Below are positions 1-61,210 of a DNA stretch of 61,210 bases, piece after piece. Source of the stretch: Promethearchaeota archaeon (GTDB lineage Archaea > Asgardarchaeota > Lokiarchaeia > Sigyniarchaeales > SOKP01); NCBI GenBank assembly GCA_048938855.1, contig JBHLLT010000017.1, positions 1-61,210 on the forward strand. The letters are read 5' to 3'. Numbering within the stretch: the first letter of the stretch is position 1; each line of letters opens with the position of its first letter. The translations under genes and the position numbers were made by a program. A model generated the notes under the pieces. That model saw nothing but the letters and a program-made list of their open reading frames with translations, ran no database searches and had not been told where the DNA came from.

Positions 1-110
1 TTAGTATCACATAAACAAGTGATTTCAATATCATCGCGATCAAGATATCCTAGAATATTTAAATCAAAAATTACCCCGCATCCAATAATCCCTACTTTAA
101 ATTTTTCCAA
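1..110 (-). CDS. Gfo/Idh/MocA family oxidoreductase, N-terminal fragment (runs off window edge)
   Basis: Manual translation from TTG at 110 gives MEKFKVGIIGCGVIFDLNILGYLDRDDIEITCLCDT, with the Rossmann KVGIIGCG motif. Not in the ORF track. Confidence 0.8.
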   Translation of the reverse strand, partial: MEKFKVGIIGCGVIFDLNILGYLDRDDIEITCLCDT

Positions 111-200
111 ACTAAATATCACTTTAATTGATTTAAAGGGCCGAATTTTCCTTAAAATACAATTTTTAAAATACAAATAAAAAAAAAAGATTTTGTAATT

Positions 201-671
201 TTACTCAGACAGATTGCTATTTTCTGAAGTATTCTTTTTTATTTTATATTGACCAGAAGGATATAGATTTGTAATTTCGCGCGGATTAGTATCGTATCCA
301 TTTTTTTCCATGATAGGATAGAGTTTTTTTGTATTTTGTTCAACACTTAATTCCATAACATCCCAAGCGAGAAGAATATAGGAAAAAGCCGTAAAAAATG
401 GGATGCTAAAAACCATTACTACCGTTATAAGAATTCCAAAGAAGAGACCAAGAAAATTTGATCCCTTTCCAAAAAATCCAGAAAAATCTACTCGTCCTAG
501 AAATGAAATAAATATGAGCAAAGCAGAAAGTCCTGCGATTCTTTTTACAGTAGACTGTGCCCAAATACTTATGGGTTCAATATCCTCAGGTTGCTAATTT
601 TTTTTGTTATCCCGATAATAAACAATCCTAGCATCATCAAGTATCACTTCTAGAACAGAGCTAGTTTGCAA
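201..671 (-). pseudogene. Truncated membrane-protein pseudogene, paralogue of 14801..15673
   Basis: The frame of the 201..521 ORF continues upstream as VILDDARIVYYRDNKKN*QPEDIEPISIWAQSTVKRIAGLSALLIF, with an in-frame TAG at 594-596. It aligns by eye to WFLLDGGIIYTNKEK...PFEVKSVGGWYLFIMKGYAGISVII of 14801..15673. The N-terminal half is absent. Confidence 0.6.
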
Positions 672-757
672 GAAATTTTGATATTTATGTAAAAATTTAT
701 TAAATAACAAAACAACATTTGGCTTACTTTATAATAAAAATTGAAGAGGGAAATCAA

Positions 758-2854
758 ATGAAAAAAAGTATTTCAAAAACAGTAGATGTTTTAATACCAC
801 TATTGGCAATTATAGTTGGGGGATTACTCTACGCAATTGAGTACACTCAAGTGTCAAATTTAACTACTGATACATTGATGGCAAATGGAGAATTTGGTCC
901 AGGTCCATTGCCTTCTTGGGCTGATGATGCTGATGTTAAATTAGGCTGGGATTTTATTGACCCTTTTAATCCAGAGAGTGCTAATCCTCTTCTGGGATGG
1001 GATATAGCAATCGGGGACACCCCTTTATGGTCTTATGACGCAAATCGTGAATTGGGAGCAGATCCAGCACAGTGGTATATCCAAATAGATAATTTATACG
1101 AAAATATCCAATATAAACACTTCTGGCTCTGCTGGAATTATGAATGGGATGCTTATGGTGTAGGAGTTCGATCCGCAACGAATCTTTATTGGTATCCTGA
1201 TTCTGATTATCAAAACTTTCAGTATCAAGAGCAATTGTATGATGCCTACGGTAATCCAACTACAAATCATGAACTAGGTGTTTTAGCTCAAGGAATTATG
1301 AGTGTTGATATCTTATCAAATCCAGAATATGAGGAGATATATCTTGGCCTATTTAATGGTAATAAAAAAGTATTAGAGGTATACATCATGGCTCAGTGTG
1401 TTGAACGACCGATAATTGAACCCGAGGTGATCGGTCCTGGGACGTTACCTGATTGGCATCTTGATGCTCAGGTTCAACTGGGTTGGATTTTTGATGATCC
1501 CACTAATCCCCAAGATACAGATCTCCTTCCAGAATGGAGTCAATCTATCGGCGATATCCCTGAATGGTCTTATGACGCAAATCGTGAATATGATGGAGCT
1601 CCAGCACAGTGGTACATCCGAATCCCCAATCTAATTAACAATCAAACATCTAAAAAAGTCTGGATTAGTTTAGTATACGAATATGATTCTTCTATTACAG
1701 AACCTCATTATGCAATAAACATTGAATGGAATCCTAACTATGGTATGGATAATCCCATGGCAGTAGAGGAATTATTTGATAGCGAAGGCAATCCTACAAC
1801 AAACACCTCTGAGGCTGTTTATGGAAGAGTGACGGGGGGCCTTGACCTATACCCAAATCCTGAATATGAAGACATCTGGCTTGGTATATACGGAGACTCT
1901 AAGAACGCTCTGGAGGTATATCTTAAAACTTGGTGTACTGATGAACCTGTAGAACCTGTAATAATCGGTCCTGGGACATTACCTGATTGGCATCTTGATG
2001 CTCAGGTTCAACTGGGTTGGATTTTTGATGATCCCACTAATCCCCAAGATACAGATCTCCTTCCAGAATGGAGTCAATCTATCGGCGATATCCCTGAATG
2101 GTCTTATGACGCAAATCGTGAATATAATGGAGCTCCAGCACAGTGGTACATCCGAATCCCCAATCTAATTAACAACCAAACATCTAAAAAAGTCTGGATT
2201 AGTTGGGTATATGAATATGATTCTTCTATTGCAGAAACTCAATATGCAACAAACATTGAATGGTATCCTAACACTGGTATGGATAATCCCATGGGAATGG
2301 ATGAATTATTTGATAGTGAAGGAAATCCTACAACAGATACCTCTGAAGCCGTTTATGGAAGAGTGACGGGGGCCCTTGACCTATATCCAAATCCTGAATA
2401 TGAAGACGTCTGGCTTGGTTTATTGGGAGAGAATAAGAATGTTCTGGAGGTATATATCAAGACGCTATGTATTGAAGAAATAGAACCTGAGCCTGAAACT
2501 GAAATTGATATATCAATAGATACCTGGCTAAGTTTTATCGCTAATGAAAACACTGAACTTAAGCAAGTAATTAAGGTGATTAGTAGTTCTACAGAAATTA
2601 AACTTGTTATAGATATTAAACAGGAAGGTAATGGGATTCCTGGATGCGATTTGAGAATAAGTATAAGTGGTAGCGTAGCGAATACCGACATTTCGATAAA
2701 TATTGATCAGTATGACGGAACCACTAGTGTTAAAGTCAGTTTAGATGTCACTCTGGTTGGTATTTTAAATAATATTGCGGTTTCTGTAGATATTAGTCAA
2801 AGTGGTAGCTTCACGGATTTCGTGCTCGATACCGACATTAATATAGGTACATAA
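758..2854 (+). CDS. Secreted/surface protein with N-terminal TM or signal segment, three ~178-aa tandem domains and a beta-rich C-terminal region
   Basis: ATG 758 follows GAGGG. Hydrophobic LIPLLAIIVGGLLYAI segment. Repeated GPG.LP.W...WSYDANRE...PAQWYI.I.NL...NPEYE.I.LG motif. Acidic and Trp/Tyr-rich. Confidence 0.85.
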   Translation: MKKSISKTVDVLIPLLAIIVGGLLYAIEYTQVSNLTTDTLMANGEFGPGPLPSWADDADVKLGWDFIDPFNPESANPLLGWDIAIGDTPLWSYDANRELGADPAQWYIQIDNLYENIQYKHFWLCWNYEWDAYGVGVRSATNLYWYPDSDYQNFQYQEQLYDAYGNPTTNHELGVLAQGIMSVDILSNPEYEEIYLGLFNGNKKVLEVYIMAQCVERPIIEPEVIGPGTLPDWHLDAQVQLGWIFDDPTNPQDTDLLPEWSQSIGDIPEWSYDANREYDGAPAQWYIRIPNLINNQTSKKVWISLVYEYDSSITEPHYAINIEWNPNYGMDNPMAVEELFDSEGNPTTNTSEAVYGRVTGGLDLYPNPEYEDIWLGIYGDSKNALEVYLKTWCTDEPVEPVIIGPGTLPDWHLDAQVQLGWIFDDPTNPQDTDLLPEWSQSIGDIPEWSYDANREYNGAPAQWYIRIPNLINNQTSKKVWISWVYEYDSSIAETQYATNIEWYPNTGMDNPMGMDELFDSEGNPTTDTSEAVYGRVTGALDLYPNPEYEDVWLGLLGENKNVLEVYIKTLCIEEIEPEPETEIDISIDTWLSFIANENTELKQVIKVISSSTEIKLVIDIKQEGNGIPGCDLRISISGSVANTDISINIDQYDGTTSVKVSLDVTLVGILNNIAVSVDISQSGSFTDFVLDTDINIGT
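893..2480 (+). repeat. Three intragenic tandem repeats (period 537 then 534 nt)
   Basis: tcggtcctgggac.ttacctgattggcatcttgatgctcagg... occurs at 1431 and 1965 and is near-identical for hundreds of nt. A more diverged first copy starts near 893. Confidence 0.95.
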
Positions 2855-2911
2855 AGCAGATTGATTTGCAAGTGTTCCTTTTGTGAAGTTAAAATTTACA
2901 GCTCTAAAAAC

Positions 2912-2960
2912 ATGGGAGTAATTGTTATATTAATATTAGCTATTCTCCCCATTTTTTTTT
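2912..2960 (+). terminator. Hairpin plus T-run terminator
   Basis: atgggagtaattgttatatt / aatattagctattctccccat imperfect stem followed by T9, downstream of 758..2854. Confidence 0.55.
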
Positions 2961-3480
2961 ATTTCTTTATTTTTAATTAACAAGAAGAATTCTTCCTAAA
3001 TACCATTTATGGCTGTATTTCAATTTCTTAGCTTCTTAATATGAACAAAAGCATATATTACAATAATCTACTAGTTAAGAAACTTTTTTGTAGTTGATTT
3101 TCTTAATTATGAGCTCATAAATATTGGTAAATTAATTCTACTACTTCTTCGATGACTCTTAATGTAATTATTTCAGGGACATTATGAGCAAAGATAGTAA
3201 TTTTCCTGATAATCCCCCAAATTTTATCCATATGTGTTAGTATAGCAATAATATTTTTAACAAATTGTGGTTATTCAGCAAATTTAACAAAGTAATTACT
3301 TAATCAATCAGCTTTGACATTGATATCTTTTACATTTATAAATTTCTCTAGTTCCTCCTTAAATAATTCACCATGAGCTTGTTCTAGACCTGATGGATAA
3401 AAATTAGTCAAATAATTTTATTTTTTGTTAAAGAATATGCTTAGAAACAATTTAAATAAGAAAAAAAAATATAATTAATT

Positions 3481-3552
3481 GGGGTACTTTAGAGTTAGAT
3501 TTTAAACCATCACGCCCTGTGAAGCATAAATTTCTTATTTCTAAAGTGCTCC
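3481..3552. other. Long imperfect stem-loop downstream of the Hsp20 gene
   Basis: ggggtactttagag (3481) pairs with ttctaaagtgctcc (3539-3552), using G-U pairs on the + strand. Inner tcac-gccct-gtga stem. Confidence 0.5.
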
Positions 3553-3575
3553 ACTTTTATTTATTGTAATTGTTA

Positions 3576-4061
3576 TTAGTTTTCACTAATATCAATATTT
3601 TTTGCTGGTTTTTTATTCATTGTGATTTTTAAGAGACCATTTGCCATCTTTGAAACTAGAGTATCTGTGTCTGCGTCGACAGGCAAAGGAATATCCATAT
3701 TTACATCAATAAATGTAAAACCTTTCCTGAAAAATGGTGGACAGAATTCTTGAGTAGTTTCTTTTTCTTCTGGTTTTTCTTTTATTTGATCTCTTTCGGG
3801 AATCTTAGGTTTGTCTGCTTTAATGTTTAGATTTGTATTAATCAATGATACTTTAACATCCTCTTTTGTCCGACCTGCTAATGGGACTGTAATCAAATAA
3901 GAATCTCCTAAGTCCTCAACATTAAATGGAATATAACTTCCTAAAAATCCATGCATGAAATGCCTAGCCATCCGTCTCATTTTAGCAATGTCCTGAGGGC
4001 TAAAGTTGAAACAACCAGCAAATCCTTTATTTCCATGTTCATGATGTCTTTCATTACACAT
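3576..4061 (-). CDS. Hsp20/alpha-crystallin small heat-shock protein
   Basis: PFNVEDLGDSYLITVPLAG.TKEDVKVSL, LPVDAD, MANGLLKITM and a C-terminal IDI (IxI) motif. Confidence 0.9.
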   Translation of the reverse strand: MCNERHHEHGNKGFAGCFNFSPQDIAKMRRMARHFMHGFLGSYIPFNVEDLGDSYLITVPLAGRTKEDVKVSLINTNLNIKADKPKIPERDQIKEKPEEKETTQEFCPPFFRKGFTFIDVNMDIPLPVDADTDTLVSKMANGLLKITMNKKPAKNIDISEN

Positions 4062-4105
4062 TAGATTTTCCTCCTTGGTTTTTTATTAATTTATATTGGA
4101 AAAAG

Positions 4106-4756
4106 TTAAAAACGTTCATATTCATCATCATCTACTATTGGGATTGATTTAGTGTTTTCTTCTCTCTGTTTCTTTAAGTTTTTCAAGATATTTTCATATG
4201 TTCCAATTTCATTATTAATTTCTTCTAGTCTTGCTGCAATTCTCTCTTTACTAAACCTTAAATCTTGAATAATTCTCTCAATCCTATTAATATTTTTTAA
4301 AGAGAAATCTTCATGATCTATATCTCTATGAATTGGTCCACAATGATATGGGAAGCAAGACATCACCCCCCTTATGCCTTTTTCTTGAGGCAACCAAGCA
4401 TTAACTATTGTCCGGATATAATCTCCGAGTGTATTCATACTTGTTTCAAAATTATCCTTTAAAACTTCTTTTAATCTCTCAACACCTTGACTTGTTATTC
4501 TGTAAACCTTTTTTTGACGATTGTTTTCATCAATATATTCTTCTGATTCAACAAAACCTTTTTCATCTAATCTATTTAGAAGGGGATATATTGTTCCAGG
4601 AGAAGCCCTCCACATAGGTTTAAATTTTTTATTGATTTCTTGGCTTATTTCATATCCAGAAATTCCCTCTCGATTTCTAATAATTGAAAGTACAAGAATA
4701 TCTAACCCTGAAAAAGGTTCACCGTGGTGACCACTAAATCTCTTGCCAAAGAACAT
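4106..4756 (-). CDS. PadR family transcriptional regulator with C-terminal coiled coil
   Basis: SGYEI...SPGTIYPLLNRL...G...KKVYRITSQG winged-helix signature. Confidence 0.92.
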   Translation of the reverse strand: MFFGKRFSGHHGEPFSGLDILVLSIIRNREGISGYEISQEINKKFKPMWRASPGTIYPLLNRLDEKGFVESEEYIDENNRQKKVYRITSQGVERLKEVLKDNFETSMNTLGDYIRTIVNAWLPQEKGIRGVMSCFPYHCGPIHRDIDHEDFSLKNINRIERIIQDLRFSKERIAARLEEINNEIGTYENILKNLKKQREENTKSIPIVDDDEYERF

Positions 4757-4774
4757 TTTTTATACTTCACCAAT

Positions 4775-4846
4775 ATATTCGATTTTTGATATTACTTATT
4801 ACATTAAAATAAACACACCTATTTAAATATATCGGAGATCGAACAT
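4775..4846. promoter_or_regulatory. Inverted pair of 18-bp operator-like boxes flanking the padR TATA box
   Basis: The reverse complement of 4775-4792 (atatcaaaaatcgaatat) matches 4829-4846 (atatcggagatcgaacat) at 14/18 positions. tatttaaata lies between them. Confidence 0.5.
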
Positions 4847-5046
4847 TTAATAAGATGGCTATAAGGGCTTTATATGATAAATATTCATACCATAAATATA
4901 GATTCATCAATTTTAACCATTCAATCCTAATGAAGGTTTACAATAAACCACTCTAATATATTGATTCTTTAAAATAATCAATTATTCGATACTAAATAAT
5001 AGATTTCATAACCTTAATATCTTGTTCTTAAATTTTTAATAACATA

Positions 5047-5829
5047 ATGCCAATTGTAGGAATTGATGCTAAGAAATGTAATTTCTGTAAAGCCTGTGTT
5101 AAAGAATGCCCATTAGATAATTTTAGTGCTCTTAAAGAAGAAAGACAAATTACTTTTAATTCATCGAAAGATTGTATTTTATGTGGACATTGTATTGTTG
5201 TATGTCCAAAAAAAGCAATTATATATAAAGATATGAATGAGAATGTTATTGACTTTGAAGCGAAAATTCCTTCCATCTCAACACTAGCGCTGAATAAATT
5301 AATGCTTTCAAAAAGATCAGTTAGACAATATAAAAATAAAAATGTACCAAAAGAAATAATTGAAAAAATCATAAAATCTATGAGTATCGCTCCAGTAGCT
5401 ATGAATAAACGTTCTTTAAAATGTATAGTTATTTCAGGTAATAAAAAAATCAATACATTGATTGATTCAATTATAGATTCAATTGAAGAAGTAGAAGACC
5501 GAGAAGAATATAAAGTAAAGAGAGAAAAGGGATTTGATCCTTTCTTTTTTAAAGCCCCCCATATTCTAATACTCCACTCAAATAATCATTGGGATACTAT
5601 AAATGGGACTATCGCAATTACATATGGCATGTTATATGCTGAAACTCTAGGTATAGGGTCTTGCTGGATTGGGGGTATTCAGATGTTTCTTAATGAAAAA
5701 AAAGAAATAAAAGAAAAATTGTTAGGTATCAAGGACAAAATTTGCGGTTTTATGATTTTTGGGTACCCTTCAGTGAAGTATTACAGAGCTCCCCCACGTC
5801 CTCCACTAGCAACTACCTTTGTCACTTGA
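5047..5829 (+). CDS. Nitroreductase family protein with N-terminal 2x[4Fe-4S] ferredoxin domain
   Basis: CNFCKACVKECP and CILCGHCIVVCP; KRSVRQY; LGIGSCWIG; FGYP. Confidence 0.92.
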   Translation: MPIVGIDAKKCNFCKACVKECPLDNFSALKEERQITFNSSKDCILCGHCIVVCPKKAIIYKDMNENVIDFEAKIPSISTLALNKLMLSKRSVRQYKNKNVPKEIIEKIIKSMSIAPVAMNKRSLKCIVISGNKKINTLIDSIIDSIEEVEDREEYKVKREKGFDPFFFKAPHILILHSNNHWDTINGTIAITYGMLYAETLGIGSCWIGGIQMFLNEKKEIKEKLLGIKDKICGFMIFGYPSVKYYRAPPRPPLATTFVT

Positions 5830-6005
5830 AATCCTCCTTAATATGTTAGGATGTTGCGGAAAATAGATAGGAAAAGAACTTTTTTGCATTTTTTGTTTAA
5901 ATGGTGTTAGAATTCTTTTTATCTTCCACCATATAGAAAAAAAAAATCACACATTTAAAATTATCTTGGTAATTCTTTAAAGGAGCATTTTGTTTTATAT
6001 TAGTA

Positions 6006-6806
6006 ATGGGTTATAAAAAGAAATTACATAATATTAAAGGGATTTTAACAGATATCGATGGTACTCTTTATTTTAAAGGAAAAATAATTCCTAATTCTGT
6101 TGAAACTATATCTAAACTTCGAGAAGCAGGTATTAAACTTCTTTTTCTTACAAATACAGATAGTAAATCTCCATATACAGTAATAAAAACGTTGGAAGAA
6201 TATGGATTTACTATAAACAAAGATGAAATCTTCACTCCTATTATTGCTGTGAGAGAATTTCTAAATAAACACCCGAATAAGACGTCTTATTTTGTTACTA
6301 CAAAAGAAGTTGCAGAAGAACTACGAGAATTTCAGCAAGTAAAAAATTTTGCAATACCCGATTTTGTAATAATAGGAGATTTTCATGATGATTGGAATAT
6401 TAACCGTTTAAATTTAGCATTCAAATATGTTCTTAAAGGAGCGACGTTACTTGGAACTCAAGGAAATATTTATTATCTTGACCGAAGTGGAGAACCAGTA
6501 ATAGATACCGGCTCATTTGTAAATATGATTGCCAATGCTGCTAATGTCACTCCAATAATATTGGGAAAACCTTCAAGAGAATTTTTTCAACAAGCTTTAG
6601 AAAAATTAAGCCTTAATGCAAATGAGGTTCTAGTTATAGGCGATGATCTGGAATCTGATATTCAAGGAGCCATTAATGCAGGAATTAGGGGAATTCTGGT
6701 TAAAACAGGGAAAGGACAATTTGTAAATTCAACAAATTTAGGGTATAAACCACATTTAATTCTTGATTCATTTAGTTCATTGAAAGAAGTTGTTAAATTA
6801 AGATGA
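6006..6806 (+). CDS. HAD superfamily subfamily IIA hydrolase (NagD/LHPP/HDHD2-like)
   Basis: DIDGTL, LTNT, GKP, IGDDLESDIQGA, GILVKTGK motifs. Confidence 0.9.
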   Translation: MGYKKKLHNIKGILTDIDGTLYFKGKIIPNSVETISKLREAGIKLLFLTNTDSKSPYTVIKTLEEYGFTINKDEIFTPIIAVREFLNKHPNKTSYFVTTKEVAEELREFQQVKNFAIPDFVIIGDFHDDWNINRLNLAFKYVLKGATLLGTQGNIYYLDRSGEPVIDTGSFVNMIANAANVTPIILGKPSREFFQQALEKLSLNANEVLVIGDDLESDIQGAINAGIRGILVKTGKGQFVNSTNLGYKPHLILDSFSSLKEVVKLR

Positions 6807-7017
6807 TCTTAACATATATACCTCTTTACTTGAGAATCAAACTTATTTAATCGAACTAACATATTCATTTTTGAATTAAATTATATGAAAGATAAAGGGA
6901 CCAATTTTTATTTTTCTATTTCCTATCAGAGTGGTTTTAATTAACAAAAAGATTTATATATTCTATTTACGTATTTCTCATAAAAATTTATCTAAAAATA
7001 AAACGGATGTTTAACCC

Positions 7018-8019
7018 ATGGCATTAAAAGAATATTTCGTGAAAGATCTAATAATTGACGACGAATATGGAATTATTGATTCAAATGCAACTATTCAAGA
7101 CGCAGCGCAAAAAATGAAAGAATTAGGTGTCCCTGATTTAGTCGTTGTTGGGGGAGAAAAACAAGAAGTTCTAGGTGTAATTGCAGATTTTGATATTGTA
7201 CAAAATATAGTCGCAGAAGGAAAAGATGTCAAAACTGAAAAAGTTATTTCTGCAATGTATAGAATACAACCTGTTAATTTAGATACAACTGTTTCAGAAG
7301 CATTCAAGAGAATGCAAGATCTCAACGTAAATGTAGTTCCTGTAATAGATAACAACAAGCTTTTAGGAGTCTGCTCCATTCATGACTGCTGGAGTTTTAT
7401 ACCAGATCAAACTGTTGATGAGATTGGGCTGATACCTGTTAGAAATGCAAAAGTAGCTGAATTTTGGTTTGCTAGTTTTTGTGCAATAGTAGCCTTTACT
7501 TTTGGGGTGCTTTTACCTCTCTCTGGAATCTTTGGTTTTTTTACAGGCTATTACAGTGATCTTATGAGCTTACTTGGAATGGGACCAATAGTTGGAGATC
7601 CTATATTGCATTTTACTTTATTTGATGTAAGAGGTACTGGAGTTATGCAACCTTTCCTGAATTTGAATGATCCAATTTGGATCACTATAGATGTATTTAG
7701 TGTTTTTCTATTAATTTCAGGGATAATAGCACTATTTTCGATAATCTATACAAGTTTTTCAGATACAAGAAAGTTGCAAACAAGTTGGATTTTGAAAACA
7801 GTAGTACCCGGATTAGCTGTTTTTTTTATGGCTTTTGAATGGATTTTATTTGGTATTGCATTTGCACTTGAAACACCCCAACCTCTTATTTCTATAGATC
7901 CCATCGGATTAACCTTGTCTATTATATCAATGGTATTATTACTTTTAGCGGTTTGTAGAGATTATGTATTCCGAGGAATTGAAGTGTCTGAAGTTAAAGA
8001 CAGTGAGGTGTCAAAATAA
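7018..8019 (+). CDS. CBS-pair domain protein with about four C-terminal TM helices
   Basis: Two CBS motifs (ATIQDAAQKM...LGVIADFDIV; TVSEAFKRM...VPVID..KLLGVCS) followed by hydrophobic segments. Confidence 0.85.
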   Translation: MALKEYFVKDLIIDDEYGIIDSNATIQDAAQKMKELGVPDLVVVGGEKQEVLGVIADFDIVQNIVAEGKDVKTEKVISAMYRIQPVNLDTTVSEAFKRMQDLNVNVVPVIDNNKLLGVCSIHDCWSFIPDQTVDEIGLIPVRNAKVAEFWFASFCAIVAFTFGVLLPLSGIFGFFTGYYSDLMSLLGMGPIVGDPILHFTLFDVRGTGVMQPFLNLNDPIWITIDVFSVFLLISGIIALFSIIYTSFSDTRKLQTSWILKTVVPGLAVFFMAFEWILFGIAFALETPQPLISIDPIGLTLSIISMVLLLLAVCRDYVFRGIEVSEVKDSEVSK

Positions 8020-8022
8020 AAA

Positions 8023-9531
8023 ATGCCTCGTGGTGGTGGTGGGGGATTTCGTGGTGGTGGAGGATTTCGTGGTGGTGGTTTTGGTGGAGGATTTCGTGGT
8101 GGCGGATTTCGAGGTGGTGGTTTTGGTGGAGGATTTAGAGCCCCTTATAGTGGAGGCGGAAGGCCATTTGGAAGAACTGGAGCTAATCGCGTAGTATCAA
8201 GATCTCCCAGGGGCCCTTATACACATAGATATTATCGCCCATCTCGTATGTATTACAGACCCTCTTGGTGGTATCATCGCCCTTGGTATTGGAGGTGGTG
8301 GTATTCGCCTTGGTGGGCGGGTTATTATTATCGCCCTTGGTATTATAGCCCTGTTTATGTAGGTGGGGGGATATTATCTGTAATTATCCTTTTCTTAATA
8401 ATTCTACCTGTTGCTGGAGTAGCACTATGGTTTCCATTTACTAGTGCAGACGCAAATGGTACTGTTAATTATCGTTCTACTGAAACTTTATACTTTAATG
8501 AGTTCTGGTATGAATATGAATACATAGAAAATGGACAGGATATAACATTTTCAGTACAATCAACACCTAGTACTATTACATTTGCTCTTTGGAATCAGCC
8601 ATTTGAGAATCTGCCTACAACTACCAAATATGTTGATGTTGTTAATTCAGTAGCTATTAATCCCATATCCTATGACACTTGGACAGAGTGGTTATTTCTA
8701 AGAGCTGGTTCTTCACTTATCTACGATTATAATTCGAGTGCAAACCTAGATTTCTTTATTGCGGATGCTTGGGATTTCTATAATTGGAATCAAGGAGGTT
8801 CTCCATCATTTCCAGTAAGTGTGTTGAATAATGATCAAGGAAATGGTTTCTATAATGTTCCTACAACTCAAGATTATTATCTTGTATGGTATAACGATGG
8901 AGGCTCCACCATTAACGTAGATTATACAATAAATTATACAGCTGTAAATGTGCCTGATTTTAGTCTTACTCCCGAGAATCATGAAAATGTTGATTTTGTT
9001 GCAACAGATACTTTCACAGCGACCTCATCAGGAAATTGGTATTTCTTTATATATTTTGATCCTATGAATTCTCCTGAGGAATCAACAACAATTACTTTTG
9101 ACGTTACTTACGATACAGGTGTAACTTACCAAGAGAGATGGTTTGATGTTCAATGGATATTAATTATAGTTCTTGTTGTTGTTGTACTTTTATTGATAGC
9201 CGCTGTTGTAGCAAGAAGAGGTCAAAAAAAATTGAAATTGAAAGCACCAACAACCACAGATCAAGCAAAAAAATCACCATATAAAATTACTCCTGCAGAA
9301 ACAGAGAAAGAAACGGTCAAGAAGGAAGAAATAAAATGTACTCGTTGCGGCGCTTCAATAAAACCAGATTCAAAATTCTGTCCTAAATGTGGAGGAAAAA
9401 TAGAAGGAAGACAAGTTAATGTTCCTTCAATAACTACGCCAGCTACGGCAAAAACATGTTCTTTATGTGGAAGTAAACTTACTGGAACAGAAAAATTCTG
9501 TAAATGGTGCGGTACAAAAATAGAACAATAA
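8023..9531 (+). CDS. Two-pass membrane protein: RGG/FG low-complexity and R/Y/W-rich N-terminus, external beta-rich domain, two C-terminal double zinc ribbons
   Basis: MPRGGGGGFRGGGGFRGGGFGGGFRGGG...; TM ILSVIILFLIILPVAGVALW; TM WILIIVLVVVVLLLIAAVVA; CTRC..CPKC and CSLC..CKWC. Confidence 0.85.
   Translation: MPRGGGGGFRGGGGFRGGGFGGGFRGGGFRGGGFGGGFRAPYSGGGRPFGRTGANRVVSRSPRGPYTHRYYRPSRMYYRPSWWYHRPWYWRWWYSPWWAGYYYRPWYYSPVYVGGGILSVIILFLIILPVAGVALWFPFTSADANGTVNYRSTETLYFNEFWYEYEYIENGQDITFSVQSTPSTITFALWNQPFENLPTTTKYVDVVNSVAINPISYDTWTEWLFLRAGSSLIYDYNSSANLDFFIADAWDFYNWNQGGSPSFPVSVLNNDQGNGFYNVPTTQDYYLVWYNDGGSTINVDYTINYTAVNVPDFSLTPENHENVDFVATDTFTATSSGNWYFFIYFDPMNSPEESTTITFDVTYDTGVTYQERWFDVQWILIIVLVVVVLLLIAAVVARRGQKKLKLKAPTTTDQAKKSPYKITPAETEKETVKKEEIKCTRCGASIKPDSKFCPKCGGKIEGRQVNVPSITTPATAKTCSLCGSKLTGTEKFCKWCGTKIEQ
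8029..8140 (+). repeat. Coding microrepeat (ggt)n-gga-ttt-cgt encoding GGGFR units
   Basis: Repeated ggatttcgtggtggtgg units are visible at 8029-8140. Confidence 0.9.
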
Positions 9532-9539
9532 TTAATTAA

Positions 9540-9555
9540 TTTTTTTTTTTTTTTT
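9540..9555. terminator. Poly-T tract between convergent genes
   Basis: About 16 consecutive T immediately after the stop of 8023..9531; oligo-T is the usual archaeal terminator. Confidence 0.6.
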
Positions 9556-9583
9556 ATAATTATAAATCAAAATAAAAAATTAT

Positions 9584-9793
9584 TTATTCAATTTCTTGAG
9601 GAGCAATATTTTCTTCGTCATGATTCTTAACAGAACTATAACTACCCTTTACTTCATTAATATCAACAGTTACGACTGTATGTCCTAAATGTTCCTTTTC
9701 AAACCTTTTTATTTCTGCTTGATTAACGGGATTACTAGGATGAATTACCATATAAGATCGACACTTTATACACGCACGACATCGGACACTCAT
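9584..9793 (-). CDS. Small putative zinc-binding protein (CxxC...HxxH)
   Basis: RCRACIKC and EHLGH motifs; 69 aa; own AT-rich upstream region. Confidence 0.7.
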   Translation of the reverse strand: MSVRCRACIKCRSYMVIHPSNPVNQAEIKRFEKEHLGHTVVTVDINEVKGSYSSVKNHDEENIAPQEIE

Positions 9794-10093
9794 GGTTGTA
9801 ATCCTTATTTCTATATTTAGTATTATTAAATTGATCCGTACTTAGTTGTCAAATATTTAAAAAATTATAAAATATTTCAAATTTATGGTTTTAATCTAAA
9901 AATGTTCTTAACGTTATAAAACAAAAACTAATATTAAAATGATCTTTTAATTAATATTTAATTTACGTAAAATGCAAAAATCTTTATAAATGATATTTTC
10001 TCTTTAAATTTTTGTTCCAATAACACGTAATATTACATAAGCATTTCACATTTAACCCAAAATATCTAATTTAATTTAAAATTTTTAAAAAAA

Positions 10094-12340
10094 TTAAATA
10101 TCCATTAAACTAGGTATTGTGCTATCGTACCTTTCTTTCATTTTTTCTATTTTCATTTTAAAACTTCGAGATTTTAATCCTTTTATATTAATTTCAGGAA
10201 CATTAGATAGAACACCAATTTTACTAGCTTCAATATTATATCTCTTAGCAATTTTTAAGACAGTTTTGTAATCTTTTGGATCTGTTTCTATAATGAATCT
10301 TCCAACTGATTCGCTAAATAGAAATTCATCGTCATTTAAATTTTCATTATAAGTGTTTGAAAAGTCTAAATCTACTCCTAGTTTATTTTTAAAGCACATT
10401 TCTGCAATATTAATGATAACTCCTCCCTTACTTATATCATGATTAGCTTTTACAAGCTTTTTCTTATATAATTCAAAAAGAAAATCCCAAGTAGCCTTAA
10501 TTTTTGAATCATCAACCTTAGGAGGTATTCCTCCTTCAATACCATATATAACAGAATGATATTCTGAACCTCCTAACTCTGCTTTAGTCTCTCCAATGAG
10601 AAAAATATCATCTCCTACATTTTTAAGGGGCAATGTAATAATATTTTCTTCATTTTCAATAAGACCAACAATCATCATCAAAGGTGTTGCTTTAATCGCT
10701 ATTTTTTTTACTTCATCTTCATTATAGAAAGAAACATTACCCCCAACTATTGGGATTCTTAAATTTCTGCAGAAATCATTCATACCCTCAACAGATTTAG
10801 AAAAATACCAAAATGATTCAGGAATTTCTGGATTTCCAAAATTACAACAATTTACCATAGCCATAGGCTTTGCTCCATTTGCTATTACATTCGCACACTC
10901 TTCAGCTAATCCCGCTTTAGCTCCTTCATAAGGATCTAAAAAACATTGTTTTGAATTTACACCTACACTAGCTGCAATAAACTTATTAGTACCAATTATT
11001 CTGAGAACCCCTGAATCTCCTTCTCCACATTTTACTACTGATCTAACACCAACTTCATGATCATATTGTCGATAAACCCATTCTTTACTGCATATATTTT
11101 CAGATGCTATTAATTTATAGATAATTTCATCTAATCCTAATGTGAGTAAAGGTGTTTTTTGAGCTAATAATTCATCTAGATATTCTGGCCGTTTCTCCTG
11201 TCGCTTAAATGTTGGCGATTCAGAAAGAGCTTTTGAAGGTATGCTTACAACTAAATCATTACCGTCATAAACTCTTAAAACTTTTGAATCATCCGTTCTC
11301 CCAATCACAGCAAAAGCCATTTCATATTTCCTAAACACATTAAGAACAGATTCTAGCCCTTCAGGTTTTACAATAAAAGCCATTCTTTCTTGTGATTCTG
11401 AGAGCATTATTTCATAAGAACTCATTCCAGGTTCCCTAGTAAAAACTTTTCTTAAATCTATATTACCTCCTGTGTTTCCGTCGCCTGTTAATTCACTTGT
11501 TGCACAGGTTAAACCTCCGCCACCAAGATCTTTCAAACCTCTAACGAATCCTGTCTTTACAGCTTCTAATGTGGCTTCTATAATCAATTTTTTTGTAAAT
11601 GGATCTCCTATTTGAACTGCTGGTCTATCAGCTTCAGACATCTCTGTTAAAGTACGTGATGCAAAGGTAACTCCGTGAATTCCATCTCTACCTGTTGAAC
11701 CCCCCATTAAAACAACATAGTCCCCAGGATTAAACGCTCTACTAGGTGCGTGTTTAAAATCTTCAATTGTCCCCAAACCTATACAAGCTACATTTACTAA
11801 ACAATTACTTTCAAAACTATCATCAAATTCAATTTCACCACCAATAGTTGGAATACCGGTGCAATTACCATAATCTGCAATACCTTTTACGACATATTTG
11901 AATAACCATTGAGAATGTGGATTATCTTTAAGAGGTCCGAATCTTAAAGGATCTAACAAGGCGATTGGACGGACCCCCATACATAATATATCTCTTATAA
12001 TCCCACCAATTCCCGTAGCAGCTCCATGATAAGGTTCGATTGCAGAAGGATGATTGTGAGATTCTATTCGAAATGCTAAAGCGTATCCATCCCCAATATT
12101 AATAACTCCAGCATCTTGTCCAGGACCAGCTAAAACATAATCATAATTAGCCTCAGCATCTTCAAATATTCTCAATCTTGGACGAGATGATTTATAGGAA
12201 CAATGTTCAGACCACATAATAGAGAACATTCCTACTTCAGTAAGATTTGGATCTCGTTTTAGTAACTCTTTAACCTTTTCAAATTCTTCTTGAGTTAATT
12301 CTATGTCTACTTCTTCTCCGTTAAGATCTACTTTTGTCAT
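10094..12340 (-). CDS. purL: Phosphoribosylformylglycinamidine synthase subunit PurL
   Basis: MWSEHCSYKSS, ESHNHPSAIEPYHGAATGIGGIIRDI, DLGGGGL, LSESQERM, QYDHEV, GGNVSFYNE. Confidence 0.98.
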   Translation of the reverse strand: MTKVDLNGEEVDIELTQEEFEKVKELLKRDPNLTEVGMFSIMWSEHCSYKSSRPRLRIFEDAEANYDYVLAGPGQDAGVINIGDGYALAFRIESHNHPSAIEPYHGAATGIGGIIRDILCMGVRPIALLDPLRFGPLKDNPHSQWLFKYVVKGIADYGNCTGIPTIGGEIEFDDSFESNCLVNVACIGLGTIEDFKHAPSRAFNPGDYVVLMGGSTGRDGIHGVTFASRTLTEMSEADRPAVQIGDPFTKKLIIEATLEAVKTGFVRGLKDLGGGGLTCATSELTGDGNTGGNIDLRKVFTREPGMSSYEIMLSESQERMAFIVKPEGLESVLNVFRKYEMAFAVIGRTDDSKVLRVYDGNDLVVSIPSKALSESPTFKRQEKRPEYLDELLAQKTPLLTLGLDEIIYKLIASENICSKEWVYRQYDHEVGVRSVVKCGEGDSGVLRIIGTNKFIAASVGVNSKQCFLDPYEGAKAGLAEECANVIANGAKPMAMVNCCNFGNPEIPESFWYFSKSVEGMNDFCRNLRIPIVGGNVSFYNEDEVKKIAIKATPLMMIVGLIENEENIITLPLKNVGDDIFLIGETKAELGGSEYHSVIYGIEGGIPPKVDDSKIKATWDFLFELYKKKLVKANHDISKGGVIINIAEMCFKNKLGVDLDFSNTYNENLNDDEFLFSESVGRFIIETDPKDYKTVLKIAKRYNIEASKIGVLSNVPEINIKGLKSRSFKMKIEKMKERYDSTIPSLMDI

Positions 12341-13050
12341 TAAGACGACCTCCGCTTAATAAATTCAACCATAGAATTAAAAAACAATTTCCCATGTTCA
12401 GTACCCCTTGGACTTAATATTCTTTCAGAAGCACGTTCAGGATGAGGCATAAGTCCAACACAATTTTGTTCTAAATTGCAAATTCCTGCTATACTTCCCA
12501 ATGATCCATTTGGATTTGCTTCTTTTGTTAGTTCCCCTTTTTCAGTAGAATACTTAAAGACAATTTGGTCATTATCTTCTAATTCTTTTAAGTTATCAAC
12601 AAAATAACGGCCTTCTGCATGAGCTATAGGTAAAGCAAGAACGTCTCCTACATTCATTTTATTAGAAAAGGCAGTTTTATTATTCTCCACCTTTAGATTT
12701 ACCCACTTACATATAAATTTGAGAGAGTCATTATGCAAAAATGCTCCCGGAATAAGTTGGGCTTCCGCTAAAATTTGACATCCATTACAGATACCTATTA
12801 CAGGTCTTCCGTCTTTAACCATTATCCTTGCCTCGTCAATTGCAGGACTATGAGCAGCAATAATTCCACCTCTTAAATAATCACCAAAAGAAAAGCCTCC
12901 GGGTAATATAACTCCATCATAATTGGATTCTTTGAAATAGTTATGCCAAACTAAATCAACATCAATTTGTATTATATTTTTCAGAACATGTATTGTATCT
13001 AAATCACAATTAGCCCCCGGGAATTGAATAACAGCTACTTTAATACTCAT
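12340..13050 (-). CDS. purQ: FGAM synthase glutaminase subunit PurQ
   Basis: FPGANCD, PGGFSFGDYLR, GICNGCQIL, GLMPHPER. Confidence 0.98.
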   Translation of the reverse strand: MSIKVAVIQFPGANCDLDTIHVLKNIIQIDVDLVWHNYFKESNYDGVILPGGFSFGDYLRGGIIAAHSPAIDEARIMVKDGRPVIGICNGCQILAEAQLIPGAFLHNDSLKFICKWVNLKVENNKTAFSNKMNVGDVLALPIAHAEGRYFVDNLKELEDNDQIVFKYSTEKGELTKEANPNGSLGSIAGICNLEQNCVGLMPHPERASERILSPRGTEHGKLFFNSMVEFIKRRSS

Positions 13051-13056
13051 AATTTC

Positions 13057-13329
13057 TTAAGACTCTTTTTTTAATTTTAAAATCCTGAAATTTTGAGTTA
13101 CCGGGTTGTAAATTCGTAACTTATTTAATAAATCTTCAATAATATCTTTAGCTCGTTCCTCACTTTCACAATTAAGATTAAATCTTAAATATTGTCCACT
13201 TCGCACATTTGTTACCATATCATAACCCTTTTTTGCGAGTAAATCACGTTTTATAGTTTCACCTACAGGATCACGAGCCTTCTCTTTATTGGTAATAATA
13301 ACTTCTACTATAAATTCTTGAAGCGCCAT
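13057..13329 (-). CDS. purS: FGAM synthase subunit PurS
   Basis: DPVGETI, VRSG, NPV motifs; directly upstream of purQ. Confidence 0.92.
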   Translation of the reverse strand: MALQEFIVEVIITNKEKARDPVGETIKRDLLAKKGYDMVTNVRSGQYLRFNLNCESEERAKDIIEDLLNKLRIYNPVTQNFRILKLKKES

Positions 13330-13509
13330 TTTAAGTAAAAAGAAGTTGTATATATTTTTTAATAATTCTTATTAGCTTAAAAATAATGTTCATCGACAAA
13401 AACGACAAGAGACAGATAAATCTTAGCTTAATTTAAGTAATTAAAATATCATTATAGGAACAATTACCATTTTTAGCTGAAAATAGAAGAAGTAATTTCT
13501 ATTTATGAA

Positions 13510-13713
13510 TCATGTATAACCTATACTCAGAATTACTGAAGTTACTAAAGCAAGAAGACCAAATAACAAAGCATATCGACTTCGTTTTGGGATATAAGTT
13601 CTTTTTGAATCTTCATTTTTCTCTTTTTGATAGCTTTCAAGGTCAAGGATTAGAAATATAAAACTCAGGACAAACAAAGTAATGATTAAAAATAAAAGTA
13701 TTAAATTCAGCAT
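13510..13713 (-). CDS. Small two-TM hypothetical protein
   Basis: 67 aa with two hydrophobic segments separated by a charged loop. Confidence 0.55.
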   Translation of the reverse strand: MLNLILLFLIITLFVLSFIFLILDLESYQKEKNEDSKRTYIPKRSRYALLFGLLALVTSVILSIGYT

Positions 13714-13759
13714 AATACGAAAAGATACAATGTATAATTATTTAAATTTTTCTTAACTG

Positions 13760-14737
13760 CTATAAGTAATTGGCTTCCTTTAAATTTTGATAAATTCTTG
13801 TTTTAACATCTGATACTTCCGCTTGAAATTCAATACCAGTAATCTTTTTAAAGCTTCGCATGTATCTTTTTGCTAATTCTATTTTAATCTCTTCTGAAAT
13901 GGGAGGAATTATTTCATCCGGTTTAATATCAGGAAAAATTTCGGGATAAGTTTTCATTAACCATCCTCGAAAGATTTCCTTGTCCAATATGTCAGGATCA
14001 TCTCCAGATTCAAATTTTTCATTATATGTATCGAGGATCCAAAATCGAGACGAATCTTGAGTATGAATTTCATCAATTACCATCAATTCTCCTTCTTTCA
14101 AGCCGAATTCATATTTAGTATCAACCAATATAAGCCCATTTTTTGTACAAAATTTTTGTCCAAAATTAAACAATTTGAGTGCAGTTTCTTCCATTTGGTC
14201 ATAAATGTCTTTCTCAACCAATCCTTGCTTTAAAATCTCTTCTTTTGATAAGTAAATATCATGCCCTGATTCTGCTTTTGTTGAGGGAGTAACTATTGTT
14301 TCTTCAAACTTCTGATTTTTTTTCATTCCATTTGGAGGCAATATACCTGATGTGGGTTTTCCTTTATTATAATCTCGCCACATGCTTCCCGTTAAATAAC
14401 CCCTTATAACAACTTCAACTGGAATTGTATCGCATTGATGAACCACAGATACATTTGGATCTGGCACATCGATAATATGATTTTTAACAATATTTTTCGT
14501 TTTCTCAAACCAAAAGGATGAAACTTGATTTAACATTTGACCTTTGAATGGAATTGTAGTTATAACTCTATCAAAAGCGCTTAAACGGTCTGTTGCAATG
14601 ATAATCCTTTTATCTTCTTTTATATAATTATCTCTAACTTTTCCTCGATATAATTTACCTAAATTTGAAAAACTCGTGTCTTTTAAAGTATAATTTAATT
14701 GTTTTTTGATAATATTATCAATATCGTTGGCTACCAT
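13760..14737 (-). CDS. purC: SAICAR synthase (long form)
   Basis: YRGKVRD, TDRLSAFD, TPSTKA..GHD, ILVDTKYEFG, DEIHTQDSSRFW. Confidence 0.96.
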   Translation of the reverse strand: MVANDIDNIIKKQLNYTLKDTSFSNLGKLYRGKVRDNYIKEDKRIIIATDRLSAFDRVITTIPFKGQMLNQVSSFWFEKTKNIVKNHIIDVPDPNVSVVHQCDTIPVEVVIRGYLTGSMWRDYNKGKPTSGILPPNGMKKNQKFEETIVTPSTKAESGHDIYLSKEEILKQGLVEKDIYDQMEETALKLFNFGQKFCTKNGLILVDTKYEFGLKEGELMVIDEIHTQDSSRFWILDTYNEKFESGDDPDILDKEIFRGWLMKTYPEIFPDIKPDEIIPPISEEIKIELAKRYMRSFKKITGIEFQAEVSDVKTRIYQNLKEANYL

Positions 14738-14800
14738 GATTTTAAAATAGTTGAAAAGATCATAAAAATTCTTTTTATTAATAAAAAAATAATAAAATAA

Positions 14801-15673
14801 TCAACGATTAACTTTTTCTATTGTTACTTCTAAAATGTCTGTAATCCCAACCTTTTTAGCACATTTTCTTATATAATTCTTCCTATTTTCTTTAAATATA
14901 TCTAAAATTATTATTGTAGGTATGAAGACAAAGGTTAGAGTTATTGGAAATGGAATAAGAACTATTAAAGAAATAACTACATCATGAAACATCAATGTAA
15001 ACATCTGTTGTAGGAATATCCCAAAAAATAAACTGTATTGAATAATTACGCTTATTCCTGCATAGCCTTTCATTATAAATAAGTACCATCCACCTACAGA
15101 TTTTACTTCAAATGGTTTATCCTTATCTTTGACTTTTTCTTTATTTGTATAAATTATTCCTCCATCTAATAGAAACCATATAGGAGAAAATATAAAAGCT
15201 GAAATTCCAAGAAAAGCCATTAATAAAGTTAACAATGCTGCAAATGTATTTTCACCGGGAGCCCCCCAATAAATTGGAGATATAATACTTTGATAAACCA
15301 GAGGTAGCGGCGCAAGCATTAACGCAAAATTTAGTGCTATTAATGTTGGAAAGAATCCTTGGAATGTTTTATGGAATTTTGTAGTAGTGGGTTTCTCTTG
15401 TAGACCATAAGTCATTTTTCTTCCAATTATTTTTTTATGTATAATAAGGTATAAAGGAGATAAAGCATAACCCCCTACAATAGCTCCTAATAGAGAAACT
15501 AGTGGATATACAATAAAAAACATTATTCCTATCTGTCCACCTTTATTTACATCTGGGAGTAGTGGGGTTAAACTTGGTGTAGCAAGATAAAAGTAAAAAC
15601 CAGCTAATAATCCAAATAATATGATATAAATACTGAAAATTGAGATCGAAAGTAAATACTTTGAAAATCTCAT
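14801..15673 (-). CDS. Multi-pass membrane hypothetical protein
   Basis: About six hydrophobic segments; WFLLDGGIIY and KGYAG motifs shared with the remnant at 201-671. Confidence 0.8.
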   Translation of the reverse strand: MRFSKYLLSISIFSIYIILFGLLAGFYFYLATPSLTPLLPDVNKGGQIGIMFFIVYPLVSLLGAIVGGYALSPLYLIIHKKIIGRKMTYGLQEKPTTTKFHKTFQGFFPTLIALNFALMLAPLPLVYQSIISPIYWGAPGENTFAALLTLLMAFLGISAFIFSPIWFLLDGGIIYTNKEKVKDKDKPFEVKSVGGWYLFIMKGYAGISVIIQYSLFFGIFLQQMFTLMFHDVVISLIVLIPFPITLTFVFIPTIIILDIFKENRKNYIRKCAKKVGITDILEVTIEKVNR

Positions 15674-15759
15674 TTAATCTACCTTAAATAATAAAAAACT
15701 ATTATGTTCTAGTCTCTTTAATCACTATATAAGTATTTCTTTATTCAAATAAATTAAAT

Positions 15760-16230
15760 TCAGTCTAGATCTACAGAGATCCCACATTTATTGCATCTTT
15801 TAGCCCCTCGGAATAAACTATTATTACATTCAGGGCAATGATATCTTTTCTCTTCCTCCTCAACCCATTTTTCGGTTCCTATTTCTTTCCATCGAGGGAT
15901 TGCCCTTAGAATAACTCTTTTACCGACAGGTATAGGAAACCGGTCAATATATTTACATGGGAAATCATCACATTGACTACAACTATAAAATCCTTTCTTT
16001 AGTATACAATCCCTAATAGGACATGATTTACAGTATCCAAAAATACCCTCCTGGTTTTCTGACATACAACCTGTACATTTGATATCATCTGCAGTTTTAG
16101 AAACTGGTTTATAGACATCTACAAGTATATTTTTGAACTTCAAATTACTGTCTCTATCAGCGATGTGTATAGCACATACACCACAATAAAGCCCGCATGG
16201 AGCTAATAGATCTTTATTTATATTACTCAT
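15760..16230 (-). CDS. DUF3795-like Cys-rich protein with C-terminal zinc ribbon
   Basis: APCGLYCGVC, CTGC, CKSCPIRDC, CSQCDDFPC, CPEC...CNKCG. Confidence 0.85.
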   Translation of the reverse strand: MSNINKDLLAPCGLYCGVCAIHIADRDSNLKFKNILVDVYKPVSKTADDIKCTGCMSENQEGIFGYCKSCPIRDCILKKGFYSCSQCDDFPCKYIDRFPIPVGKRVILRAIPRWKEIGTEKWVEEEEKRYHCPECNNSLFRGAKRCNKCGISVDLD

Positions 16231-16241
16231 TTGAATCTCTC

Positions 16242-16622
16242 CTAATTTGATTTCTTATAATATTTTCCGTCATTAAATTCTTTTTTTGAATATTTTTTTT
16301 TATTTTTTTTCATTTTATTCATAAAAATATTGGTCAAATCTAGATCTAACGAATTAATCAGACTAATTAAATAAATAAAAACATCGGCGATTTCGTCCGA
16401 AATATTACCAAGAAGGTTCTCATTTTCCTTAATCTCTTCTTTTGTATATTCTTTAAACAGTAATAGCTGTGATAATTCTCCAGCTTCACAGTTTATCGCT
16501 TGGACTAAATTCTTAGGAGTGTGATATTTAACCCAATTTCTTTCTTCTATAAAATTTTTCAATTCTTCTTTGAAAAATGATATAGTGATATTATTATCAT
16601 TATTTTTCTCACTTTCAATCAT
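16242..16622 (-). CDS. MazG-like nucleotide pyrophosphohydrolase (dCTP pyrophosphatase type)
   Basis: ERNWVKYHTPKNL...EAGEL...DEIADVFIYL...KMKKNKKKY. Confidence 0.9.
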   Translation of the reverse strand: MIESEKNNDNNITISFFKEELKNFIEERNWVKYHTPKNLVQAINCEAGELSQLLLFKEYTKEEIKENENLLGNISDEIADVFIYLISLINSLDLDLTNIFMNKMKKNKKKYSKKEFNDGKYYKKSN

Positions 16623-16664
16623 GATAAACTACATTTAAGTGATATAGGAAGGAATATATAATAT

Positions 16665-17492
16665 TCACTTAAATTTTCTAATAAAATTGCATATTATTTC
16701 ATTAACAACTTCAGATCGTTGATTTGGCATAAAATGTCCTGCCATATCGATGATTTCAAGTTCACTTTGCGGTATTTTCTTATGAAGTTCTTCTGACATC
16801 TGTTCAGGAGCAAAATTATCAAGTCTTCCTCCAATTATTAGAGTAGGACATTTAATACCCGATGGATCATACTCTTGTATCTCATGTATCATCCGGAAAA
16901 TTTGGTCTTCAATTTGCATATGTAATTGATCCCTTGTTAGCTTTAACCCTGCTAATGAATCAGATAAAGCAGTTATTATATATGGAATAGTTTTGTCTAG
17001 TATTTTATCAACAGAATTAGCTAAAACTTCTAAAAAATTCATTCGGATAAAATATGGAAGCAAATTATAAAAAATATTTCTTATAACATTATCAATCATA
17101 ATATAGCCGGAATTGAGTAAGATAAGAAATTTGATATTTTTAGGATGTTTTGTAGCAAATAGTTGACCAATCATCCCCCCAACTAGAGAGTGTCCTATTA
17201 TACCATATCTCTCACTTACATTTAAAAATTTGAGGAGATCTTCCAAATCTCTAATAATATCATATCTTAGATTCTTCGAAAGATTAATTTCTTTAGGATG
17301 TTCACTCCTCCCATGCCCTAATGCATCAAAAGCTATAATCCTATAATTATTTTTTAAGATATTTATTTGAGCTTTGAAAAAAGAAGCAGAAGATGCAAAT
17401 CCATGAATAAGAATAATAGTACACCCATTTGAATCTGGGTTAATATTTTCATAATATAAATTATAACCCTCTTTGTTCTTGAAATAAGGCAT
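16665..17492 (-). CDS. Alpha/beta hydrolase
   Basis: LIHGF, DALGHGRS, GHSLVGG, PTLIIGGRLD, AGHF. Confidence 0.9.
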   Translation of the reverse strand: MPYFKNKEGYNLYYENINPDSNGCTIILIHGFASSASFFKAQINILKNNYRIIAFDALGHGRSEHPKEINLSKNLRYDIIRDLEDLLKFLNVSERYGIIGHSLVGGMIGQLFATKHPKNIKFLILLNSGYIMIDNVIRNIFYNLLPYFIRMNFLEVLANSVDKILDKTIPYIITALSDSLAGLKLTRDQLHMQIEDQIFRMIHEIQEYDPSGIKCPTLIIGGRLDNFAPEQMSEELHKKIPQSELEIIDMAGHFMPNQRSEVVNEIICNFIRKFK

Positions 17493-17607
17493 ATGAGATT
17501 TTAATTATTGATATTCAATAATTTTTGAAATTAAAACTTCCAAAAATACTTTTCTAAATTTTAGAGTAACCTCTATAAACTGAAAATATGCAAAAAAAGA
17601 TATAAAT

Positions 17608-19068
17608 TTATAAGTCTTTTGTGATTCTTTTTTTCTCGTATAAATCCAATAGTGGTGGCATAAAGATCCTATTCAATTTCTTATATACCTTGACATTTTC
17701 TTTTATCGGTTCTTTGACATCAGTAAATCTTACCATATCATCAATAGCTTTCTTGATACTTTCATATTTATTAATACCATAAAATCCTAAAATTGCAGCA
17801 CCCAAAGCCGCTCCATCTTTTATTTCAGGTATTAGAATTTTTCTTGCCGTAACATCTGCTACAATTTGTGCCCATAAATTACTATTCATCGCTCCTCCAT
17901 CTACTCTTACTTCCGAAACTTTAGAACCCCCCATTGCCTCTAACATTTGAAGATACATCTGAGCACTTAGAGCAGCAGATTCCATTATTGCCCTTATCAT
18001 ATGTGCTCTTGTATGATTCCATCCAAGTCCATGAATTGCACCCTTTCTAAACATGTATAAGGGTAGAAAAAGTAAACCTTCACTTCCTGGTTTTATAGTT
18101 GCCGCTTCATCTGCTAACATATCATATACATTTACATTTTTTTCAAGACTTTCTTTAATTTGTAATTGGGAAAAATTGTCTTTAAACCACTTCATTGCAG
18201 TACCAGTTCCAGGCATTGCGGCCTCAAGATTCCATTTTCCTTTTATGGGGGATGGTATAGAAAATATGGGAATTTCTCCTGAAGGTACAATTGGTTTATC
18301 CACCACATAATCAATGAAAGTTCCAGTTCCTATAGTTACTTTTGCATCACCGTTATTAATAACACCTAACCCTAAGGCAGCACATTGTTGATCTCCACAC
18401 CCCATTATTATTGGAATATTACTTCTTAACCCTAATTCTTTTGCAGAATTATTATTGAGCTCACCAATAACTTCTCCAGGATAACGTAACTCCGGCCATA
18501 ACTCTAAAGGAATTTCATAAGCTTCAGCTAATTTTTCATCCCATTTTAGAGTTTGTAAATTAAGTATTCCCCAATATCCATTAGTAGGATCAGTTACAAG
18601 CTTTTCACATAATCTATTCATAAGGTATGTATCAACAAAAGCAATTTTTGATACTTTTTCGAAGACTTCGGATTTATTTTTTTTTAACCATAAAAGTTTT
18701 GGCATTACTCTTCTAAATGCTCCTTCTTCATCAACCCAATCTTTGGCACTTGATTCTTCTCTCTCATCCATCCAAGTTAATGCAGGATGCAAAGGATTTC
18801 CTTTATCATCTAGAATTGTCACTGTTTGACGAAGAAAAGCTGCACAAATACCAACAATTTCATTAACGTTAACTTTTTGAGAAACCTTATTACAAGTATT
18901 TTTAATTGCATTCCACCAAATAGAAGGGTCTTGTTCTGAAATGCCAACAGGTTGCTTCACAACTGGATATTCCTCATATGCACGAATTATTTCTTTACCA
19001 GTAATATCAAAAATAATTGTTCTTGCACCAGTAGTCCCAACATCAAAAACACATATCAAATCACTCAT
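17608..19068 (-). CDS. FGGY family carbohydrate/polyol kinase
   Basis: DVGTTGAR, EQDP..WW, GDQQCAALG, GTGTF, DGGAMNS.LW.QI.ADV, ALGAA. Confidence 0.93.
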   Translation of the reverse strand: MSDLICVFDVGTTGARTIIFDITGKEIIRAYEEYPVVKQPVGISEQDPSIWWNAIKNTCNKVSQKVNVNEIVGICAAFLRQTVTILDDKGNPLHPALTWMDEREESSAKDWVDEEGAFRRVMPKLLWLKKNKSEVFEKVSKIAFVDTYLMNRLCEKLVTDPTNGYWGILNLQTLKWDEKLAEAYEIPLELWPELRYPGEVIGELNNNSAKELGLRSNIPIIMGCGDQQCAALGLGVINNGDAKVTIGTGTFIDYVVDKPIVPSGEIPIFSIPSPIKGKWNLEAAMPGTGTAMKWFKDNFSQLQIKESLEKNVNVYDMLADEAATIKPGSEGLLFLPLYMFRKGAIHGLGWNHTRAHMIRAIMESAALSAQMYLQMLEAMGGSKVSEVRVDGGAMNSNLWAQIVADVTARKILIPEIKDGAALGAAILGFYGINKYESIKKAIDDMVRFTDVKEPIKENVKVYKKLNRIFMPPLLDLYEKKRITKDL

Positions 19069-19105
19069 ACTATCACTCTATAGATTTTTAATTACTTGTT
19101 TTATT

Positions 19106-20380
19106 TTATAATAGGTTTATTAATAATTCAGATATATCCAATATATTATATTTTTCTTTTTCTTTATTATCAATTCCATAAGCCAAACCTAATTCACAGA
19201 GAGGACATGCTGATATGAAGGCTTTTACCCCTGTTTCTTTTAATTCTTCAATTCTGTTTCTTGCTTCTTTTATTGCTAAGTCTTTGTCTGCCCAATGAGC
19301 AGTACCACTCCACCCACAACAATGGACGTATTCTTTATTATAAGTTGGTTCAACTACTTCAATTCTAGGAATATTCTTCAATATATATCTTATTGATTCA
19401 GTATCTTTTAGATTTCTTGCAATAAGACAAGGATCGTGAATAGTAACCTTATTAAACTTTTCTGGAACATCATTCTTAATATTCAATTTTCCATTATCTA
19501 TTAATAATTTAAAATATTGAACTGTATGTAGGATCTGTTTTTCAATTTTTAATCCAACAGCTTCATACCGTTTAGTAAGCGTTAATACACAGCCAGGACA
19601 GTCTGAAATAATAATTTTAGCTCGTGTCAGATCAATAAGTTCTTGGTTCATAACTGCAAATTTCTTAGCAGTTTCTAAATCTCGAATATTAAATGCTGGG
19701 CCCCCACAGCATACCTTTTTTTCCAGATTAGTTGAATATTTAATTCCAGCTTTTTTTAGAATTTCCAAGTTAGCTTTAATAACTTCTGGAAATTTCATTG
19801 ATTCACATCCTATATAATAGAAGACCTCGTCCTTACCATCCGTTTCTATATTTTCTATCCCTTTTTCTTTATAAGTTTCATAGATATTGTATTCTTCTAT
19901 AGTATTGGTTTTGTTTAACTTATCTATCTGCTGTTTGCAATAATCTGGCATCAGACCCTTAATATTTAAATCATCTCTTACTGTTTCTAAGAGAGATACA
20001 ACAGAAAATTCAAAAGGACACCATACTTTACAATTTTCCTCATTTGTACATTTATACATAAGATCAATAAATGCTTTATTCTCTTCTTTGGATGGATCTA
20101 TTTTTCCCATAGTTAAATAATATCCAATACGTGCTTTATATGCAGGACTTAAAGTTTCAGTAGAGGATGCTTGTAAAGTTCCGCAATCAAACCTACACAT
20201 ATTAGGACATAACATACATTTGATTAAATTATCTACATCAGCTTGCACCTTTTCTTCTGGAAAGAAATTCGCCTTCTTTTGACGGAAGTTTTTCATTATC
20301 ATGGATCTAGTTACTCTATCAGCTTTTTGAATAAGTGGCATTATCCAACTATACTTTTTTAAAGTTTCTTCGACACCCAT
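19106..20380 (-). CDS. Fe-S oxidoreductase with CCG domains (GlpC/GlcF/HdrD-like)
   Basis: CMLCPNMCRFDC, CTNEENCKVWCP, CCGG, DCPGC, HDPC, CCGW, ACPLC. Confidence 0.88.
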   Translation of the reverse strand: MGVEETLKKYSWIMPLIQKADRVTRSMIMKNFRQKKANFFPEEKVQADVDNLIKCMLCPNMCRFDCGTLQASSTETLSPAYKARIGYYLTMGKIDPSKEENKAFIDLMYKCTNEENCKVWCPFEFSVVSLLETVRDDLNIKGLMPDYCKQQIDKLNKTNTIEEYNIYETYKEKGIENIETDGKDEVFYYIGCESMKFPEVIKANLEILKKAGIKYSTNLEKKVCCGGPAFNIRDLETAKKFAVMNQELIDLTRAKIIISDCPGCVLTLTKRYEAVGLKIEKQILHTVQYFKLLIDNGKLNIKNDVPEKFNKVTIHDPCLIARNLKDTESIRYILKNIPRIEVVEPTYNKEYVHCCGWSGTAHWADKDLAIKEARNRIEELKETGVKAFISACPLCELGLAYGIDNKEKEKYNILDISELLINLL

Positions 20381-21859
20381 TTATTCGACACCGCCTTTCC
20401 AAGTATTTTCATAAATTTTACCGGGATTTAATATATTTTTTGGGTCAAGTACTTTTTTAATATCCCTTAATTTCTCCAAAGATGCGCCCCATTCACTTTC
20501 CATCCAATGTGATCGATTTATTCCTATTCCATGATGATGTGCAATTGATCCCCCTGAATCTAGTACAGCTTTTATTATTGTGTTCCAGCATTCTTGATAA
20601 TATTCTAAATCTGTTTGTTCTTTTGAGGGGACACCACCAAAAGAAAAATAAATACCTACACCATTTGGATAAAAATGTGAGACATGAGCAGTGATCATTA
20701 TGACACCATGTAAATTTTTCATTGATTCTAAGACAGAATGATAAATATTGGATGCATTTTTCCATAACGAAGCAACTTCAATAGTGTCGAATACAATCTT
20801 ATATGGTGGCATTGCTGAAGTTTCAGTAACTCTAAATCTGGTCTCAAACCAATGTTCTACTGGATGAGTTCCACAATCTATTCCCGCGTTAATCTTAGAT
20901 TTTTCTCTTGTTATCAATTCTTCTAAATCAACAAGATCCTCATTCCCTTCACAGACAAATATAGTCATTACTTTTTCTTTAGCATTTTCAATATCTGGAA
21001 AATGCCTTGAAGTTTCAAATTGATCATATATTCTAATTACAGCAGGATAAATCTGTTCTCTTAGAATTTGTCTCACAGCATTAAAAGAATCTTCAATCGA
21101 AGGAAAAACATAAGAAATTAAAGCTCTCTTTGCAGGAAAAGGCCAAATCTTCAACGTAGCTTTAGTAACAATTCCAAGTGTACCTTCTCCACCAAAAAAA
21201 AGTTTTTCAAATTGAGGACCGGTTGAAGCTCTCGGAATAGTTTTAAAGCGCAAAATTTCACCTCGTGGTAATACGACCTCCATTCCCAATACAATATCTT
21301 CAATCTTACCATATTTAGTGCTAAACTGTCCAGCAGCACGATGTGCAATCCATCCTCCTAAAGAAGAAATATAGAGAGATTGTGGGATATGACCTGCAGT
21401 ATATCCCTGATTGTTTAAATAACGTTCCAAATTCATTCCATTAATCCCTGCTTGAGCAGTTACCGTCAAATTTATATCATTTATATCTATAATTTTGTTG
21501 AATTTTTTCATGTCAATCATAATTCCTCCCTTAACAGCAATTGCCCCACCAACAACTCCAGATCCTTCACCATAAGGTATAACAGGGATATCTTCTTGAT
21601 TAGCAAACTTTAAGACTTCACTTATATGTACTACTGTTTCCGGCCATATTATAAAATCAGGTAAGCCAGCCAGTTTTCCTTGAAGTGCCCAATTAAAGGA
21701 AATAAGAGATGAGTCCTTTGAATATGCTAAAAGATCTATAGCTTTAGTTGAAATATTTTGGTTTCCAACAATTTTTTCAAGTTTTGCTTTAATATTCTGC
21801 TTATCTTTAACTTCATGCCGATTTTCTTTATAAATTAAATCAAAATCTTCGAGATCCAT
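20381..21859 (-). CDS. FAD-linked oxidoreductase, alkyl-DHAP synthase (AGPS)/YgcU-like
   Basis: PYGEGSGVVGG, GHIPQSLYISSLGGWIAHRAAGQFSTKYGKIED, GGEGTLGIVT, HVSHFYPNGVGIYF, HHHGIG, DPKNILNPGK. Confidence 0.85.
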   Translation of the reverse strand: MDLEDFDLIYKENRHEVKDKQNIKAKLEKIVGNQNISTKAIDLLAYSKDSSLISFNWALQGKLAGLPDFIIWPETVVHISEVLKFANQEDIPVIPYGEGSGVVGGAIAVKGGIMIDMKKFNKIIDINDINLTVTAQAGINGMNLERYLNNQGYTAGHIPQSLYISSLGGWIAHRAAGQFSTKYGKIEDIVLGMEVVLPRGEILRFKTIPRASTGPQFEKLFFGGEGTLGIVTKATLKIWPFPAKRALISYVFPSIEDSFNAVRQILREQIYPAVIRIYDQFETSRHFPDIENAKEKVMTIFVCEGNEDLVDLEELITREKSKINAGIDCGTHPVEHWFETRFRVTETSAMPPYKIVFDTIEVASLWKNASNIYHSVLESMKNLHGVIMITAHVSHFYPNGVGIYFSFGGVPSKEQTDLEYYQECWNTIIKAVLDSGGSIAHHHGIGINRSHWMESEWGASLEKLRDIKKVLDPKNILNPGKIYENTWKGGVE

Positions 21860-22195
21860 TTAAATCAACATTTTGTAGTATTATCTTATTAAAATGATTA
21901 GGCTAAATTTATAATTTTTAGTTATAGAACTCTAAACATTTTGTCATTTGAGAAATAAATTGAAACTTTAACTAATAGTATTAAAATAATTACTAGTTTT
22001 TTCTTTTCTCTTAAAACTTTTAATTCAAGAACTTATTGAACATATTTTAATCGGTTCCATAGCTTTCCTTATATATTTTTCTTTTATTGTCGTGAATTTT
22101 ACAAATTAAATATAAAAAGTAGAAAACCTTCTAAATCTCATAGTAAGATACTGTTGTATATTTTAAAAACTTAAATTAAATTTAAGAAAGTTATA

Positions 22196-23617
22196 ATGGC
22201 AAATTCGATTTTTGGTACCTCTGGGATTCGACGAGTATTTTTGAATTATTCCGAATCGGATCTTATGTTCACACCTCAAATGTCATTGGAAGTAGGATTA
22301 TCACTGGGCACCTTTCTAAAAGCTGGAAGTACAGTTGTTATTGGTAAAGATATTAGGATGTCTGCTTTACCAATCGAATATGCATTAATATCAGGAATAG
22401 TTAGTTGTGGATGTAATGTAAAAACCTTAGGAATAGTCACCACACCTACATTGGCAGCATCACTGAGATTTTTAGAAGCAGATGCAGGAGTTATGATAAC
22501 AGCTTCCCACAATACTCCAGAATATATAGGATTAAAATTATGGAATCCTTCTGGAGTCGGTTATTCCCCTGAACAAGAAATAGAAATTTCAAGAATTTAT
22601 GATCAAAAAGATTTTTTAAAAATTGAATACGATCAAATCGGTAAAGTTACAGAAATTAATGATATAAATGATATTCATATCGCAAATATAACAGATCAAA
22701 TTAAATTTGATGGAAGTAACTTACATGCAATTGTTGATCCGGGAAATGGCTCTGGCTGCGATATAGTACCAAAACTTCTTTCTGCTTATGATGTTAATAT
22801 TATGACTATAAATAGTCAAATGGATGGAAGATTTCCGGGGAGACATTCAGAACCAAACAAAGAAAATTTAATCCAATTATCAAAATTTTTAAAGATATCT
22901 GATCGCGAAGATATTGGCATTGCATTGGATGGAGATGCTGATAGGGTTATATTTTTAGATGAAAACGGCGAAATTGTTGATCCCATTCGACTCTTAGCAT
23001 TATTAGCGAGATATTTCATTAAAGAAAAGCTTGTACCTAAAGAAAAACTAAAAATAGCTACACCTATTAATTCTTCTAGTTTGATTGAGGATGTCTTAAA
23101 TCCTCTTAGTTGTGAAGTTATTAGAACGGAAGTAGGTGACATTAAAGTTTCTCTTGCATTGCAAAAACACGGAGGATTTTTGGGAGGTGAGACTTCAGGG
23201 ACCTATATTTGGCCTAATTATCATTTTGGTCCAGATTCAATTGTCACGATTGCTATTATATTACAAATGATAACTAAAACTGGAATGAGCTTAAAGCAAT
23301 TATTAAAAGATATACCTGAGTATCCATATTATGCTGAAAAATTTAAATTAACCGAGGATGTTCCATTTTCAGAGGAAATACACCAAAAAATCACTGGTAA
23401 AATAATCGATTTACTTGAAAAATTAGGGAAGAAAAAAATTAATATTAATAAAATGGATGGATGTAGATTTGACTTTGAAGATGGATGGCTTTTAATAAGA
23501 AGATCTGGAACCAGTCCATATTTGAGAATTTCAGGCGAATCTACAATAGATATAAACCACTCAATAGAATTGAATAATCTTGCAATGAAAAATATGCAAA
23601 AATTAAATTTAATCTAA
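22196..23617 (+). CDS. glmM: Phosphoglucosamine mutase / phosphohexomutase
   Basis: FGTSGIR, ITASHN, DGDADR, GGETSG, RRSGTSP; adjacent to glmS. Confidence 0.85.
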   Translation: MANSIFGTSGIRRVFLNYSESDLMFTPQMSLEVGLSLGTFLKAGSTVVIGKDIRMSALPIEYALISGIVSCGCNVKTLGIVTTPTLAASLRFLEADAGVMITASHNTPEYIGLKLWNPSGVGYSPEQEIEISRIYDQKDFLKIEYDQIGKVTEINDINDIHIANITDQIKFDGSNLHAIVDPGNGSGCDIVPKLLSAYDVNIMTINSQMDGRFPGRHSEPNKENLIQLSKFLKISDREDIGIALDGDADRVIFLDENGEIVDPIRLLALLARYFIKEKLVPKEKLKIATPINSSSLIEDVLNPLSCEVIRTEVGDIKVSLALQKHGGFLGGETSGTYIWPNYHFGPDSIVTIAIILQMITKTGMSLKQLLKDIPEYPYYAEKFKLTEDVPFSEEIHQKITGKIIDLLEKLGKKKININKMDGCRFDFEDGWLLIRRSGTSPYLRISGESTIDINHSIELNNLAMKNMQKLNLI

Positions 23618-23629
23618 TTATGAAAAACT

Positions 23630-25483
23630 ATGTGTGGTATATTCGGGATAACTACAAACCAAAACATTTCTGTTGGTAAAATTGCTCTTGAAGCGATAAG
23701 ACGCTTAGAGTATAGGGGATATGATTCTTGTGGGATAGTAACTCAATATAAATCTCAACTACTTGTAAAGAAAGATGCTGGAAAAATTGATGAGATTCAT
23801 CAAAAATTAAAGTTAGATCAATTTCCAAATGGTTCAAGAGTTGCATTAGCTCATACGCGATGGGCAACTCATGGTCCTCCAACTAAGATAAATAGTCACC
23901 CACATTTAGATTGTAATAATAAAGTTGCAGTTATTCATAATGGAATTTTAGAGAATTTTTTTGAACTCAAAGAAGAGTTGATCTTGGAAGGGCATATGTT
24001 TAAATCAGAAACCGATACAGAAATCATCCCTCACTTAATTGAAGAAAACATGAAAAAAAACGGAGATTTAAAAGAAGCTGTAGTCAATGCTATTAAAAAG
24101 TGTAAGGGAGCATATGGATTAGCTATTTGCCATGCTGATTATCCTGATACGATTATTGCTGTTCGAAGAGAATCACCATTGATCATTGGAATAGAAGAAG
24201 GAAAATCAACCTTCTGTGCTTCAGATATACCAGCATTCCTCCCATACACAAGAAATTGTTATATTTTAGAAGATGATGAATTGGCTGTTTTAAAAGCTGG
24301 AACGGTAGAATTTTATAATCTCAACAATCCTCAGGATCCTATAGAGAAAAAAATTCAATTCATCGAATGGAATTTAGATGCTGCAGAAAAACAGGGATAT
24401 GATCACTTCATGTTAAAAGAGATTTATGAAGAACCAAGTGCTCTAAGAAGTACAATGAAAATACCTATAAATTCATTGAAAGAATTTGCTGAGACTCTAA
24501 TTAATGCTGAACACATATATATCACAGCAGCTGGAACTTCTTTTTTTGCTTCATTAGCAGGTAAATTTATTATCACAAAATTTCTTGACAAATATATTGA
24601 AGCTATTGAATGTTCTGAATTTAAAACTCAATTAAATAATTCACTTGAAGATAATTCTGTAATAATAGCAATATCACAATCAGGAGAAACTATAGATTTA
24701 ATTGAACCAGTTCGATGGGCTAAACAATATAAACCAAATGTAAAAATATTATCAGTTTCAAATGTTGTTGGTTCAACACTTACTAGACATTCTGATAAAG
24801 TAATAATTACTCAAGCAGGTCCTGAAATTGGAGTCGCTGCTACAAAAACTTATGTAACTCAGGTTCTTACACTTTCATTGATTGCTTTAGAAATCGCTAA
24901 ATTAAGAAAAAAACTTTCAGAAGAAGAAATCCAGAAATATTTTAAGGGTTTACAATCAACTCCTAATATCATAGAGGTTTTTCTTGAAAAAAATGTTGAA
25001 TTAATTAAATATATTGTAAAGAATTTAGAAAAAAATATCAATTTTTTCTTTTTAGCTCGAGGCGCTTCAATTGCTACAGCTAAGGAAGGTGGACTGAAAT
25101 TAAAAGAGGTTGCTTGTCGTTTTATTGAAGGATATTCTGCAGCAGATGCAAAACATGGACCAATTTCCTTAGTGAGAGATGGTTACCCTATTATTTTTAT
25201 TGCACCTCCTGATGAAACCTATGAACGATTAGTTGGAAATGTTATGGAATTTAAAGCTAGAGGAGGTAAAATTATTTCTTTAGTTGTAGAAAGTGATACG
25301 AAAATTACTAGTATGAGTGATATTACAATTCGAATACCTCAACCTAATGATGTATATCATACTGTTTTTAGTCCAATAACTTTCATCCCAGCTCTTCAAC
25401 TATTAGCTTATTATGCAGCCCTTGAACATAATTTAGATCCAGATAAGCCATTAAATCTAGCAAAAACGGTTACAGTCCATTAA
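23630..25483 (+). CDS. glmS: Glutamine--fructose-6-phosphate aminotransferase (isomerizing)
   Basis: MCGIFG, LEYRGYDS, HTRWATHG, ISQSGET, LKLKE, KHGP, DKPLNLAKTVTV. Confidence 0.98.
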   Translation: MCGIFGITTNQNISVGKIALEAIRRLEYRGYDSCGIVTQYKSQLLVKKDAGKIDEIHQKLKLDQFPNGSRVALAHTRWATHGPPTKINSHPHLDCNNKVAVIHNGILENFFELKEELILEGHMFKSETDTEIIPHLIEENMKKNGDLKEAVVNAIKKCKGAYGLAICHADYPDTIIAVRRESPLIIGIEEGKSTFCASDIPAFLPYTRNCYILEDDELAVLKAGTVEFYNLNNPQDPIEKKIQFIEWNLDAAEKQGYDHFMLKEIYEEPSALRSTMKIPINSLKEFAETLINAEHIYITAAGTSFFASLAGKFIITKFLDKYIEAIECSEFKTQLNNSLEDNSVIIAISQSGETIDLIEPVRWAKQYKPNVKILSVSNVVGSTLTRHSDKVIITQAGPEIGVAATKTYVTQVLTLSLIALEIAKLRKKLSEEEIQKYFKGLQSTPNIIEVFLEKNVELIKYIVKNLEKNINFFFLARGASIATAKEGGLKLKEVACRFIEGYSAADAKHGPISLVRDGYPIIFIAPPDETYERLVGNVMEFKARGGKIISLVVESDTKITSMSDITIRIPQPNDVYHTVFSPITFIPALQLLAYYAALEHNLDPDKPLNLAKTVTVH

Positions 25484-25518
25484 AATACAAATTCTTTTTA
25501 GTTTTTCATATTTTAATA

Positions 25519-27006
25519 TTATTCTCTGGAAATTTCAAAAATATGTCCTTTCCATGGATTTAATTCAATATATAATCCATATTTATAAAGATCTTCACCA
25601 TTATAAGTATAGGACTTATTATTAAGCAAATCATAAAATTTCCATTTATAAGTATCATAATGAAATGGATTAATAATTACATGAGCTTTCGAATAATTTG
25701 GACTATAATTAACAACAACAAGTCGATAATTACCATCTTTCCACCATAAATAAGAAATTATATTTGTAAATGAATCATCTTCATTATTAATTGGTTTTAT
25801 TTCGCAGAGTGACCAATTAGGGTCCAAAAATTCTTTACTTGGGATGGCTTTTAATAATCTTTGATAAAAATCTGACATTTGGCTATTTTTTTCTTCAAAA
25901 GGGCGCCTTCCTAATTGTACAGGTAATTTTATATAATATCCATCCATTTGTCCCTCATGTATTAATCGAGCGCCTGGTAATGAAGTAATTATAATTGCTG
26001 CTGCTTGTGATTTTTCAAATCCAAATTTTTTAATAGCTCTAATTTCATCATGATTTTCAATGAATCTGACAAGTTTACTTTGAAAATTCCATTCCGCTTT
26101 TAGATGATCCCTAATAGCTCTAACATTCTCAAAATTTAACCTTTCATATAGTCGTTTATCATAACAGAAATCAAATCCTTGCTGTTGGAGTTCCCATTCC
26201 ATACCCCAATATACCTCTGCTATGAATTTAAAATCTGGATATTTCGATTTTATTGTAGGAATAATTTCTTCCCAAAATTCTTTCTCTGGAATTGAACCTG
26301 CTTTATCACCCCATGTTTTAGTAAACACTTTATTAGTCATCAGCATAGCCATATCACATCGGACTCCGTCACATAGTTTTGCAATATCGAGTAAAGTGCT
26401 TTTGGCCTTATTTCTAGCTTCTTTAGAGAATGCATTTATTTGAATCGTATCTGTCCAGCTAGGGAAATTAGGATCACGTCCATTTGCGAATACATTTTTA
26501 CCAATACTAAAATACTCATAAGGATGAGACATTAAATCATCTATAGTTCCCTTTATAAATAGATCTGATTCAAAGGTCCATAACGAATCAATAGCTACAT
26601 GGTTAGGGACATAATCTAATATTAGTTTAATATTTTTTTCAATTAATTTTTCCCTAATTTCTTTTAACCCATCTATTCCCCCTATATTCTTATCTACATG
26701 ATAATAATATACTGCATAAGGGGAACCTATAACATCTTCATCTCTAAAATCGTGTAAAGCTTTACGATAATCTTTTAATAAATCTGATCGTTCAAGAGCT
26801 ATTTTTTTACTTGCAGGACTTCTTTCCCAAACACCCATCAACCATATTGCATCAAACAATTTAAAGTCTTTATTAATTATTTGTTCTGGAATATTGTATA
26901 GATTAATGGAGGTATTATAAATTTCAGATAAAGAATGAAGCCAAGGCACCGTATTTATTTCAAGAATTTTTGGATTTTTTATCCACTGGGATTTATTTAA
27001 TAACAT
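25519..27006 (-). CDS. GH13 alpha-amylase family glycosidase
   Basis: LDYVPNH, DGVRCDMAML, AEVYW, FIENHDE catalytic regions. Confidence 0.92.
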   Translation of the reverse strand: MLLNKSQWIKNPKILEINTVPWLHSLSEIYNTSINLYNIPEQIINKDFKLFDAIWLMGVWERSPASKKIALERSDLLKDYRKALHDFRDEDVIGSPYAVYYYHVDKNIGGIDGLKEIREKLIEKNIKLILDYVPNHVAIDSLWTFESDLFIKGTIDDLMSHPYEYFSIGKNVFANGRDPNFPSWTDTIQINAFSKEARNKAKSTLLDIAKLCDGVRCDMAMLMTNKVFTKTWGDKAGSIPEKEFWEEIIPTIKSKYPDFKFIAEVYWGMEWELQQQGFDFCYDKRLYERLNFENVRAIRDHLKAEWNFQSKLVRFIENHDEIRAIKKFGFEKSQAAAIIITSLPGARLIHEGQMDGYYIKLPVQLGRRPFEEKNSQMSDFYQRLLKAIPSKEFLDPNWSLCEIKPINNEDDSFTNIISYLWWKDGNYRLVVVNYSPNYSKAHVIINPFHYDTYKWKFYDLLNNKSYTYNGEDLYKYGLYIELNPWKGHIFEISRE

Positions 27007-27139
27007 AATTATTCAAACTTAATAATCTTAAATTAGAATTATTGAATTTCTACAATTTCGTTTACTATCTAAATGAATATATATAAATTTCTATATAATC
27101 ATATTATAATAGAAAAAATAATATATATTTTGGTTAAAA

Positions 27140-27703
27140 ATGAGTGAAGAAAAAGATGCCCTACGGAAGCTAATAATGCTTATATCCGATTTACGTGCAA
27201 AGGATGAAGAACGTTATGAAGCTCACGTCAATTTCATGAACGAAACCATTAAAATGATAAGCGCCATTGAATCTCAAATGAATAAACATTGGAATACAGT
27301 CTTAGAATCGTTAAAAGACTTAAATGATAATATAAGTGCCAATTTAGATTCACTACTTACAGGAATAAATCCCAGAGGATTAAGAGAAACATCAAAATCT
27401 TTAAAAGAAATCATGGATACAATGAATAAAAGTGTTCAATCAATGAATCTTGAAAAAGTTTTGAGTGAATTAAAAGTACTGAAAGCAGGGGCATATGTAC
27501 CATCAGCATCAGTAGCAGTAGGACAGCAACCAGAACAAATCTCCGCTAACATGAGTTTAAAACCACCTGGATTGAATGCTCCTGGAGTAAGAACCACACA
27601 AGCATCTAAAGGTGAACCCGAATGGGTAGATCCCCATGAAAAAGCGAAAAAGGAGAAAGAAGATCAACATTTATTAAAACCATCTGACTTTTTTGGTGCA
27701 TAA
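27140..27703 (+). CDS. Hypothetical coiled-coil protein with Pro-rich tail
   Basis: Heptad-rich first ~110 aa, low-complexity linker, C-terminal LLKPSDFFGA. Confidence 0.75.
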   Translation: MSEEKDALRKLIMLISDLRAKDEERYEAHVNFMNETIKMISAIESQMNKHWNTVLESLKDLNDNISANLDSLLTGINPRGLRETSKSLKEIMDTMNKSVQSMNLEKVLSELKVLKAGAYVPSASVAVGQQPEQISANMSLKPPGLNAPGVRTTQASKGEPEWVDPHEKAKKEKEDQHLLKPSDFFGA

Positions 27704-27707
27704 ATCT

Positions 27708-29063
27708 CTAACTAAACAAGTCCATAAATGGTTCTAATTTAATTTTGATTTTTTCTATATTATCACCAATCTTATTAAATTTGATACTAATCGATGGTAA
27801 TCTAAGGTTATTTCTTATTTTATTTTTCAATAAATCATAACAATTTGAATCTAGATGGCAATTTACTAATTCATTAATAATAACTCCATCAACTCTAGAT
27901 TTCTTTATATATTTTTGGTACGTATTGATTAAAGCCTCACAATTATTTAAACAAGACAAACCTTTATTTGAAGCATTTAGAAGGAATTGGGCATACATTT
28001 CAACAGGATTAGAATCTTTAGAAACTGGAATTTCTTCTAATAAACCTAAAATATCCCAATCAGAATAGATTACTTTCCCTCCTAATTGATATACAATTTC
28101 TTGAACCTCAGGTTCCCATCCATTAAAAATTGGAGTCAATAATATTCTTGGCATATTGGATACATTCATTCCTATGCCTCTTTCAACTCGATCTCTTATT
28201 TCTTTTACTAATTGACTTAAATTTTCTAAATATCTCTGAGCATTGGAATTATAATCTTGAAAAGAGATCATTAATAAAGCTAAGATTTCTGAAAATGTGG
28301 CAGGATTACATGGATAGAAATCTGAAGTGCTTACATCATGGATAATGGATTTATAATATCTTTTTACTTGATTTCCTATTCGAAATTGTTTATTTAAACT
28401 ATTATCTGTTATTAAATTTCCCGTAATTCCTTCAATTTCTAAAATAGCTTTTTGAAGATTCTCTACCATACTTTCTAAGCGCTTTTCTTTAGAAATTTGA
28501 TCATTTGGGGGAATTTCTACCCAAATCTGATTTGGAATTTTGCTTCTTAAAGATTTAAGATATTGGCTATATTTATTACATCGTAGAGTAAAGTTTAGAC
28601 TACAATCGCAAACATTTGCTTCTGAAACATGCATCCCATAAATAGATGTAATACCAAAACAAAATTCTGGTGAGACATTCTTTTTAATTGCCTGGTCGTA
28701 TAATAAATTGTATTTTGAATTGATTGAATTAATTACATCATTTAGAACAGTATCAACTATTTTTAAAAAATCTACTTGCCTTGCTATTCCTAGTAATTTA
28801 GTTGTAATATTCCAACCGAATAAACTAGTTGCTGAATTTAAAGCTAACAAGTAAACATTAAGTTTAAATTTTTCCATGCGAATGGGAAAAACAGGAATAG
28901 AATCAGCAGCAAAAACTAAATCTGGGAATCCGGATGCTACAGATATTAATGTCTTTCTTTCCTTTGTTTTTTTTTTTTGTAGATATTCTCTACCAGTTAA
29001 GAAATTATATGCAATTTTTAAAACTGATGTAAAGTTTACGACATCATCAGCATAGATACTCAT
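27708..29063 (-). CDS. 2-hydroxyacyl-CoA dehydratase subunit (HgdA/FldB-like), orphan paralogue of 53420..54778
   Basis: MSIYADDVVNFTSVLKIAYNFLTGREYL matches the paralogue start. ATG 29063 has GGAGG upstream. Shared PCNPATFSEILALL and GMNVSNMPRIL. Confidence 0.8.
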   Translation of the reverse strand: MSIYADDVVNFTSVLKIAYNFLTGREYLQKKKTKERKTLISVASGFPDLVFAADSIPVFPIRMEKFKLNVYLLALNSATSLFGWNITTKLLGIARQVDFLKIVDTVLNDVINSINSKYNLLYDQAIKKNVSPEFCFGITSIYGMHVSEANVCDCSLNFTLRCNKYSQYLKSLRSKIPNQIWVEIPPNDQISKEKRLESMVENLQKAILEIEGITGNLITDNSLNKQFRIGNQVKRYYKSIIHDVSTSDFYPCNPATFSEILALLMISFQDYNSNAQRYLENLSQLVKEIRDRVERGIGMNVSNMPRILLTPIFNGWEPEVQEIVYQLGGKVIYSDWDILGLLEEIPVSKDSNPVEMYAQFLLNASNKGLSCLNNCEALINTYQKYIKKSRVDGVIINELVNCHLDSNCYDLLKNKIRNNLRLPSISIKFNKIGDNIEKIKIKLEPFMDLFS

Positions 29064-29314
29064 GATATTATAACCTCCATTTAAGCTTACCATATTTAAA
29101 GTATATATAGAAAATATAGGTTTCTATAAATTAAAAATTTAGAGCCGAATATATTTAAATGAAACTAATGTTTAAATATTTCTGATGCTATAATGCAGTA
29201 AAATATCATTTAAAATGATATCTTTTAAAATTATAAACTTTTTTATTAAATATAACGAAAGTTACGCGAAATTATCTAAAGAACTTATTTAATTCTTAAG
29301 ATATTTAAAAGAAG

Positions 29315-29797
29315 TTGAAATTTAGAATGAAAAAACGTAAAATAGAATGGAAGGAAAGTTTAATCAAAAGTCTTATTTATAGATCTTTAACCTTAGTTCT
29401 TGGGACTCTAACCGCATATATTTTTACTGGTAGTATAGCAGTTGCAACGGGTTTTGCACTTTTAACTGAAACTGTGCAAGCTGTTAATTATTTCATATAT
29501 GAATTAACTTGGAGTAATATTTCTAGAAGGAAATTTGAGAAAAAAATCCTTGATCAAATTAAAAAAAGAGAAATAGAATTAAAATTGGATTTTTCTTCTA
29601 TTAAAGAATTAGCATATCAATTATCTCAAATCGATACCTTCGTACCTAAATTGTATCTACAAACAAAAGGTATTTTCAATAGCATGTTGGAAAACAAAGA
29701 ATTAGAAGATATTCATGAAGACATTAAAAAGTATAAGGAGTCATTTGAAGCAGTTCATTCGGGAAGAAAACTATTTTTTCAAAAAGAAAAACAATAA
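29315..29797 (+). CDS. DUF2061-like membrane protein with soluble C-terminus
   Basis: ESLIKSLIYR...YIFTGS...YFIYELTW pattern. Confidence 0.7.
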   Translation: MKFRMKKRKIEWKESLIKSLIYRSLTLVLGTLTAYIFTGSIAVATGFALLTETVQAVNYFIYELTWSNISRRKFEKKILDQIKKREIELKLDFSSIKELAYQLSQIDTFVPKLYLQTKGIFNSMLENKELEDIHEDIKKYKESFEAVHSGRKLFFQKEKQ

Positions 29798-29971
29798 ATG
29801 ATTTTTTATAATTAATTCTTAATTAAAAATACGAGAATATACAATTGTAGGATTAAATTCAGTAGAAAGAAGGTTAACTAACCCTATAAACAATTTTATA
29901 TACAGCCTTAACAAACTATAATCTTCTATACTCCAGAACTTTACTTTAATCTCATGCTTGCTAAATATTTT

Positions 29972-30412
29972 TTAGTTAGATTTAATTGTAGCATCGTTCA
30001 AAATATTATTAATGGCATCTTCAATTACTTCTTCACTAATTTCCTCAACCTCATCATAAAACTCATCTTTTTCCTCTTCTTTAATGGTTTTATTTATTTC
30101 TGAGAAATTCTTATTATTTTCAAAAATTCCTGTTTCACCGCTAGATACAATCATATAGATAATAAATCCAATAAAACTTGTTAATATAATTAAAAGAAAC
30201 ACCCACTTTCCTTCTGAAAATCCTTTTTCCCTTTTTTTTTTAGCCCAGTATGCTAAAATTAATCCACAACTAAACCAAATAACAAGAGAGATTGCGACTA
30301 CCATAATTCCTGTTATAATTGATGCTCTGTTCTGTAGCATAAAAAACCCAACTTCTGCTGTATGCACTTGAAATATCTTATTACCCAGTGAAATTAATAT
30401 CATTTTCAACAC
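29972..30412 (-). CDS. Two-TM hypothetical protein with acidic tail
   Basis: Two hydrophobic segments (W.FLLIILTSFIGFIIY) followed by an E/D-rich C-terminus; start uncertain. Confidence 0.65.
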   Translation of the reverse strand: MLKMILISLGNKIFQVHTAEVGFFMLQNRASIITGIMVVAISLVIWFSCGLILAYWAKKKREKGFSEGKWVFLLIILTSFIGFIIYMIVSSGETGIFENNKNFSEINKTIKEEEKDEFYDEVEEISEEVIEDAINNILNDATIKSN

Positions 30413-30695
30413 AATAATTTGTTATTTTAAATTGAGAATTTTAATAATTTATCAAATAATTGCATATATATGCTCAACTCTAATAAAATAAAAGGACTTT
30501 AACTTTTTTTATTATCAAGATTTAACGTTGTTGATGAATAAGGTTATAATTCAGCAATTTTTAACTATAAAATAGAATACAAAATTGTTAAGCAAAAAAC
30601 ATTTCACTTTTTTCATCCAGAGTAATACATTCCACCTTGCTTAACTTTAGTTGATGGAATAGATTATAATTGCTTTATTAAATAGATTTAAATTT

Positions 30696-31811
30696 TTAAA
30701 TTCTATTTTGAAGGAATTTTAAGGATGTTAAAATATCATCTTCACCTATATAGCCAATAATCTTATTTTCATTAATATCTTTAACAATTATTAAATGCGG
30801 TCTCTCTCTCATTTGATTCAATTTCATTAATACATTCTTTCCTGTCTCATCTTGACTAAGTGTAGGGAATTGAGATACTTTTTTCATTAAATATCCAACT
30901 ATAATTTCATTCCTTTGGTTTACTGGAACTTTTTTTATATCTTCAAGATGTATAATTCCAACTACATTTCCTCCGTATATTACTGGGAAGTACACTTTTT
31001 TATATGGAATAAAATAACTTGTAATGGCTTCACTTACAGTTTTATTGAATGGTATTGCAACATCTGCAATTCTTACTAATTGTTTTGCACTTAGTTTTGA
31101 TAAAGTAAGTTCGTTAAAAGTTTGATAATATGCATGTCTAGACTGGTTATTTAAAAATGAAGCAATAATTATCAACCACAAGCCATTTAAAAATCCAAGA
31201 AAAAACATTGAGATAAATCCATAAGCCATTAATCCATATGCTATAAAACTTCCCACTTTGGATGCTGTTTTTGTAGCAGAAAGCAGATCGTGTCTTTTAT
31301 TCCACAATATTGCTCGGAGAGCTCTTCCACCATCCATAGGATATGCTGGAATTAAATTAAATAATCCTAACCCAATATTAGAAATTCCAGAATAGAAAAG
31401 AGTAACCTTGAGAAAAGGCGGAAGAGTTATTGGTACTAAATATAAAACACCTAAAAAAATGACACCAAGAAGTAAGCTAGATATTGGTCCAAAAATGGAA
31501 ATTATAAAATCACTTCTAGGAGTATTAGGTTCTTGTTCTATTTTTGAAACTCCACCAAAGAGATATAAATCAATTTCTGAAACTTTTAATCCATACTTTT
31601 GCGCAATTAAAGAATGAGTTAACTCATGAATTAAAATTGAAAATAGCATAATTAAACCATTAATTAAACCAACAATAATTAACTCAAAAATATTACTTCC
31701 TGGAACAAGAATGGCATAAAAATCAGCAGCATAAAAACCTACTAATCCAACAATAAGTAATGTGCTAATATGTAAAGAAATACTAATACCTTTTATCTTG
31801 CCAATTTTCAT
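30696..31811 (-). CDS. Site-2 protease (M50) with CBS domains
   Basis: HELTH, LFGGV, FNLIPAYPMDGGR, C-terminal CBS pair. Confidence 0.95.
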   Translation of the reverse strand: MKIGKIKGISISLHISTLLIVGLVGFYAADFYAILVPGSNIFELIIVGLINGLIMLFSILIHELTHSLIAQKYGLKVSEIDLYLFGGVSKIEQEPNTPRSDFIISIFGPISSLLLGVIFLGVLYLVPITLPPFLKVTLFYSGISNIGLGLFNLIPAYPMDGGRALRAILWNKRHDLLSATKTASKVGSFIAYGLMAYGFISMFFLGFLNGLWLIIIASFLNNQSRHAYYQTFNELTLSKLSAKQLVRIADVAIPFNKTVSEAITSYFIPYKKVYFPVIYGGNVVGIIHLEDIKKVPVNQRNEIIVGYLMKKVSQFPTLSQDETGKNVLMKLNQMRERPHLIIVKDINENKIIGYIGEDDILTSLKFLQNRI

Positions 31812-31923
31812 TTAAAATCACCACTCCAATAAAAACCAATTAATCTATAGTTAAGCAATTCTTGGAAATGTACTTTAATTTTTTCAATTATAATTTATTT
31901 ATTTACTCTTTAAAATATGGAAC

Positions 31924-32376
31924 TTATCTTACAATTAAAATATCACATAAAACACTATTTACTGCTCTATTTGGAACTGTTCCTAAAAGTTGCTTTAATT
32001 TCGAGTGGTGACCCCTACATCCTAATATTACCAAATCAAAGTTTTCTTCTTCTGTTATAATTTTAATATATTCTTCTGGAGGAACGTCTAATATCAGTCT
32101 TGTCTCAACATTTGTATCGTTTTTTTTAAACAATTTTTCAACATCTTCTAAAAGCTTTTTTCCAAGATTGATATAATCCTCATGAATCAATAATGACATT
32201 GAAGTGCTCGAGGATGCCGTGAGTGAAATACCAGGACTTATTTCAGATAAATGATGGATAACAGAGTGAAAAACTACAATTTCGCTATTCTCTTTTTTTC
32301 CAAATTCTAACGCTTTTTTAACAGCATCCAAAGCATCTTGAGATTCATCAATACCGACTAAAATCTTGCTATACAT
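31924..32376 (-). CDS. Universal stress protein
   Basis: MYSKILVGIDES, DLVILGCRG, LGTVPNRAV, CDILIVR. Confidence 0.95.
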   Translation of the reverse strand: MYSKILVGIDESQDALDAVKKALEFGKKENSEIVVFHSVIHHLSEISPGISLTASSSTSMSLLIHEDYINLGKKLLEDVEKLFKKNDTNVETRLILDVPPEEYIKIITEEENFDLVILGCRGHHSKLKQLLGTVPNRAVNSVLCDILIVR

Positions 32377-32591
32377 TTAAATTCACATTAATTAATGCTG
32401 TTAAAAATAAACTGGAAATTGATTATTTAAACTAATGTTCTAAAAATTATAAGAAATTGAAGATAAATCAGCTTAAAATGCAATTTGATTTAGATTTTGA
32501 TTTATCAAAACTTTTTTAATAATCATAAAGCAGATCTTAATTTTATTGATCTATTTGCCTTAAAAGTAAGATTTAATAAAAAACTAAATTT

Positions 32592-32615
32592 CTGATATGA
32601 AATTTCTTATATCAG
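32592..32615. promoter_or_regulatory. Palindrome in divergent promoter region
   Basis: ctgatat-gaaatttc-tt-atatcag. Confidence 0.35.
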
Positions 32616-32743
32616 TAAATATAATCCCATTTTATCATAAATTTTTTAATCTTTCTTAGATTTCATAATTATTCATAATAGAATAAAAAATATCAAGTAA
32701 TAATATAAATATAAAAAACAAAATCTCTGAAAAAAAGGATCAG

Positions 32744-34486
32744 ATGAATATAAGAAAAAAAAGAAACTGGAAACATCACTGGTTCTTGATAGCTTCAATA
32801 ATATTTTTTGCCGTTTCTACAAGTATTCTTTTTGCGTTTAGATCTGAAAGCTATTTAATTTATGAAAGGATTATGTTTAAATCATCAAAAGCAAACCTTT
32901 ATGCGAATCTTTATCATCCAACTAAAAAATTGGAATTTCAAACAAAATCTCCACTAGTTATATTTGCCCATGGATTAGGTAGTCAAAGAGATTTAGATCC
33001 AAGAGTCCCGATTGAGTTTACGAAAAGAGGTTTTTATGTTGCAAGCATAGATTATAGAGGAGATGGGGAAAGCGGGGGACGTCTTTTAGATATAAATTCA
33101 AATACCTATATGAACAGAACAAATATCCCTGCAATTGCTCAAGACTGTTCTAGGTTGTTAGATACATTATCAGATATGAAATTCTTTGCAAAGATAAATA
33201 CAACCCAAATTGGATTGATTGGACATTCATTGGGGGGTATGGTAGCTTTAATGAATGGTGCATTAGATGATAGGTTTAAAGTAACTGTTACTTGGGCAGG
33301 ACTAGTCAATTTTTCTGCTAGTTTCTTTGGGATTACTGAAGATCATCAATTTATGAAATATATCCCTGCAAGAATTATTAATGAAACCAATCCAAGTAAT
33401 TTGATGGTTATACAATCTATTTATGATACAATAGTACCTTTTGATGAAAATGCATTAGTTGCAAAAAATCTTACGAATTGTAAATTAATTGAGATCAAAA
33501 GTCATCTATTCGGAGGGCCTCATTATTTATTTTCAGATAAAGTAATTTCTGAAACAATAAAATGGTTTGAGCTAAAATTTTTTAATTCTGAGATAATAAA
33601 TGGGCCTATTAGATTATCCTATGTTTTAACTTACATCTTAATTGGCTTAAGTTTCATAGGACTATTTTTAACAACCTTAGCAATTATGAAATATTCATTT
33701 AAATATTTTTCAATCAAAGACTATTCTAAGATGGGTAAAAAAGTAAATGATCCTATTCTAAAAAATAAAAGGTCAAATACAAAAAATTATATCAAAGTTC
33801 TTTTATACTTTTCTGGTTTCCTAACTCTTTGGATAATAATGCTAAATTTTATAGGTATACTTGGGTTACTAATTACTCCAATTATTTTCCTTTTAATCTA
33901 CTTTTTCTACATTTTAATAAAATATATAATTACTGCTGAAATAAAAGGTGAAAGAATTAGAACTTATATAGAACTACGGTTGAAAGATGAGATCAAATCT
34001 CAGTTTCATAAAAATGTTATACTTTATTCAATACTTTCCTCTGCAGTTTTCTTATCATTATATATTAGCTTTTCACTTGCATATCCATTTGCATTTTTTT
34101 CTCCAGTAAATTTAATATCATATATCTTAACCTTTGAAATTTATCCTTTTTATCTAGCTATGGAATTATTTTATAGAAAAATTCTATATCCAAAACTAGA
34201 TTTCATGAAATCAGCACAAAACAAAACGATATTTATATCATTGTTGGAGATGATAAATATTTTTATTTTGTTCTACTTTTCTAGTCCATTATTTCTAATT
34301 AGTGCGATGCTTGTAACATACATGATATTTCTTGTCGTTATGGTAATGAATTCAATCATCTATGAAAGAACAAATAAATTTAGTTCCGTTATGATAAGTT
34401 CCTTTATAATTATACAAATATTTTTTGGTTCAGTTGTTTCAACAATCTTAGGATTTGGCTCAGTTGTTGGATTACTCCAAATTTAA
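32744..34486 (+). CDS. Membrane-anchored alpha/beta hydrolase with multi-TM C-terminal domain
   Basis: N-terminal TM, FAHGLG, DYRGDGES, GHSLGG, D.IVP, H catalytic candidates, then about seven TM segments. Confidence 0.85.
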   Translation: MNIRKKRNWKHHWFLIASIIFFAVSTSILFAFRSESYLIYERIMFKSSKANLYANLYHPTKKLEFQTKSPLVIFAHGLGSQRDLDPRVPIEFTKRGFYVASIDYRGDGESGGRLLDINSNTYMNRTNIPAIAQDCSRLLDTLSDMKFFAKINTTQIGLIGHSLGGMVALMNGALDDRFKVTVTWAGLVNFSASFFGITEDHQFMKYIPARIINETNPSNLMVIQSIYDTIVPFDENALVAKNLTNCKLIEIKSHLFGGPHYLFSDKVISETIKWFELKFFNSEIINGPIRLSYVLTYILIGLSFIGLFLTTLAIMKYSFKYFSIKDYSKMGKKVNDPILKNKRSNTKNYIKVLLYFSGFLTLWIIMLNFIGILGLLITPIIFLLIYFFYILIKYIITAEIKGERIRTYIELRLKDEIKSQFHKNVILYSILSSAVFLSLYISFSLAYPFAFFSPVNLISYILTFEIYPFYLAMELFYRKILYPKLDFMKSAQNKTIFISLLEMINIFILFYFSSPLFLISAMLVTYMIFLVVMVMNSIIYERTNKFSSVMISSFIIIQIFFGSVVSTILGFGSVVGLLQI

Positions 34487-35754
34487 ATAGATCTAATTAA
34501 ATTTTTAAAATTTTTATCAAGTGTTATTATAATTAATTGTGTTATCCTACAAGCTTCAAGCAGGATTTTAGGATCTACTCTTTCAGGAGTATCTTCTATA
34601 CTATGAGTATAATTAGCAGCAGCCCTAGTCGTAATATCAATGGAATCAAATTTTCTTAAATGGAAGGGAATTGAATCTGTATGAGCTCCAAGAGAAACAT
34701 GAAATCCCTTATAATTGATCTCCTCATCTTTAGCTATTTTTTTAAAATAATTACTTAATATTGGAGAAATTTTTTTTCTTGGAAATATACCATAGGATTT
34801 TATGTATTCTATTAGATTATCATTATGATTTTTAACTGAAATCATATCAAAGTTAATTTGATAAGTAGAATCTTTAGTAAATTTATCTCCATAGCTATCG
34901 AGAAATTCTCGAGAGCCCATTGTCCCCAATTCTTCTGCTGAAAATTGACAAAACCATAAATTAAAGTTATTTAGGGGATAATTTTTAAAAAACCTAGCCA
35001 ATTCAAATACAATTGACATACCACTAGCATTATCCAATGCACCTCTAGAATCGTTTCCAATTCTTAGAATTAGCAAAAGAAAATTAGAGACAATAGTCAA
35101 AATAGTAGCTAATAAAATAGCAATCTCTAAAACTAATTGAAAACTGTGTTCAGTTAAAATATGAACATCTATTAAATACAAGACGTAAAATGAAAATAAT
35201 GCAATTTCACTATATAGCCATGTTCTGGCTAATATAACTCTCCAAAAGGTATTAAAAGACTGTGATTTTGAATCTAAATGAGCAGAAACAATTAAATTTC
35301 CAACGTTACTAGATAATAAATTTTTAGCAGGTATTTTAACATAGACATTTGTTGCCTTGAAGAATTTCCCGAAATTTTTTTCCCAAAATCCTTTTAACTC
35401 GGGATATTTTAATGCTTTTAACATTGAAAAGAAAATTACGACTAAAAGTAAAATAGATGTGAATACTAGATACCTATTTAAATATTTTATAAGGAAAATA
35501 ATTGCTATGAAGATCAAATTCAATAGAATAATTATTTTAACCATAAATTTTGAATAAAATGTTGAGAATTCAAAATCTTGGGCTTTAATATCATCTTCTC
35601 TAAAACCAATCTCTCTGAAGGTTTTAATGGTAATATCAACTGCTTCTTTCTCTCCGGGTGTGCCAGCTAATCTAGGAAAACTAAATTTTTTTACATAATC
35701 ATACAATTTTTCCTTATTAAAAGGATATTCCTCTTGAGGTTCTTTAAAGGGCAA
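34483..35754 (-). CDS. M28 family metallopeptidase with TM insertions
   Basis: FPRLAGT, SAHLDSK, GALDNASG, AEELG, INFDMI, HTD, THSIEDT. Confidence 0.88.
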   Translation of the reverse strand: MPFKEPQEEYPFNKEKLYDYVKKFSFPRLAGTPGEKEAVDITIKTFREIGFREDDIKAQDFEFSTFYSKFMVKIIILLNLIFIAIIFLIKYLNRYLVFTSILLLVVIFFSMLKALKYPELKGFWEKNFGKFFKATNVYVKIPAKNLLSSNVGNLIVSAHLDSKSQSFNTFWRVILARTWLYSEIALFSFYVLYLIDVHILTEHSFQLVLEIAILLATILTIVSNFLLLILRIGNDSRGALDNASGMSIVFELARFFKNYPLNNFNLWFCQFSAEELGTMGSREFLDSYGDKFTKDSTYQINFDMISVKNHNDNLIEYIKSYGIFPRKKISPILSNYFKKIAKDEEINYKGFHVSLGAHTDSIPFHLRKFDSIDITTRAAANYTHSIEDTPERVDPKILLEACRITQLIIITLDKNFKNLIRSI

Positions 35755-36063
35755 GATATAACTTTTTTAGATCAAATATCTATTTTATTTATTTAATAAT
35801 TTATATTTTATAAAACCAAATCAAAGAAACATTGATAATTTTTCCTTTTAACCTAGCATAAATTTCCTGAGGAAATATGGATTTAATAAATATTTAACAA
35901 TCATGTTTATAGATTATTCAGATATGTAGATTATTGTATTCCTAAAAGACTTATTTAATTCAAATTTAAAATAATTTCTTACTTTTGTTTAGAATTTATA
36001 GACCAAATGTTTTTATATCGACTCAATAATTTGAATTGTAGACATTTAAATAGGTGATATATA

Positions 36064-36537
36064 ATTTATTCAAAAATTTTAATTGGTATTGATGGATCAG
36101 AACATTCTTACAAAGCTATAATGAAAGCCATAGAACTCCAAAAAGCAATTAAAAGTAAAGTGATTCTTTTTCATTCGGTAGAACATCATGCTGAGCCCAG
36201 TGGTATGTATATGGCTCCATCATATGGGGTTCCTCATGTCTACAGTATTTCAAGTCCAGATCTTCAAAGAATAAAAGAAGTATATGAAAAAAATGCTCAA
36301 GCTATAATAGATAGAGCTGAAGAAATCTTCATGGAACAAGGATTAGAAGTAGAAACTCGACTAGTCTATGCCCATGATCCTGTTTCGTACATTAAAAAGA
36401 TGGTAGAAAAGGAAGATATTGATCTCGTCATACTTGGAAGTAAGGGTAATCATTCTCTCTTTGAAGAAATATTGCTTGGTTCAATTGCAGATAAAGTTTT
36501 AAGACACATTACATGCGACGTTTTAATAATTAGATAA
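36064..36537 (+). CDS. Universal stress protein, probable ATT (or ATA 36061) start
   Basis: The frame upstream of ATG 36121 reads IYSKILIGIDGSEHSYKAI (USP beta-1), with an in-frame TGA at 36055 and GGTGA at 36053-36057. Also DLVILGSKG and LLGSIADKV. Confidence 0.9.
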   Translation: MYSKILIGIDGSEHSYKAIMKAIELQKAIKSKVILFHSVEHHAEPSGMYMAPSYGVPHVYSISSPDLQRIKEVYEKNAQAIIDRAEEIFMEQGLEVETRLVYAHDPVSYIKKMVEKEDIDLVILGSKGNHSLFEEILLGSIADKVLRHITCDVLIIR

Positions 36538-36625
36538 TAAATATTAAAATTTTTTTATTTATTACCTTATAAAAAAAAAACTAATAGTTAGAAAGAAATT
36601 TAAAAAAAAATTAAATTTTATAATT

Positions 36626-39073
36626 TTACTTTTTACCCCTTCTTTTCAAATATTTTACCATCGCAACTTTTAAGAAGTTGGTCAGGAAAAACATTCCAAA
36701 TGCAAATAACCAAATAAATCCTGCTAATCCCCACCCAATTGCAGGCATGAAAATTCCTGTTGCAGCAAATATAGTCGCTATTACTTGAGTTATTTCACAA
36801 GTAAAAAAGAGTATCTTAGAAGGGAAAGGTCGTTTCCAGAAGTTATCCTCCTCTGTACGTGTAAGATAAATTGTCATGTGCCCTGCTACTGCTAGCTTTA
36901 AAAATATGAAAGTCTGAAGTGTTGTTGATGGATCAAGTTGAAATACAAATTTTCCAATCAAAAATATTGTAAAACTAAAAACAACACCAATAATACCAAG
37001 AAATGAAGATAAAATGAGAACTCTCTGCATTCTCCACCTAACAGGTTTCTCATCTATTCTTGTATTATCAAAGGCAATAGTCATTATTGGTAAATCATTT
37101 AGAAGTGCTAAAATTACAATCATTATAGCTGTTACAGGATAAAATGCAAAAATTGTTATTGATAAAACTAAAAAGATCAGAACCCGAACGGTTTCAGCGA
37201 TTCTATATATAGCATAACTTTTCATTCTTTCAAAGATCTTTCGACTCTCTACAGTTGCATTGACAATTACAGATATGCCAGGGTCTGTTAACACAATATC
37301 AGCTGCCGATTTTGCCGCATCAGTTGCATTGGAAACAGCAATCCCTATATCTGCTTTCTTTAAAGCGGGTGCATCGTTTACTCCATCTCCTGTCATACCA
37401 ACCACATGATCTTTATCTTGTAGTAGCTCTACAATGTGATATTTATGTTCGGGATAAACTTCAGCGAATCCATCAGCATTTTCTACTAATTCTACGGTTT
37501 TGGAATCTTCCTTTCCAATAATGTCTGAAGAGACCACAATATTTGTACCTATTCCTAAATTATTCCCTATCTGTTTTGCTATTTCAATATGATCCCCAGT
37601 AACCATTTTTACATCAATCCCTAGCGATTTTGCTGTTTGAATTGTGTCTTTAGAATCATCTCTTGGAGGATCATGTAATGCTACAATTCCAAGATATTCC
37701 CATTTATTTTCATTGTTAGTTTTTGCTACACCAAGGGCTCTATATCCTTTTAAAGCAAAAGTTTTCCCTTGATCATTAACTATCTTCTCAAGTTCTTCAT
37801 TTGATTCTACTAATTTGAGAATAACTTGGATTGCACCTTTTGAAACTGAAAGTTCTTGACCCTTTTCATCTTTTATTTTAGCTTCAGTTCTTTTTACTAC
37901 TGGGTCGAATGGTTTGAATTTTAATAATTGGAACTTCGAAAAAATTTGATTATTCTCTGGATTTTCATTTATTTTTTCAAAGAAGGCATCATCAATAGGA
38001 TCTTTACTTTCTTCCTTGGATGCTAATCCTCCATAGAGAATTACTTCTTCTTCTGAATGATTTTCTAGAGGTATAACTTTAGCTATAGATATTTGGTTTT
38101 TTGTAAGAGTACCGGTTTTATCTGAGCATAAAATATCCATACTTGCTGCTTCTTCGATAGAGAGTAATCTACTCACAATAGCTTTCTTTTTAGATAAATT
38201 AATTGCTCCAACTGCCATTGATACCATCATAACAGCTGGTAATGCTACTGGAATTGCTGCTACTACTAAAACCAATGCAAATTGCAATAATTGAAAAAGA
38301 TTTTCGGCTCTAAAAAGGCCAACAATAAAGACTATTACCACAAGCACGACAGCAATTATAATAAGATAATTGCCAATTTTTACAATTGCTCTTTGAAAGT
38401 GACTTTTTGTTTTTGCTTCTGCAACTAATTGTGTTGTTTTTCCAAAAAAGGTATTCAATCCAGTTCCAATAACTATTCCATCCATTTCACCTTGACGAAT
38501 GATAGCACCTTCATAACCCAAATCTAAAACTTTTTTACTGACCGGTAATGATTCGCCAGTTAAAACAGACTCGTCGACGTTAAGGTATTCACCATCAACT
38601 AATTTCACATCTGCGGGAATAATATCTCCCAACCTTACATGAACCACATCGCCAGGAACTAATTCTCTTGCTTCTATTTCTTTCCATTTGTTGTCTCGAA
38701 GAACCTCGGCTTTTAAGGCAAGTTTTTCTTTTAATAGTTCGATGGCATTGTCTGCTTTATTTTCCTCCCAAAAACGTACAACAGCATTAATAAGAAGCAT
38801 TGCAATTATTATTGCAAAATCATCCCAGTGTTCAATTACTATTGAGAGAATTGCAGCTACTTCTATCATCCAAGGGATAGGACCCCAAAAATTTCGAAGA
38901 AATTTTATAATAGGGCTAACTTTCTTTTCTGGAATTTCGTTATAACCAAATTTTTCTAGTCTCTTTTTAGCTTCTTCATCAGTTATTCCCTTCTTACTTG
39001 TAGAAAGTTGGGAATTTATTTCCTCTATGCTTAATTTCTTTGCTTCTTCAGTACTTAAAGTTGTAACTGACAT
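36626..39073 (-). CDS. P-type plasma-membrane proton-efflux ATPase (P3A)
   Basis: FWGPIPWMIE, LTGES, IPVALP, CSDKTGTLT, FKPFDPVVKRT, MTGDGVNDAPALK, YAIYRI, ILALLND. Confidence 0.95.
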   Translation of the reverse strand: MSVTTLSTEEAKKLSIEEINSQLSTSKKGITDEEAKKRLEKFGYNEIPEKKVSPIIKFLRNFWGPIPWMIEVAAILSIVIEHWDDFAIIIAMLLINAVVRFWEENKADNAIELLKEKLALKAEVLRDNKWKEIEARELVPGDVVHVRLGDIIPADVKLVDGEYLNVDESVLTGESLPVSKKVLDLGYEGAIIRQGEMDGIVIGTGLNTFFGKTTQLVAEAKTKSHFQRAIVKIGNYLIIIAVVLVVIVFIVGLFRAENLFQLLQFALVLVVAAIPVALPAVMMVSMAVGAINLSKKKAIVSRLLSIEEAASMDILCSDKTGTLTKNQISIAKVIPLENHSEEEVILYGGLASKEESKDPIDDAFFEKINENPENNQIFSKFQLLKFKPFDPVVKRTEAKIKDEKGQELSVSKGAIQVILKLVESNEELEKIVNDQGKTFALKGYRALGVAKTNNENKWEYLGIVALHDPPRDDSKDTIQTAKSLGIDVKMVTGDHIEIAKQIGNNLGIGTNIVVSSDIIGKEDSKTVELVENADGFAEVYPEHKYHIVELLQDKDHVVGMTGDGVNDAPALKKADIGIAVSNATDAAKSAADIVLTDPGISVIVNATVESRKIFERMKSYAIYRIAETVRVLIFLVLSITIFAFYPVTAIMIVILALLNDLPIMTIAFDNTRIDEKPVRWRMQRVLILSSFLGIIGVVFSFTIFLIGKFVFQLDPSTTLQTFIFLKLAVAGHMTIYLTRTEEDNFWKRPFPSKILFFTCEITQVIATIFAATGIFMPAIGWGLAGFIWLFAFGMFFLTNFLKVAMVKYLKRRGKK

Positions 39074-39399
39074 TTTTTTATACTTTTATTGTTTATTTTT
39101 TATTGATAGTAAAATTTATTTTTTCAATTCGAAAAAATACTGACTTGAAAAGAGATGATTATATTTATAAATATTTTTTTAAAATTTTATAAATAGAATT
39201 TAATTTTCAAGTGGCGGAACAATCTTTAAAATAAGTTTTAACCACCCATTTTAAAGTTTATTCTTTTATTTCAAACATATTTGTTTCTTTATATGGTTTT
39301 TAAAATATATTTTATAGAATCATTAATAATTTAACATCAAAAAAAATAAAGAAGTAGAATGACCAATATCTCAATTATAGATATTTAACTTAATTGAAA

Positions 39400-41109
39400 T
39401 CAACTTGTACGAGTTTTCCATAGAGGTTGTTTTTCTAACTTATAAGATTTTAAAGCATATTCCTCCATCATACGGTTAGTGTTAAAATATGCTCCTAATT
39501 TTATAGCATACTTCATTCTTTGCTGCCATTCGCTGGCATTTTGATAATATAGAGGGATTATTTCATTTTCTAATTTCACATATAAATCTTCAGCATCAAA
39601 AGAGTCATCCATAGTTTTTGCCTTTGGATCAGAAGGTTCAGGACCAATTGCCCATCCTGCTTGTTTATCAGACATATAATAACCTTCTATCCACCATCCA
39701 TCTAATGTGGAAAAATTAAGTACTCCATTAATAGCAGCTTTCATTCCACTAGTTCCACTTGCTTCTAGGTATCTTCTAGGATTATTTAACCATAAATCTA
39801 CTCCACTTACTAACAATTTTGCTAATGTAATCTCATAATTCTCTAAAAATACGACCCCTATTCCGTATGAATTCCATAAATAATCACTATAATCATAAAT
39901 CTTTTTTACATAGGATTTAGATTGCATATCAGCAGGATGTGCTTTTCCAGCAAAGATTAATTGAGCCTTATTTTCAATAATCTTAGCTAATCTTTCAAGA
40001 TCAGAAAAAATTAATAGTGGACGTTTATATTCAGCCATTCTCCTAGCAAATCCTATAGTTAGTAAGTTTTTATCAAATAAAACCCAAGAATGAGAATTTT
40101 CATACTCAATAAGAAGACGCTTGGCTTTACTATGAGCTCTCCATAATTCATAATTATCTAAATTTAAAACATTTTCAAAAAGCTTATAATTATGATGCCA
40201 ATCTCTTGATAATTCGTTATTAAAAAAATCTCTCATATAGGGAGATAACCAATACCCTAAATGAACTCCATTTGTTATATAATTAATTTCAAAGCCTGGG
40301 AACATTTTTTTTGAAACTTCATTATGTTTTTCTGAAACAGCATTAGTATACCCGCTTCCATTCAAAGCTAGAATAGTCATATTTAGTGCATTTTTTCCCC
40401 CAAATTCATGGATTTGTTCTGGTAGTCTATCTCGGAAGACATCATTTACTAAATTATATTCAAATTCTTCAAGTCCTGCCCTTACAGGTGTATGAGTTGT
40501 AAACACACAATGTTTCTTTACTTCAATGAGGGTCTTATATTTTTTTAAAAGTTCAAAAATTAAAAATGCCGCATGCCCTTCATTAAGATGGTAAGTTTTT
40601 ATTTTATTGTATCCAAGTTTTTCTAACATTCTAAACCCGCAAATACCAAGAACCATTTCCTGAGCTATTCGTTGAAAAGGATTTGCGTCATATAACATAT
40701 GAGTCAACTTTCTTTGCCATGGCTCATTTAATTTAAGATCTGTGTCTAATAATATTACTGGTATTTTATGTCCATTTCGACCGATTAGTTCATATTTCCA
40801 TGCTTCAACTTTAATTGATTTATCCTGTAATTCAAGAATAACTTGCTGTTCTAATCTTTCAAAATCATCACTAAAATCCCATTTCATCTCTTTTTCAATT
40901 TGTTCTCCATTTGGGCCAATCTGTTGATAAAAATAACCAGCATCGTACACTAATGTTACAGCAATCATTGGTATACCCATATCAGCTGCAGATCGAAGAG
41001 CATCCCCTGCTAGAATTCCTAATCCTCCAGAATATATTGGTAAACTGCTTTCTAAAGCAATTTCCATGGAAAAGTATGCAATCTCTTGATTTTTTTCTTC
41101 ATCTTTCAC
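39400..41109 (-). CDS. glgP: Alpha-glucan (glycogen) phosphorylase
   Basis: AYFSME, YSGGLGILAGD, HLNEGH, FTTHTP, FARR..EYKR, EASGTSGMKA (PLP lysine). Confidence 0.95.
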   Translation of the reverse strand: MKDEEKNQEIAYFSMEIALESSLPIYSGGLGILAGDALRSAADMGIPMIAVTLVYDAGYFYQQIGPNGEQIEKEMKWDFSDDFERLEQQVILELQDKSIKVEAWKYELIGRNGHKIPVILLDTDLKLNEPWQRKLTHMLYDANPFQRIAQEMVLGICGFRMLEKLGYNKIKTYHLNEGHAAFLIFELLKKYKTLIEVKKHCVFTTHTPVRAGLEEFEYNLVNDVFRDRLPEQIHEFGGKNALNMTILALNGSGYTNAVSEKHNEVSKKMFPGFEINYITNGVHLGYWLSPYMRDFFNNELSRDWHHNYKLFENVLNLDNYELWRAHSKAKRLLIEYENSHSWVLFDKNLLTIGFARRMAEYKRPLLIFSDLERLAKIIENKAQLIFAGKAHPADMQSKSYVKKIYDYSDYLWNSYGIGVVFLENYEITLAKLLVSGVDLWLNNPRRYLEASGTSGMKAAINGVLNFSTLDGWWIEGYYMSDKQAGWAIGPEPSDPKAKTMDDSFDAEDLYVKLENEIIPLYYQNASEWQQRMKYAIKLGAYFNTNRMMEEYALKSYKLEKQPLWKTRTS

Positions 41110-41381
41110 TTTTCAAAAACACATTTGTTTTTGTTTTTAATTAATAAAGAGTAATATTATTTTTACTGTTATAAGCATATTCCCTATAAAAATTAAATCC
41201 ATAGAATCTGACTATAGAAAGCTTTCAATTTAAAAATTATGATAATAATTAATACAATAAATATTCTCTTTAAATTGTAATTTGTTACAATCCTTATAGT
41301 AATTTTAATTTCTACACTAGTACGTTGCCATTTTTACAAGAAAGTCTCAAATATTGCTAATTTGAATTTATAAAATTTTAT

Positions 41382-41395
41382 ACATAGCTTTAAAA
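41382..41395 (+). promoter_or_regulatory. BRE/TATA element shared with the USP gene at 48077
   Basis: acatagctttaaaa lies ~50 nt upstream of hppA. The identical 14-mer occurs on the - strand at 48589-48602. Confidence 0.55.
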
Positions 41396-41444
41396 ATGCA
41401 ATTATCTGATTCAAAATAAAAATAAAATCGAGATTGGAATAAAT

Positions 41445-43532
41445 ATGGCTGGAGAATTTGACTTATTATATTCGATACTATTCTATTTAGGAATTGTATT
41501 ATCAATTTTTGGATTGATTTATATTATCTGGATTCTGAAAAAATTAAGACGTCTTGATAATGGATCAGAAGAAATGGTGAAAATTCACGATTTAATAAAA
41601 TTAGGTTCTAATGCTTATTTGAAAAGACAATTTAAGACAATTAGTATTGTGTTGGTAATTCTATCTGTTATCCTTTTCTTTGTAAACATTCCATTAGCAG
41701 TCTCTTTTATAATTGGGGCAGTTTCTTCACTAGTTGCAAGTTATATTAGTATGATATCATCTACATTAGCTAATGTTAAAGTAACTCAAGCATGTAAAAG
41801 CGACTTGAATAAAGCTTTAAAAATAGGTTTTAATGCAGGGATGGTTATTGGAGTTTCAGTAATTTCTATCTCTTTATTAGGAATAAGCATTTTATACATT
41901 TCCTTCAATTTCAATATTCAAAATATTGTAGGTTTTGCATTTGGAGCTTCTTTTTCAGCTCTTTTTGCACAGTTAGGTGGAGGGATATTTACTAAAGGTG
42001 CAGATATTGGAGCCGATCTAGTAGGTAAATTAGAGCATGGACTACCTGAAGACGATATAAGGAATCCCGCAGCTATAGCAGATAATGTAGGGGATAATGT
42101 CGGAGATTGCGCTGGTAGAGGAGCAGATCTTTATGAATCTTCTTCAGCAAATAACATCGCTGCAATGATAATTGGAGGTACCTTAAGTTATGCAACAGGT
42201 AATCCATTATTCATAATTTTTTCCTTAATTTCAAGAGCTTTTGGTAATATGGCTGGTATTTTTGGAGGATATTTTGTAAAGATTAAAGAAAAAGATAAAT
42301 CACCTATCGCTGCATTCGCAAGAAGTCTCGTTGCTACAGCGATTTTTAATATCATATTTTTCTTGATTTTAACATTAATTTCCTTTCCGATTGGGTGGTA
42401 CTACTTGTTTATCTGTTCACTTTTAGGAATATTTTTGGGGTTATCGACTTATTCCATAGTGGATTATTACACATCTTCGAGATATAAACCTGTAAAGAAT
42501 GTAATTAAAAGTTCCGAAACGGGTTCAGCAACGAATGTAATTAGTGGGTTATCACTTGGATTAGAATCCCCTATCATTCCAATTATTTCATTTGTAGTAG
42601 GAATTATTATTAGCTTTTTTCTTGGCGAGCAATTTGGTGTATTGAACGTTTTAGATCCTGATCCTTCGAGGAGCATATATTTAGGAGGCGTTTTTGGGAT
42701 TACCATTGCAACTATGGGCTTATTGTCAATTACAACGATAATTTTAGCTTTTGATGGATTTGGTCCAGTATCTGATAATGCTGCTGGAATAGCAGAAATG
42801 TCACATCAAGGAGAAGAAGTACGATATAATTTAGATAGATTAGATGCTGTTGGTAATACAACGAAAGCATTAGCAAAGGGTTTTGGCATTACTTGTGCTG
42901 CTTTATCCGCTATAATATTATTTGAAGCTTATTTAGACGAAATTAAGGATCTCGTTGTAAATATTGTTGATCCTGTCATTCTATGTGCCTTATTGATAGG
43001 AGCAGTGATTCCATTTGTCTTTTCAGCACTTGCAATTAGAGCAGCAGGAGTAGCTGCTTCTGGAATGATTATAGAAATACAACGCCAATTTAGAGAAGAT
43101 CCGGGAATACTTGAGAATAGAACATTACCCAATTATGAAAAAGCTATTGATACGGGCACGAAAGTTGCATTAAAACGTATGATTTTTCCTGCACTTTTAC
43201 CTACAGTAACTCCTCTCCTTATTGGATTTTTATTCGGTCCAGTTGCATTAGCAGCGTTTATAATATCTGGAACAATATCAGGAATAATTTTAGGGTTCGT
43301 GTTAAATACTGGTGGAGGTGCTCTCGATAACGCCAAAAAAGCTATTGAGGGGGGTCTTTTAGGTGGCAAGGGTTCTATAGCTCATGCAGCTTCAATTGTA
43401 GGAGATACTTTTGGTGATCCTTTAAAAGATACTGCTGGTCCATCCCTTCATATCCTCGTTAAAGTAATAAATACTGTCTCAATAGCCTTTGCTCCTATTT
43501 TTTTAGCAGTTGGCCCTTTAATTATTTTATAA
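41445..43532 (+). CDS. hppA: Membrane-integral H+-translocating pyrophosphatase, predicted K+-independent
   Basis: GGGIFTKGADIGADLVGK, DNVGDNVGD, DNAAGIAEM, GNTTKA (Lys at the Ala/Lys determinant), GDTFGDPLKDT. Confidence 0.95.
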   Translation: MAGEFDLLYSILFYLGIVLSIFGLIYIIWILKKLRRLDNGSEEMVKIHDLIKLGSNAYLKRQFKTISIVLVILSVILFFVNIPLAVSFIIGAVSSLVASYISMISSTLANVKVTQACKSDLNKALKIGFNAGMVIGVSVISISLLGISILYISFNFNIQNIVGFAFGASFSALFAQLGGGIFTKGADIGADLVGKLEHGLPEDDIRNPAAIADNVGDNVGDCAGRGADLYESSSANNIAAMIIGGTLSYATGNPLFIIFSLISRAFGNMAGIFGGYFVKIKEKDKSPIAAFARSLVATAIFNIIFFLILTLISFPIGWYYLFICSLLGIFLGLSTYSIVDYYTSSRYKPVKNVIKSSETGSATNVISGLSLGLESPIIPIISFVVGIIISFFLGEQFGVLNVLDPDPSRSIYLGGVFGITIATMGLLSITTIILAFDGFGPVSDNAAGIAEMSHQGEEVRYNLDRLDAVGNTTKALAKGFGITCAALSAIILFEAYLDEIKDLVVNIVDPVILCALLIGAVIPFVFSALAIRAAGVAASGMIIEIQRQFREDPGILENRTLPNYEKAIDTGTKVALKRMIFPALLPTVTPLLIGFLFGPVALAAFIISGTISGIILGFVLNTGGGALDNAKKAIEGGLLGGKGSIAHAASIVGDTFGDPLKDTAGPSLHILVKVINTVSIAFAPIFLAVGPLIIL

Positions 43533-43602
43533 AAAAATTATAAATCAAATCTTCTAAAAAGAGGAAAAATATGATAAAACTCGCTAACAGTGGTGAAACA
43601 AA

Positions 43603-44241
43603 TTGATAGATAAAATCAAAGAGCAACTAATTGAAAGGCTCATAGAACATTCAAGAGCAATATACTCTATAATGAGCGATATGGGTGTTTTTTATGTAAC
43701 TTGGGCAGAAAACTCAAAATCAAATAGAGAATTATTAGAAAAGAAAGCAATTAAATTGAAATTCGATATAGAGGAAGCAGCCTTGATAAAAGATCAAACA
43801 ATTAAAGGCTTTTCCGAAGCTTTAACATTAGAATCGGGAGACTGGGTTATTTTGATTCAGAAAATGCATAATTTATCAAATATGGCTTTAAGATTTATTG
43901 ATTTATTGAGATACATTGATTTACAGAATTTAGATTCTGAAATGAAAGAGATGTATCATAGATCAATAGATAAAATTTTGGAAATGGAAAAGTTAATAAA
44001 TGAATCAATAAAATTGCTGCGAGAAAATCCTAAGAATATCATTTTTAATATAAACATGATTCATGAGCTTGGTAACCATGCAGAAACGGTTTTCCATCAA
44101 TTTCTGAATTATATATATAAAGACGAAAAGTTAGAAATTAGAAAATTATTAATAATTCGAGATACTGTTGTTACTTTAGAACAACTTGTCCATAAAATTC
44201 ACCATATAGCAGAAATAATTAGAGTTTTGCGTTATGAATGA
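43603..44241 (+). CDS. DUF47/PhoU-like helical protein, divergent paralogue of 58553..59188
   Basis: LIEHSRAIYSIMSDMGVFY..WAEN versus LIEHSRIIYSVISDMGVFY..WAEN; TTG start with GGTGA RBS. Confidence 0.75.
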   Translation: MIDKIKEQLIERLIEHSRAIYSIMSDMGVFYVTWAENSKSNRELLEKKAIKLKFDIEEAALIKDQTIKGFSEALTLESGDWVILIQKMHNLSNMALRFIDLLRYIDLQNLDSEMKEMYHRSIDKILEMEKLINESIKLLRENPKNIIFNINMIHELGNHAETVFHQFLNYIYKDEKLEIRKLLIIRDTVVTLEQLVHKIHHIAEIIRVLRYE

Positions 44242-44313
44242 ACAGGTCATTTTTTGAAATTGGTAGGGAGAACTGACCAATATTACATGAAATTTTAATT
44301 TGAAAAAAGCCAG

Positions 44314-45066
44314 ATGAGCAGTAAAAATCATAATTCTAAAGATTTAAAAAGCGTTTTGGATACTTCATTTGATAAATTTTATAAAAAATTATTAAAGAAA
44401 AAACTTATACGAATTTGTATTTATATACAATTTGTAATTTTTTACCCTGGATTAATAATCGCAATTTTAATTGCTAATAAATCTAATCCAGAGGGCTATA
44501 ATTTGATATCTAATTATATAAGTGATCTTGGATCGGTAAATTTCACACCTGCCCCTTATATTTACAATTCCATAGTAATTCTGACAGGAATTATCAATAT
44601 ACCCATTTTTTTATATCTTGAAGAATATCTCTCTTCAAGCAGATCGAAAAGAAAAGTAATTCAACTTTCTTCTAAATCATTGGGAGGATTAGCAAAGTTA
44701 GGAAAAATTTTATTTTTAATTGGATCTGTCGGAATGTTTAGCGTAGGGATTATCACCGAAGATTTTTCTATATCTCCAATACATATAATATTTTCAGTTA
44801 TGGCTTTTGGAGGGTTTACGATGGGTGGTGTTATCACGGGATTCTTGATTATTGTACAAAAAACAGTATTTCCAACAATATTGGGATACTACATGACAAT
44901 CTATTCTCTTGGGCTTATAATTTTAAGATTTTTTCATTTCATACCTATAATAACATTACCCCTTATTGAGTGGTCTTGGTTCTTAGGAATACTGATATGG
45001 TTAGTACCATTAACATTATTTTTGCTGAAATATATTTATAAAACTAATCAAAATAAGGCAATTTAA
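44314..45066 (+). CDS. DUF998-like membrane protein
   Basis: GYNLISNYISDLGS motif, VGI..ED, H..FS, EW; five to six TM segments. Confidence 0.75.
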   Translation: MSSKNHNSKDLKSVLDTSFDKFYKKLLKKKLIRICIYIQFVIFYPGLIIAILIANKSNPEGYNLISNYISDLGSVNFTPAPYIYNSIVILTGIINIPIFLYLEEYLSSSRSKRKVIQLSSKSLGGLAKLGKILFLIGSVGMFSVGIITEDFSISPIHIIFSVMAFGGFTMGGVITGFLIIVQKTVFPTILGYYMTIYSLGLIILRFFHFIPIITLPLIEWSWFLGILIWLVPLTLFLLKYIYKTNQNKAI

Positions 45067-45130
45067 TTAGCTATACTATAAGTGTTTTTTAGACTAAATT
45101 TAATCAATCAGCCTAATATCGCTACGTTAT

Positions 45131-45664
45131 TTAATACACATGAATTCTATCTAAAATTGTGTAAATCGTAGTTTTATAAATCTCATGAAAATCTTCCTTA
45201 GGGACAATTTGTTTGATTTTTGTTATAAGATTTTCAATCATTTCATTATTAATGTTTGGAAATCGTTTCAAAAGATCATGATCATACTTATGTAGAAAAA
45301 ATGTAAAATCTACTCTTAGACTAAGGCTTTTTAGTTTATTTATAATTTCACGCAAATATTTTATTACTAAATCATAACGATTTAAATCTTGAATATCAAT
45401 TACAAAAAAAATCTCTCCCGTTCCATTAATACAGTCATCAAAATTATTTAGAAATTCATTACGATAAACTTCTTCACCCTTAAAATCCCAAATATCAAAT
45501 TCTGTATTTCCACTTTCTAATTTAACTATACTGGGACTTTTGATATTATTATAGGAATTGTAATCAGATAGATTGAATTTACCAATGAAGTTTAACATAA
45601 TAGACGTTTTACCACTTTTTTCTAGCCCTAGAACAAGGATTTTTTTCTTATTTAGTATTGGCAT
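45131..45664 (-). CDS. Arf/Rag-like small GTPase, degenerate
   Basis: KILVLGLEKSGKTS (G1), IWDFKGEE (G3), FFVID, HKYD (G4), KTTIY (G5-like). Confidence 0.85.
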   Translation of the reverse strand: MPILNKKKILVLGLEKSGKTSIMLNFIGKFNLSDYNSYNNIKSPSIVKLESGNTEFDIWDFKGEEVYRNEFLNNFDDCINGTGEIFFVIDIQDLNRYDLVIKYLREIINKLKSLSLRVDFTFFLHKYDHDLLKRFPNINNEMIENLITKIKQIVPKEDFHEIYKTTIYTILDRIHVY

Positions 45665-45704
45665 AATGAATATTAACCTATAAAAGAAATTCAATTCCCA
45701 ATTT

Positions 45705-46073
45705 CTATTTTAATTTCTCAATGTTATCTGATTCAACTAAATTTTGAAATCTATGTTTATGTAACTCGATAACAAATGAATTAATAGCAGAAATTACTCT
45801 GAAAATATTAATATTTTTTATGAAATAATTTTTAAGACTCCCCTCTCGGTTATTAGAGATAATATTTGCCTTTTGTAATTGATTTAATAGTTGAGATGAG
45901 TAAGACTGGCTAATATCTAAAAATTCTTCAATATCTTTTGAAGTTTTTTCACCGTTTTTAAGATATTTTATGATTTTCAATTTAAAAGGATCACTTAATA
46001 ATTTTAAAAATTCTGATGTTTCTTCAGTTAACACATCCATTTTAAAATTCCCTATTCTTAATTTTTCTTTCAC
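45705..46073 (-). CDS. ArsR/SmtB family winged-HTH regulator
   Basis: LKLLSDPFKLKII..L..GEKT..DI...LDISQS..SQLL..L...II...REG; alternative ATG at 46040. Confidence 0.88.
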   Translation of the reverse strand: MKEKLRIGNFKMDVLTEETSEFLKLLSDPFKLKIIKYLKNGEKTSKDIEEFLDISQSYSSQLLNQLQKANIISNNREGSLKNYFIKNINIFRVISAINSFVIELHKHRFQNLVESDNIEKLK

Positions 46074-46167
46074 TGTTACAAATATAATATTCTAAAAGTT
46101 ATTCAGAGCAGTACTTATATAAATAAGATACTTCAGAAATTTAAATATAATGATCCAAGAATATTAA

Positions 46168-46205
46168 GATATTATGAAATCGCAATATTTAAATATCATA
46201 ATATC
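46168..46205. promoter_or_regulatory. Perfect 10-bp inverted repeat flanking a TATA box between divergent arsR and lrp genes
   Basis: gatattatga (46168-46177) and tcataatatc (46196-46205) enclose atttaaata. Confidence 0.55.
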
Positions 46206-46279
46206 ACTTTCTTTTAATAAGATACAATTAAAAAATTTTAACAATAATCATAAAAAAAATCTAAAGATGATGGAAAATC

Positions 46280-46762
46280 ATGAATCAAGCTCTCATATTA
46301 GATGAAATTGATAAAAGAATTGTTACAATTATTCAGAAGGATCCAACAATTACTCATACGAAGCTAGCGAGAAAAGTTAATAGGAGTCAACCAACTATAG
46401 GAATGAGAATAAAAAAACTTGAGAAATCTGGGATATTAAAATTTCAAGCAGGCCTAGGTTTAAAGAATTTAGACTATTCTCTTGCGAAAATAGATATTCA
46501 AACTTCCAACCCCAAAGAAATTATACGCATCATCGAATCTTGTCCCTTTGTTATCCAAGGTTTTAGAATAAGTGGTTCTACAAATTTTGTTATAATAATT
46601 GCTTGTTCATCACTTAAGGATTTAGATAGAATCGTCAATTATCATTTTAGAAGAAATCCTGAGGTAAAATTAGTTGCTACTGAGATAATTTCTGAGATAA
46701 TTTCTGAATTTATTGTTCCAGTTGATTTTCAAATTAAGAGTTGCGATTGTTTAAGAAAATAA
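46280..46762 (+). CDS. Lrp/AsnC family transcriptional regulator
   Basis: LDEIDKRIV..IQ.DP.I...KLARKV..SQPTI..RIKKLE.SG; RAM domain with ISG..NF. Confidence 0.93.
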   Translation: MNQALILDEIDKRIVTIIQKDPTITHTKLARKVNRSQPTIGMRIKKLEKSGILKFQAGLGLKNLDYSLAKIDIQTSNPKEIIRIIESCPFVIQGFRISGSTNFVIIIACSSLKDLDRIVNYHFRRNPEVKLVATEIISEIISEFIVPVDFQIKSCDCLRK

Positions 46763-46810
46763 ATGAGAACTTGCTAAAATAAAGTTAATAATAAGGCAGA
46801 GAAATTGAAA

Positions 46811-46984
46811 ATGTTTATAGATTTAGATAAATCAAGAGTAGAACTTTATATAAATTATTATTTAGAAGATTTTAAAGTTTTAATAAAAGAACCATTGAAA
46901 AAAGATGATGAGAAAAATGTTAACAATATTATTTTCGATAAATTCGATATTTCAAATAAAATTTACATAGCTCCAATTAATTAA
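46811..46984 (+). CDS. Small hypothetical protein (57 aa) between lrp and tfb, absent from the ORF track
   Basis: MFIDLDKSRVELYINYYLEDFKVLIKEPLKKDDEKNVNNIIFDKFDISNKIYIAPIN*. It fills the intergenic gap and is co-oriented with both neighbours; in-frame TTG at 46805. Confidence 0.6.
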   Translation: MFIDLDKSRVELYINYYLEDFKVLIKEPLKKDDEKNVNNIIFDKFDISNKIYIAPIN

Positions 46985-47002
46985 ATTCAATTTACGAAGG
47001 TT

Positions 47003-47926
47003 TTGATACAAATGGCATCATTAAATAGATTAAACAATGACAATTTACATTTCATGTATGAAAGGGAAAAAAATTGTTGTGGATCTCAAAACATAATTGC
47101 CTCCAATGGTTATCTTGTTTGTACAAATTGTGGAACAACTCAAGGTAAGGTTATTTCTTACAGTCCAAAGAGGCAATTCTTTTTAGAAAAAGAAACGGCA
47201 TCTCAAAATTTTGAACCTGTACGTTCTCCAATTGGACCACGAACTATCATCAAAGGTACTCAAGATGGAAAAGGAAATTACTTATCCCCAAAAGCACTAG
47301 AATATTTTAAGAGATTATCCAAAATACATGTTGGGCTTATAAATGGATTCGAAAAGAATTTATGGACTGCTATCCCAAAATTAAATCAAATAAAAACCTA
47401 TTTTAATCTCCCAAATTATATTATTGAAGATACTTTGAAGTTATACATTTATGCTGTTAAAAAAAAACTAACTCTTGGACGAACAATTAACGGAATTCTT
47501 TGCGCTTCACTTTATTTTATACTAAAATTTTACCATAAACCAATAGTAATAAATGAATTACTTTTAGCTTTTAATATATCCAAGAAAAAATTTGCATATT
47601 GTTATGGAGCAATGGTTAATAATGTTATACCAAACTTAAAAATGAAAATTCATAATTTTACACCTCAAGAATATATAGATAAATTCTACGAGGAATTGGA
47701 TTTGTCTATTATTTGTCGAAATATTGCTATAAAAGTTGTGGAAGAAAGCAAGAAAAAAGGATTAATAACATCTGGAAAAGACCCTAAAGGAATAGCTGCG
47801 GCTTCTTTATACATTTCTTCAAAAAAGAATGAAGAACATCGAACACAAAAAGAAATATGTAGAATTGCTAATGTTTCTGAAATTACGCTAAGAATGAGAT
47901 TAAAAGAAATCAGTAGTTTAATCTAA
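47003..47926 (+). CDS. tfb: Transcription initiation factor IIB paralogue (TFB)
   Basis: Zn ribbon CCGSQN...YLVCTNCG; two cyclin repeats; GRTINGI; SGKDPKGIAAASLY; RTQKEI...ANVSEITLR.R.KE. Confidence 0.93.
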   Translation: MIQMASLNRLNNDNLHFMYEREKNCCGSQNIIASNGYLVCTNCGTTQGKVISYSPKRQFFLEKETASQNFEPVRSPIGPRTIIKGTQDGKGNYLSPKALEYFKRLSKIHVGLINGFEKNLWTAIPKLNQIKTYFNLPNYIIEDTLKLYIYAVKKKLTLGRTINGILCASLYFILKFYHKPIVINELLLAFNISKKKFAYCYGAMVNNVIPNLKMKIHNFTPQEYIDKFYEELDLSIICRNIAIKVVEESKKKGLITSGKDPKGIAAASLYISSKKNEEHRTQKEICRIANVSEITLRMRLKEISSLI

Positions 47927-48076
47927 AAATTACTTAAATTCATTACTTTAATTTTTGATATCATATAAAAAATTTTTCAATAAAGACTTTTCAATATTTT
48001 TTTTCGAATTTAGATTTGATTTTATGGACTAAAAATATAAAAAAACAGATTAATTTTACTAAATCTAAAAGAGTTA

Positions 48077-48532
48077 TTATCGGACAACTAAAACATCACA
48101 AGAAACATTATTAATTACTTTATTGGGAATTGTTCCTAACACTATACTACTTAATTTTGAGTGGTGGCCTTTACATCCTAAAATGACTAAATCAAATCCT
48201 TCTTCTTCAACTGCTTTTTTAATATAATCTTCAGGAGGAATATCAAATATTAACCTAGTCTCCACTTTTACATTAGATTCATTGCATAATTTTTTAAGCT
48301 CATTTAAAATATCTTCACCATTTTTGATGTAATCATTATGAATTGTTAATGTAATAGAATTACCATCTCCTGAGTGATGAAAAGGATTCAGATTTACCTC
48401 TGAAAGATGGTGTAGAACAGAATGAAAGCCAATTATTTCACTATTTTCTTTTTTTTGATATTCAATTGCTTTTTTAGCAGCATGAATCGAATTATAGGAT
48501 TGATCCATACCAAGTAAAATTTTCTTATACAA
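48077..48532 (-). CDS. Universal stress protein
   Basis: TTG 48532 gives MYKKILLGMD; DLVILGCKG, LGTIPNKV, CDVLVVR; close paralogue of 31924..32376. Confidence 0.93.
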   Translation of the reverse strand: MYKKILLGMDQSYNSIHAAKKAIEYQKKENSEIIGFHSVLHHLSEVNLNPFHHSGDGNSITLTIHNDYIKNGEDILNELKKLCNESNVKVETRLIFDIPPEDYIKKAVEEEGFDLVILGCKGHHSKLSSIVLGTIPNKVINNVSCDVLVVR

Positions 48533-48731
48533 TTTTAACCATCTATTAGGCAATTATAACAATCCTAATAGTAAACTTTTTAACATTATTTTAAAGCTAT
48601 GTTTAAAAAATTATTAATAAATATCTCAATTATGCTATTACTTTTTATAACAGTTAACTGATTTCCTTATTTTTTGAAGTGAATTTTTTTTTATATCAGA
48701 TTTTTAATTGAATCTTTTTGTTATACTAGGA

Positions 48732-49646
48732 TTATTTTTCTGTTTTGAAATCGGCAAGATGTTTGAATCTACCTCCTAATATATTTACCATATCTGAAGG
48801 AACAATAATCCATCCTCCTTTTTCTTTCATAGATTCATAAAGAATGTTCATCGCTCTTAAATTTAATGCAACTTCATCACTTTCGTAGATATGAGCCGCA
48901 CTAATAAATTTATTAGCAATTTGTTCCTCAGAACCCGCTAGTATAACTCTTGCTTGACGTTCTCTTTCTGCTTGCGCTTGCCTACTCATAGCATCTTGTA
49001 ATGCTGTTGGAATCACAACATCTCGAATCTCCACTGAAATAGATTTGACTCCCCATTCCTCAGTTCGTTCATCAATTATTCTTTCAAGATCATGTGATAT
49101 TTCTTCTCTCCCTGCAAGCATCTGGCTCAATTCAGTCTTTCCAATTATATCTCTTAAAGAAGTCTGAGCAGCCCACGAAATTGCGGTTTTATAATCTTGG
49201 ACGCGGAGTGATGCTTTATACGAGTCTACAACTTTCCAAAACAATACAGCATCAACATTAACAGGAACATTATCCTTTGTTAAAGTTTGTTCAGCAGAAA
49301 AAGTAGTTGTGATTATACGCATATCGAGAGAAAAGGGAATTTTATAAACAAATGGAAAAAGCCATAATACACCTGGACCTCGCATTTTTTTAAACTTTCC
49401 TAATAATAAAGTAGGTACTTTAATCCATTCGGGGATGATATATAATCCCATAAAAATAAAACCTATCAAAATCATAATACTAATTCCAATAAATATCAAT
49501 AGGTTAATCGAAAATCCAAAAAAATTCAATGCAATTATAAAACCTAATAAAACGATAATCCCCACACTAAATAAAAAATACCCTAATCCTCGTATTACCC
49601 CTCCACCAATCAAACCTGCTCTACTGTACATTGACATTTTTATCAT
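48732..49646 (-). CDS. SPFH/band 7 stomatin-like protein
   Basis: GPG, LTKDNVPVNVDAV, AQTSLRDIIG, WGV....VEIRDV, AMSRQAQAERERQA. Confidence 0.95.
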   Translation of the reverse strand: MIKMSMYSRAGLIGGGVIRGLGYFLFSVGIIVLLGFIIALNFFGFSINLLIFIGISIMILIGFIFMGLYIIPEWIKVPTLLLGKFKKMRGPGVLWLFPFVYKIPFSLDMRIITTTFSAEQTLTKDNVPVNVDAVLFWKVVDSYKASLRVQDYKTAISWAAQTSLRDIIGKTELSQMLAGREEISHDLERIIDERTEEWGVKSISVEIRDVVIPTALQDAMSRQAQAERERQARVILAGSEEQIANKFISAAHIYESDEVALNLRAMNILYESMKEKGGWIIVPSDMVNILGGRFKHLADFKTEK

Positions 49647-49854
49647 TTCATGTGAAAATAATTGTATATAAATAAATTACGGCTAAAAATTATAAATGGA
49701 AATTGATTCTCACTTTAAAAAACGGGTTATTAATATATTTGGTCCTGTTCACTATAAAATAAAAGGAGTTAATTTGTTAAAGATATAGTAAATAATTACG
49801 ATTAATATGTAAAAAACTATTAATATCCATCACTAAAATTAGATATAAATTTAT

Positions 49855-50475
49855 TTATTTCACTAATGTCTGGGAAAGTTTAACTGTTATGTCTGCGATA
49901 TCTTTTTGAAGTAGTTTAACTTCTTTCTCATTCTGAATTACATCCTGCATATGATGGTTCAATTTTCTTTTTTCCTCTTTATAAGATTCTCTTAATGTTA
50001 GGGCTTTTTTAGGGCTTTTCTTTTGAATTGCTGTTAAATATTTTAATTGATATCTTCCCAATTTAATCCGAATATTCGCTGCATGCATTTTAGAATTTGC
50101 CAATATAAATTTTTTTTTTGCTAACTTTTCTTCAAGTTCTGCTATTTCCTTATGATGTTTTGCCAACTCTAATTGATTTTTAGCGACTTTCTCATGATAT
50201 GCTATATAATCTGTTTCATTTTTTATTACTGCTTCGGGAAATTTTAACAATTCCATGGATTTTATTTTGTTTTCTAATAATTCTTTATTATTTTCAACTA
50301 ATTTCATTCTTACTTGAGCTAATTTTATCTCTTTTTCAACGAAATTCTCTCTTGTTTTTACTTTTTTTAAGAGATTTTTAGCTAGCTTCTTTAATTCTAT
50401 CGCTACAAATTTTTCCTTTTCAGCAATAATAATATTCTCTTGAGCTTTCAAATTTAGATTAAAAACTTTTTCCAT
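49855..50475 (-). CDS. Hypothetical basic coiled-coil protein
   Basis: K/E/L-rich heptads over the whole 206 aa. Confidence 0.7.
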   Translation of the reverse strand: MEKVFNLNLKAQENIIIAEKEKFVAIELKKLAKNLLKKVKTRENFVEKEIKLAQVRMKLVENNKELLENKIKSMELLKFPEAVIKNETDYIAYHEKVAKNQLELAKHHKEIAELEEKLAKKKFILANSKMHAANIRIKLGRYQLKYLTAIQKKSPKKALTLRESYKEEKRKLNHHMQDVIQNEKEVKLLQKDIADITVKLSQTLVK

Positions 50476-50706
50476 ACTAAAATCACTTATCTCTCTTTAA
50501 AATTTAATTTAGAAATCTCAATTAAATTATATTTTGATTTTAATTTTGAATATTAATCAGAGAATTATTTATATAAAACAAGAGGTAATTTTTCATAATA
50601 AAACAGATATAGTTGTTTTCATAGATAGAAATACAATATATTAAATTCTAATAGAAAATGAAAACAATTTTTATCTAATTTTCTAGGGAGCGTAATATTT
50701 AATTAT

Positions 50707-51450
50707 TCATCGTGAATATAATTTATTTTTCCTATAAGAGCACATCCAAATAAAATTGTCAATAATTTTTTCTCCAGTTATTCTAGTCTTTTCGGTAATT
50801 CGTTCATCAAATAAATTGGGATTAAAGTAATATGGATTGTGAGTTTCTGGATGAAATTGAAACGCAAAAATAGGTTTTTTGTTATGTTTCATGTATTGTA
50901 TCATTATATACCCCATTGTACGGGAAGTACTAATAATCTTAAAATTTTCTTGAATTTTACAATCATTTGGAGAAACAAAATCTAGGTGGTGAACATTAAC
51001 TGGAATATTTTTTTGCGCTATTAATTCATCCGTTTCTTTAAGTAAAATAAAAATAATTTTCCCTCCTCCTCCAAGAAGTCTCATCCTAGATATTTGTGCT
51101 CCAAATGCATATGCTACTAAATGAATTCCGAAACACAGAGCGAGGATTGGAGTCCTATCCATTTTTTGAATTAATTCTAATTGCGGTTTAAACTTTTTTT
51201 TTAATTTCTCATCATAGTAAAAACTCGAGACATTCAATTCAGATCCTGAAAGGATAATCCCAATGCAGTCCTCCGCCATCTCTGGTTTGAATTGAGTGAA
51301 GTGAATAGTTTTTAACTCTATATCTGCTAAAGAGTTATTTATAATTGATTCTAATCGTGTTATTCTATCGGTAGGAAGAGCTCGAGAATAATTATCGATT
51401 AGAAGTATTTTATCTTTTTCTTCTTTTTCTAGAGAATTTTCTTCACTCAT
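50707..51450 (-). CDS. Class I glutamine amidotransferase-like protein (possible gamma-glutamyl hydrolase)
   Basis: ILLIDN, GIILSGS, LALCFGIHL (nucleophile Cys), FQFHPE (His-Glu). Confidence 0.88.
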   Translation of the reverse strand: MSEENSLEKEEKDKILLIDNYSRALPTDRITRLESIINNSLADIELKTIHFTQFKPEMAEDCIGIILSGSELNVSSFYYDEKLKKKFKPQLELIQKMDRTPILALCFGIHLVAYAFGAQISRMRLLGGGGKIIFILLKETDELIAQKNIPVNVHHLDFVSPNDCKIQENFKIISTSRTMGYIMIQYMKHNKKPIFAFQFHPETHNPYYFNPNLFDERITEKTRITGEKIIDNFIWMCSYRKNKLYSR

Positions 51451-51467
51451 CTATTATCTCCTTTTTA

Positions 51468-51833
51468 TCATATGTAATTTTTAATTAAAATTTCAGAGGG
51501 ATAGTAGGTATAAGCATCTATTTCATCACCGTTTTCAATTTTTACTCTTACTATTATTCTATGGTATAGTCTCCCTTCTCCCTCAATCATATCAAGGTGG
51601 TTAATGAGAGACATACTAACGCCATAATAGACCTCTCCTTTGACACTATATTTATTATCCTTAATAATAAATGGAAATCCTAAAGAGGGAGGCTCTATTT
51701 TTCTAAAATTAGGAAGAATAGCTTTCTCATAGTTTAATCCTTTAAGGACGTAATTTCGGCTTTGCCCATGTTGTAATGTGCCATAGACAAAGAGTCTATT
51801 ATGCAGATTTTCTCTAGAATTGTCTGTTTCCAT
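51468..51833 (-). CDS. Gamma-glutamylcyclotransferase (AIG2/GGACT/BtrG-like)
   Basis: LFVYGTL, VKGEVY, LDMIEG, YHR, AYTY. Confidence 0.92.
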   Translation of the reverse strand: METDNSRENLHNRLFVYGTLQHGQSRNYVLKGLNYEKAILPNFRKIEPPSLGFPFIIKDNKYSVKGEVYYGVSMSLINHLDMIEGEGRLYHRIIVRVKIENGDEIDAYTYYPSEILIKNYI

Positions 51834-51859
51834 TTTTTTAATAATATAATTGATTTTAA

Positions 51860-53323
51860 TTAGAAAAATGCATCTCCAAATAACCGATCTATTAAAGACT
51901 GTGATTCAGATTGACTTCTTAAGACTCGGTCGGTCTCTCTTAATGGAATCTTGAGATTCTGAACAACAAGATTATTTACAACCCTTATACCGTTAAAATT
52001 TGTTACCATTCCATTCATATCGTCATAAGAAAAATTATACTTAGCTTCTAGAGTACCCCGAACTTGTGTACCTGCTGTGATTTTATAGCGGTTTCCTCTC
52101 CGATCACTTACTATTCGTGGTTCCAGCAATTCCATAAAAACGTACTTTTTTCCCTGTTGTCTCATTTTTTCAATTTTTCTCGATTGATATTCAATAGTAA
52201 GTTCTTTCTGAGTTTGATTTGTTTGTTTTTCCTTCTTAAGCAGGTTTTCTATTTGAATGTTTAAATAATCTTGGTATTTCTCTGTCTCTTTGATCCATCT
52301 AAATAAGCTAGTTTCTAATAATTCAGTTTCACCAATCGATCTTCTAAAAACAGCGTTAAATCCATTCGCAATAGCATTTTCTACATTAACCGTATGATAT
52401 GGATCTTTTTGAATTTCTCCAGTAGCTTGGAGTTCAATTGCGTGAAGAGTAGAAACACAACAAAGATAAGCAATATCGAGCAAATCTTCAATACTATATT
52501 GTACATCAACAATCCGGACTTCTATACGATTTCTTGATGGTAATTCATCATTATCATCACTGATATTAGTAAAAGGACCTCTTGGAGATATGTCTACTAA
52601 ACGATCTCCTCTATTATTAGCAATAACCTTTTTAGAGAATTCATCCTCTTCAAATCCTATTTTCAATTTATATCTCATTCGACCATAATATCGCATTGGA
52701 ATTAAAGCTGGCCGATTTTCAGGAACTTGTATCTGTGCAAATCCATTTGATTTAAGAACTGTACTATTTGCACATCGATTACTAGCGATATTATTATAAT
52801 TTCCTCTATAAATATGTGAATTCGCTGAAATTCCAATTATTTCTGGAAGATAATCCCATAAATAATTATATACTACTTTCATTTCTTCAGGAGTCATCAA
52901 ACTGCCTTTTTTTTGAACAGAAACATTAATATGTGTTCCAGAAATTGGATTTGGGTCACTCTGTACAGGGTGGAGACTTTGGGCAAGGATTTTTACTCCC
53001 AATTGATTAGCTGCTTCTGTTACTAATTTTCTTCCCTCAAATACAGCCTGTTCTAAAGATTTTGGGGATAATGGTAAGGTTACATATTCAATTTGTGAAG
53101 GTGAAGGTTCAGCATCTAAACCTCGTATTTTAACTTGGAGTGAATTCAGAAAATTTTGATCTTGCTCAAGAATCTCTGCTGATTTCATCATTATGTCATC
53201 TGCTTTCTTTGCCAATGTTCCGTTCTTATTAATAATTAAGAATTCCTCTTCGATTCCACATAAGACTTGATAATCCTTATATATATCTGAATCAATCTCT
53301 TTACTCTTTTCATGAAATAACAT
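51860..53323 (-). CDS. Glutamate-cysteine ligase family 2 (GCS2/YbdK-like) carboxylate-amine ligase with C-terminal extension
   Basis: CGIEEEFLII, SQIEYVT, GTHINVS, ISANS, SNR, RIEVRIVD. Confidence 0.85.
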   Translation of the reverse strand: MLFHEKSKEIDSDIYKDYQVLCGIEEEFLIINKNGTLAKKADDIMMKSAEILEQDQNFLNSLQVKIRGLDAEPSPSQIEYVTLPLSPKSLEQAVFEGRKLVTEAANQLGVKILAQSLHPVQSDPNPISGTHINVSVQKKGSLMTPEEMKVVYNYLWDYLPEIIGISANSHIYRGNYNNIASNRCANSTVLKSNGFAQIQVPENRPALIPMRYYGRMRYKLKIGFEEDEFSKKVIANNRGDRLVDISPRGPFTNISDDNDELPSRNRIEVRIVDVQYSIEDLLDIAYLCCVSTLHAIELQATGEIQKDPYHTVNVENAIANGFNAVFRRSIGETELLETSLFRWIKETEKYQDYLNIQIENLLKKEKQTNQTQKELTIEYQSRKIEKMRQQGKKYVFMELLEPRIVSDRRGNRYKITAGTQVRGTLEAKYNFSYDDMNGMVTNFNGIRVVNNLVVQNLKIPLRETDRVLRSQSESQSLIDRLFGDAFF

Positions 53324-53419
53324 GATAGATCATCTCTATTCTGCTATAAAATCTCTTGTAACATTAAAAGAAACAATAATTAAAAAATTATTAATTTAGA
53401 ATTTAAAAATAAAGAGATA

Positions 53420-54778
53420 TCATTTAAACATTTCCATAAAAGCTCCAAGGCGAGTCTTGACTTGCTCGATATTTTCTCCCATTTTATTGAAATTTAAAGC
53501 AATTGTGGGAATTTCCAACTCTCTTCTTAGTTTTTCTCTAAGCATAGCATAACAGTTCGATATTGAATGACAACCATAAAGCTGAATAAAAATTAAGCCA
53601 TCTGCCTTTAAACTTCTCGCTAATCGAAGATAGGAATCTGTTAATTTATCATTATCGCAACCAATGCCATTTGTATTTGCTTTCATTAAATATCTAGCAT
53701 AAGCTTCAATAGGGTCAGTATTATTTGATATTGGAATATCTTCCAAAAACAATAAGAGATCCCAATCTCCATATAACGCTCTTCCTCCTAATTCATATAT
53801 AATATCATGAGTTTTAGGTTCCCATCCACCAAACATCGGGGTAACAAGGATTTTTGGCATATTTGATACATCCATACCTATTTGATTTTTAATTCTGCCT
53901 TTCATTTCTGTTAATAAAGATGAAATGTTATCCCTATACCTCGAAGCATTGGAATTATAATCATGAAAACTTATGCTTAATAATGCAAGAATTTCACTAA
54001 AAGTTGCAGGATTACATGGGAGAAAGTCAGATGTACCTATTTCATAGATAATTTTCTTATAAGTTTGATGTATTTGATTAGCTGTTTGAAAATGACTTCT
54101 TAATGCATTGTCGGAATAGTCATAATCACTGATTTTTGCCAACTCGTCTAATCCATTGGAAATATTATCAACAAACAGCTCTATTGAATTGCCGATATCT
54201 CTGGGAGGCACATCTACCCATATTTGCTTCGAAGGATTACCAATTGCTGCAATAGATTCTAAATATTTATTCCACGCACTACACCTTATCGTAAAATTAA
54301 GATTTGCCGCGCAATTTTTACCCTTTGATACATTCATTCCGTAAAGAGACTTAATTCCATAACAAAAATCACTTGATAGACCACTTTCTATGCCAAGGTC
54401 AAACATTTCATTATATTTTTCATTAATAACTTCTATTACATTTTCAATAATGTTATCAACTGTTTGACTTATGTCTTTAATTCCAAGATCTTTAACAAAA
54501 CCTAGAAAATTGGAGACTCTATTCCAACCAAATATACTGGATGCTGATCCTAAATATGTGAGATATTTGTGAATTTTAAATTCATGCATCCTAATTGGAA
54601 AAACAGGTATTAAATCTGGAAACGCATATACTAAATCTGAAAAAGGTAATGCTACAGATATTAATTTCTTATTTTCTCTAAATTTTTTTCTCTTTAAGTA
54701 ATCTCTTCCAGTTAAAAAATTATATGCCATTCGTAATACGGAAGAAAATCTAATTAGTTCATCAGCCACTAAACTCAT
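53420..54778 (-). CDS. 2-hydroxyacyl-CoA dehydratase subunit (HgdA/FldB-like)
   Basis: GLSSDFCYG, IRCSAW, ADGLIF..LYGC, IPTIAL, EQVKTRLGAFMEM. Confidence 0.85.
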   Translation of the reverse strand: MSLVADELIRFSSVLRMAYNFLTGRDYLKRKKFRENKKLISVALPFSDLVYAFPDLIPVFPIRMHEFKIHKYLTYLGSASSIFGWNRVSNFLGFVKDLGIKDISQTVDNIIENVIEVINEKYNEMFDLGIESGLSSDFCYGIKSLYGMNVSKGKNCAANLNFTIRCSAWNKYLESIAAIGNPSKQIWVDVPPRDIGNSIELFVDNISNGLDELAKISDYDYSDNALRSHFQTANQIHQTYKKIIYEIGTSDFLPCNPATFSEILALLSISFHDYNSNASRYRDNISSLLTEMKGRIKNQIGMDVSNMPKILVTPMFGGWEPKTHDIIYELGGRALYGDWDLLLFLEDIPISNNTDPIEAYARYLMKANTNGIGCDNDKLTDSYLRLARSLKADGLIFIQLYGCHSISNCYAMLREKLRRELEIPTIALNFNKMGENIEQVKTRLGAFMEMFK

Positions 54779-54780
54779 TC

Positions 54781-55917
54781 TTACATCATCTCTAAAAAAG
54801 CTTCTATTCTTGTAGTTAATTGACCTCTATTCGCTCTAGAATAATCTCTTTCTAAATTTAACACTTGAATCCCTTCACTTTGTAAGCGATTTTTCAAATG
54901 GCTTGACATTATTAACATATGATCACAGAATTTTATGATATGATTAATAACTCCTAAATTTTTACCATATTTAGCTTGAAATTCCTTATAATAATTCTTT
55001 ATTAGAGTTGTTTTATTTTCTAAGAAATTTGGTACTGAATGATCACCATAGATATTATTTTTGAACCTTAGAGTTAATAGATCAATGGGATCGTTTGATG
55101 AGTTGATTTCATCATCATCTATTATTTGGGAATAGTAATTATATCCAATCCAAGAATCAAAAAAAGTAATATTTCCACCTCCTTCTTCAATCAAATCGAT
55201 TAAATAATCATTTACAAAGATTGAACAACCAGTTAATAAGATGTTTTTTGATTTTTCTAAAAAATTATCTTTAGTTTGACTAAGATTATCATACTCTCGT
55301 TCTAACTCGGGCATTATTTCTGGACCGAATAACATTGCTTTATGAAGAAGTTTCAGTTTAGTTGAGCCCTTAATTGGCAATTCATTTAATTTCTTTAGGA
55401 TTTTTTTAAATTGATTATATTTTTTAATACTATCTAACAACATTTCCTTATTAATAATGGAACCTTGAATTTCTTCTAATTGATTAATTAAATTTTTTAT
55501 TTCTAATTTAAAGTACTCCAAACTATTCTCATTTCTAGTATATGAAAGATAAAAATCCAATCGTTTAATATTGAAATATTTACTAATAACTTCTGATGTG
55601 CAAATATCACTAACGCAATGGTTGGATACAATAAAGTAATCTACTAAATCTAAGAAATTATATTGGCTTAGTTTTAAAGAATATAGCCCGATGCATGACT
55701 GAGCAAATGCGCAAGTAGATGGAGGTAAATAATCATGACTAGCATCCATTAAATCATCATTTCCTGCAAATATTAATCGTAATGGGATGAAACCTGCAGC
55801 ATCTAACAATTCTTCCGGAATATTATCATGAGAGATATATGCTATAATTTTTTTACCTTTTTCTTTTTTTTCTCTTAGAAATGAAGCATACTCAGATAAA
55901 AGTTCTGCATTATCCAT
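54781..55917 (-). CDS. 2-hydroxyacyl-CoA dehydratase subunit (HgdB/FldC-like)
   Basis: IPEELLDAAGFIP, PSTCAFAQS, NHC, ILLTG, IKFCD, LERDY....GQLTTRIEAFLEM. Confidence 0.9.
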   Translation of the reverse strand: MDNAELLSEYASFLREKKEKGKKIIAYISHDNIPEELLDAAGFIPLRLIFAGNDDLMDASHDYLPPSTCAFAQSCIGLYSLKLSQYNFLDLVDYFIVSNHCVSDICTSEVISKYFNIKRLDFYLSYTRNENSLEYFKLEIKNLINQLEEIQGSIINKEMLLDSIKKYNQFKKILKKLNELPIKGSTKLKLLHKAMLFGPEIMPELEREYDNLSQTKDNFLEKSKNILLTGCSIFVNDYLIDLIEEGGGNITFFDSWIGYNYYSQIIDDDEINSSNDPIDLLTLRFKNNIYGDHSVPNFLENKTTLIKNYYKEFQAKYGKNLGVINHIIKFCDHMLIMSSHLKNRLQSEGIQVLNLERDYSRANRGQLTTRIEAFLEMM

Positions 55918-56026
55918 TTTAGTTTTTAACTTCTATGAATTATTAGTCAAAAAAGAGTTAATGATACATAAAATTTTTCATAATTAACCAAATCTTAACT
56001 CTTTAAAAATGAAGTTGAAAAAATAA

Positions 56027-56836
56027 TTAGCCTTTACCCTGATCATGAGCAATAAGCGCTGCGCCTATTGCGCCTGTCAATTGAGCAGTACTGGTTCCAT
56101 TAATTACCGGAATTACAATATCAAATCCTAATTCTTGTTCTAAAAAACTCTTAACTGCCACATTTTTAGCAACACCACCACAAAAAACTAAAAGAGGGGC
56201 AACACCTATGCGTTTTGCCATTCCTGCGACCCGTTTTGCGATAGATTTATGAATTCCAGCAGCTATATCCTCCTTATTTGAGCCCTTTGCAAAAAGAGAG
56301 ATTACCTCCGATTCAGCAAAAACAGTGCAGGTTGAACTAATTGAAGCAGGATTTTTAGACTTTAAAGCTAATTCTCCAATCTCATTAATCGGAACTTCAA
56401 GAGCTCCAGCCATTACTTCTATAAAACGGCCCGTTCCAGCAGCACACTTGTCGTTCATTTGAAAATCGATAACACTACCGGTTTTTTTAGATATCACAAT
56501 TGCTTTACTGTCTTGGCCACCAATGTCTATTACTGAGTGTGCGTCTGGATAGAAATATTGAACTCCCCGAGCATGAGCTGTTATTTCAGTAATACGATCA
56601 TCTGCAAATGATACTGTATTTCTCCCATATCCGGTGCTCATAACATATACATCACTCTTTTTCAAATTGTGTTGTTCCAAGAGATCATTAAACATGTTAC
56701 TCCCCACACGTTTAAAATCAAATGTTGATCGACCAACTCGAAAATCTACTAATTCAGTTTCTCTCAGTAGAGCAACTTTTGTCTCTAATGACCCAATGTC
56801 AATTCCAATATATGTCTTCAAGGTTAATCCATTCAA
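56027..56836 (-). CDS. 2-hydroxyacyl-CoA dehydratase activase (HgdC/BadF-type ASKHA ATPase)
   Basis: GIDIGS..TK, STGYGR, ITEITAHARG, IDIGGQDSK, MNDKCAAGTGRF, ISSTCTVFAESE, GGVAKN. Confidence 0.96.
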   Translation of the reverse strand: MNGLTLKTYIGIDIGSLETKVALLRETELVDFRVGRSTFDFKRVGSNMFNDLLEQHNLKKSDVYVMSTGYGRNTVSFADDRITEITAHARGVQYFYPDAHSVIDIGGQDSKAIVISKKTGSVIDFQMNDKCAAGTGRFIEVMAGALEVPINEIGELALKSKNPASISSTCTVFAESEVISLFAKGSNKEDIAAGIHKSIAKRVAGMAKRIGVAPLLVFCGGVAKNVAVKSFLEQELGFDIVIPVINGTSTAQLTGAIGAALIAHDQGKG

Positions 56837-56890
56837 ATAGTATATTAATTAGGGAAATGAATATCAAAAATTAAAATTTGTGGTTATTAA

Positions 56891-57604
56891 TTAGCTTAAT
56901 AAGAATACAGAAATCAAAACGGTTATAAAAAAGGCAAAAGTCATCTGTAATATATTTTTTAAAATAGATTCTTTAGAGACTACTCCTAAAAAAACACCAA
57001 GTAAAATTATACAGAATAATATTATTACAAAAGATATAATAAATATATACAGATTAGCATTAGGTACAAGGAAGAATGGAATTAAAGGTATTAATCCTCC
57101 TAAAAACGGTGAACCCCCATTTACACATGAAACAATTATACTCGCAAAATTTTCAGCCTTTTGTTGTAGAGTTTTAATCTTTTTCTCCCTTTTTCTTAAT
57201 CTAATTTTTGCTTTAGAATTTATGTTTTTATTTATTTTGATCAGCATTGCTTTTTCAATTTCTTTTATATCCTGAGAATCTTCTTTAAATTCGGTTTCTT
57301 CCTCACTAACATCAATGACCATTGCTCTCCTCAATTCTTCTTTAATTTTCTTCTGTTCGGCTTTCTCTGATAGATATGAACCAGTCAGACCTGAAATCAA
57401 CATTGAAATAGAACTCCCAACACCGGTCAATATAACATAATGACTATATACTGTTTGGTCACCTTCTTTTAAAATAAGTACAAAAAAGCCTAATAAAATA
57501 CCTAAAACCGTTAACATTCCATCATAAAAATTATTTACAAAATAGCGTCTTGCAATTGCCCATAAATTAGTGACTTTTGCATATATTCTGACTTTTTCCA
57601 ACAT
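56891..57604 (-). CDS. VIT1/CCC1-like membrane transporter
   Basis: ARRYFVNNFYDGMLT, SM.ISG..GSYLSEKAE, GGLIPLIPF. Confidence 0.85.
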   Translation of the reverse strand: MLEKVRIYAKVTNLWAIARRYFVNNFYDGMLTVLGILLGFFVLILKEGDQTVYSHYVILTGVGSSISMLISGLTGSYLSEKAEQKKIKEELRRAMVIDVSEEETEFKEDSQDIKEIEKAMLIKINKNINSKAKIRLRKREKKIKTLQQKAENFASIIVSCVNGGSPFLGGLIPLIPFFLVPNANLYIFIISFVIILFCIILLGVFLGVVSKESILKNILQMTFAFFITVLISVFLLS

Positions 57605-57708
57605 TTTCTTTACTATTTAACCAATAGTCTATAGAAAAATTACCCTTTTATTTGGATTTTATTTTACATTTAAAAAATTCATTATATAATTAGATTTTGA
57701 AACACCTT

Positions 57709-58359
57709 TTAGATACCAAGAAGTATCGAGATAATCAGCGTTACTACACCAGCAGTTATTAAATGTAAAGCATAACGTAGACGGCCTCCTCCTGAAATCT
57801 GCCCTAAAAATATGCCTAAATATACTAGCAAACCAGCAAGTATTCCATAAGAAATTATAAAATGTAATAAAGTCAGAGTTCCTCCAAAGAAAAAAGGAAT
57901 TAGAGGAAGAGAGCTTCCTAAAACTGGAGCTGCTCCATCTACCAAAGAAGCCAGGAGAGTTGCAAAACTTTCTGCTTTCTCAATTATTGTTTTAGGCTTT
58001 TTTTCTTTCTTTTTTTTTCTTGTATTTTTATTTGTATTATCTGTCTCAATTTCTACTTCTGCCATATCCTTTTTCATATCGATTACTTTTTTCTTTCTTT
58101 CAGCTTCCTCAGAAAGAAATGCTCCCCACAATCCACTAATTCCAATCGCAAGAGCAGTTGCAAATCCAGGTATAAGAACCTGCTGAGTCTCATACGATGT
58201 AGGATTTGGGAGAAAAAGTATAAAAATACCACTAACAATTCCAGCGCAAGTTAGAGCACCATCAAAAGCATTATTAAAAAATTTCCTTCTTGCTATTATT
58301 CCTAAATCTGACATCTTTGAATATTCCTTCCACTGGCGAATTCTATCTTTTAACTTCAT
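57709..58359 (-). CDS. VIT1/CCC1-like membrane transporter (tandem paralogue)
   Basis: ARRKFFNNAFDGALT, ISGLWGAFLSEEAE, SSLPLIPF. Confidence 0.85.
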   Translation of the reverse strand: MKLKDRIRQWKEYSKMSDLGIIARRKFFNNAFDGALTCAGIVSGIFILFLPNPTSYETQQVLIPGFATALAIGISGLWGAFLSEEAERKKKVIDMKKDMAEVEIETDNTNKNTRKKKKEKKPKTIIEKAESFATLLASLVDGAAPVLGSSLPLIPFFFGGTLTLLHFIISYGILAGLLVYLGIFLGQISGGGRLRYALHLITAGVVTLIISILLGI

Positions 58360-58552
58360 TTAGTTCCATTTTCTCCTTTTTAAGAATATCAATTCATTCA
58401 AACAGGTCTAATTATAATACTTTCAATTCATTTAGAATCTTGTTATAAATTAAATTAAGAATATATTAAAATTTCTCTAAATACTATATTTTTTATTGAT
58501 CTAATTTTACTAGTATTTATAATAGTAAAATAAATTTTAAGTTGAATTCTAA

Positions 58553-59188
58553 ATGGATAAAGTAAAAGAAGAAGTTGTATCAATGTTAATTGAGCATTCA
58601 AGGATAATTTATTCTGTAATTAGTGATATGGGTGTTTTTTATAATGGATGGGCTGAAAATTATGAGAAAAATAAGCAATCACTTGAAAAGAAGAAAAATA
58701 AAATACAATTATCCGAAGAAGATGCCGACGCTATAAAAATTGAGTTAATTCAAAATTATTCCGAAGCAGGAGCAGGATTAGGGAGATTTATTGCACTAAT
58801 CCTTAAGATGGATAATATCATTAACTATTCTTTAGAATTTGTGGATATGTTGCCTAAAATTGAATTGGTTCAAAAAACTGATCAAGATATTATTAAAAGA
58901 TATGATAAATTGATTAATAAAACAATCGAAATGGCCAGTGTACTAAAATCCACTATAAAGAGCTTAAGAGACAAACCAGATGTTGTATTCAAGAATACTA
59001 CGACGATTCATGAAATTGAAAATGAAATAGACTCCATTTATAGGCAATTTCTTGAATCTTTATATTCTAATAAAGAATTAGACATGAGAAAGCTCTTACG
59101 TATAAGGGATAGTATACATTTATTGGAAAACCTAGCTGATCGTATTCATGATGTAGCAGATGATATTAGAGTTTTATTATATCAATAA
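58553..59188 (+). CDS. DUF47/PhoU-like phosphate transport regulator
   Basis: EEDAD.IK, IHEIENEIDSIY, LENLADRIHDVAD acidic motifs. Confidence 0.85.
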   Translation: MDKVKEEVVSMLIEHSRIIYSVISDMGVFYNGWAENYEKNKQSLEKKKNKIQLSEEDADAIKIELIQNYSEAGAGLGRFIALILKMDNIINYSLEFVDMLPKIELVQKTDQDIIKRYDKLINKTIEMASVLKSTIKSLRDKPDVVFKNTTTIHEIENEIDSIYRQFLESLYSNKELDMRKLLRIRDSIHLLENLADRIHDVADDIRVLLYQ

Positions 59189-59280
59189 TTTTATTTTGTT
59201 TTTATATACATTATGATGAATAAAAAACAAAGAATTTCACATATAATTGCACAAAATATACTGAAATTTATTTCCTGCTA

Positions 59281-59964
59281 ATGAAAGATCGAGGAGAAAA
59301 TAGTTTTATTAAATTACCTAGATTTGCAGCTAGATTATATGACAAAATGATGCAGTTAGAACCAATGAAGGTTCAAAGAATTCAAATTGCTGAAGAATTA
59401 TCAACATATATTACTGAAGGGAAATTACTTGATGTAGGGACAGGGCATGGAAGATTATTAAAAGAAATAAACGAAATAAATTCAAAAATTCAATTATTTG
59501 GAATTGATATTTCAGAAAAGATGATAGCTTTAGCAAAAACCAATCTTAAAGAAATTCACGCTACTTTACAACAAGGAAATATAGTATCTACTCAATTTAA
59601 AAATAATTTTTTTGATCTTATAACTTGTACTGGAAGTTTTTATCTCTGGAATTCTCCTGTTGAAGCTTTAAATGAGATTCACCGAATATTAAAACCTGAA
59701 AAATATGCAGTATTATTTGAATCTCATAAAGAGTATGATGAGATAGAATTAAAAGAAGGAATAAGATCAAACCTTCAAAATGAAAGCTTCTTTAATAGAA
59801 AAATGGTTCCTTCATTCTTGAAAAAACAGCTAAAAATGACATATCCTATACATACATTAAAAGACCTTATAAATAAGTCATTATTTACTACTAATTATTC
59901 TATTAAAAAAATAATTTTAGCAAATTTACCGATCTGGTTAAAAATCGAGCTGAAAAAAAAATAA
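59281..59964 (+). CDS. Class I SAM-dependent methyltransferase
   Basis: LLDVGTGHG, GIDISEKM, FDLI, ALNEIHRILKP. Confidence 0.92.
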   Translation: MKDRGENSFIKLPRFAARLYDKMMQLEPMKVQRIQIAEELSTYITEGKLLDVGTGHGRLLKEINEINSKIQLFGIDISEKMIALAKTNLKEIHATLQQGNIVSTQFKNNFFDLITCTGSFYLWNSPVEALNEIHRILKPEKYAVLFESHKEYDEIELKEGIRSNLQNESFFNRKMVPSFLKKQLKMTYPIHTLKDLINKSLFTTNYSIKKIILANLPIWLKIELKKK

Positions 59965-59978
59965 TTTGGTGAAAAAGA

Positions 59979-60848
59979 TTGAAATTTAAAGGATTGGATA
60001 AGTTTCTTGAAAAGATACCTAAATTTTCGGGGAAAAAAATAATACTGCTTCCACTTTATGTACTTTCTGTATTAATTGCAAGTTTATTTTTTCAATTCCT
60101 ATTTGATGACTTACCCACTATATTGCCCACAGATGGTTTATTAGGATTTTTCCTTCCATGGTTTCCTGTTTTTGGAGTTCTTATAATAGGAATAATTGCA
60201 ATATTCTTAATTTATCAAATGTGGTTTTACCGAGATCGCTTTAAAGCAAAATACGGGCAACTTTCTTATCAAAAAATATTTCTCGCGGGATTTGGAGGTG
60301 TAGTCGTTATTTTTAGCATAGTAATTCACACCTATATTGCTTTTTATAGATGGAATGTTGGATTCTGGACTCAATTTCCCTATTCTTTTTTTACTACTCC
60401 TTTGAGTTCATATCTTTCTCCAATAGCTCTATTTTTTGAATATTTGCGTTTAATTTGTGGAGTATTCTTAGGAATACTGGGGCTATTAATGGCTATTAGA
60501 GCTCTTTTTACATTTGGTTTTGATTATATGACTGTGATATATCTATACTTTCCCGAGGAAAGTGAACTACAAGATAATAAAATATATTCCGCTTTACGTC
60601 ATCCAACTTATGCTGGAGCGCTCATTATTTGTTTAGGAGGCGCAATTCTCCAATTAACAGTTTATTCAATTTTATTTTTCTTAATATTATATTTTGGAAT
60701 GCTTATTCATATTCATTTTGTAGAAGAAAAAGAATTGATTAATCGATTTGGAGATTCATACAAAAAATATAGAAAAAATGTCCCTGCCTTTTTTGTACGT
60801 CCAAAAAACTGGGGGAAATTTTTTAAATTTATTATAGGAAAAGAGTAG
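59979..60848 (+). CDS. ICMT/PEMT family membrane methyltransferase
   Basis: IYSALRHPTY, EEKEL..RFG..Y..YRK.VP.F; multiple TM segments. Confidence 0.88.
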   Translation: MKFKGLDKFLEKIPKFSGKKIILLPLYVLSVLIASLFFQFLFDDLPTILPTDGLLGFFLPWFPVFGVLIIGIIAIFLIYQMWFYRDRFKAKYGQLSYQKIFLAGFGGVVVIFSIVIHTYIAFYRWNVGFWTQFPYSFFTTPLSSYLSPIALFFEYLRLICGVFLGILGLLMAIRALFTFGFDYMTVIYLYFPEESELQDNKIYSALRHPTYAGALIICLGGAILQLTVYSILFFLILYFGMLIHIHFVEEKELINRFGDSYKKYRKNVPAFFVRPKNWGKFFKFIIGKE

Positions 60849-61210
60849 GTTCTAAGATAAATTAACTCATTTCCCTTTATAGTTTATAAATTAATTATAA
60901 AAATTTCCAAATATTACTCTATTTTAAATTTAATTTATTATTTTAAAAGAGAAAAATATTGGTTATAATCGCAATAATTAACTTTGTTATAATGTTAAGC
61001 ACTTCCTTTATAATATAAAAAAAGAACTGGGGCATTATTTCCTAAATTAAGAAAGAAATCATAAATTTAATAATCTAAATGAGTTGAACCTTTAAAACGA
61101 GTAAAGAGCGATCCACTATTAAGGAGAATAAGGTTTTATTTATTGCTGCAATTTCCATGCTAGGATATTCTATCCTTGAGATCGGCGATAGTATTATAGT
61201 TTTCCTAATA

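What the first reader, a model, noticed from the sequence alone, without database searches (positions are those of the whole stretch)
8023..9531. Membrane protein carrying an RGG/FG low-complexity domain, an aromatic sticker tract and two double zinc ribbons
Seen in sequence: ~50 aa of GGGFR/GGGF repeats, then an R/Y/W/P-rich tract (YYRPSWWYHRPWYWRWWYSPWWAGYYYRPWYY), a TM helix, a ~240-aa beta-rich external domain with N-x-S/T sequons, a second TM helix and two CxxC...CxxC ribbons. Both termini should face the cytoplasm. Established knowledge: RGGF repeats resemble the GAR domains of eukaryotic fibrillarin, nucleolin and GAR1, which bind RNA, are Arg-methylated and drive phase separation; archaeal fibrillarins generally lack them. 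Inference: a receptor-like protein that tethers RNA or nucleates a condensate at the membrane in an Asgard archaeon.
Basis: partly seen in the sequence, partly recalled or inferred. Interest (0 to 1): 0.75.

Follow-up and report, generated by a model that had tools for sequence, protein, structure and literature searches.

The report
Asgard membrane protein with RGG tail
This is a real, uncharacterised Asgard-archaeal membrane protein whose cytoplasmic arginine-glycine and aromatic-rich tail, of a kind otherwise typical of eukaryotic RNA-binding proteins, is conserved better than its folded domains, and the gene always sits directly behind a CBS-sensor membrane gene.

Summary
ORF 8023..9531 encodes 502 aa: RGGF repeats, a conserved motif linker, an R/Y/W/P tract, TM1, an acidic all-beta external domain, TM2 and a Pfam double zinc ribbon.

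The tail is not drifting low-complexity sequence. In 52 full-length homologues it is 70-74% identical, against 57% for the folded domain. It has 16-23 Arg and no Lys, Asp or Glu. It is the only such tract in the 3.95-Mb genome.

"Tail-less" homologues are gene-calling errors.

The family is confined to the window's own order, which holds Promethearchaeum syntrophicum MK-D1 and Lokiarchaeum ossiferum, plus one family carrying a genome deposited as Heimdallarchaeota.

The gene is always translationally coupled to an upstream gene for a strongly acidic CBS pair on four TM helices.

The external domain is GOLD-like (Z 13). By Pfam and by predicted structure it resembles eukaryotic APD1-4 transmembrane RING ligases. 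The orthologues of the Heimdallarchaeota-labelled family add a RING-like finger.

RNA tethering or condensate formation fits the sequence grammar but is untested. No PRMT-type domain was found. My preferred model is a CBS-regulated scaffold whose cationic tail sits at the membrane interface. No literature on the family was found.

The parts
8023..9531 (+). Whole gene: 502-aa 2-TM protein (N-in/C-in), single copy in the genome
8029..8139 (+). RGGF/GGGF repeat tract (aa 3-39), predicted disordered
   Evidence: pLDDT 30-35; tandem DNA repeat. 3-8 RGG per homologue
8140..8232 (+). Conserved linker (aa 40-70) with near-invariant RPFGRTGA.R..SRSP.GPY.H motif
   Evidence: invariant P48 F49 G50 R51 T52 G53 R56 R60 P62 G64 P65 Y66 H68. 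71% mean pairwise identity
8233..8358 (+). Arg/Tyr/Trp/Pro tract (aa 71-112) next to TM1. No Lys, Asp or Glu
   Evidence: 74% identity; lowest Wimley-White interfacial energy, -19.3 kcal/mol per 30 aa, of 3111 ORFs in the genome
8359..8433 (+). TM helix 1 (aa 113-137)
8434..9126 (+). External acidic all-beta domain (aa 138-368), pLDDT >90
   Evidence: Atlas structural match to APD1-4 clusters, TM 0.54-0.56 over aa 154-357
8620..8955 (+). GOLD-like jelly roll (aa 200-311). Holds the stretch (aa ~200-245) that corresponds to the Pfam APD1-4_N match in homologues
   Evidence: p24 GOLD domains, Z 13.0/12.9/12.6. (PF16040)
9139..9213 (+). TM helix 2 (aa 373-397), followed by basic RRGQKKLKLK
9337..9390 (+). 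Zinc ribbon 1 (C439, C442, C453, C456)
   Evidence: DZR PF12773 E 7.7e-12. All eight Cys invariant
9457..9510 (+). Zinc ribbon 2 (C479, C482, C493, C496)
7018..8019 (+). Partner gene: acidic CBS pair (aa 1-137) plus 4-TM domain (aa 138-333). Always immediately upstream on the same strand
8005..8010 (+). Shine-Dalgarno-like GAGGTG inside the 3' end of the partner gene. Partner stop TAA at 8017-8019, start ATG at 8023
   Evidence: Conserved in 37 distinct loci of both clades

Best explanation
The gene is the second half of a conserved two-gene membrane module. The module occurs in the window's own order (Lokiarchaeales/Promethearchaeales) and in one family carrying a genome deposited as Heimdallarchaeota.

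Shown:
- The protein spans the membrane twice.
- An acidic beta-sandwich of GOLD/APD type lies between the two TM helices.
- A 112-residue tail lies before TM1. It is predicted to be disordered, is strictly Arg-based and is rich in Gly and aromatic residues.
- A double zinc ribbon follows TM2.
- The gene is translationally coupled to, and co-inherited with, a gene for a strongly acidic CBS pair fused to four TM helices.

Inferred from the positive-inside rule: the tail and the zinc ribbon face the cytoplasm, and the beta-sandwich faces outside.

Inferred mechanism:
1. The two proteins form one membrane complex.
2. The Trp/Tyr/Arg tract lies in the inner-leaflet interface next to TM1.
3. The RGGF repeats project from it as a multivalent cationic element. 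It self-associates through Arg-aromatic contacts and binds polyanions, with RNA the likeliest candidate.
4. The acidic, adenosine-ligand-type CBS pair of the partner masks or releases the tail according to the cell's nucleotide or ionic state.
5. The external domain reports or makes contacts outside the cell.

In short, it is a regulated, membrane-anchored clustering and tethering scaffold. It is neither an enzyme nor a transporter.
For: - Architecture and topology.
- The tail is under stronger constraint than the folded domain (70-74% against 57% identity). It has 0 Lys, 0 Asp/Glu and 16-23 Arg in 52 homologues. It is retained in orthologues only 38-48% identical in the external domain.
- More distant relatives lose the motifs but keep the G/R/Y/W composition (P0146, P0128).
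- The tract is unique in the genome.
- The aromatic tract is the most interface-seeking non-TM window in the genome.
- The partner has the same phyletic pattern: 126 against 129 of 400 genomes, in the same families.
- The partner is adjacent in every locus examined. A conserved SD lies inside the partner's 3' end in 37 loci.
- The partner's CBS pair has net charge -7 to -14, against a genome mean of -0.2 and 5th percentile of -7.
- The CBS fold is confirmed.
- Established knowledge: RGG/GAR tracts bind RNA, and Arg plus Tyr/Phe act as stickers in phase separation. CBS pairs bind adenosine ligands or sense ionic strength.
Against: - No experiment or computation here shows RNA binding, self-association, or contact between the two proteins. 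No multimer prediction was possible.
- No PRMT-type domain was found, so the eukaryotic methylation layer is probably absent.
- Near-invariant motifs such as RPFGRTG suggest a specific folded partner rather than generic polyanion binding.
- The tail's strong membrane-interface propensity could mean that most of it is lipid-bound and unavailable for RNA.
- Several complete genomes of the same family lack both genes (g6 0/4, g11 0/10), so the module is dispensable.
Confidence: 0.35

Rival explanations
1. The tail is mainly membrane-active. The Trp/Tyr/Arg tract, and perhaps the RGGF repeats, embed in or coat the cytoplasmic leaflet, much as Trp/Arg-rich peptides such as indolicidin or tritrpticin do. 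There they cluster anionic lipids or bend the membrane, for example in the protrusions of Lokiarchaeia. RNA plays no part.
For: -: -19.3 kcal/mol interfacial energy per 30 aa, the best of 3111 ORFs.
- The tract abuts TM1.
- Charges are Arg-only, with no Lys, Asp or Glu.
- Orthologues occur in MK-D1 and L. ossiferum.
Against: - This does not explain the near-invariant non-aromatic motif RPFGRTGA..SRSP.GPY.
- It does not explain the Gly-rich RGGF repeats, which have little interfacial propensity.
- It does not explain the acidic CBS partner.
Confidence: 0.25
2. The pair is a regulated channel or transporter. The CBS+4TM protein is the conducting or regulatory core, as in CBS-gated MgtE or CNNM/CorC. 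The RGG protein is its auxiliary subunit, and its tail acts as a plug or gate.
For: - Strict operon and co-inheritance.
- CBS pairs commonly gate transporters. MgtE and CorC CBS domains are among the Foldseek matches.
- Opposite charge of the tail and the CBS pair.
Against: - The 4-TM domain matches no transporter fold or family.
- Four helices per chain is a small number for a pore.
- A large conserved external beta domain and a double zinc ribbon are unusual in auxiliary subunits.
Confidence: 0.15
3. It is the archaeal counterpart of eukaryotic APD1-4-type transmembrane RING E3 ligases. It works with the Asgard ubiquitin-like system, and the tail recruits substrates or adaptors.
For: - Pfam APD1-4_N (PF16040) matches 19 of 52 homologues, best E 8.2e-7. 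Three score above the 27-bit cut-off, always at the same place.
- The Atlas structural search gives TM 0.54-0.56 to two APD clusters over aa 154-357.
- Like APD1-4, which are transmembrane RING E3s (PMC13210498), it is a membrane protein ending in a C-terminal zinc finger.
- Orthologues of the Heimdallarchaeota-labelled family add a conserved C/H-C2-C2-C2 finger with sub-threshold RING matches: zf-RING_4 in 10/10 (best 2.2e-5), and RING domains dominate the weak PDB hits.
Against: - The window's own protein has no RING, only a DZR, and does not itself reach E<=1 for PF16040.
- PF16041 (the APD middle domain) is not detected by sequence.
- The jelly-roll motif also occurs in other archaeal surface proteins (P0252), so the match may reflect a shared module only.
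- APDs are not reported to have RGG tails.
Confidence: 0.12
4. It is a structural cell-surface or adhesion protein. The external beta-sandwich is the functional part, and the cytoplasmic tails only fix topology or anchor it to the cytoskeleton.
For: - The external domain is acidic, Cys-free and confidently folded, with a conserved sequon at N237.
- GOLD, PPC and collagen-binding-like folds are typical binding modules.
- The same domain is fused to a beta-propeller in P0123.
Against: - The tail is more conserved than the external domain, which is the opposite of what a mere anchor would show.
- The obligatory CBS partner points to cytoplasmic sensing.
Confidence: 0.1

Closest known systems
Eukaryotic GAR/RGG domains (fibrillarin, nucleolin, GAR1, uS5/RPS2, FUS family)
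   Same: - Repeated RGGF/FRGGG units in a Gly-rich tract predicted to be disordered.
- Arg is the only charged residue.
- Aromatic stickers lie nearby.
   Different: - The tract is N-terminal on an integral membrane protein of an archaeon.
- It is followed by a Trp-rich juxtamembrane tract.
- No PRMT-type domain was found in the genome.
- The sequence is positionally conserved rather than only compositionally conserved.
- RNA binding is untested.
APD1-4 (ABERRANT POLLEN DEVELOPMENT) transmembrane RING E3 ligases; Pfam PF16040/PF16041 plus zf-C3HC4_3
   Same: - Homologues match PF16040, some above the cut-off.
- The predicted structure of aa 154-357 resembles APD clusters.
- Both are membrane proteins that end in a C-terminal zinc finger.
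   Different: - A double zinc ribbon stands in place of the RING, although the Heimdallarchaeota-labelled orthologues add a RING-like finger.
- PF16041 is not detected by sequence.
- An RGG/aromatic tail is added.
- The gene is an operon partner of a CBS+4TM gene.
- APD substrates and mechanism are themselves unknown (PMC13210498).
p24/TMED GOLD-domain cargo receptors
   Same: The best structural matches of aa 200-311 are p24 beta1, gamma2, gamma1 and delta1 GOLD domains: Z 11.3-13.0, rmsd 1.5-2.2 over 87-102 residues.
   Different: - No PF01105 sequence match.
- There are two TM helices rather than a signal peptide plus one TM.
- There is no coiled coil and no short COPI/COPII-binding tail.
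- GOLD scores stand only 1-2 Z units above other jelly rolls (Ena fibres, PPC, collagen-binding domains).
Membrane-tethered RNA-binding disordered regions (bacterial RNase E Arg-rich C-terminal half, RNase Y; eukaryotic ER proteins p180, AEG-1/MTDH)
   Same: The functional analogy is a basic disordered segment held at the cytoplasmic face of a membrane, which could concentrate RNA there.
   Different: - No sequence relationship and no catalytic domain.
- The comparison rests on my own knowledge only and was not tested here.
DZR / zinc-ribbon membrane proteins of archaea (Pfam PF12773)
   Same: The C-terminal double zinc ribbon is a clear member (E 7.7e-12). Public records name the protein by this domain only.
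   Different: The name covers 60 of 502 residues and says nothing about the tail, the external domain or the partner.

Membership tests
Pfam DZR (PF12773) double zinc ribbon | Two CxxC-x(n)-CxxC ribbons matching the model above the gathering score | tested here: met
   45.6 bits against a cut-off of 27.3, aa 439-497. 52/52 homologues match. Eight Cys are invariant.
GAR/RGG domain | Clustered RGG/RG repeats in a Gly-rich low-complexity region | tested here: met
   aa 3-39. 3-8 RGG per homologue, Gly 23-35 and Arg 16-23 per ~110-aa tail.
GAR/RGG domain | Arginine methylation by PRMT enzymes | tested here: inconclusive
   No PRMT_C (PF22528) or PRMT5 (PF05185) match in the 97%-complete genome. 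The PRMT_C control rang in no genome. Other methyltransferase classes were not excluded. Methylation itself is not testable here.
GAR/RGG domain | RNA binding / phase separation | not testable with these tools
   Only the sequence grammar (Arg plus aromatic stickers with Gly/Ser/Pro spacers) is available.
APD1-4 transmembrane RING E3 (PF16040 + PF16041 + RING) | APD1-4_N domain (PF16040) | tested here: inconclusive
   The window protein has no hit at E<=1. 19/52 homologues hit, best 8.2e-7. P0070, P0096 and P0106 score 28.4-29.1 bits against a cut-off of 27, always at aa ~195-240 and profile positions 21-69. More distant members score 8e-6 to 0.03.
APD1-4 transmembrane RING E3 (PF16040 + PF16041 + RING) | APD1-4_M domain (PF16041) | tested here: inconclusive
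   No sequence match in any member scanned. The Atlas structural alignment to APD clusters does extend over aa 154-357 (TM 0.54-0.56).
APD1-4 transmembrane RING E3 (PF16040 + PF16041 + RING) | C-terminal C3HC4 RING finger | tested here: not met
   The window protein ends in a DZR. zf-C3HC4_3 hits in 18/52 homologues are weak (best 0.0057). Only the Heimdallarchaeota-labelled orthologues have an extra RING-like finger, and it is sub-threshold.
p24/TMED (EMP24_GP25L, PF01105) GOLD proteins | GOLD fold | tested here: met
   Z 13.0 (rmsd 1.5, 87 aligned), 12.9 and 12.6 to p24 GOLD domains for aa ~200-310. Foldseek TMt 0.75-0.84.
p24/TMED (EMP24_GP25L, PF01105) GOLD proteins | Sequence membership in PF01105 and type-I topology with a short sorting tail | tested here: not met
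   No PF01105 hit. The protein has two TM helices, a long N-terminal cytoplasmic tail and a C-terminal zinc ribbon.
CBS-pair (Bateman) proteins - the partner gene | Two CBS motifs forming a Bateman module | tested here: met
   PF00571 at E 1.3e-14, two stretches. Foldseek to many CBS pairs, E 3e-9, TMt 0.7-0.84.

The most novel reading that the evidence does not exclude
The CBS+4TM / RGG-tail pair is a previously unrecognised Asgard system. A nucleotide- or ionic-state sensor controls a membrane-anchored, eukaryote-style Arg/aromatic sticker domain that assembles an RNA-containing condensate at the inner membrane face. Its external and membrane core is the prokaryotic ancestor of the pan-eukaryotic APD family of transmembrane RING ligases. 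On this reading, GAR-type phase-separating sequence and an endomembrane E3 scaffold both predate eukaryotes.
Probability: 0.12. Interest if true: 0.9.

Novelty: new variant of a known kind. Interest (0 to 1): 0.7.

Why it matters
- RGG/GAR tracts and Arg-aromatic sticker grammar are regarded as hallmarks of eukaryotic RNA biology and condensates. Here such a tract is fixed in Asgard archaea and conserved more tightly than the folded parts of the protein. It sits on a membrane protein, so it is under strong, specific selection.
- Orthologues exist in Promethearchaeum syntrophicum MK-D1 (QEE15546.1) and Lokiarchaeum ossiferum (UYP45408.1). Localisation, proteomics and biochemistry are therefore feasible.
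- The sequence and structure link to APD1-4 is possible but not proven. These are orphan transmembrane RING ligases whose domain combination a wheat RING survey lists from plants, animals, Dictyostelium and Leishmania (PMC8169666). If the link holds, it would add a membrane-trafficking-related candidate to the list of Asgard-eukaryote shared proteins, and it would give APD research a simpler prokaryotic model.
- A practical point: public gene calls often truncate this gene, which hides the tail from database surveys.

Tried and rejected
- **Natural tail-less isoforms: rejected.** The 365-398-aa database forms start inside or just before TM1. In L009 the true ATG lies in frame 342 nt upstream, and the caller took a wrong-frame ORF over the GGN repeats.
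- **RGG tract as a general feature of this proteome: rejected.** It is the only such ORF in six-frame scans. The GRGWG protein on contig C66 is an unrelated small coiled-coil protein.
- **Secreted or external tail: rejected.** The evidence is the positive-inside rule, the absence of an N-terminal hydrophobic signal, and Cys4 zinc ribbons on the same side.
- **Membership in the p24/EMP24 family: rejected.** The fold matches but the sequence and topology do not.
- **Fusion of the partner with this protein (Rosetta stone): not found.** None appeared among 45 cluster representatives of all lengths. The fusions seen were a TPR domain (P0125) and a beta-propeller (P0123).
- **Profile-profile test against APD: could not be run.** No eukaryotic APD sequence could be obtained.
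- **Function of the partner's TM domain: not identified.** Pfam, Foldseek and the Atlas gave nothing beyond the CBS pair.
- **Literature: nothing found on this family.** Searches covered Asgard+RGG, Asgard+GOLD, the six accessions, PF16040/DUF4792, and the MK-D1 paper's supplements.
- **PRMT search: negative, with a caveat.** The PRMT_C control rang in no control genome.
Full report
**1. The observation**

ORF 8023..9531 (+) encodes 502 aa. From the N-terminus it reads as follows.

- MPR, then RGGF/GGGF repeats to aa 39.
- A linker carrying RPFGRTGA.R..SRSP.GPY.H (aa 40-70).
- An Arg/Tyr/Trp/Pro tract (aa 71-112).
- A TM helix (about 113-137).
- A 231-aa domain.
- A second TM helix (about 373-397) followed by RRGQKKLKLK.
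- A variable linker.
- Two CxxC...CxxC ribbons.

Hydropathy and AlphaFold2 built on 52 homologues agree. Residues 1-111 have pLDDT 30-42 (predicted disordered). Helices run 110-136 and 369-404. Residues 140-365 are all-beta with pLDDT above 90.

Pfam recognises only the C-terminal double zinc ribbon (PF12773, E 7.7e-12). The middle domain has 29 Asp/Glu, 3 Lys/Arg and no Cys. It has three sequons, of which only N237 is widely conserved.

The tail carries about 18 Arg and a basic patch follows TM2. The DNA of the repeat tract is a tandem array (TRF period 42, score 154).

**2. The tail is real and strongly selected**

A search with the non-repetitive part (aa 115-430) found 262 relatives. The best 120 have E below 1e-98 and carry Asgard labels.

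Every full-length relative starts MPRGGG and keeps the repeats, the RPFGRTG motif and the RPWYYSPVYVGGG end of the aromatic tract. The 365-398-aa forms, mostly JGI calls, begin at or inside TM1. In locus L009 the real ATG lies in frame at 5659, while the gene caller placed a wrong-frame ORF over the GGN repeats. They are annotation errors, not tail-less variants.

| Segment (52 homologues) | Mean pairwise identity |
|---|---|
| RGG tract | 0.70 |
| Motif linker | 0.71 |
| Aromatic tract | 0.74 |
| External domain | 0.57 |
| Linker before the zinc ribbon | 0.37 |

The tail of 101-122 residues never contains Lys, Asp or Glu, and it always has 16-23 Arg.

Orthologues whose external domain is only 38-48% identical keep the same tail. 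In L. ossiferum and Harpocratesius some Gly are replaced by Ser (FRSSSF). More distant relatives (P0146, P0128) lose the motifs but keep a G/Y/W/R composition.

In the 3.95-Mb genome this is the only ORF with such an RGG window or such a W/Y/R window. The genome's fibrillarin sits in a 235-aa frame with no room for a GAR domain.

**3. Distribution**

Of 400 genomes of the phylum, 129 have a match:

- family f1, the window's own: 94/134;
- f2: 1/1;
- f3: 10/14;
- f16: 19/22;
- one probable binning stray (G041, in f13);
- three weak partial hits elsewhere.

About 26 other families have none with this query. Some complete genomes within f1 lack it (g6 0/4, g11 0/10), so it is dispensable.

Exact look-ups identify orthologues in named genomes:

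- f3: Promethearchaeum syntrophicum MK-D1 (QEE15546.1), Lokiarchaeum ossiferum (UYP45408.1) and Harpocratesius repetitus (MCF2141188.1);
- f16: a closed 4.94-Mb genome deposited as Heimdallarchaeota (UCG01445.1).

All are annotated only as zinc-ribbon or hypothetical proteins. An exhaustive single-sequence search of 1.8 billion cluster representatives gave only 45 related clusters. The family is narrow.

**4. An obligatory partner**

The gene upstream (7018..8019) encodes a CBS pair plus a membrane domain. AlphaFold2 gives a Bateman module and four TM helices with a small external beta loop. Foldseek matches only CBS pairs.

Its membrane half shows the same phyletic pattern as the RGG protein: 126/400 genomes, with f1 93/134, f2 1/1, f3 11/14, f16 19/22 and the same stray. 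The coordinates place it directly upstream on the same strand, including in the closed genomes G135, G138, G143 and G067. The few mismatches lie at contig ends.

In 37 distinct loci of both clades a GAGGTG or GGAGG lies 10-14 nt before the start codon, inside the 3' end of the partner gene. The partner's stop lies 2-7 nt before the start. In the window these are GAGGTG 8005-8010, TAA 8017-8019 and ATG 8023.

The partner's CBS pair has net charge -7 to -14 in 18 orthologues. The genome background has a mean of -0.2 and a 5th percentile of -7. This is the opposite of the +16 to +23 tail.

**5. The external domain**

VIA-align ranks p24 GOLD domains first for aa about 200-311: Z 13.0 (rmsd 1.5, 87 aligned), 12.9, 12.6 and 11.3, plus the GOLD domain of SPF at 11.8. 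Other jelly rolls (Ena fibres, PPC and collagen-binding domains) follow at Z 9-10.6. Foldseek agrees. There is no PF01105 sequence match, so this is a fold resemblance only.

A closer lead is the APD1-4 family.

- The ESM Atlas structural search gives, after the protein's own cluster, two eukaryotic clusters of APD1-4 RING proteins (TM 0.54-0.56, 171-173 residues aligned over aa 154-357).
- Pfam APD1-4_N (PF16040) matches 19 of 52 homologues, with best E 8.2e-7. Three score above the 27-bit cut-off. The match is always at the same place (aa ~195-240, profile 21-69). More distant members also match.
- The window's own protein does not reach E<=1, and PF16041 is not detected.

APD1-4 are transmembrane RING E3s with unknown substrates (PMC13210498). 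A survey of wheat RING proteins lists the DUF4792+DUF4793+RING combination from plants, animals, Dictyostelium and Leishmania (PMC8169666).

The ten f16 (Heimdallarchaeota-labelled) orthologues extracted all carry an extra conserved C-terminal finger (C-x6-H, then three CxxC). It gives sub-threshold RING matches: zf-RING_4 and zf-UDP in 10/10, best about 2e-5. RING domains dominate the weak PDB hits.

I could not obtain eukaryotic APD sequences for a profile-profile test. The same DFFI...W...WY.V.YN jelly roll also occurs twice in an unrelated Asgard membrane protein (P0252). Homology to APD is therefore plausible but unproven.

**6. How it probably works**

Shown:
- the architecture;
- the strong constraint on an Arg-only, Gly/aromatic tail;
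- the operon with an acidic CBS+4TM protein.

The N-in/C-in orientation is inferred from the positive-inside rule.

The aromatic tract has the lowest Wimley-White interfacial free energy of any non-TM 30-residue window among 3111 ORFs of the genome, at -19.3 kcal/mol.

Inferred:
- the two proteins form one complex;
- the aromatic tract lies in the inner-leaflet interface;
- the RGGF repeats act as a multivalent cationic, self-associating and polyanion-binding element, with RNA the likeliest ligand;
- the acidic CBS pair, which in other proteins binds adenosine ligands or senses ionic strength, masks or releases the tail;
- the external GOLD/APD-like domain provides contact or sensing outside the cell.

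I give this 0.35. The rivals are:
- a purely membrane-active tail (0.25);
- a CBS-gated channel with this protein as an auxiliary subunit (0.15);
- an APD-like ubiquitin-system component (0.12);
- a structural surface protein (0.10).

It has no direct support, and no PRMT-type domain was found (the PRMT_C control was uninformative).

**7. Novelty and verdict**

Full-text searches found nothing on this family.

- It is a clear member of the DZR zinc-ribbon class.
- It carries a GAR-like tract by sequence definition.
- It has a GOLD-like fold.
- It is not a member of p24. It cannot yet be filed under APD, because the RING is absent, the M domain is undetected and the N domain is borderline.

I rate it a new variant of known kinds with an unknown function. 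It is of high interest because the eukaryote-style tail is so tightly conserved, the module is sharply defined, and orthologues exist in MK-D1 and L. ossiferum.

Limits: the look-up of encoding contigs closed. No multimer prediction was possible. Only two structure predictions were allowed.

Noticed in passing
window 7964..8194 (+): A 76-aa ORF in another frame over the GGN repeats (reads VVVVGDFVVVEDF...). It is an artefact of the repeat. In JGI records gene callers chose this kind of wrong-frame ORF and truncated the real gene at an internal Met (L009 5669-6022).
   Followed up: yes
window 9584..9793 (-): A 69-aa ORF with CRACIKC and HLGH motifs, convergent with the RGG gene. A 68-69-aa gene sits at the same place in L007, L008, L009 and L010, but not in L011 or L012. 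It has no Pfam match, and its function is unknown.
   Followed up: partly
L027:3836-4066 and nine other f16 loci (L030, L033, L040-L046): The orthologues of the Heimdallarchaeota-labelled family f16 carry an extra conserved C-terminal zinc finger (YFPDER..F.CQLD...HPSTD.AY.C.QCSR..C..C...I..T.....CPYCKG.L). It gives sub-threshold matches to RING families (zf-RING_4, zf-UDP, zf-RING_2).
   Followed up: partly
L029:1306-2715 (genome G328, another Asgard family): A 469-aa membrane protein with two tandem copies of the same DFFI...W...WYLV.YN jelly roll, one TM helix, a cytoplasmic winged-helix-like segment and a terminal zinc ribbon. This suggests a wider class of Asgard proteins built as jelly roll outside, zinc ribbon inside.
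   Followed up: no
own genome contig C66, minus strand, ORF starting near 74436 of the reverse complement: A 131-aa ORF beginning MPGGDRTGPRGLG and containing GFGRGWGRGWGVGYGRGRGWGY, followed by a coiled-coil-like C-terminus. It is the only other RG/aromatic-rich ORF in the genome. From memory it resembles the DUF5320 family, but this was not tested.
   Followed up: no
window 6006..6806 (+) and loci L007, L009, L011, L012: A HAD-family hydrolase (PF13344/PF13242) stays close to the CBS/RGG pair, upstream in the window's relatives and downstream in L011 and L012. Other neighbours change (the purL/purQ/purS cluster against PPDK).
   Followed up: partly
P0123 and P0125: The external domain also occurs fused to a WD40/PQQ-like beta-propeller (P0123, no tail and no zinc ribbon). 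In P0125 it lies behind a long TPR region that keeps only the aromatic tract. These are rare domain-shuffled relatives.
   Followed up: partly
genome G041 contig C264 (L023): This is the only match in family f13 (1/31). It is 65% identical to the window protein and lies on a 3.1-kb contig, with the partner gene present too. The likely cause is a binning stray from an f1 organism rather than a true f13 occurrence.
   Followed up: no

Follow-up and report, generated by a model that had tools for sequence, protein, structure and literature searches.

The ligase, cyclotransferase and amidotransferase genes

The window, by which we mean the whole stretch of 61,210 nucleotides that was analysed, comes from a Loki-type archaeon and carries on its minus strand three intact, co-oriented genes in the order ligase, GGACT and GATase, separated by gaps of 26 and 17 nt. 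The open reading frames lie exactly where the original prediction had placed them. Its statement that the catalytic motifs are intact in all three genes was also borne out, and the residues concerned are invariant among 34 members of the ligase family and 12 of the GATase family. The features of the locus are as follows.

51860..53323, minus strand: GCS2/YbdK-fold ATP-dependent carboxylate-amine ligase, the predicted "writer" (487 aa)
51468..51833, minus strand: GGACT/AIG2-type gamma-glutamyl(amine) cyclotransferase (121 aa)
50707..51450, minus strand: stand-alone class I GATase / peptidase C26-like thiol amidohydrolase (247 aa)
51863..52210, minus strand: extra C-terminal domain of the ligase (aa 372-487), a small beta-barrel according to predicted structure and hhalign
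53345..53350, minus strand: TTTATA, a possible archaeal TATA box, from reading of the sequence and a consensus scan

The TTTATA hexamer, which also emerged from the consensus scan, is located 22-27 nt upstream of the ligase ATG and might serve as the TATA box for a leaderless transcript of the trio. It falls within the 96-nt gap that separates the ligase gene from the upstream HGD-D gene, whose stop codon is followed by a T-rich run. The neighbourhood of the trio is, as originally stated, free of genes for glutathione synthetase, ergothioneine synthesis and the GMP synthase ATPase subunit. EgtB/EgtD and aminoglycoside genes are absent at the locus, no synthase gene adjoins the GATase gene, no thiol-dependent enzymes adjoin the trio, and no proteasome gene, Pup-like gene or Dop-like paralogue is found nearby. 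A search for defence systems with PADLOC gave no match, and such a role was rejected.

The ligase is the only GCS2-like gene of the genome, with no second homologue, and was omitted by a whole-genome Pfam scan. Its score against Pfam GCS2 (PF04107) is 25.2 bits (cut-off 21) over an alignment restricted to aa 23-121, and it reaches 44 bits against the NCBIfam YbdK subfamily model (TIGR02050, cut-off 176) and 27-44 bits against the Glu-Cys ligase equivalogs (cut-offs 332-427). A PDB sequence search returned no meaningful match. The AlphaFold model (pLDDT 90) finds YbdK (1R8G/1TT4) as the best structural match in the PDB (Foldseek E ~1e-15), followed by GS, PafA and GCL, and hhalign aligns aa 20-372, and only these, with a canonical 363-aa GCS2 protein at a probability of 98.9%. 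The GS-fold catalytic domain, the GhExE motif and the conserved metal/ATP residues are all present. The motif GIEEE occupies aa 23-27, and G23/E25/E27, E72, E79, H118, H131, R241, E268 and R270 are invariant across the 34 family members. The protein is a very divergent YbdK/GCS2-fold enzyme, for which a glutamyl-ligating function is predicted. An internal insert had also been proposed for this protein. The region from 155 to 310 is indeed longer than in canonical GCS2 enzymes and contains an invariant tyrosine (Y218), but the excess is modest, at ~12-17 aa per block. Membership of the phage amidoligases was rejected, since the ligase matches no amidoligase PHROG (only phrog_12863, E 0.006); a comparison with Amidoligase_2 gave no match at E up to 0.1.

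Residues 372-487 remain outside the hhalign alignment and form a confident, separate beta-barrel in the AlphaFold model (pLDDT 90.6 when folded alone), such that the extra beta-rich C-terminal domain described in the original prediction is real. The barrel is kept in all full-length members of the family, down to 28% identity. It bears a weak resemblance to SH3b, WYL, Sm, Tudor and BirA-C domains (Z at most 5.1, Foldseek E at least 0.07). Foldseek found nothing in the PDB at E up to 0.001, a wide VIA-align search gave generic small-barrel matches only, and the ESM Atlas yielded no usable match. No specific fold was therefore assigned, and the proposal that this domain selects the target is not supported by matches of so generic a kind.

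Assignment of the two downstream genes is more straightforward. The GGACT protein scores 62.3 bits against Pfam GGACT (PF06094, cut-off 22.8), has PDB relatives in 2G0Q, 2JQV and human GGACT (3JUB), and matches phage GGCT phrog_2520 at 2e-13. Its catalytic features comprise YGTL at 17-20 and E84, the counterpart in the alignment of the conserved xEG-motif Glu of 2G0Q/2JQV. The GATase protein scores 57.1 bits against Pfam GATase (PF00117, cut-off 22.8) and 26.3 bits against Peptidase_C26 (PF07722, cut-off 20.5), the latter aligning over aa 58-119 only; many members of its family carry a precomputed PF07722 match. It has the class I fold, and the triad C106/H200/E202 is invariant in 12 members. 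It is not a GMP synthase subunit, because it reaches only 57 bits against subunit A (NF001975, GuaA-A; cut-off 198) and because a fused GuaA (GATase and GMP_synt_C in one 521-aa frame) is encoded on contig C7 of the same genome.

An obligate but interchangeable partnership

In a survey of one genome per prokaryotic species, we recovered 79 species-level ligase loci, 78 of which could be evaluated. A partner from a glutamyl-amide-cleaving family lies within 4 kb of the ligase gene in every one of the 78, distributed as follows.

Ligase, GGACT and class I GATase: 32 species-level loci (Loki)
Ligase and class I GATase only: 11 species-level loci
Ligase, GGACT and a 297-aa class II (Ntn) GATase-like protein: 7 species-level loci (Heimdall)
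Ligase and GGACT only: 5 species-level loci
Ligase and an FGase/poly-gamma-glutamate-hydrolase-like protein: 23 species-level loci (Njord, Baldr, Borr, Sif and others)

The ligase is thus obligately paired with a partner that is itself interchangeable. The 297-aa Heimdall protein begins with Met-Cys and has weak GATase_6, EgtC and PurF-Ntn matches, and from its sequence it looks like a class II GATase. Among the 23 loci with an FGase-like partner, 11 also encode a RimK/YheCD/TTL-like ATP-grasp ligase, and the FGase-like partner of Borrarchaeia forms a fusion protein with a genuine archaeal histone fold (NF043032, 53 bits). The window has neither the class II GATase-like nor the ATP-grasp partner, both of which are restricted to other lineages of the ligase family; a tblastn search of this genome found no orthologue of the FGase-like partner, with a distant FGase match on contig C49 only.

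Conservation of the neighbourhood had been suggested as a check on the original prediction. The trio recurs with the same order and spacing in the 32 Loki loci and is therefore far more than a chance arrangement. All three pairwise combinations of ligase, GGACT and GATase are found, in different lineages, which upholds the claim that the genes are functionally linked. In one Heimdall family (f24), a GGACT orthologue is present in all 11 ligase-bearing genomes but in only 1 of 10 without the ligase. The GATase forms its own clade, confined to the window's family and a sister family of the same taxonomic order (32 of 301 genomes). In the ligase tree, partner type tracks clades, and a single replacement of FGase by GGACT/GATase is placed at the base of a Loki and Heimdall crown clade with 100/100 support.

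The ligase family is archaeal throughout, comprising 37 representative clusters (50% identity) among 1.8 billion proteins, and its distribution is patchy, with members in 48 of the phylum's 301 genomes and in 13 of the 22 from the genus. Most members are from Asgard archaea, but restriction to this group was rejected, as MAGs bearing the labels Methanobacteriota, Methanopyri, Korarchaeota (Methanodesulfokora) and Geothermarchaeota also contain members. Several genomes of the same genus retain a GGACT-GATase pair at the same chromosomal site without the ligase, and the ligase gene is split in one genome (L063). Either the removers also have a ligase-independent substrate, therefore, or the ligase is being lost; the supposition that the system is self-contained is not supported.

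Proposed formation and removal of a gamma-glutamyl amide

Because relatives of the ligase across archaea always adjoin some such remover, the three enzymes of the trio very probably work together. Characterised members of the partner enzyme families cleave glutamyl amide bonds, and GGACT chemistry specifically requires a gamma-glutamyl amide. Cleavage of glutamyl amide bonds is the common denominator of the four unrelated partner folds, and the switching of partners across these folds supports the view that a gamma-glutamyl amide is both made and removed. Such formation and removal is most simply the chemistry of the trio, although the characterised reaction of FGase is on N-acyl-glutamate and not on a gamma-glutamyl bond, which counts against it. 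Our preferred explanation, which we rate as about as likely as not, is more specifically that the trio acts on a small molecule, to which a gamma-glutamyl group is first attached and from which it is then taken off. The analysis establishes the gene structure, the folds, the intact catalytic residues and the pairing of the ligase family with glutamyl-amide-cleaving enzymes; that the carboxylate is glutamate, in which direction and order the steps run, and that the substrate is a small molecule and not a protein are inferences. Of the writer with two erasers originally proposed, the chemistry is supported by partner switching, while self-containment and a protein target are not.

In this module, the ligase would use ATP to activate the gamma-carboxylate of glutamate and couple this to a substrate amino group, the substrate being perhaps an amine or an amino acid. 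The GGACT enzyme would cyclise the glutamyl part of the gamma-glutamyl amide, giving 5-oxoproline and the free amine, and the GATase, a thiol amidohydrolase in the manner of PuuD, AtdA2 or gamma-glutamyl hydrolase, would give glutamate and the amine. The two removers probably operate at different points of the pathway, with one likely to free the final, possibly transformed, product and the other likely to limit or salvage the primary conjugate.

Further observations run against the module as described, among them the GGACT-GATase pairs that persist where the ligase is missing. A simple on/off cycle does not explain the presence of two removers per operon. In addition, no known 5-oxoprolinase was found that would handle the GGACT product, neither PxpA nor Hydantoinase_B being detected in the genome (97% completeness).

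It is also possible, though unlikely, that the genes serve low-molecular-weight thiol metabolism, with the ligase acting as a gamma-glutamylcysteine (or gamma-Glu-X dipeptide) synthetase comparable to haloarchaeal GshA, the GGACT and GATase-like hydrolase acting as turnover enzymes in a partial gamma-glutamyl cycle, and the ATP-grasp ligase of the Njord and Baldr type adding a third residue like GshB. The GCS2/YbdK fold of the only such gene in the genome is consistent with this proposal, as are the weak matches of the ATP-grasp partner to GSH-S_ATP / glutathione synthetase and MptN/RimK. Glutathione is degraded by a class II GATase (yeast Dug3) and by GGCT-fold (ChaC) enzymes. However, GGACT-type enzymes favour gamma-glutamyl amines over gamma-glutamyl alpha-amino acids. 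A review of thiols in archaea notes GshA-family matches among the Asgard group (PMC7278568), but the ligase here scores 44 bits where the curated Glu-Cys ligase and YbdK models demand 176-427, and it carries a domain missing from known GCS2 enzymes. Its patchy occurrence would moreover be odd for a main redox buffer, and the genes that adjoin the trio include none for thiol-dependent enzymes.

Rather improbable, in our judgement, is that GGACT and GATase constitute a breakdown module for gamma-glutamyl compounds that are taken in or salvaged, with the glutamate passing to fermentation through the neighbouring activase and HGD-D radical enzymes. The ligase would then be an accessory that prepares an amine for breakdown by gamma-glutamylating it, in the manner of the Puu or Atd routes. 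Two genera preserve the order VIT1-VIT1-activase-HGD-D-HGD-D-[ligase]-GGACT-GATase whether or not the ligase is present, and elsewhere the GGACT-GATase pair comes after an ABC importer or near a B12 / glutamate-mutase-like gene. Conversely, the linkage to HGD-D genes is limited to a shallow clade, in which it holds for 26 of 32 loci with ligases at 69% identity or more, and is seen nowhere else, so that a six-gene operon with a radical dehydratase is not a general feature. The 96-nt gap with its TATA-like element also intervenes between the ligase and HGD-D genes, and we know of no archaeal members of the HGD-D family with known substrates.

We consider it improbable that the target is protein, with the ligase writing gamma-glutamyl groups onto lysine side chains or N-termini, the SH3/Tudor-like barrel docking the target, and GGACT, GATase-like or FGase-like enzymes erasing the mark. 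Such archaeal reversible protein gamma-glutamylation would be in line with the shared fold of PafA (Pup ligase) and Dop (depupylase), which are among the structural matches, with the frequent binding of proteins or nucleic acids by barrels of the SH3/Tudor/Sm-like class, and with the resemblance of the ATP-grasp partner to the TTL/RimK protein glutamylases. The histone fusion in Borrarchaeia would point to chromatin proteins. Known GGACT/AIG2 enzymes, however, act on free small gamma-glutamyl amines, and the matches of the barrel are generic as well as weak. Across loci, the surroundings of the genes contain no conserved ORF of up to 125 aa, which speaks against a Pup-like tag; with no such tag and no evidence found for a protein target, the suggestion of protein lysines in the original prediction was not sustained. 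Small peptides rather than protein conjugates were inferred for analogous bacterial neighbourhoods (Iyer et al., PMC2588565).

Very improbable is a glutamine-dependent amidotransferase in which the ligase forms an acyl-phosphate that receives ammonia from the GATase, so that a carboxylate becomes a carboxamide, with GGACT as bystander or salvage enzyme: ligase-GATase pairs without GGACT occur in 11 species, class I and class II glutaminases interchange between Loki and Heimdall loci as in true amidotransferases, and the nearest curated GATase models are synthase subunits (GuaA-A, TrpG and CarA, all far below cut-offs), but the FGase-like partners of 23 species, the GGACT-only loci and the tight co-occurrence of GGACT and ligase are left unexplained, GGACT-GATase pairs occur without the ligase, and the GATase is also above the Peptidase_C26 threshold.

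Relation to known systems and significance

In the literature searched, no such system is described for Asgard archaea, and to that extent the claim of novelty holds. A comparable bacterial theme was nonetheless predicted in 2008 by Iyer, Burroughs and Aravind, who described neighbourhoods in which a carboxylate-amine ligase is accompanied by a GAT-like peptidase or an Aig2 cyclotransferase (PMC2588565), and this theme is common in phages. In both cases a GS/GCS-fold ligase lies beside a GAT-like thiol peptidase and/or an Aig2-type cyclotransferase, the function is predicted only, and the wider bacterial set includes ATP-grasp ligases and class II GATases. The ligase described here differs in falling outside the Amidoligase_2 and phage amidoligase families, as a separate GCS2-derived, archaea-only clade with a C-terminal beta-barrel, and the window has a class I GATase and a single ligase. 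Of the GGCT, class II GATase and ATP-grasp ligase that accompany the phiEco32-type cassette, the window offers a match for the first only, that of its GGACT to phrog_2520, the other two being confined to other lineages of the ligase family. This cassette was reportedly described by Iyer et al. in 2009.

In the pathways for aniline and 1-naphthylamine (AtdA1/AtdA2 and NpaA1/NpaA2), what a GS-fold ligase makes is reversed by a GAT-like hydrolase (PMC11335346). These pairs and PuuA/PuuD, which acts on putrescine, resemble the trio as it is predicted to work, in that an ATP-dependent GS-fold ligase gamma-glutamylates an amine and an adjacent class I GAT-like hydrolase takes the glutamyl group off or limits the conjugate (PMC11335346). 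However, their ligases are GS type I-like rather than GCS2, and their operons encode conjugate-oxidising enzymes and no cyclotransferase, whereas the trio has no consistently adjacent modifying enzyme. The ligase shares with the YbdK/GshA glutamate-cysteine ligases the catalytic fold and the GhExE metal/ATP motif, and its best structural matches belong to this group, but it has only ~15-17% identity to them, scores below the curated cut-offs, carries ~115 extra C-terminal residues and is always paired with a hydrolase. Gamma-glutamyl handles of a transient kind are used in two further pathways. In ergothioneine synthesis, EgtA is a GCS2-type ligase, and the class II GATase EgtC later removes the glutamate; in the butirosin pathway (BtrJ/BtrG), BtrG has the GGACT fold and strips a gamma-glutamyl protecting group. 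In the Heimdall loci the ligase similarly has as partners GGACT and a Met-Cys protein that is EgtC-like (EgtC similarity being marginal, at 19 bits), but the trio lacks the EgtB/EgtD and aminoglycoside genes of those pathways. With PafA/Dop pupylation it has in common the ligase superfamily and a writer/eraser logic on a gamma-glutamyl isopeptide, but the erasers of the trio have unrelated folds, and the Pup-like, proteasome and Dop-like genes are missing from its surroundings.

The logic is shared with phage cassettes and with the Puu, Atd, Egt and Btr systems, while the ligase family itself is uncharacterised and archaea-only. The gene context provides a clear hypothesis that is cheap to test, namely that a gamma-glutamyl amide is made by the ligase and cleaved by the products of the neighbouring genes. 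The exchange of the partner between four non-homologous folds amounts to a natural experiment, from which the chemistry they share can be defined. With the amine identified, the biochemistry of Asgard archaea (Loki and Heimdall) would gain a metabolite or modification, and there would be a first experimental handle on the long-unexplained bacterial and phage gene sets that combine an amidoligase, a cyclotransferase and an amidotransferase. If the target were a protein, the finding would constitute a new archaeal post-translational mark.

The gene trio and its ligase

Open reading frames for the three genes were found on the minus strand at exactly the predicted positions, with the predicted intergenic gaps of 26 and 17 nt.

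51860-53323, minus strand: ligase, 487 aa; GCS2 (Pfam) at 25.2 bits, narrowly above the cut-off, with the match limited to aa 23-121
51468-51833, minus strand: GGACT cyclotransferase, 121 aa; GGACT (Pfam) at 62.3 bits
50707-51450, minus strand: class I GATase, 247 aa; Pfam match at 57.1 bits, with Peptidase_C26 matched in part
53420-56836 and 56891-58359, minus strand, upstream of the trio: BcrAD/HgdC-type activase, two HGD-D and two VIT1 transporter genes
49855-50475, minus strand, 231 nt downstream of the GATase: 206-aa protein matching no Pfam family

The 206-aa protein, a homologue of which lies close to the GATase at a single further locus, L058, is followed by stomatin and USP genes. A TTTATA motif lies 22-27 nt 5' of the ligase ATG, inside the 96-nt gap preceding this gene, a placement that would be compatible with a separate, leaderless trio transcript.

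The AlphaFold model of the ligase (pLDDT 90) has YbdK as its closest PDB neighbour (1R8G and 1TT4; E about 1e-15); glutamine synthetases, PafA/Dop and GCLs rank next. Ten residues (G23, E25, E27, E72, E79, H118, H131, R241, E268 and R270) are invariant in a 34-sequence alignment of the family, across the whole of which the C-terminal region is also conserved. When its profile was compared with that of a canonical GCS2 protein of 363 aa, only aa 20-372 aligned (98.9% probability), and aa 372-487 therefore represent an addition. This is the extra C-terminal domain of the original prediction, and it yields a confident small beta-barrel when folded alone. The internal insert that had also been proposed does correspond to extra residues, but these amount to merely about 12-17 per block relative to the canonical protein. 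The barrel bears a weak, generic likeness to SH3b, WYL, Sm, Tudor and BirA C-terminal domains (Z at most 5.1); Foldseek returned no match at E up to 0.001, and an ESM Atlas search for relatives found nothing.

Distribution of the ligase and its partners

The ligase family is tiny, with 37 representatives at 50% identity, nearly all of about 480 aa, among 1.84 billion proteins. Members occur in 48 of 301 genomes sampled from the phylum, including 13/22 from the genus of the window and 11/21 from one Heimdall/Hod family. A scan with one genome per prokaryotic species yielded 79 loci, mostly from Loki (Promethearchaeota) and Heimdall/Hod, then from Sif-, Borr-, Njord- and Baldrarchaeia. Because MAGs labelled Methanobacteriota, Methanopyri, Methanodesulfokora (Korarchaeota) and Geothermarchaeota also carry members, the family is archaeal and not strictly Asgard. 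NCBI phylum labels of MAG proteins 80-89% identical to the window ligase (Thor-, Hermod-, Hod-, Odin-, Heimdall- and Promethearchaeota) disagree and cannot all be right.

Partners were counted by tblastn of partner proteins against these loci, of which one is truncated. In all 78 evaluable loci the ligase adjoins a member of a glutamyl-amide-cleaving family, and these families span four unrelated folds.

Partners of the ligase in 78 evaluable loci
GGACT and class I GATase: 32 loci
FGase / poly-gamma-glutamate-hydrolase-like protein: 23 loci
Class I GATase only: 11 loci
GGACT and 297-aa protein: 7 loci
GGACT only: 5 loci

In a maximum-likelihood tree of the ligase, partner type tracks clades. 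One deep clade is marked by an FGase together with a YheCD/RimK/TTL/MptN-like ATP-grasp ligase (present in 11 of the 23 FGase-like loci), and the base of the other by a divergently transcribed FGase. Loki and Heimdall ligases with GGACT, with or without GATase, form a crown clade (support 100/100). Within the Heimdall family, a GGACT orthologue occurs in 11/11 ligase-bearing genomes versus 1/10 others.

The 297-aa protein (L001:9846-10739, Heimdall chromosome CP070695; homologues in L021, L022 and L025-L028) comes after GGACT in seven Heimdall/Hod genomes. It passes no Pfam threshold; given its Met-Cys-Arg-Leu-Leu-Gly start and weak matches to GATase_6 (E 3.6e-5), EgtC (E 6e-4) and PurF-Ntn, it resembles a class II (Ntn) GATase. 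These proteins seem to form an undescribed family of hydrolases that resemble class II amidotransferases.

Several loci carry further variations. The FGase-like partner of Candidatus Borrarchaeum weybense (L034:5517-6428, minus strand; also L035 and L036) has a genuine archaeal histone fold fused to its C-terminus (53.4 bits, above cut-off, with the NCBIfam archaeal histone model; CBFD_NFYB_HMF at E 1.8e-9); in another lineage (L046) an MTH865-like domain occupies this place. In lineages pairing the ligase with an FGase-like protein, 465-512-aa proteins encoded apart from the ligase (Borrarchaeum L064:4050-5489; also genomes G009, G020, G031, G050 and G058) contain a GGACT domain (aa 109-225), the remainder matching no Pfam family. 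Four Heimdall genomes (L001:7281-7955, L025, L026 and L028) have a co-oriented CCG-domain (HdrB-like cysteine-rich) gene immediately 5' of the ligase. In the non-Asgard loci, the ligase and FGase-like genes are separated by a gene for an Amidohydro_2 TIM-barrel hydrolase (L130:5425-6153, MAG labelled Methanobacteriota).

Predicted removers in genomes lacking the ligase

The class I GATase clade is limited to the family of the window and one sister family within its order (32/301 genomes). The module had been proposed to be self-contained, a view that is not supported: this clade, with or without GGACT, is also found in some dozen ligase-less genomes. In these, the GGACT-GATase pair or a lone GATase directly follows the same activase/HGD-D genes or an ABC importer. 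The removers, judging from these arrangements, can probably work without the ligase. All three pairwise gene combinations exist, a pattern that speaks for a functional link among all three genes. In locus L063 (G198:C35), a ligase broken into two ORFs (288 and 254 aa) lies directly 5' of an intact GGACT-GATase pair, which suggests ongoing ligase loss in some Loki genomes.

Neighbours of the ligase-less pair vary (L053:2182-5339; L060-L062; L054:10206-13021). The importer 5' of it consists of a fused permease and a MalK/TOBE ATPase; elsewhere the pair adjoins TusA- and DsrE-like small proteins and a LysR regulator, or is close to an opine-dehydrogenase-like gene and a B12-binding/glutamate-mutase-E-like gene. 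The run of activase, two HGD-D and two VIT1 genes is syntenic in two Loki genera, ligase present or absent. The GATase is often succeeded by a third HGD-D paralogue (4-nt overlap in L003), but not in the window.

Proposed gamma-glutamyl attachment and removal

The ligase would be an ATP-dependent gamma-glutamyl amide synthetase acting on some amine, with GGACT and the GATase as two mechanistically different removers of its product. PuuA/PuuD, EgtA/EgtC and BtrJ/BtrG also fit this logic of a glutamine synthetase-fold ligase and a glutamyl remover. Neither PxpA nor a Hydantoinase_B-type 5-oxoprolinase was found in the genome (97% completeness), nor was an orthologue of the FGase-like partner, and a defence-system search gave no matches.

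Thiol metabolism of the gamma-Glu-Cys type is unlikely; the ligase scores 44 bits against curated NCBIfam YbdK and Glu-Cys ligase models, far below their cut-offs of 176-427. In favour of this reading, the genome has no second GCS2 gene. One RimK/GSH-S-like ATP-grasp gene lies elsewhere in it. There is a slimmer chance of a breakdown module tied to radical enzymes: HGD-D linkage is restricted to 26 of the 32 trio loci (these 26 have ligase identities of 69% or more) and is read as shallow synteny rather than a defining part of the module. Protein glutamylation, raised originally with lysines as targets, is slightly more doubtful again; PafA/Dop are among the structural neighbours of the ligase, but no lineage has a conserved small ORF close to these genes that might encode a Pup-like tag. 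A glutamine-dependent amidotransferase is the most improbable. The GATase scores 57 bits against NCBIfam GMP synthase subunit A (far below the cut-off of 198), and the genome's GMP synthase is a fusion protein that carries a GATase of its own.

The ligase and its removers have close precedents. In the aniline and 1-naphthylamine systems, glutamylation by a GS-fold ligase is reversed or completed by a GAT-like hydrolase encoded next to it (PMC11335346); the predicted logic of the module matches theirs. Bacterial carboxylate-amine ligases, of a different family from the window ligase, have already been predicted beside GAT-like thiol peptidases or Aig2 cyclotransferases (PMC2588565), and the same theme recurs in prophages (PMC11318856). 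The GGACT protein matches a phage cyclotransferase PHROG; phage amidoligase PHROGs gave no match to the ligase. Given these characterised and predicted precedents, the trio is no new kind of system. Synthesis by the ligase and cleavage by two removers is the most economical reading, and we consider the chances evenly balanced that these genes form a module attaching gamma-glutamyl groups to, and removing them from, a small molecule.
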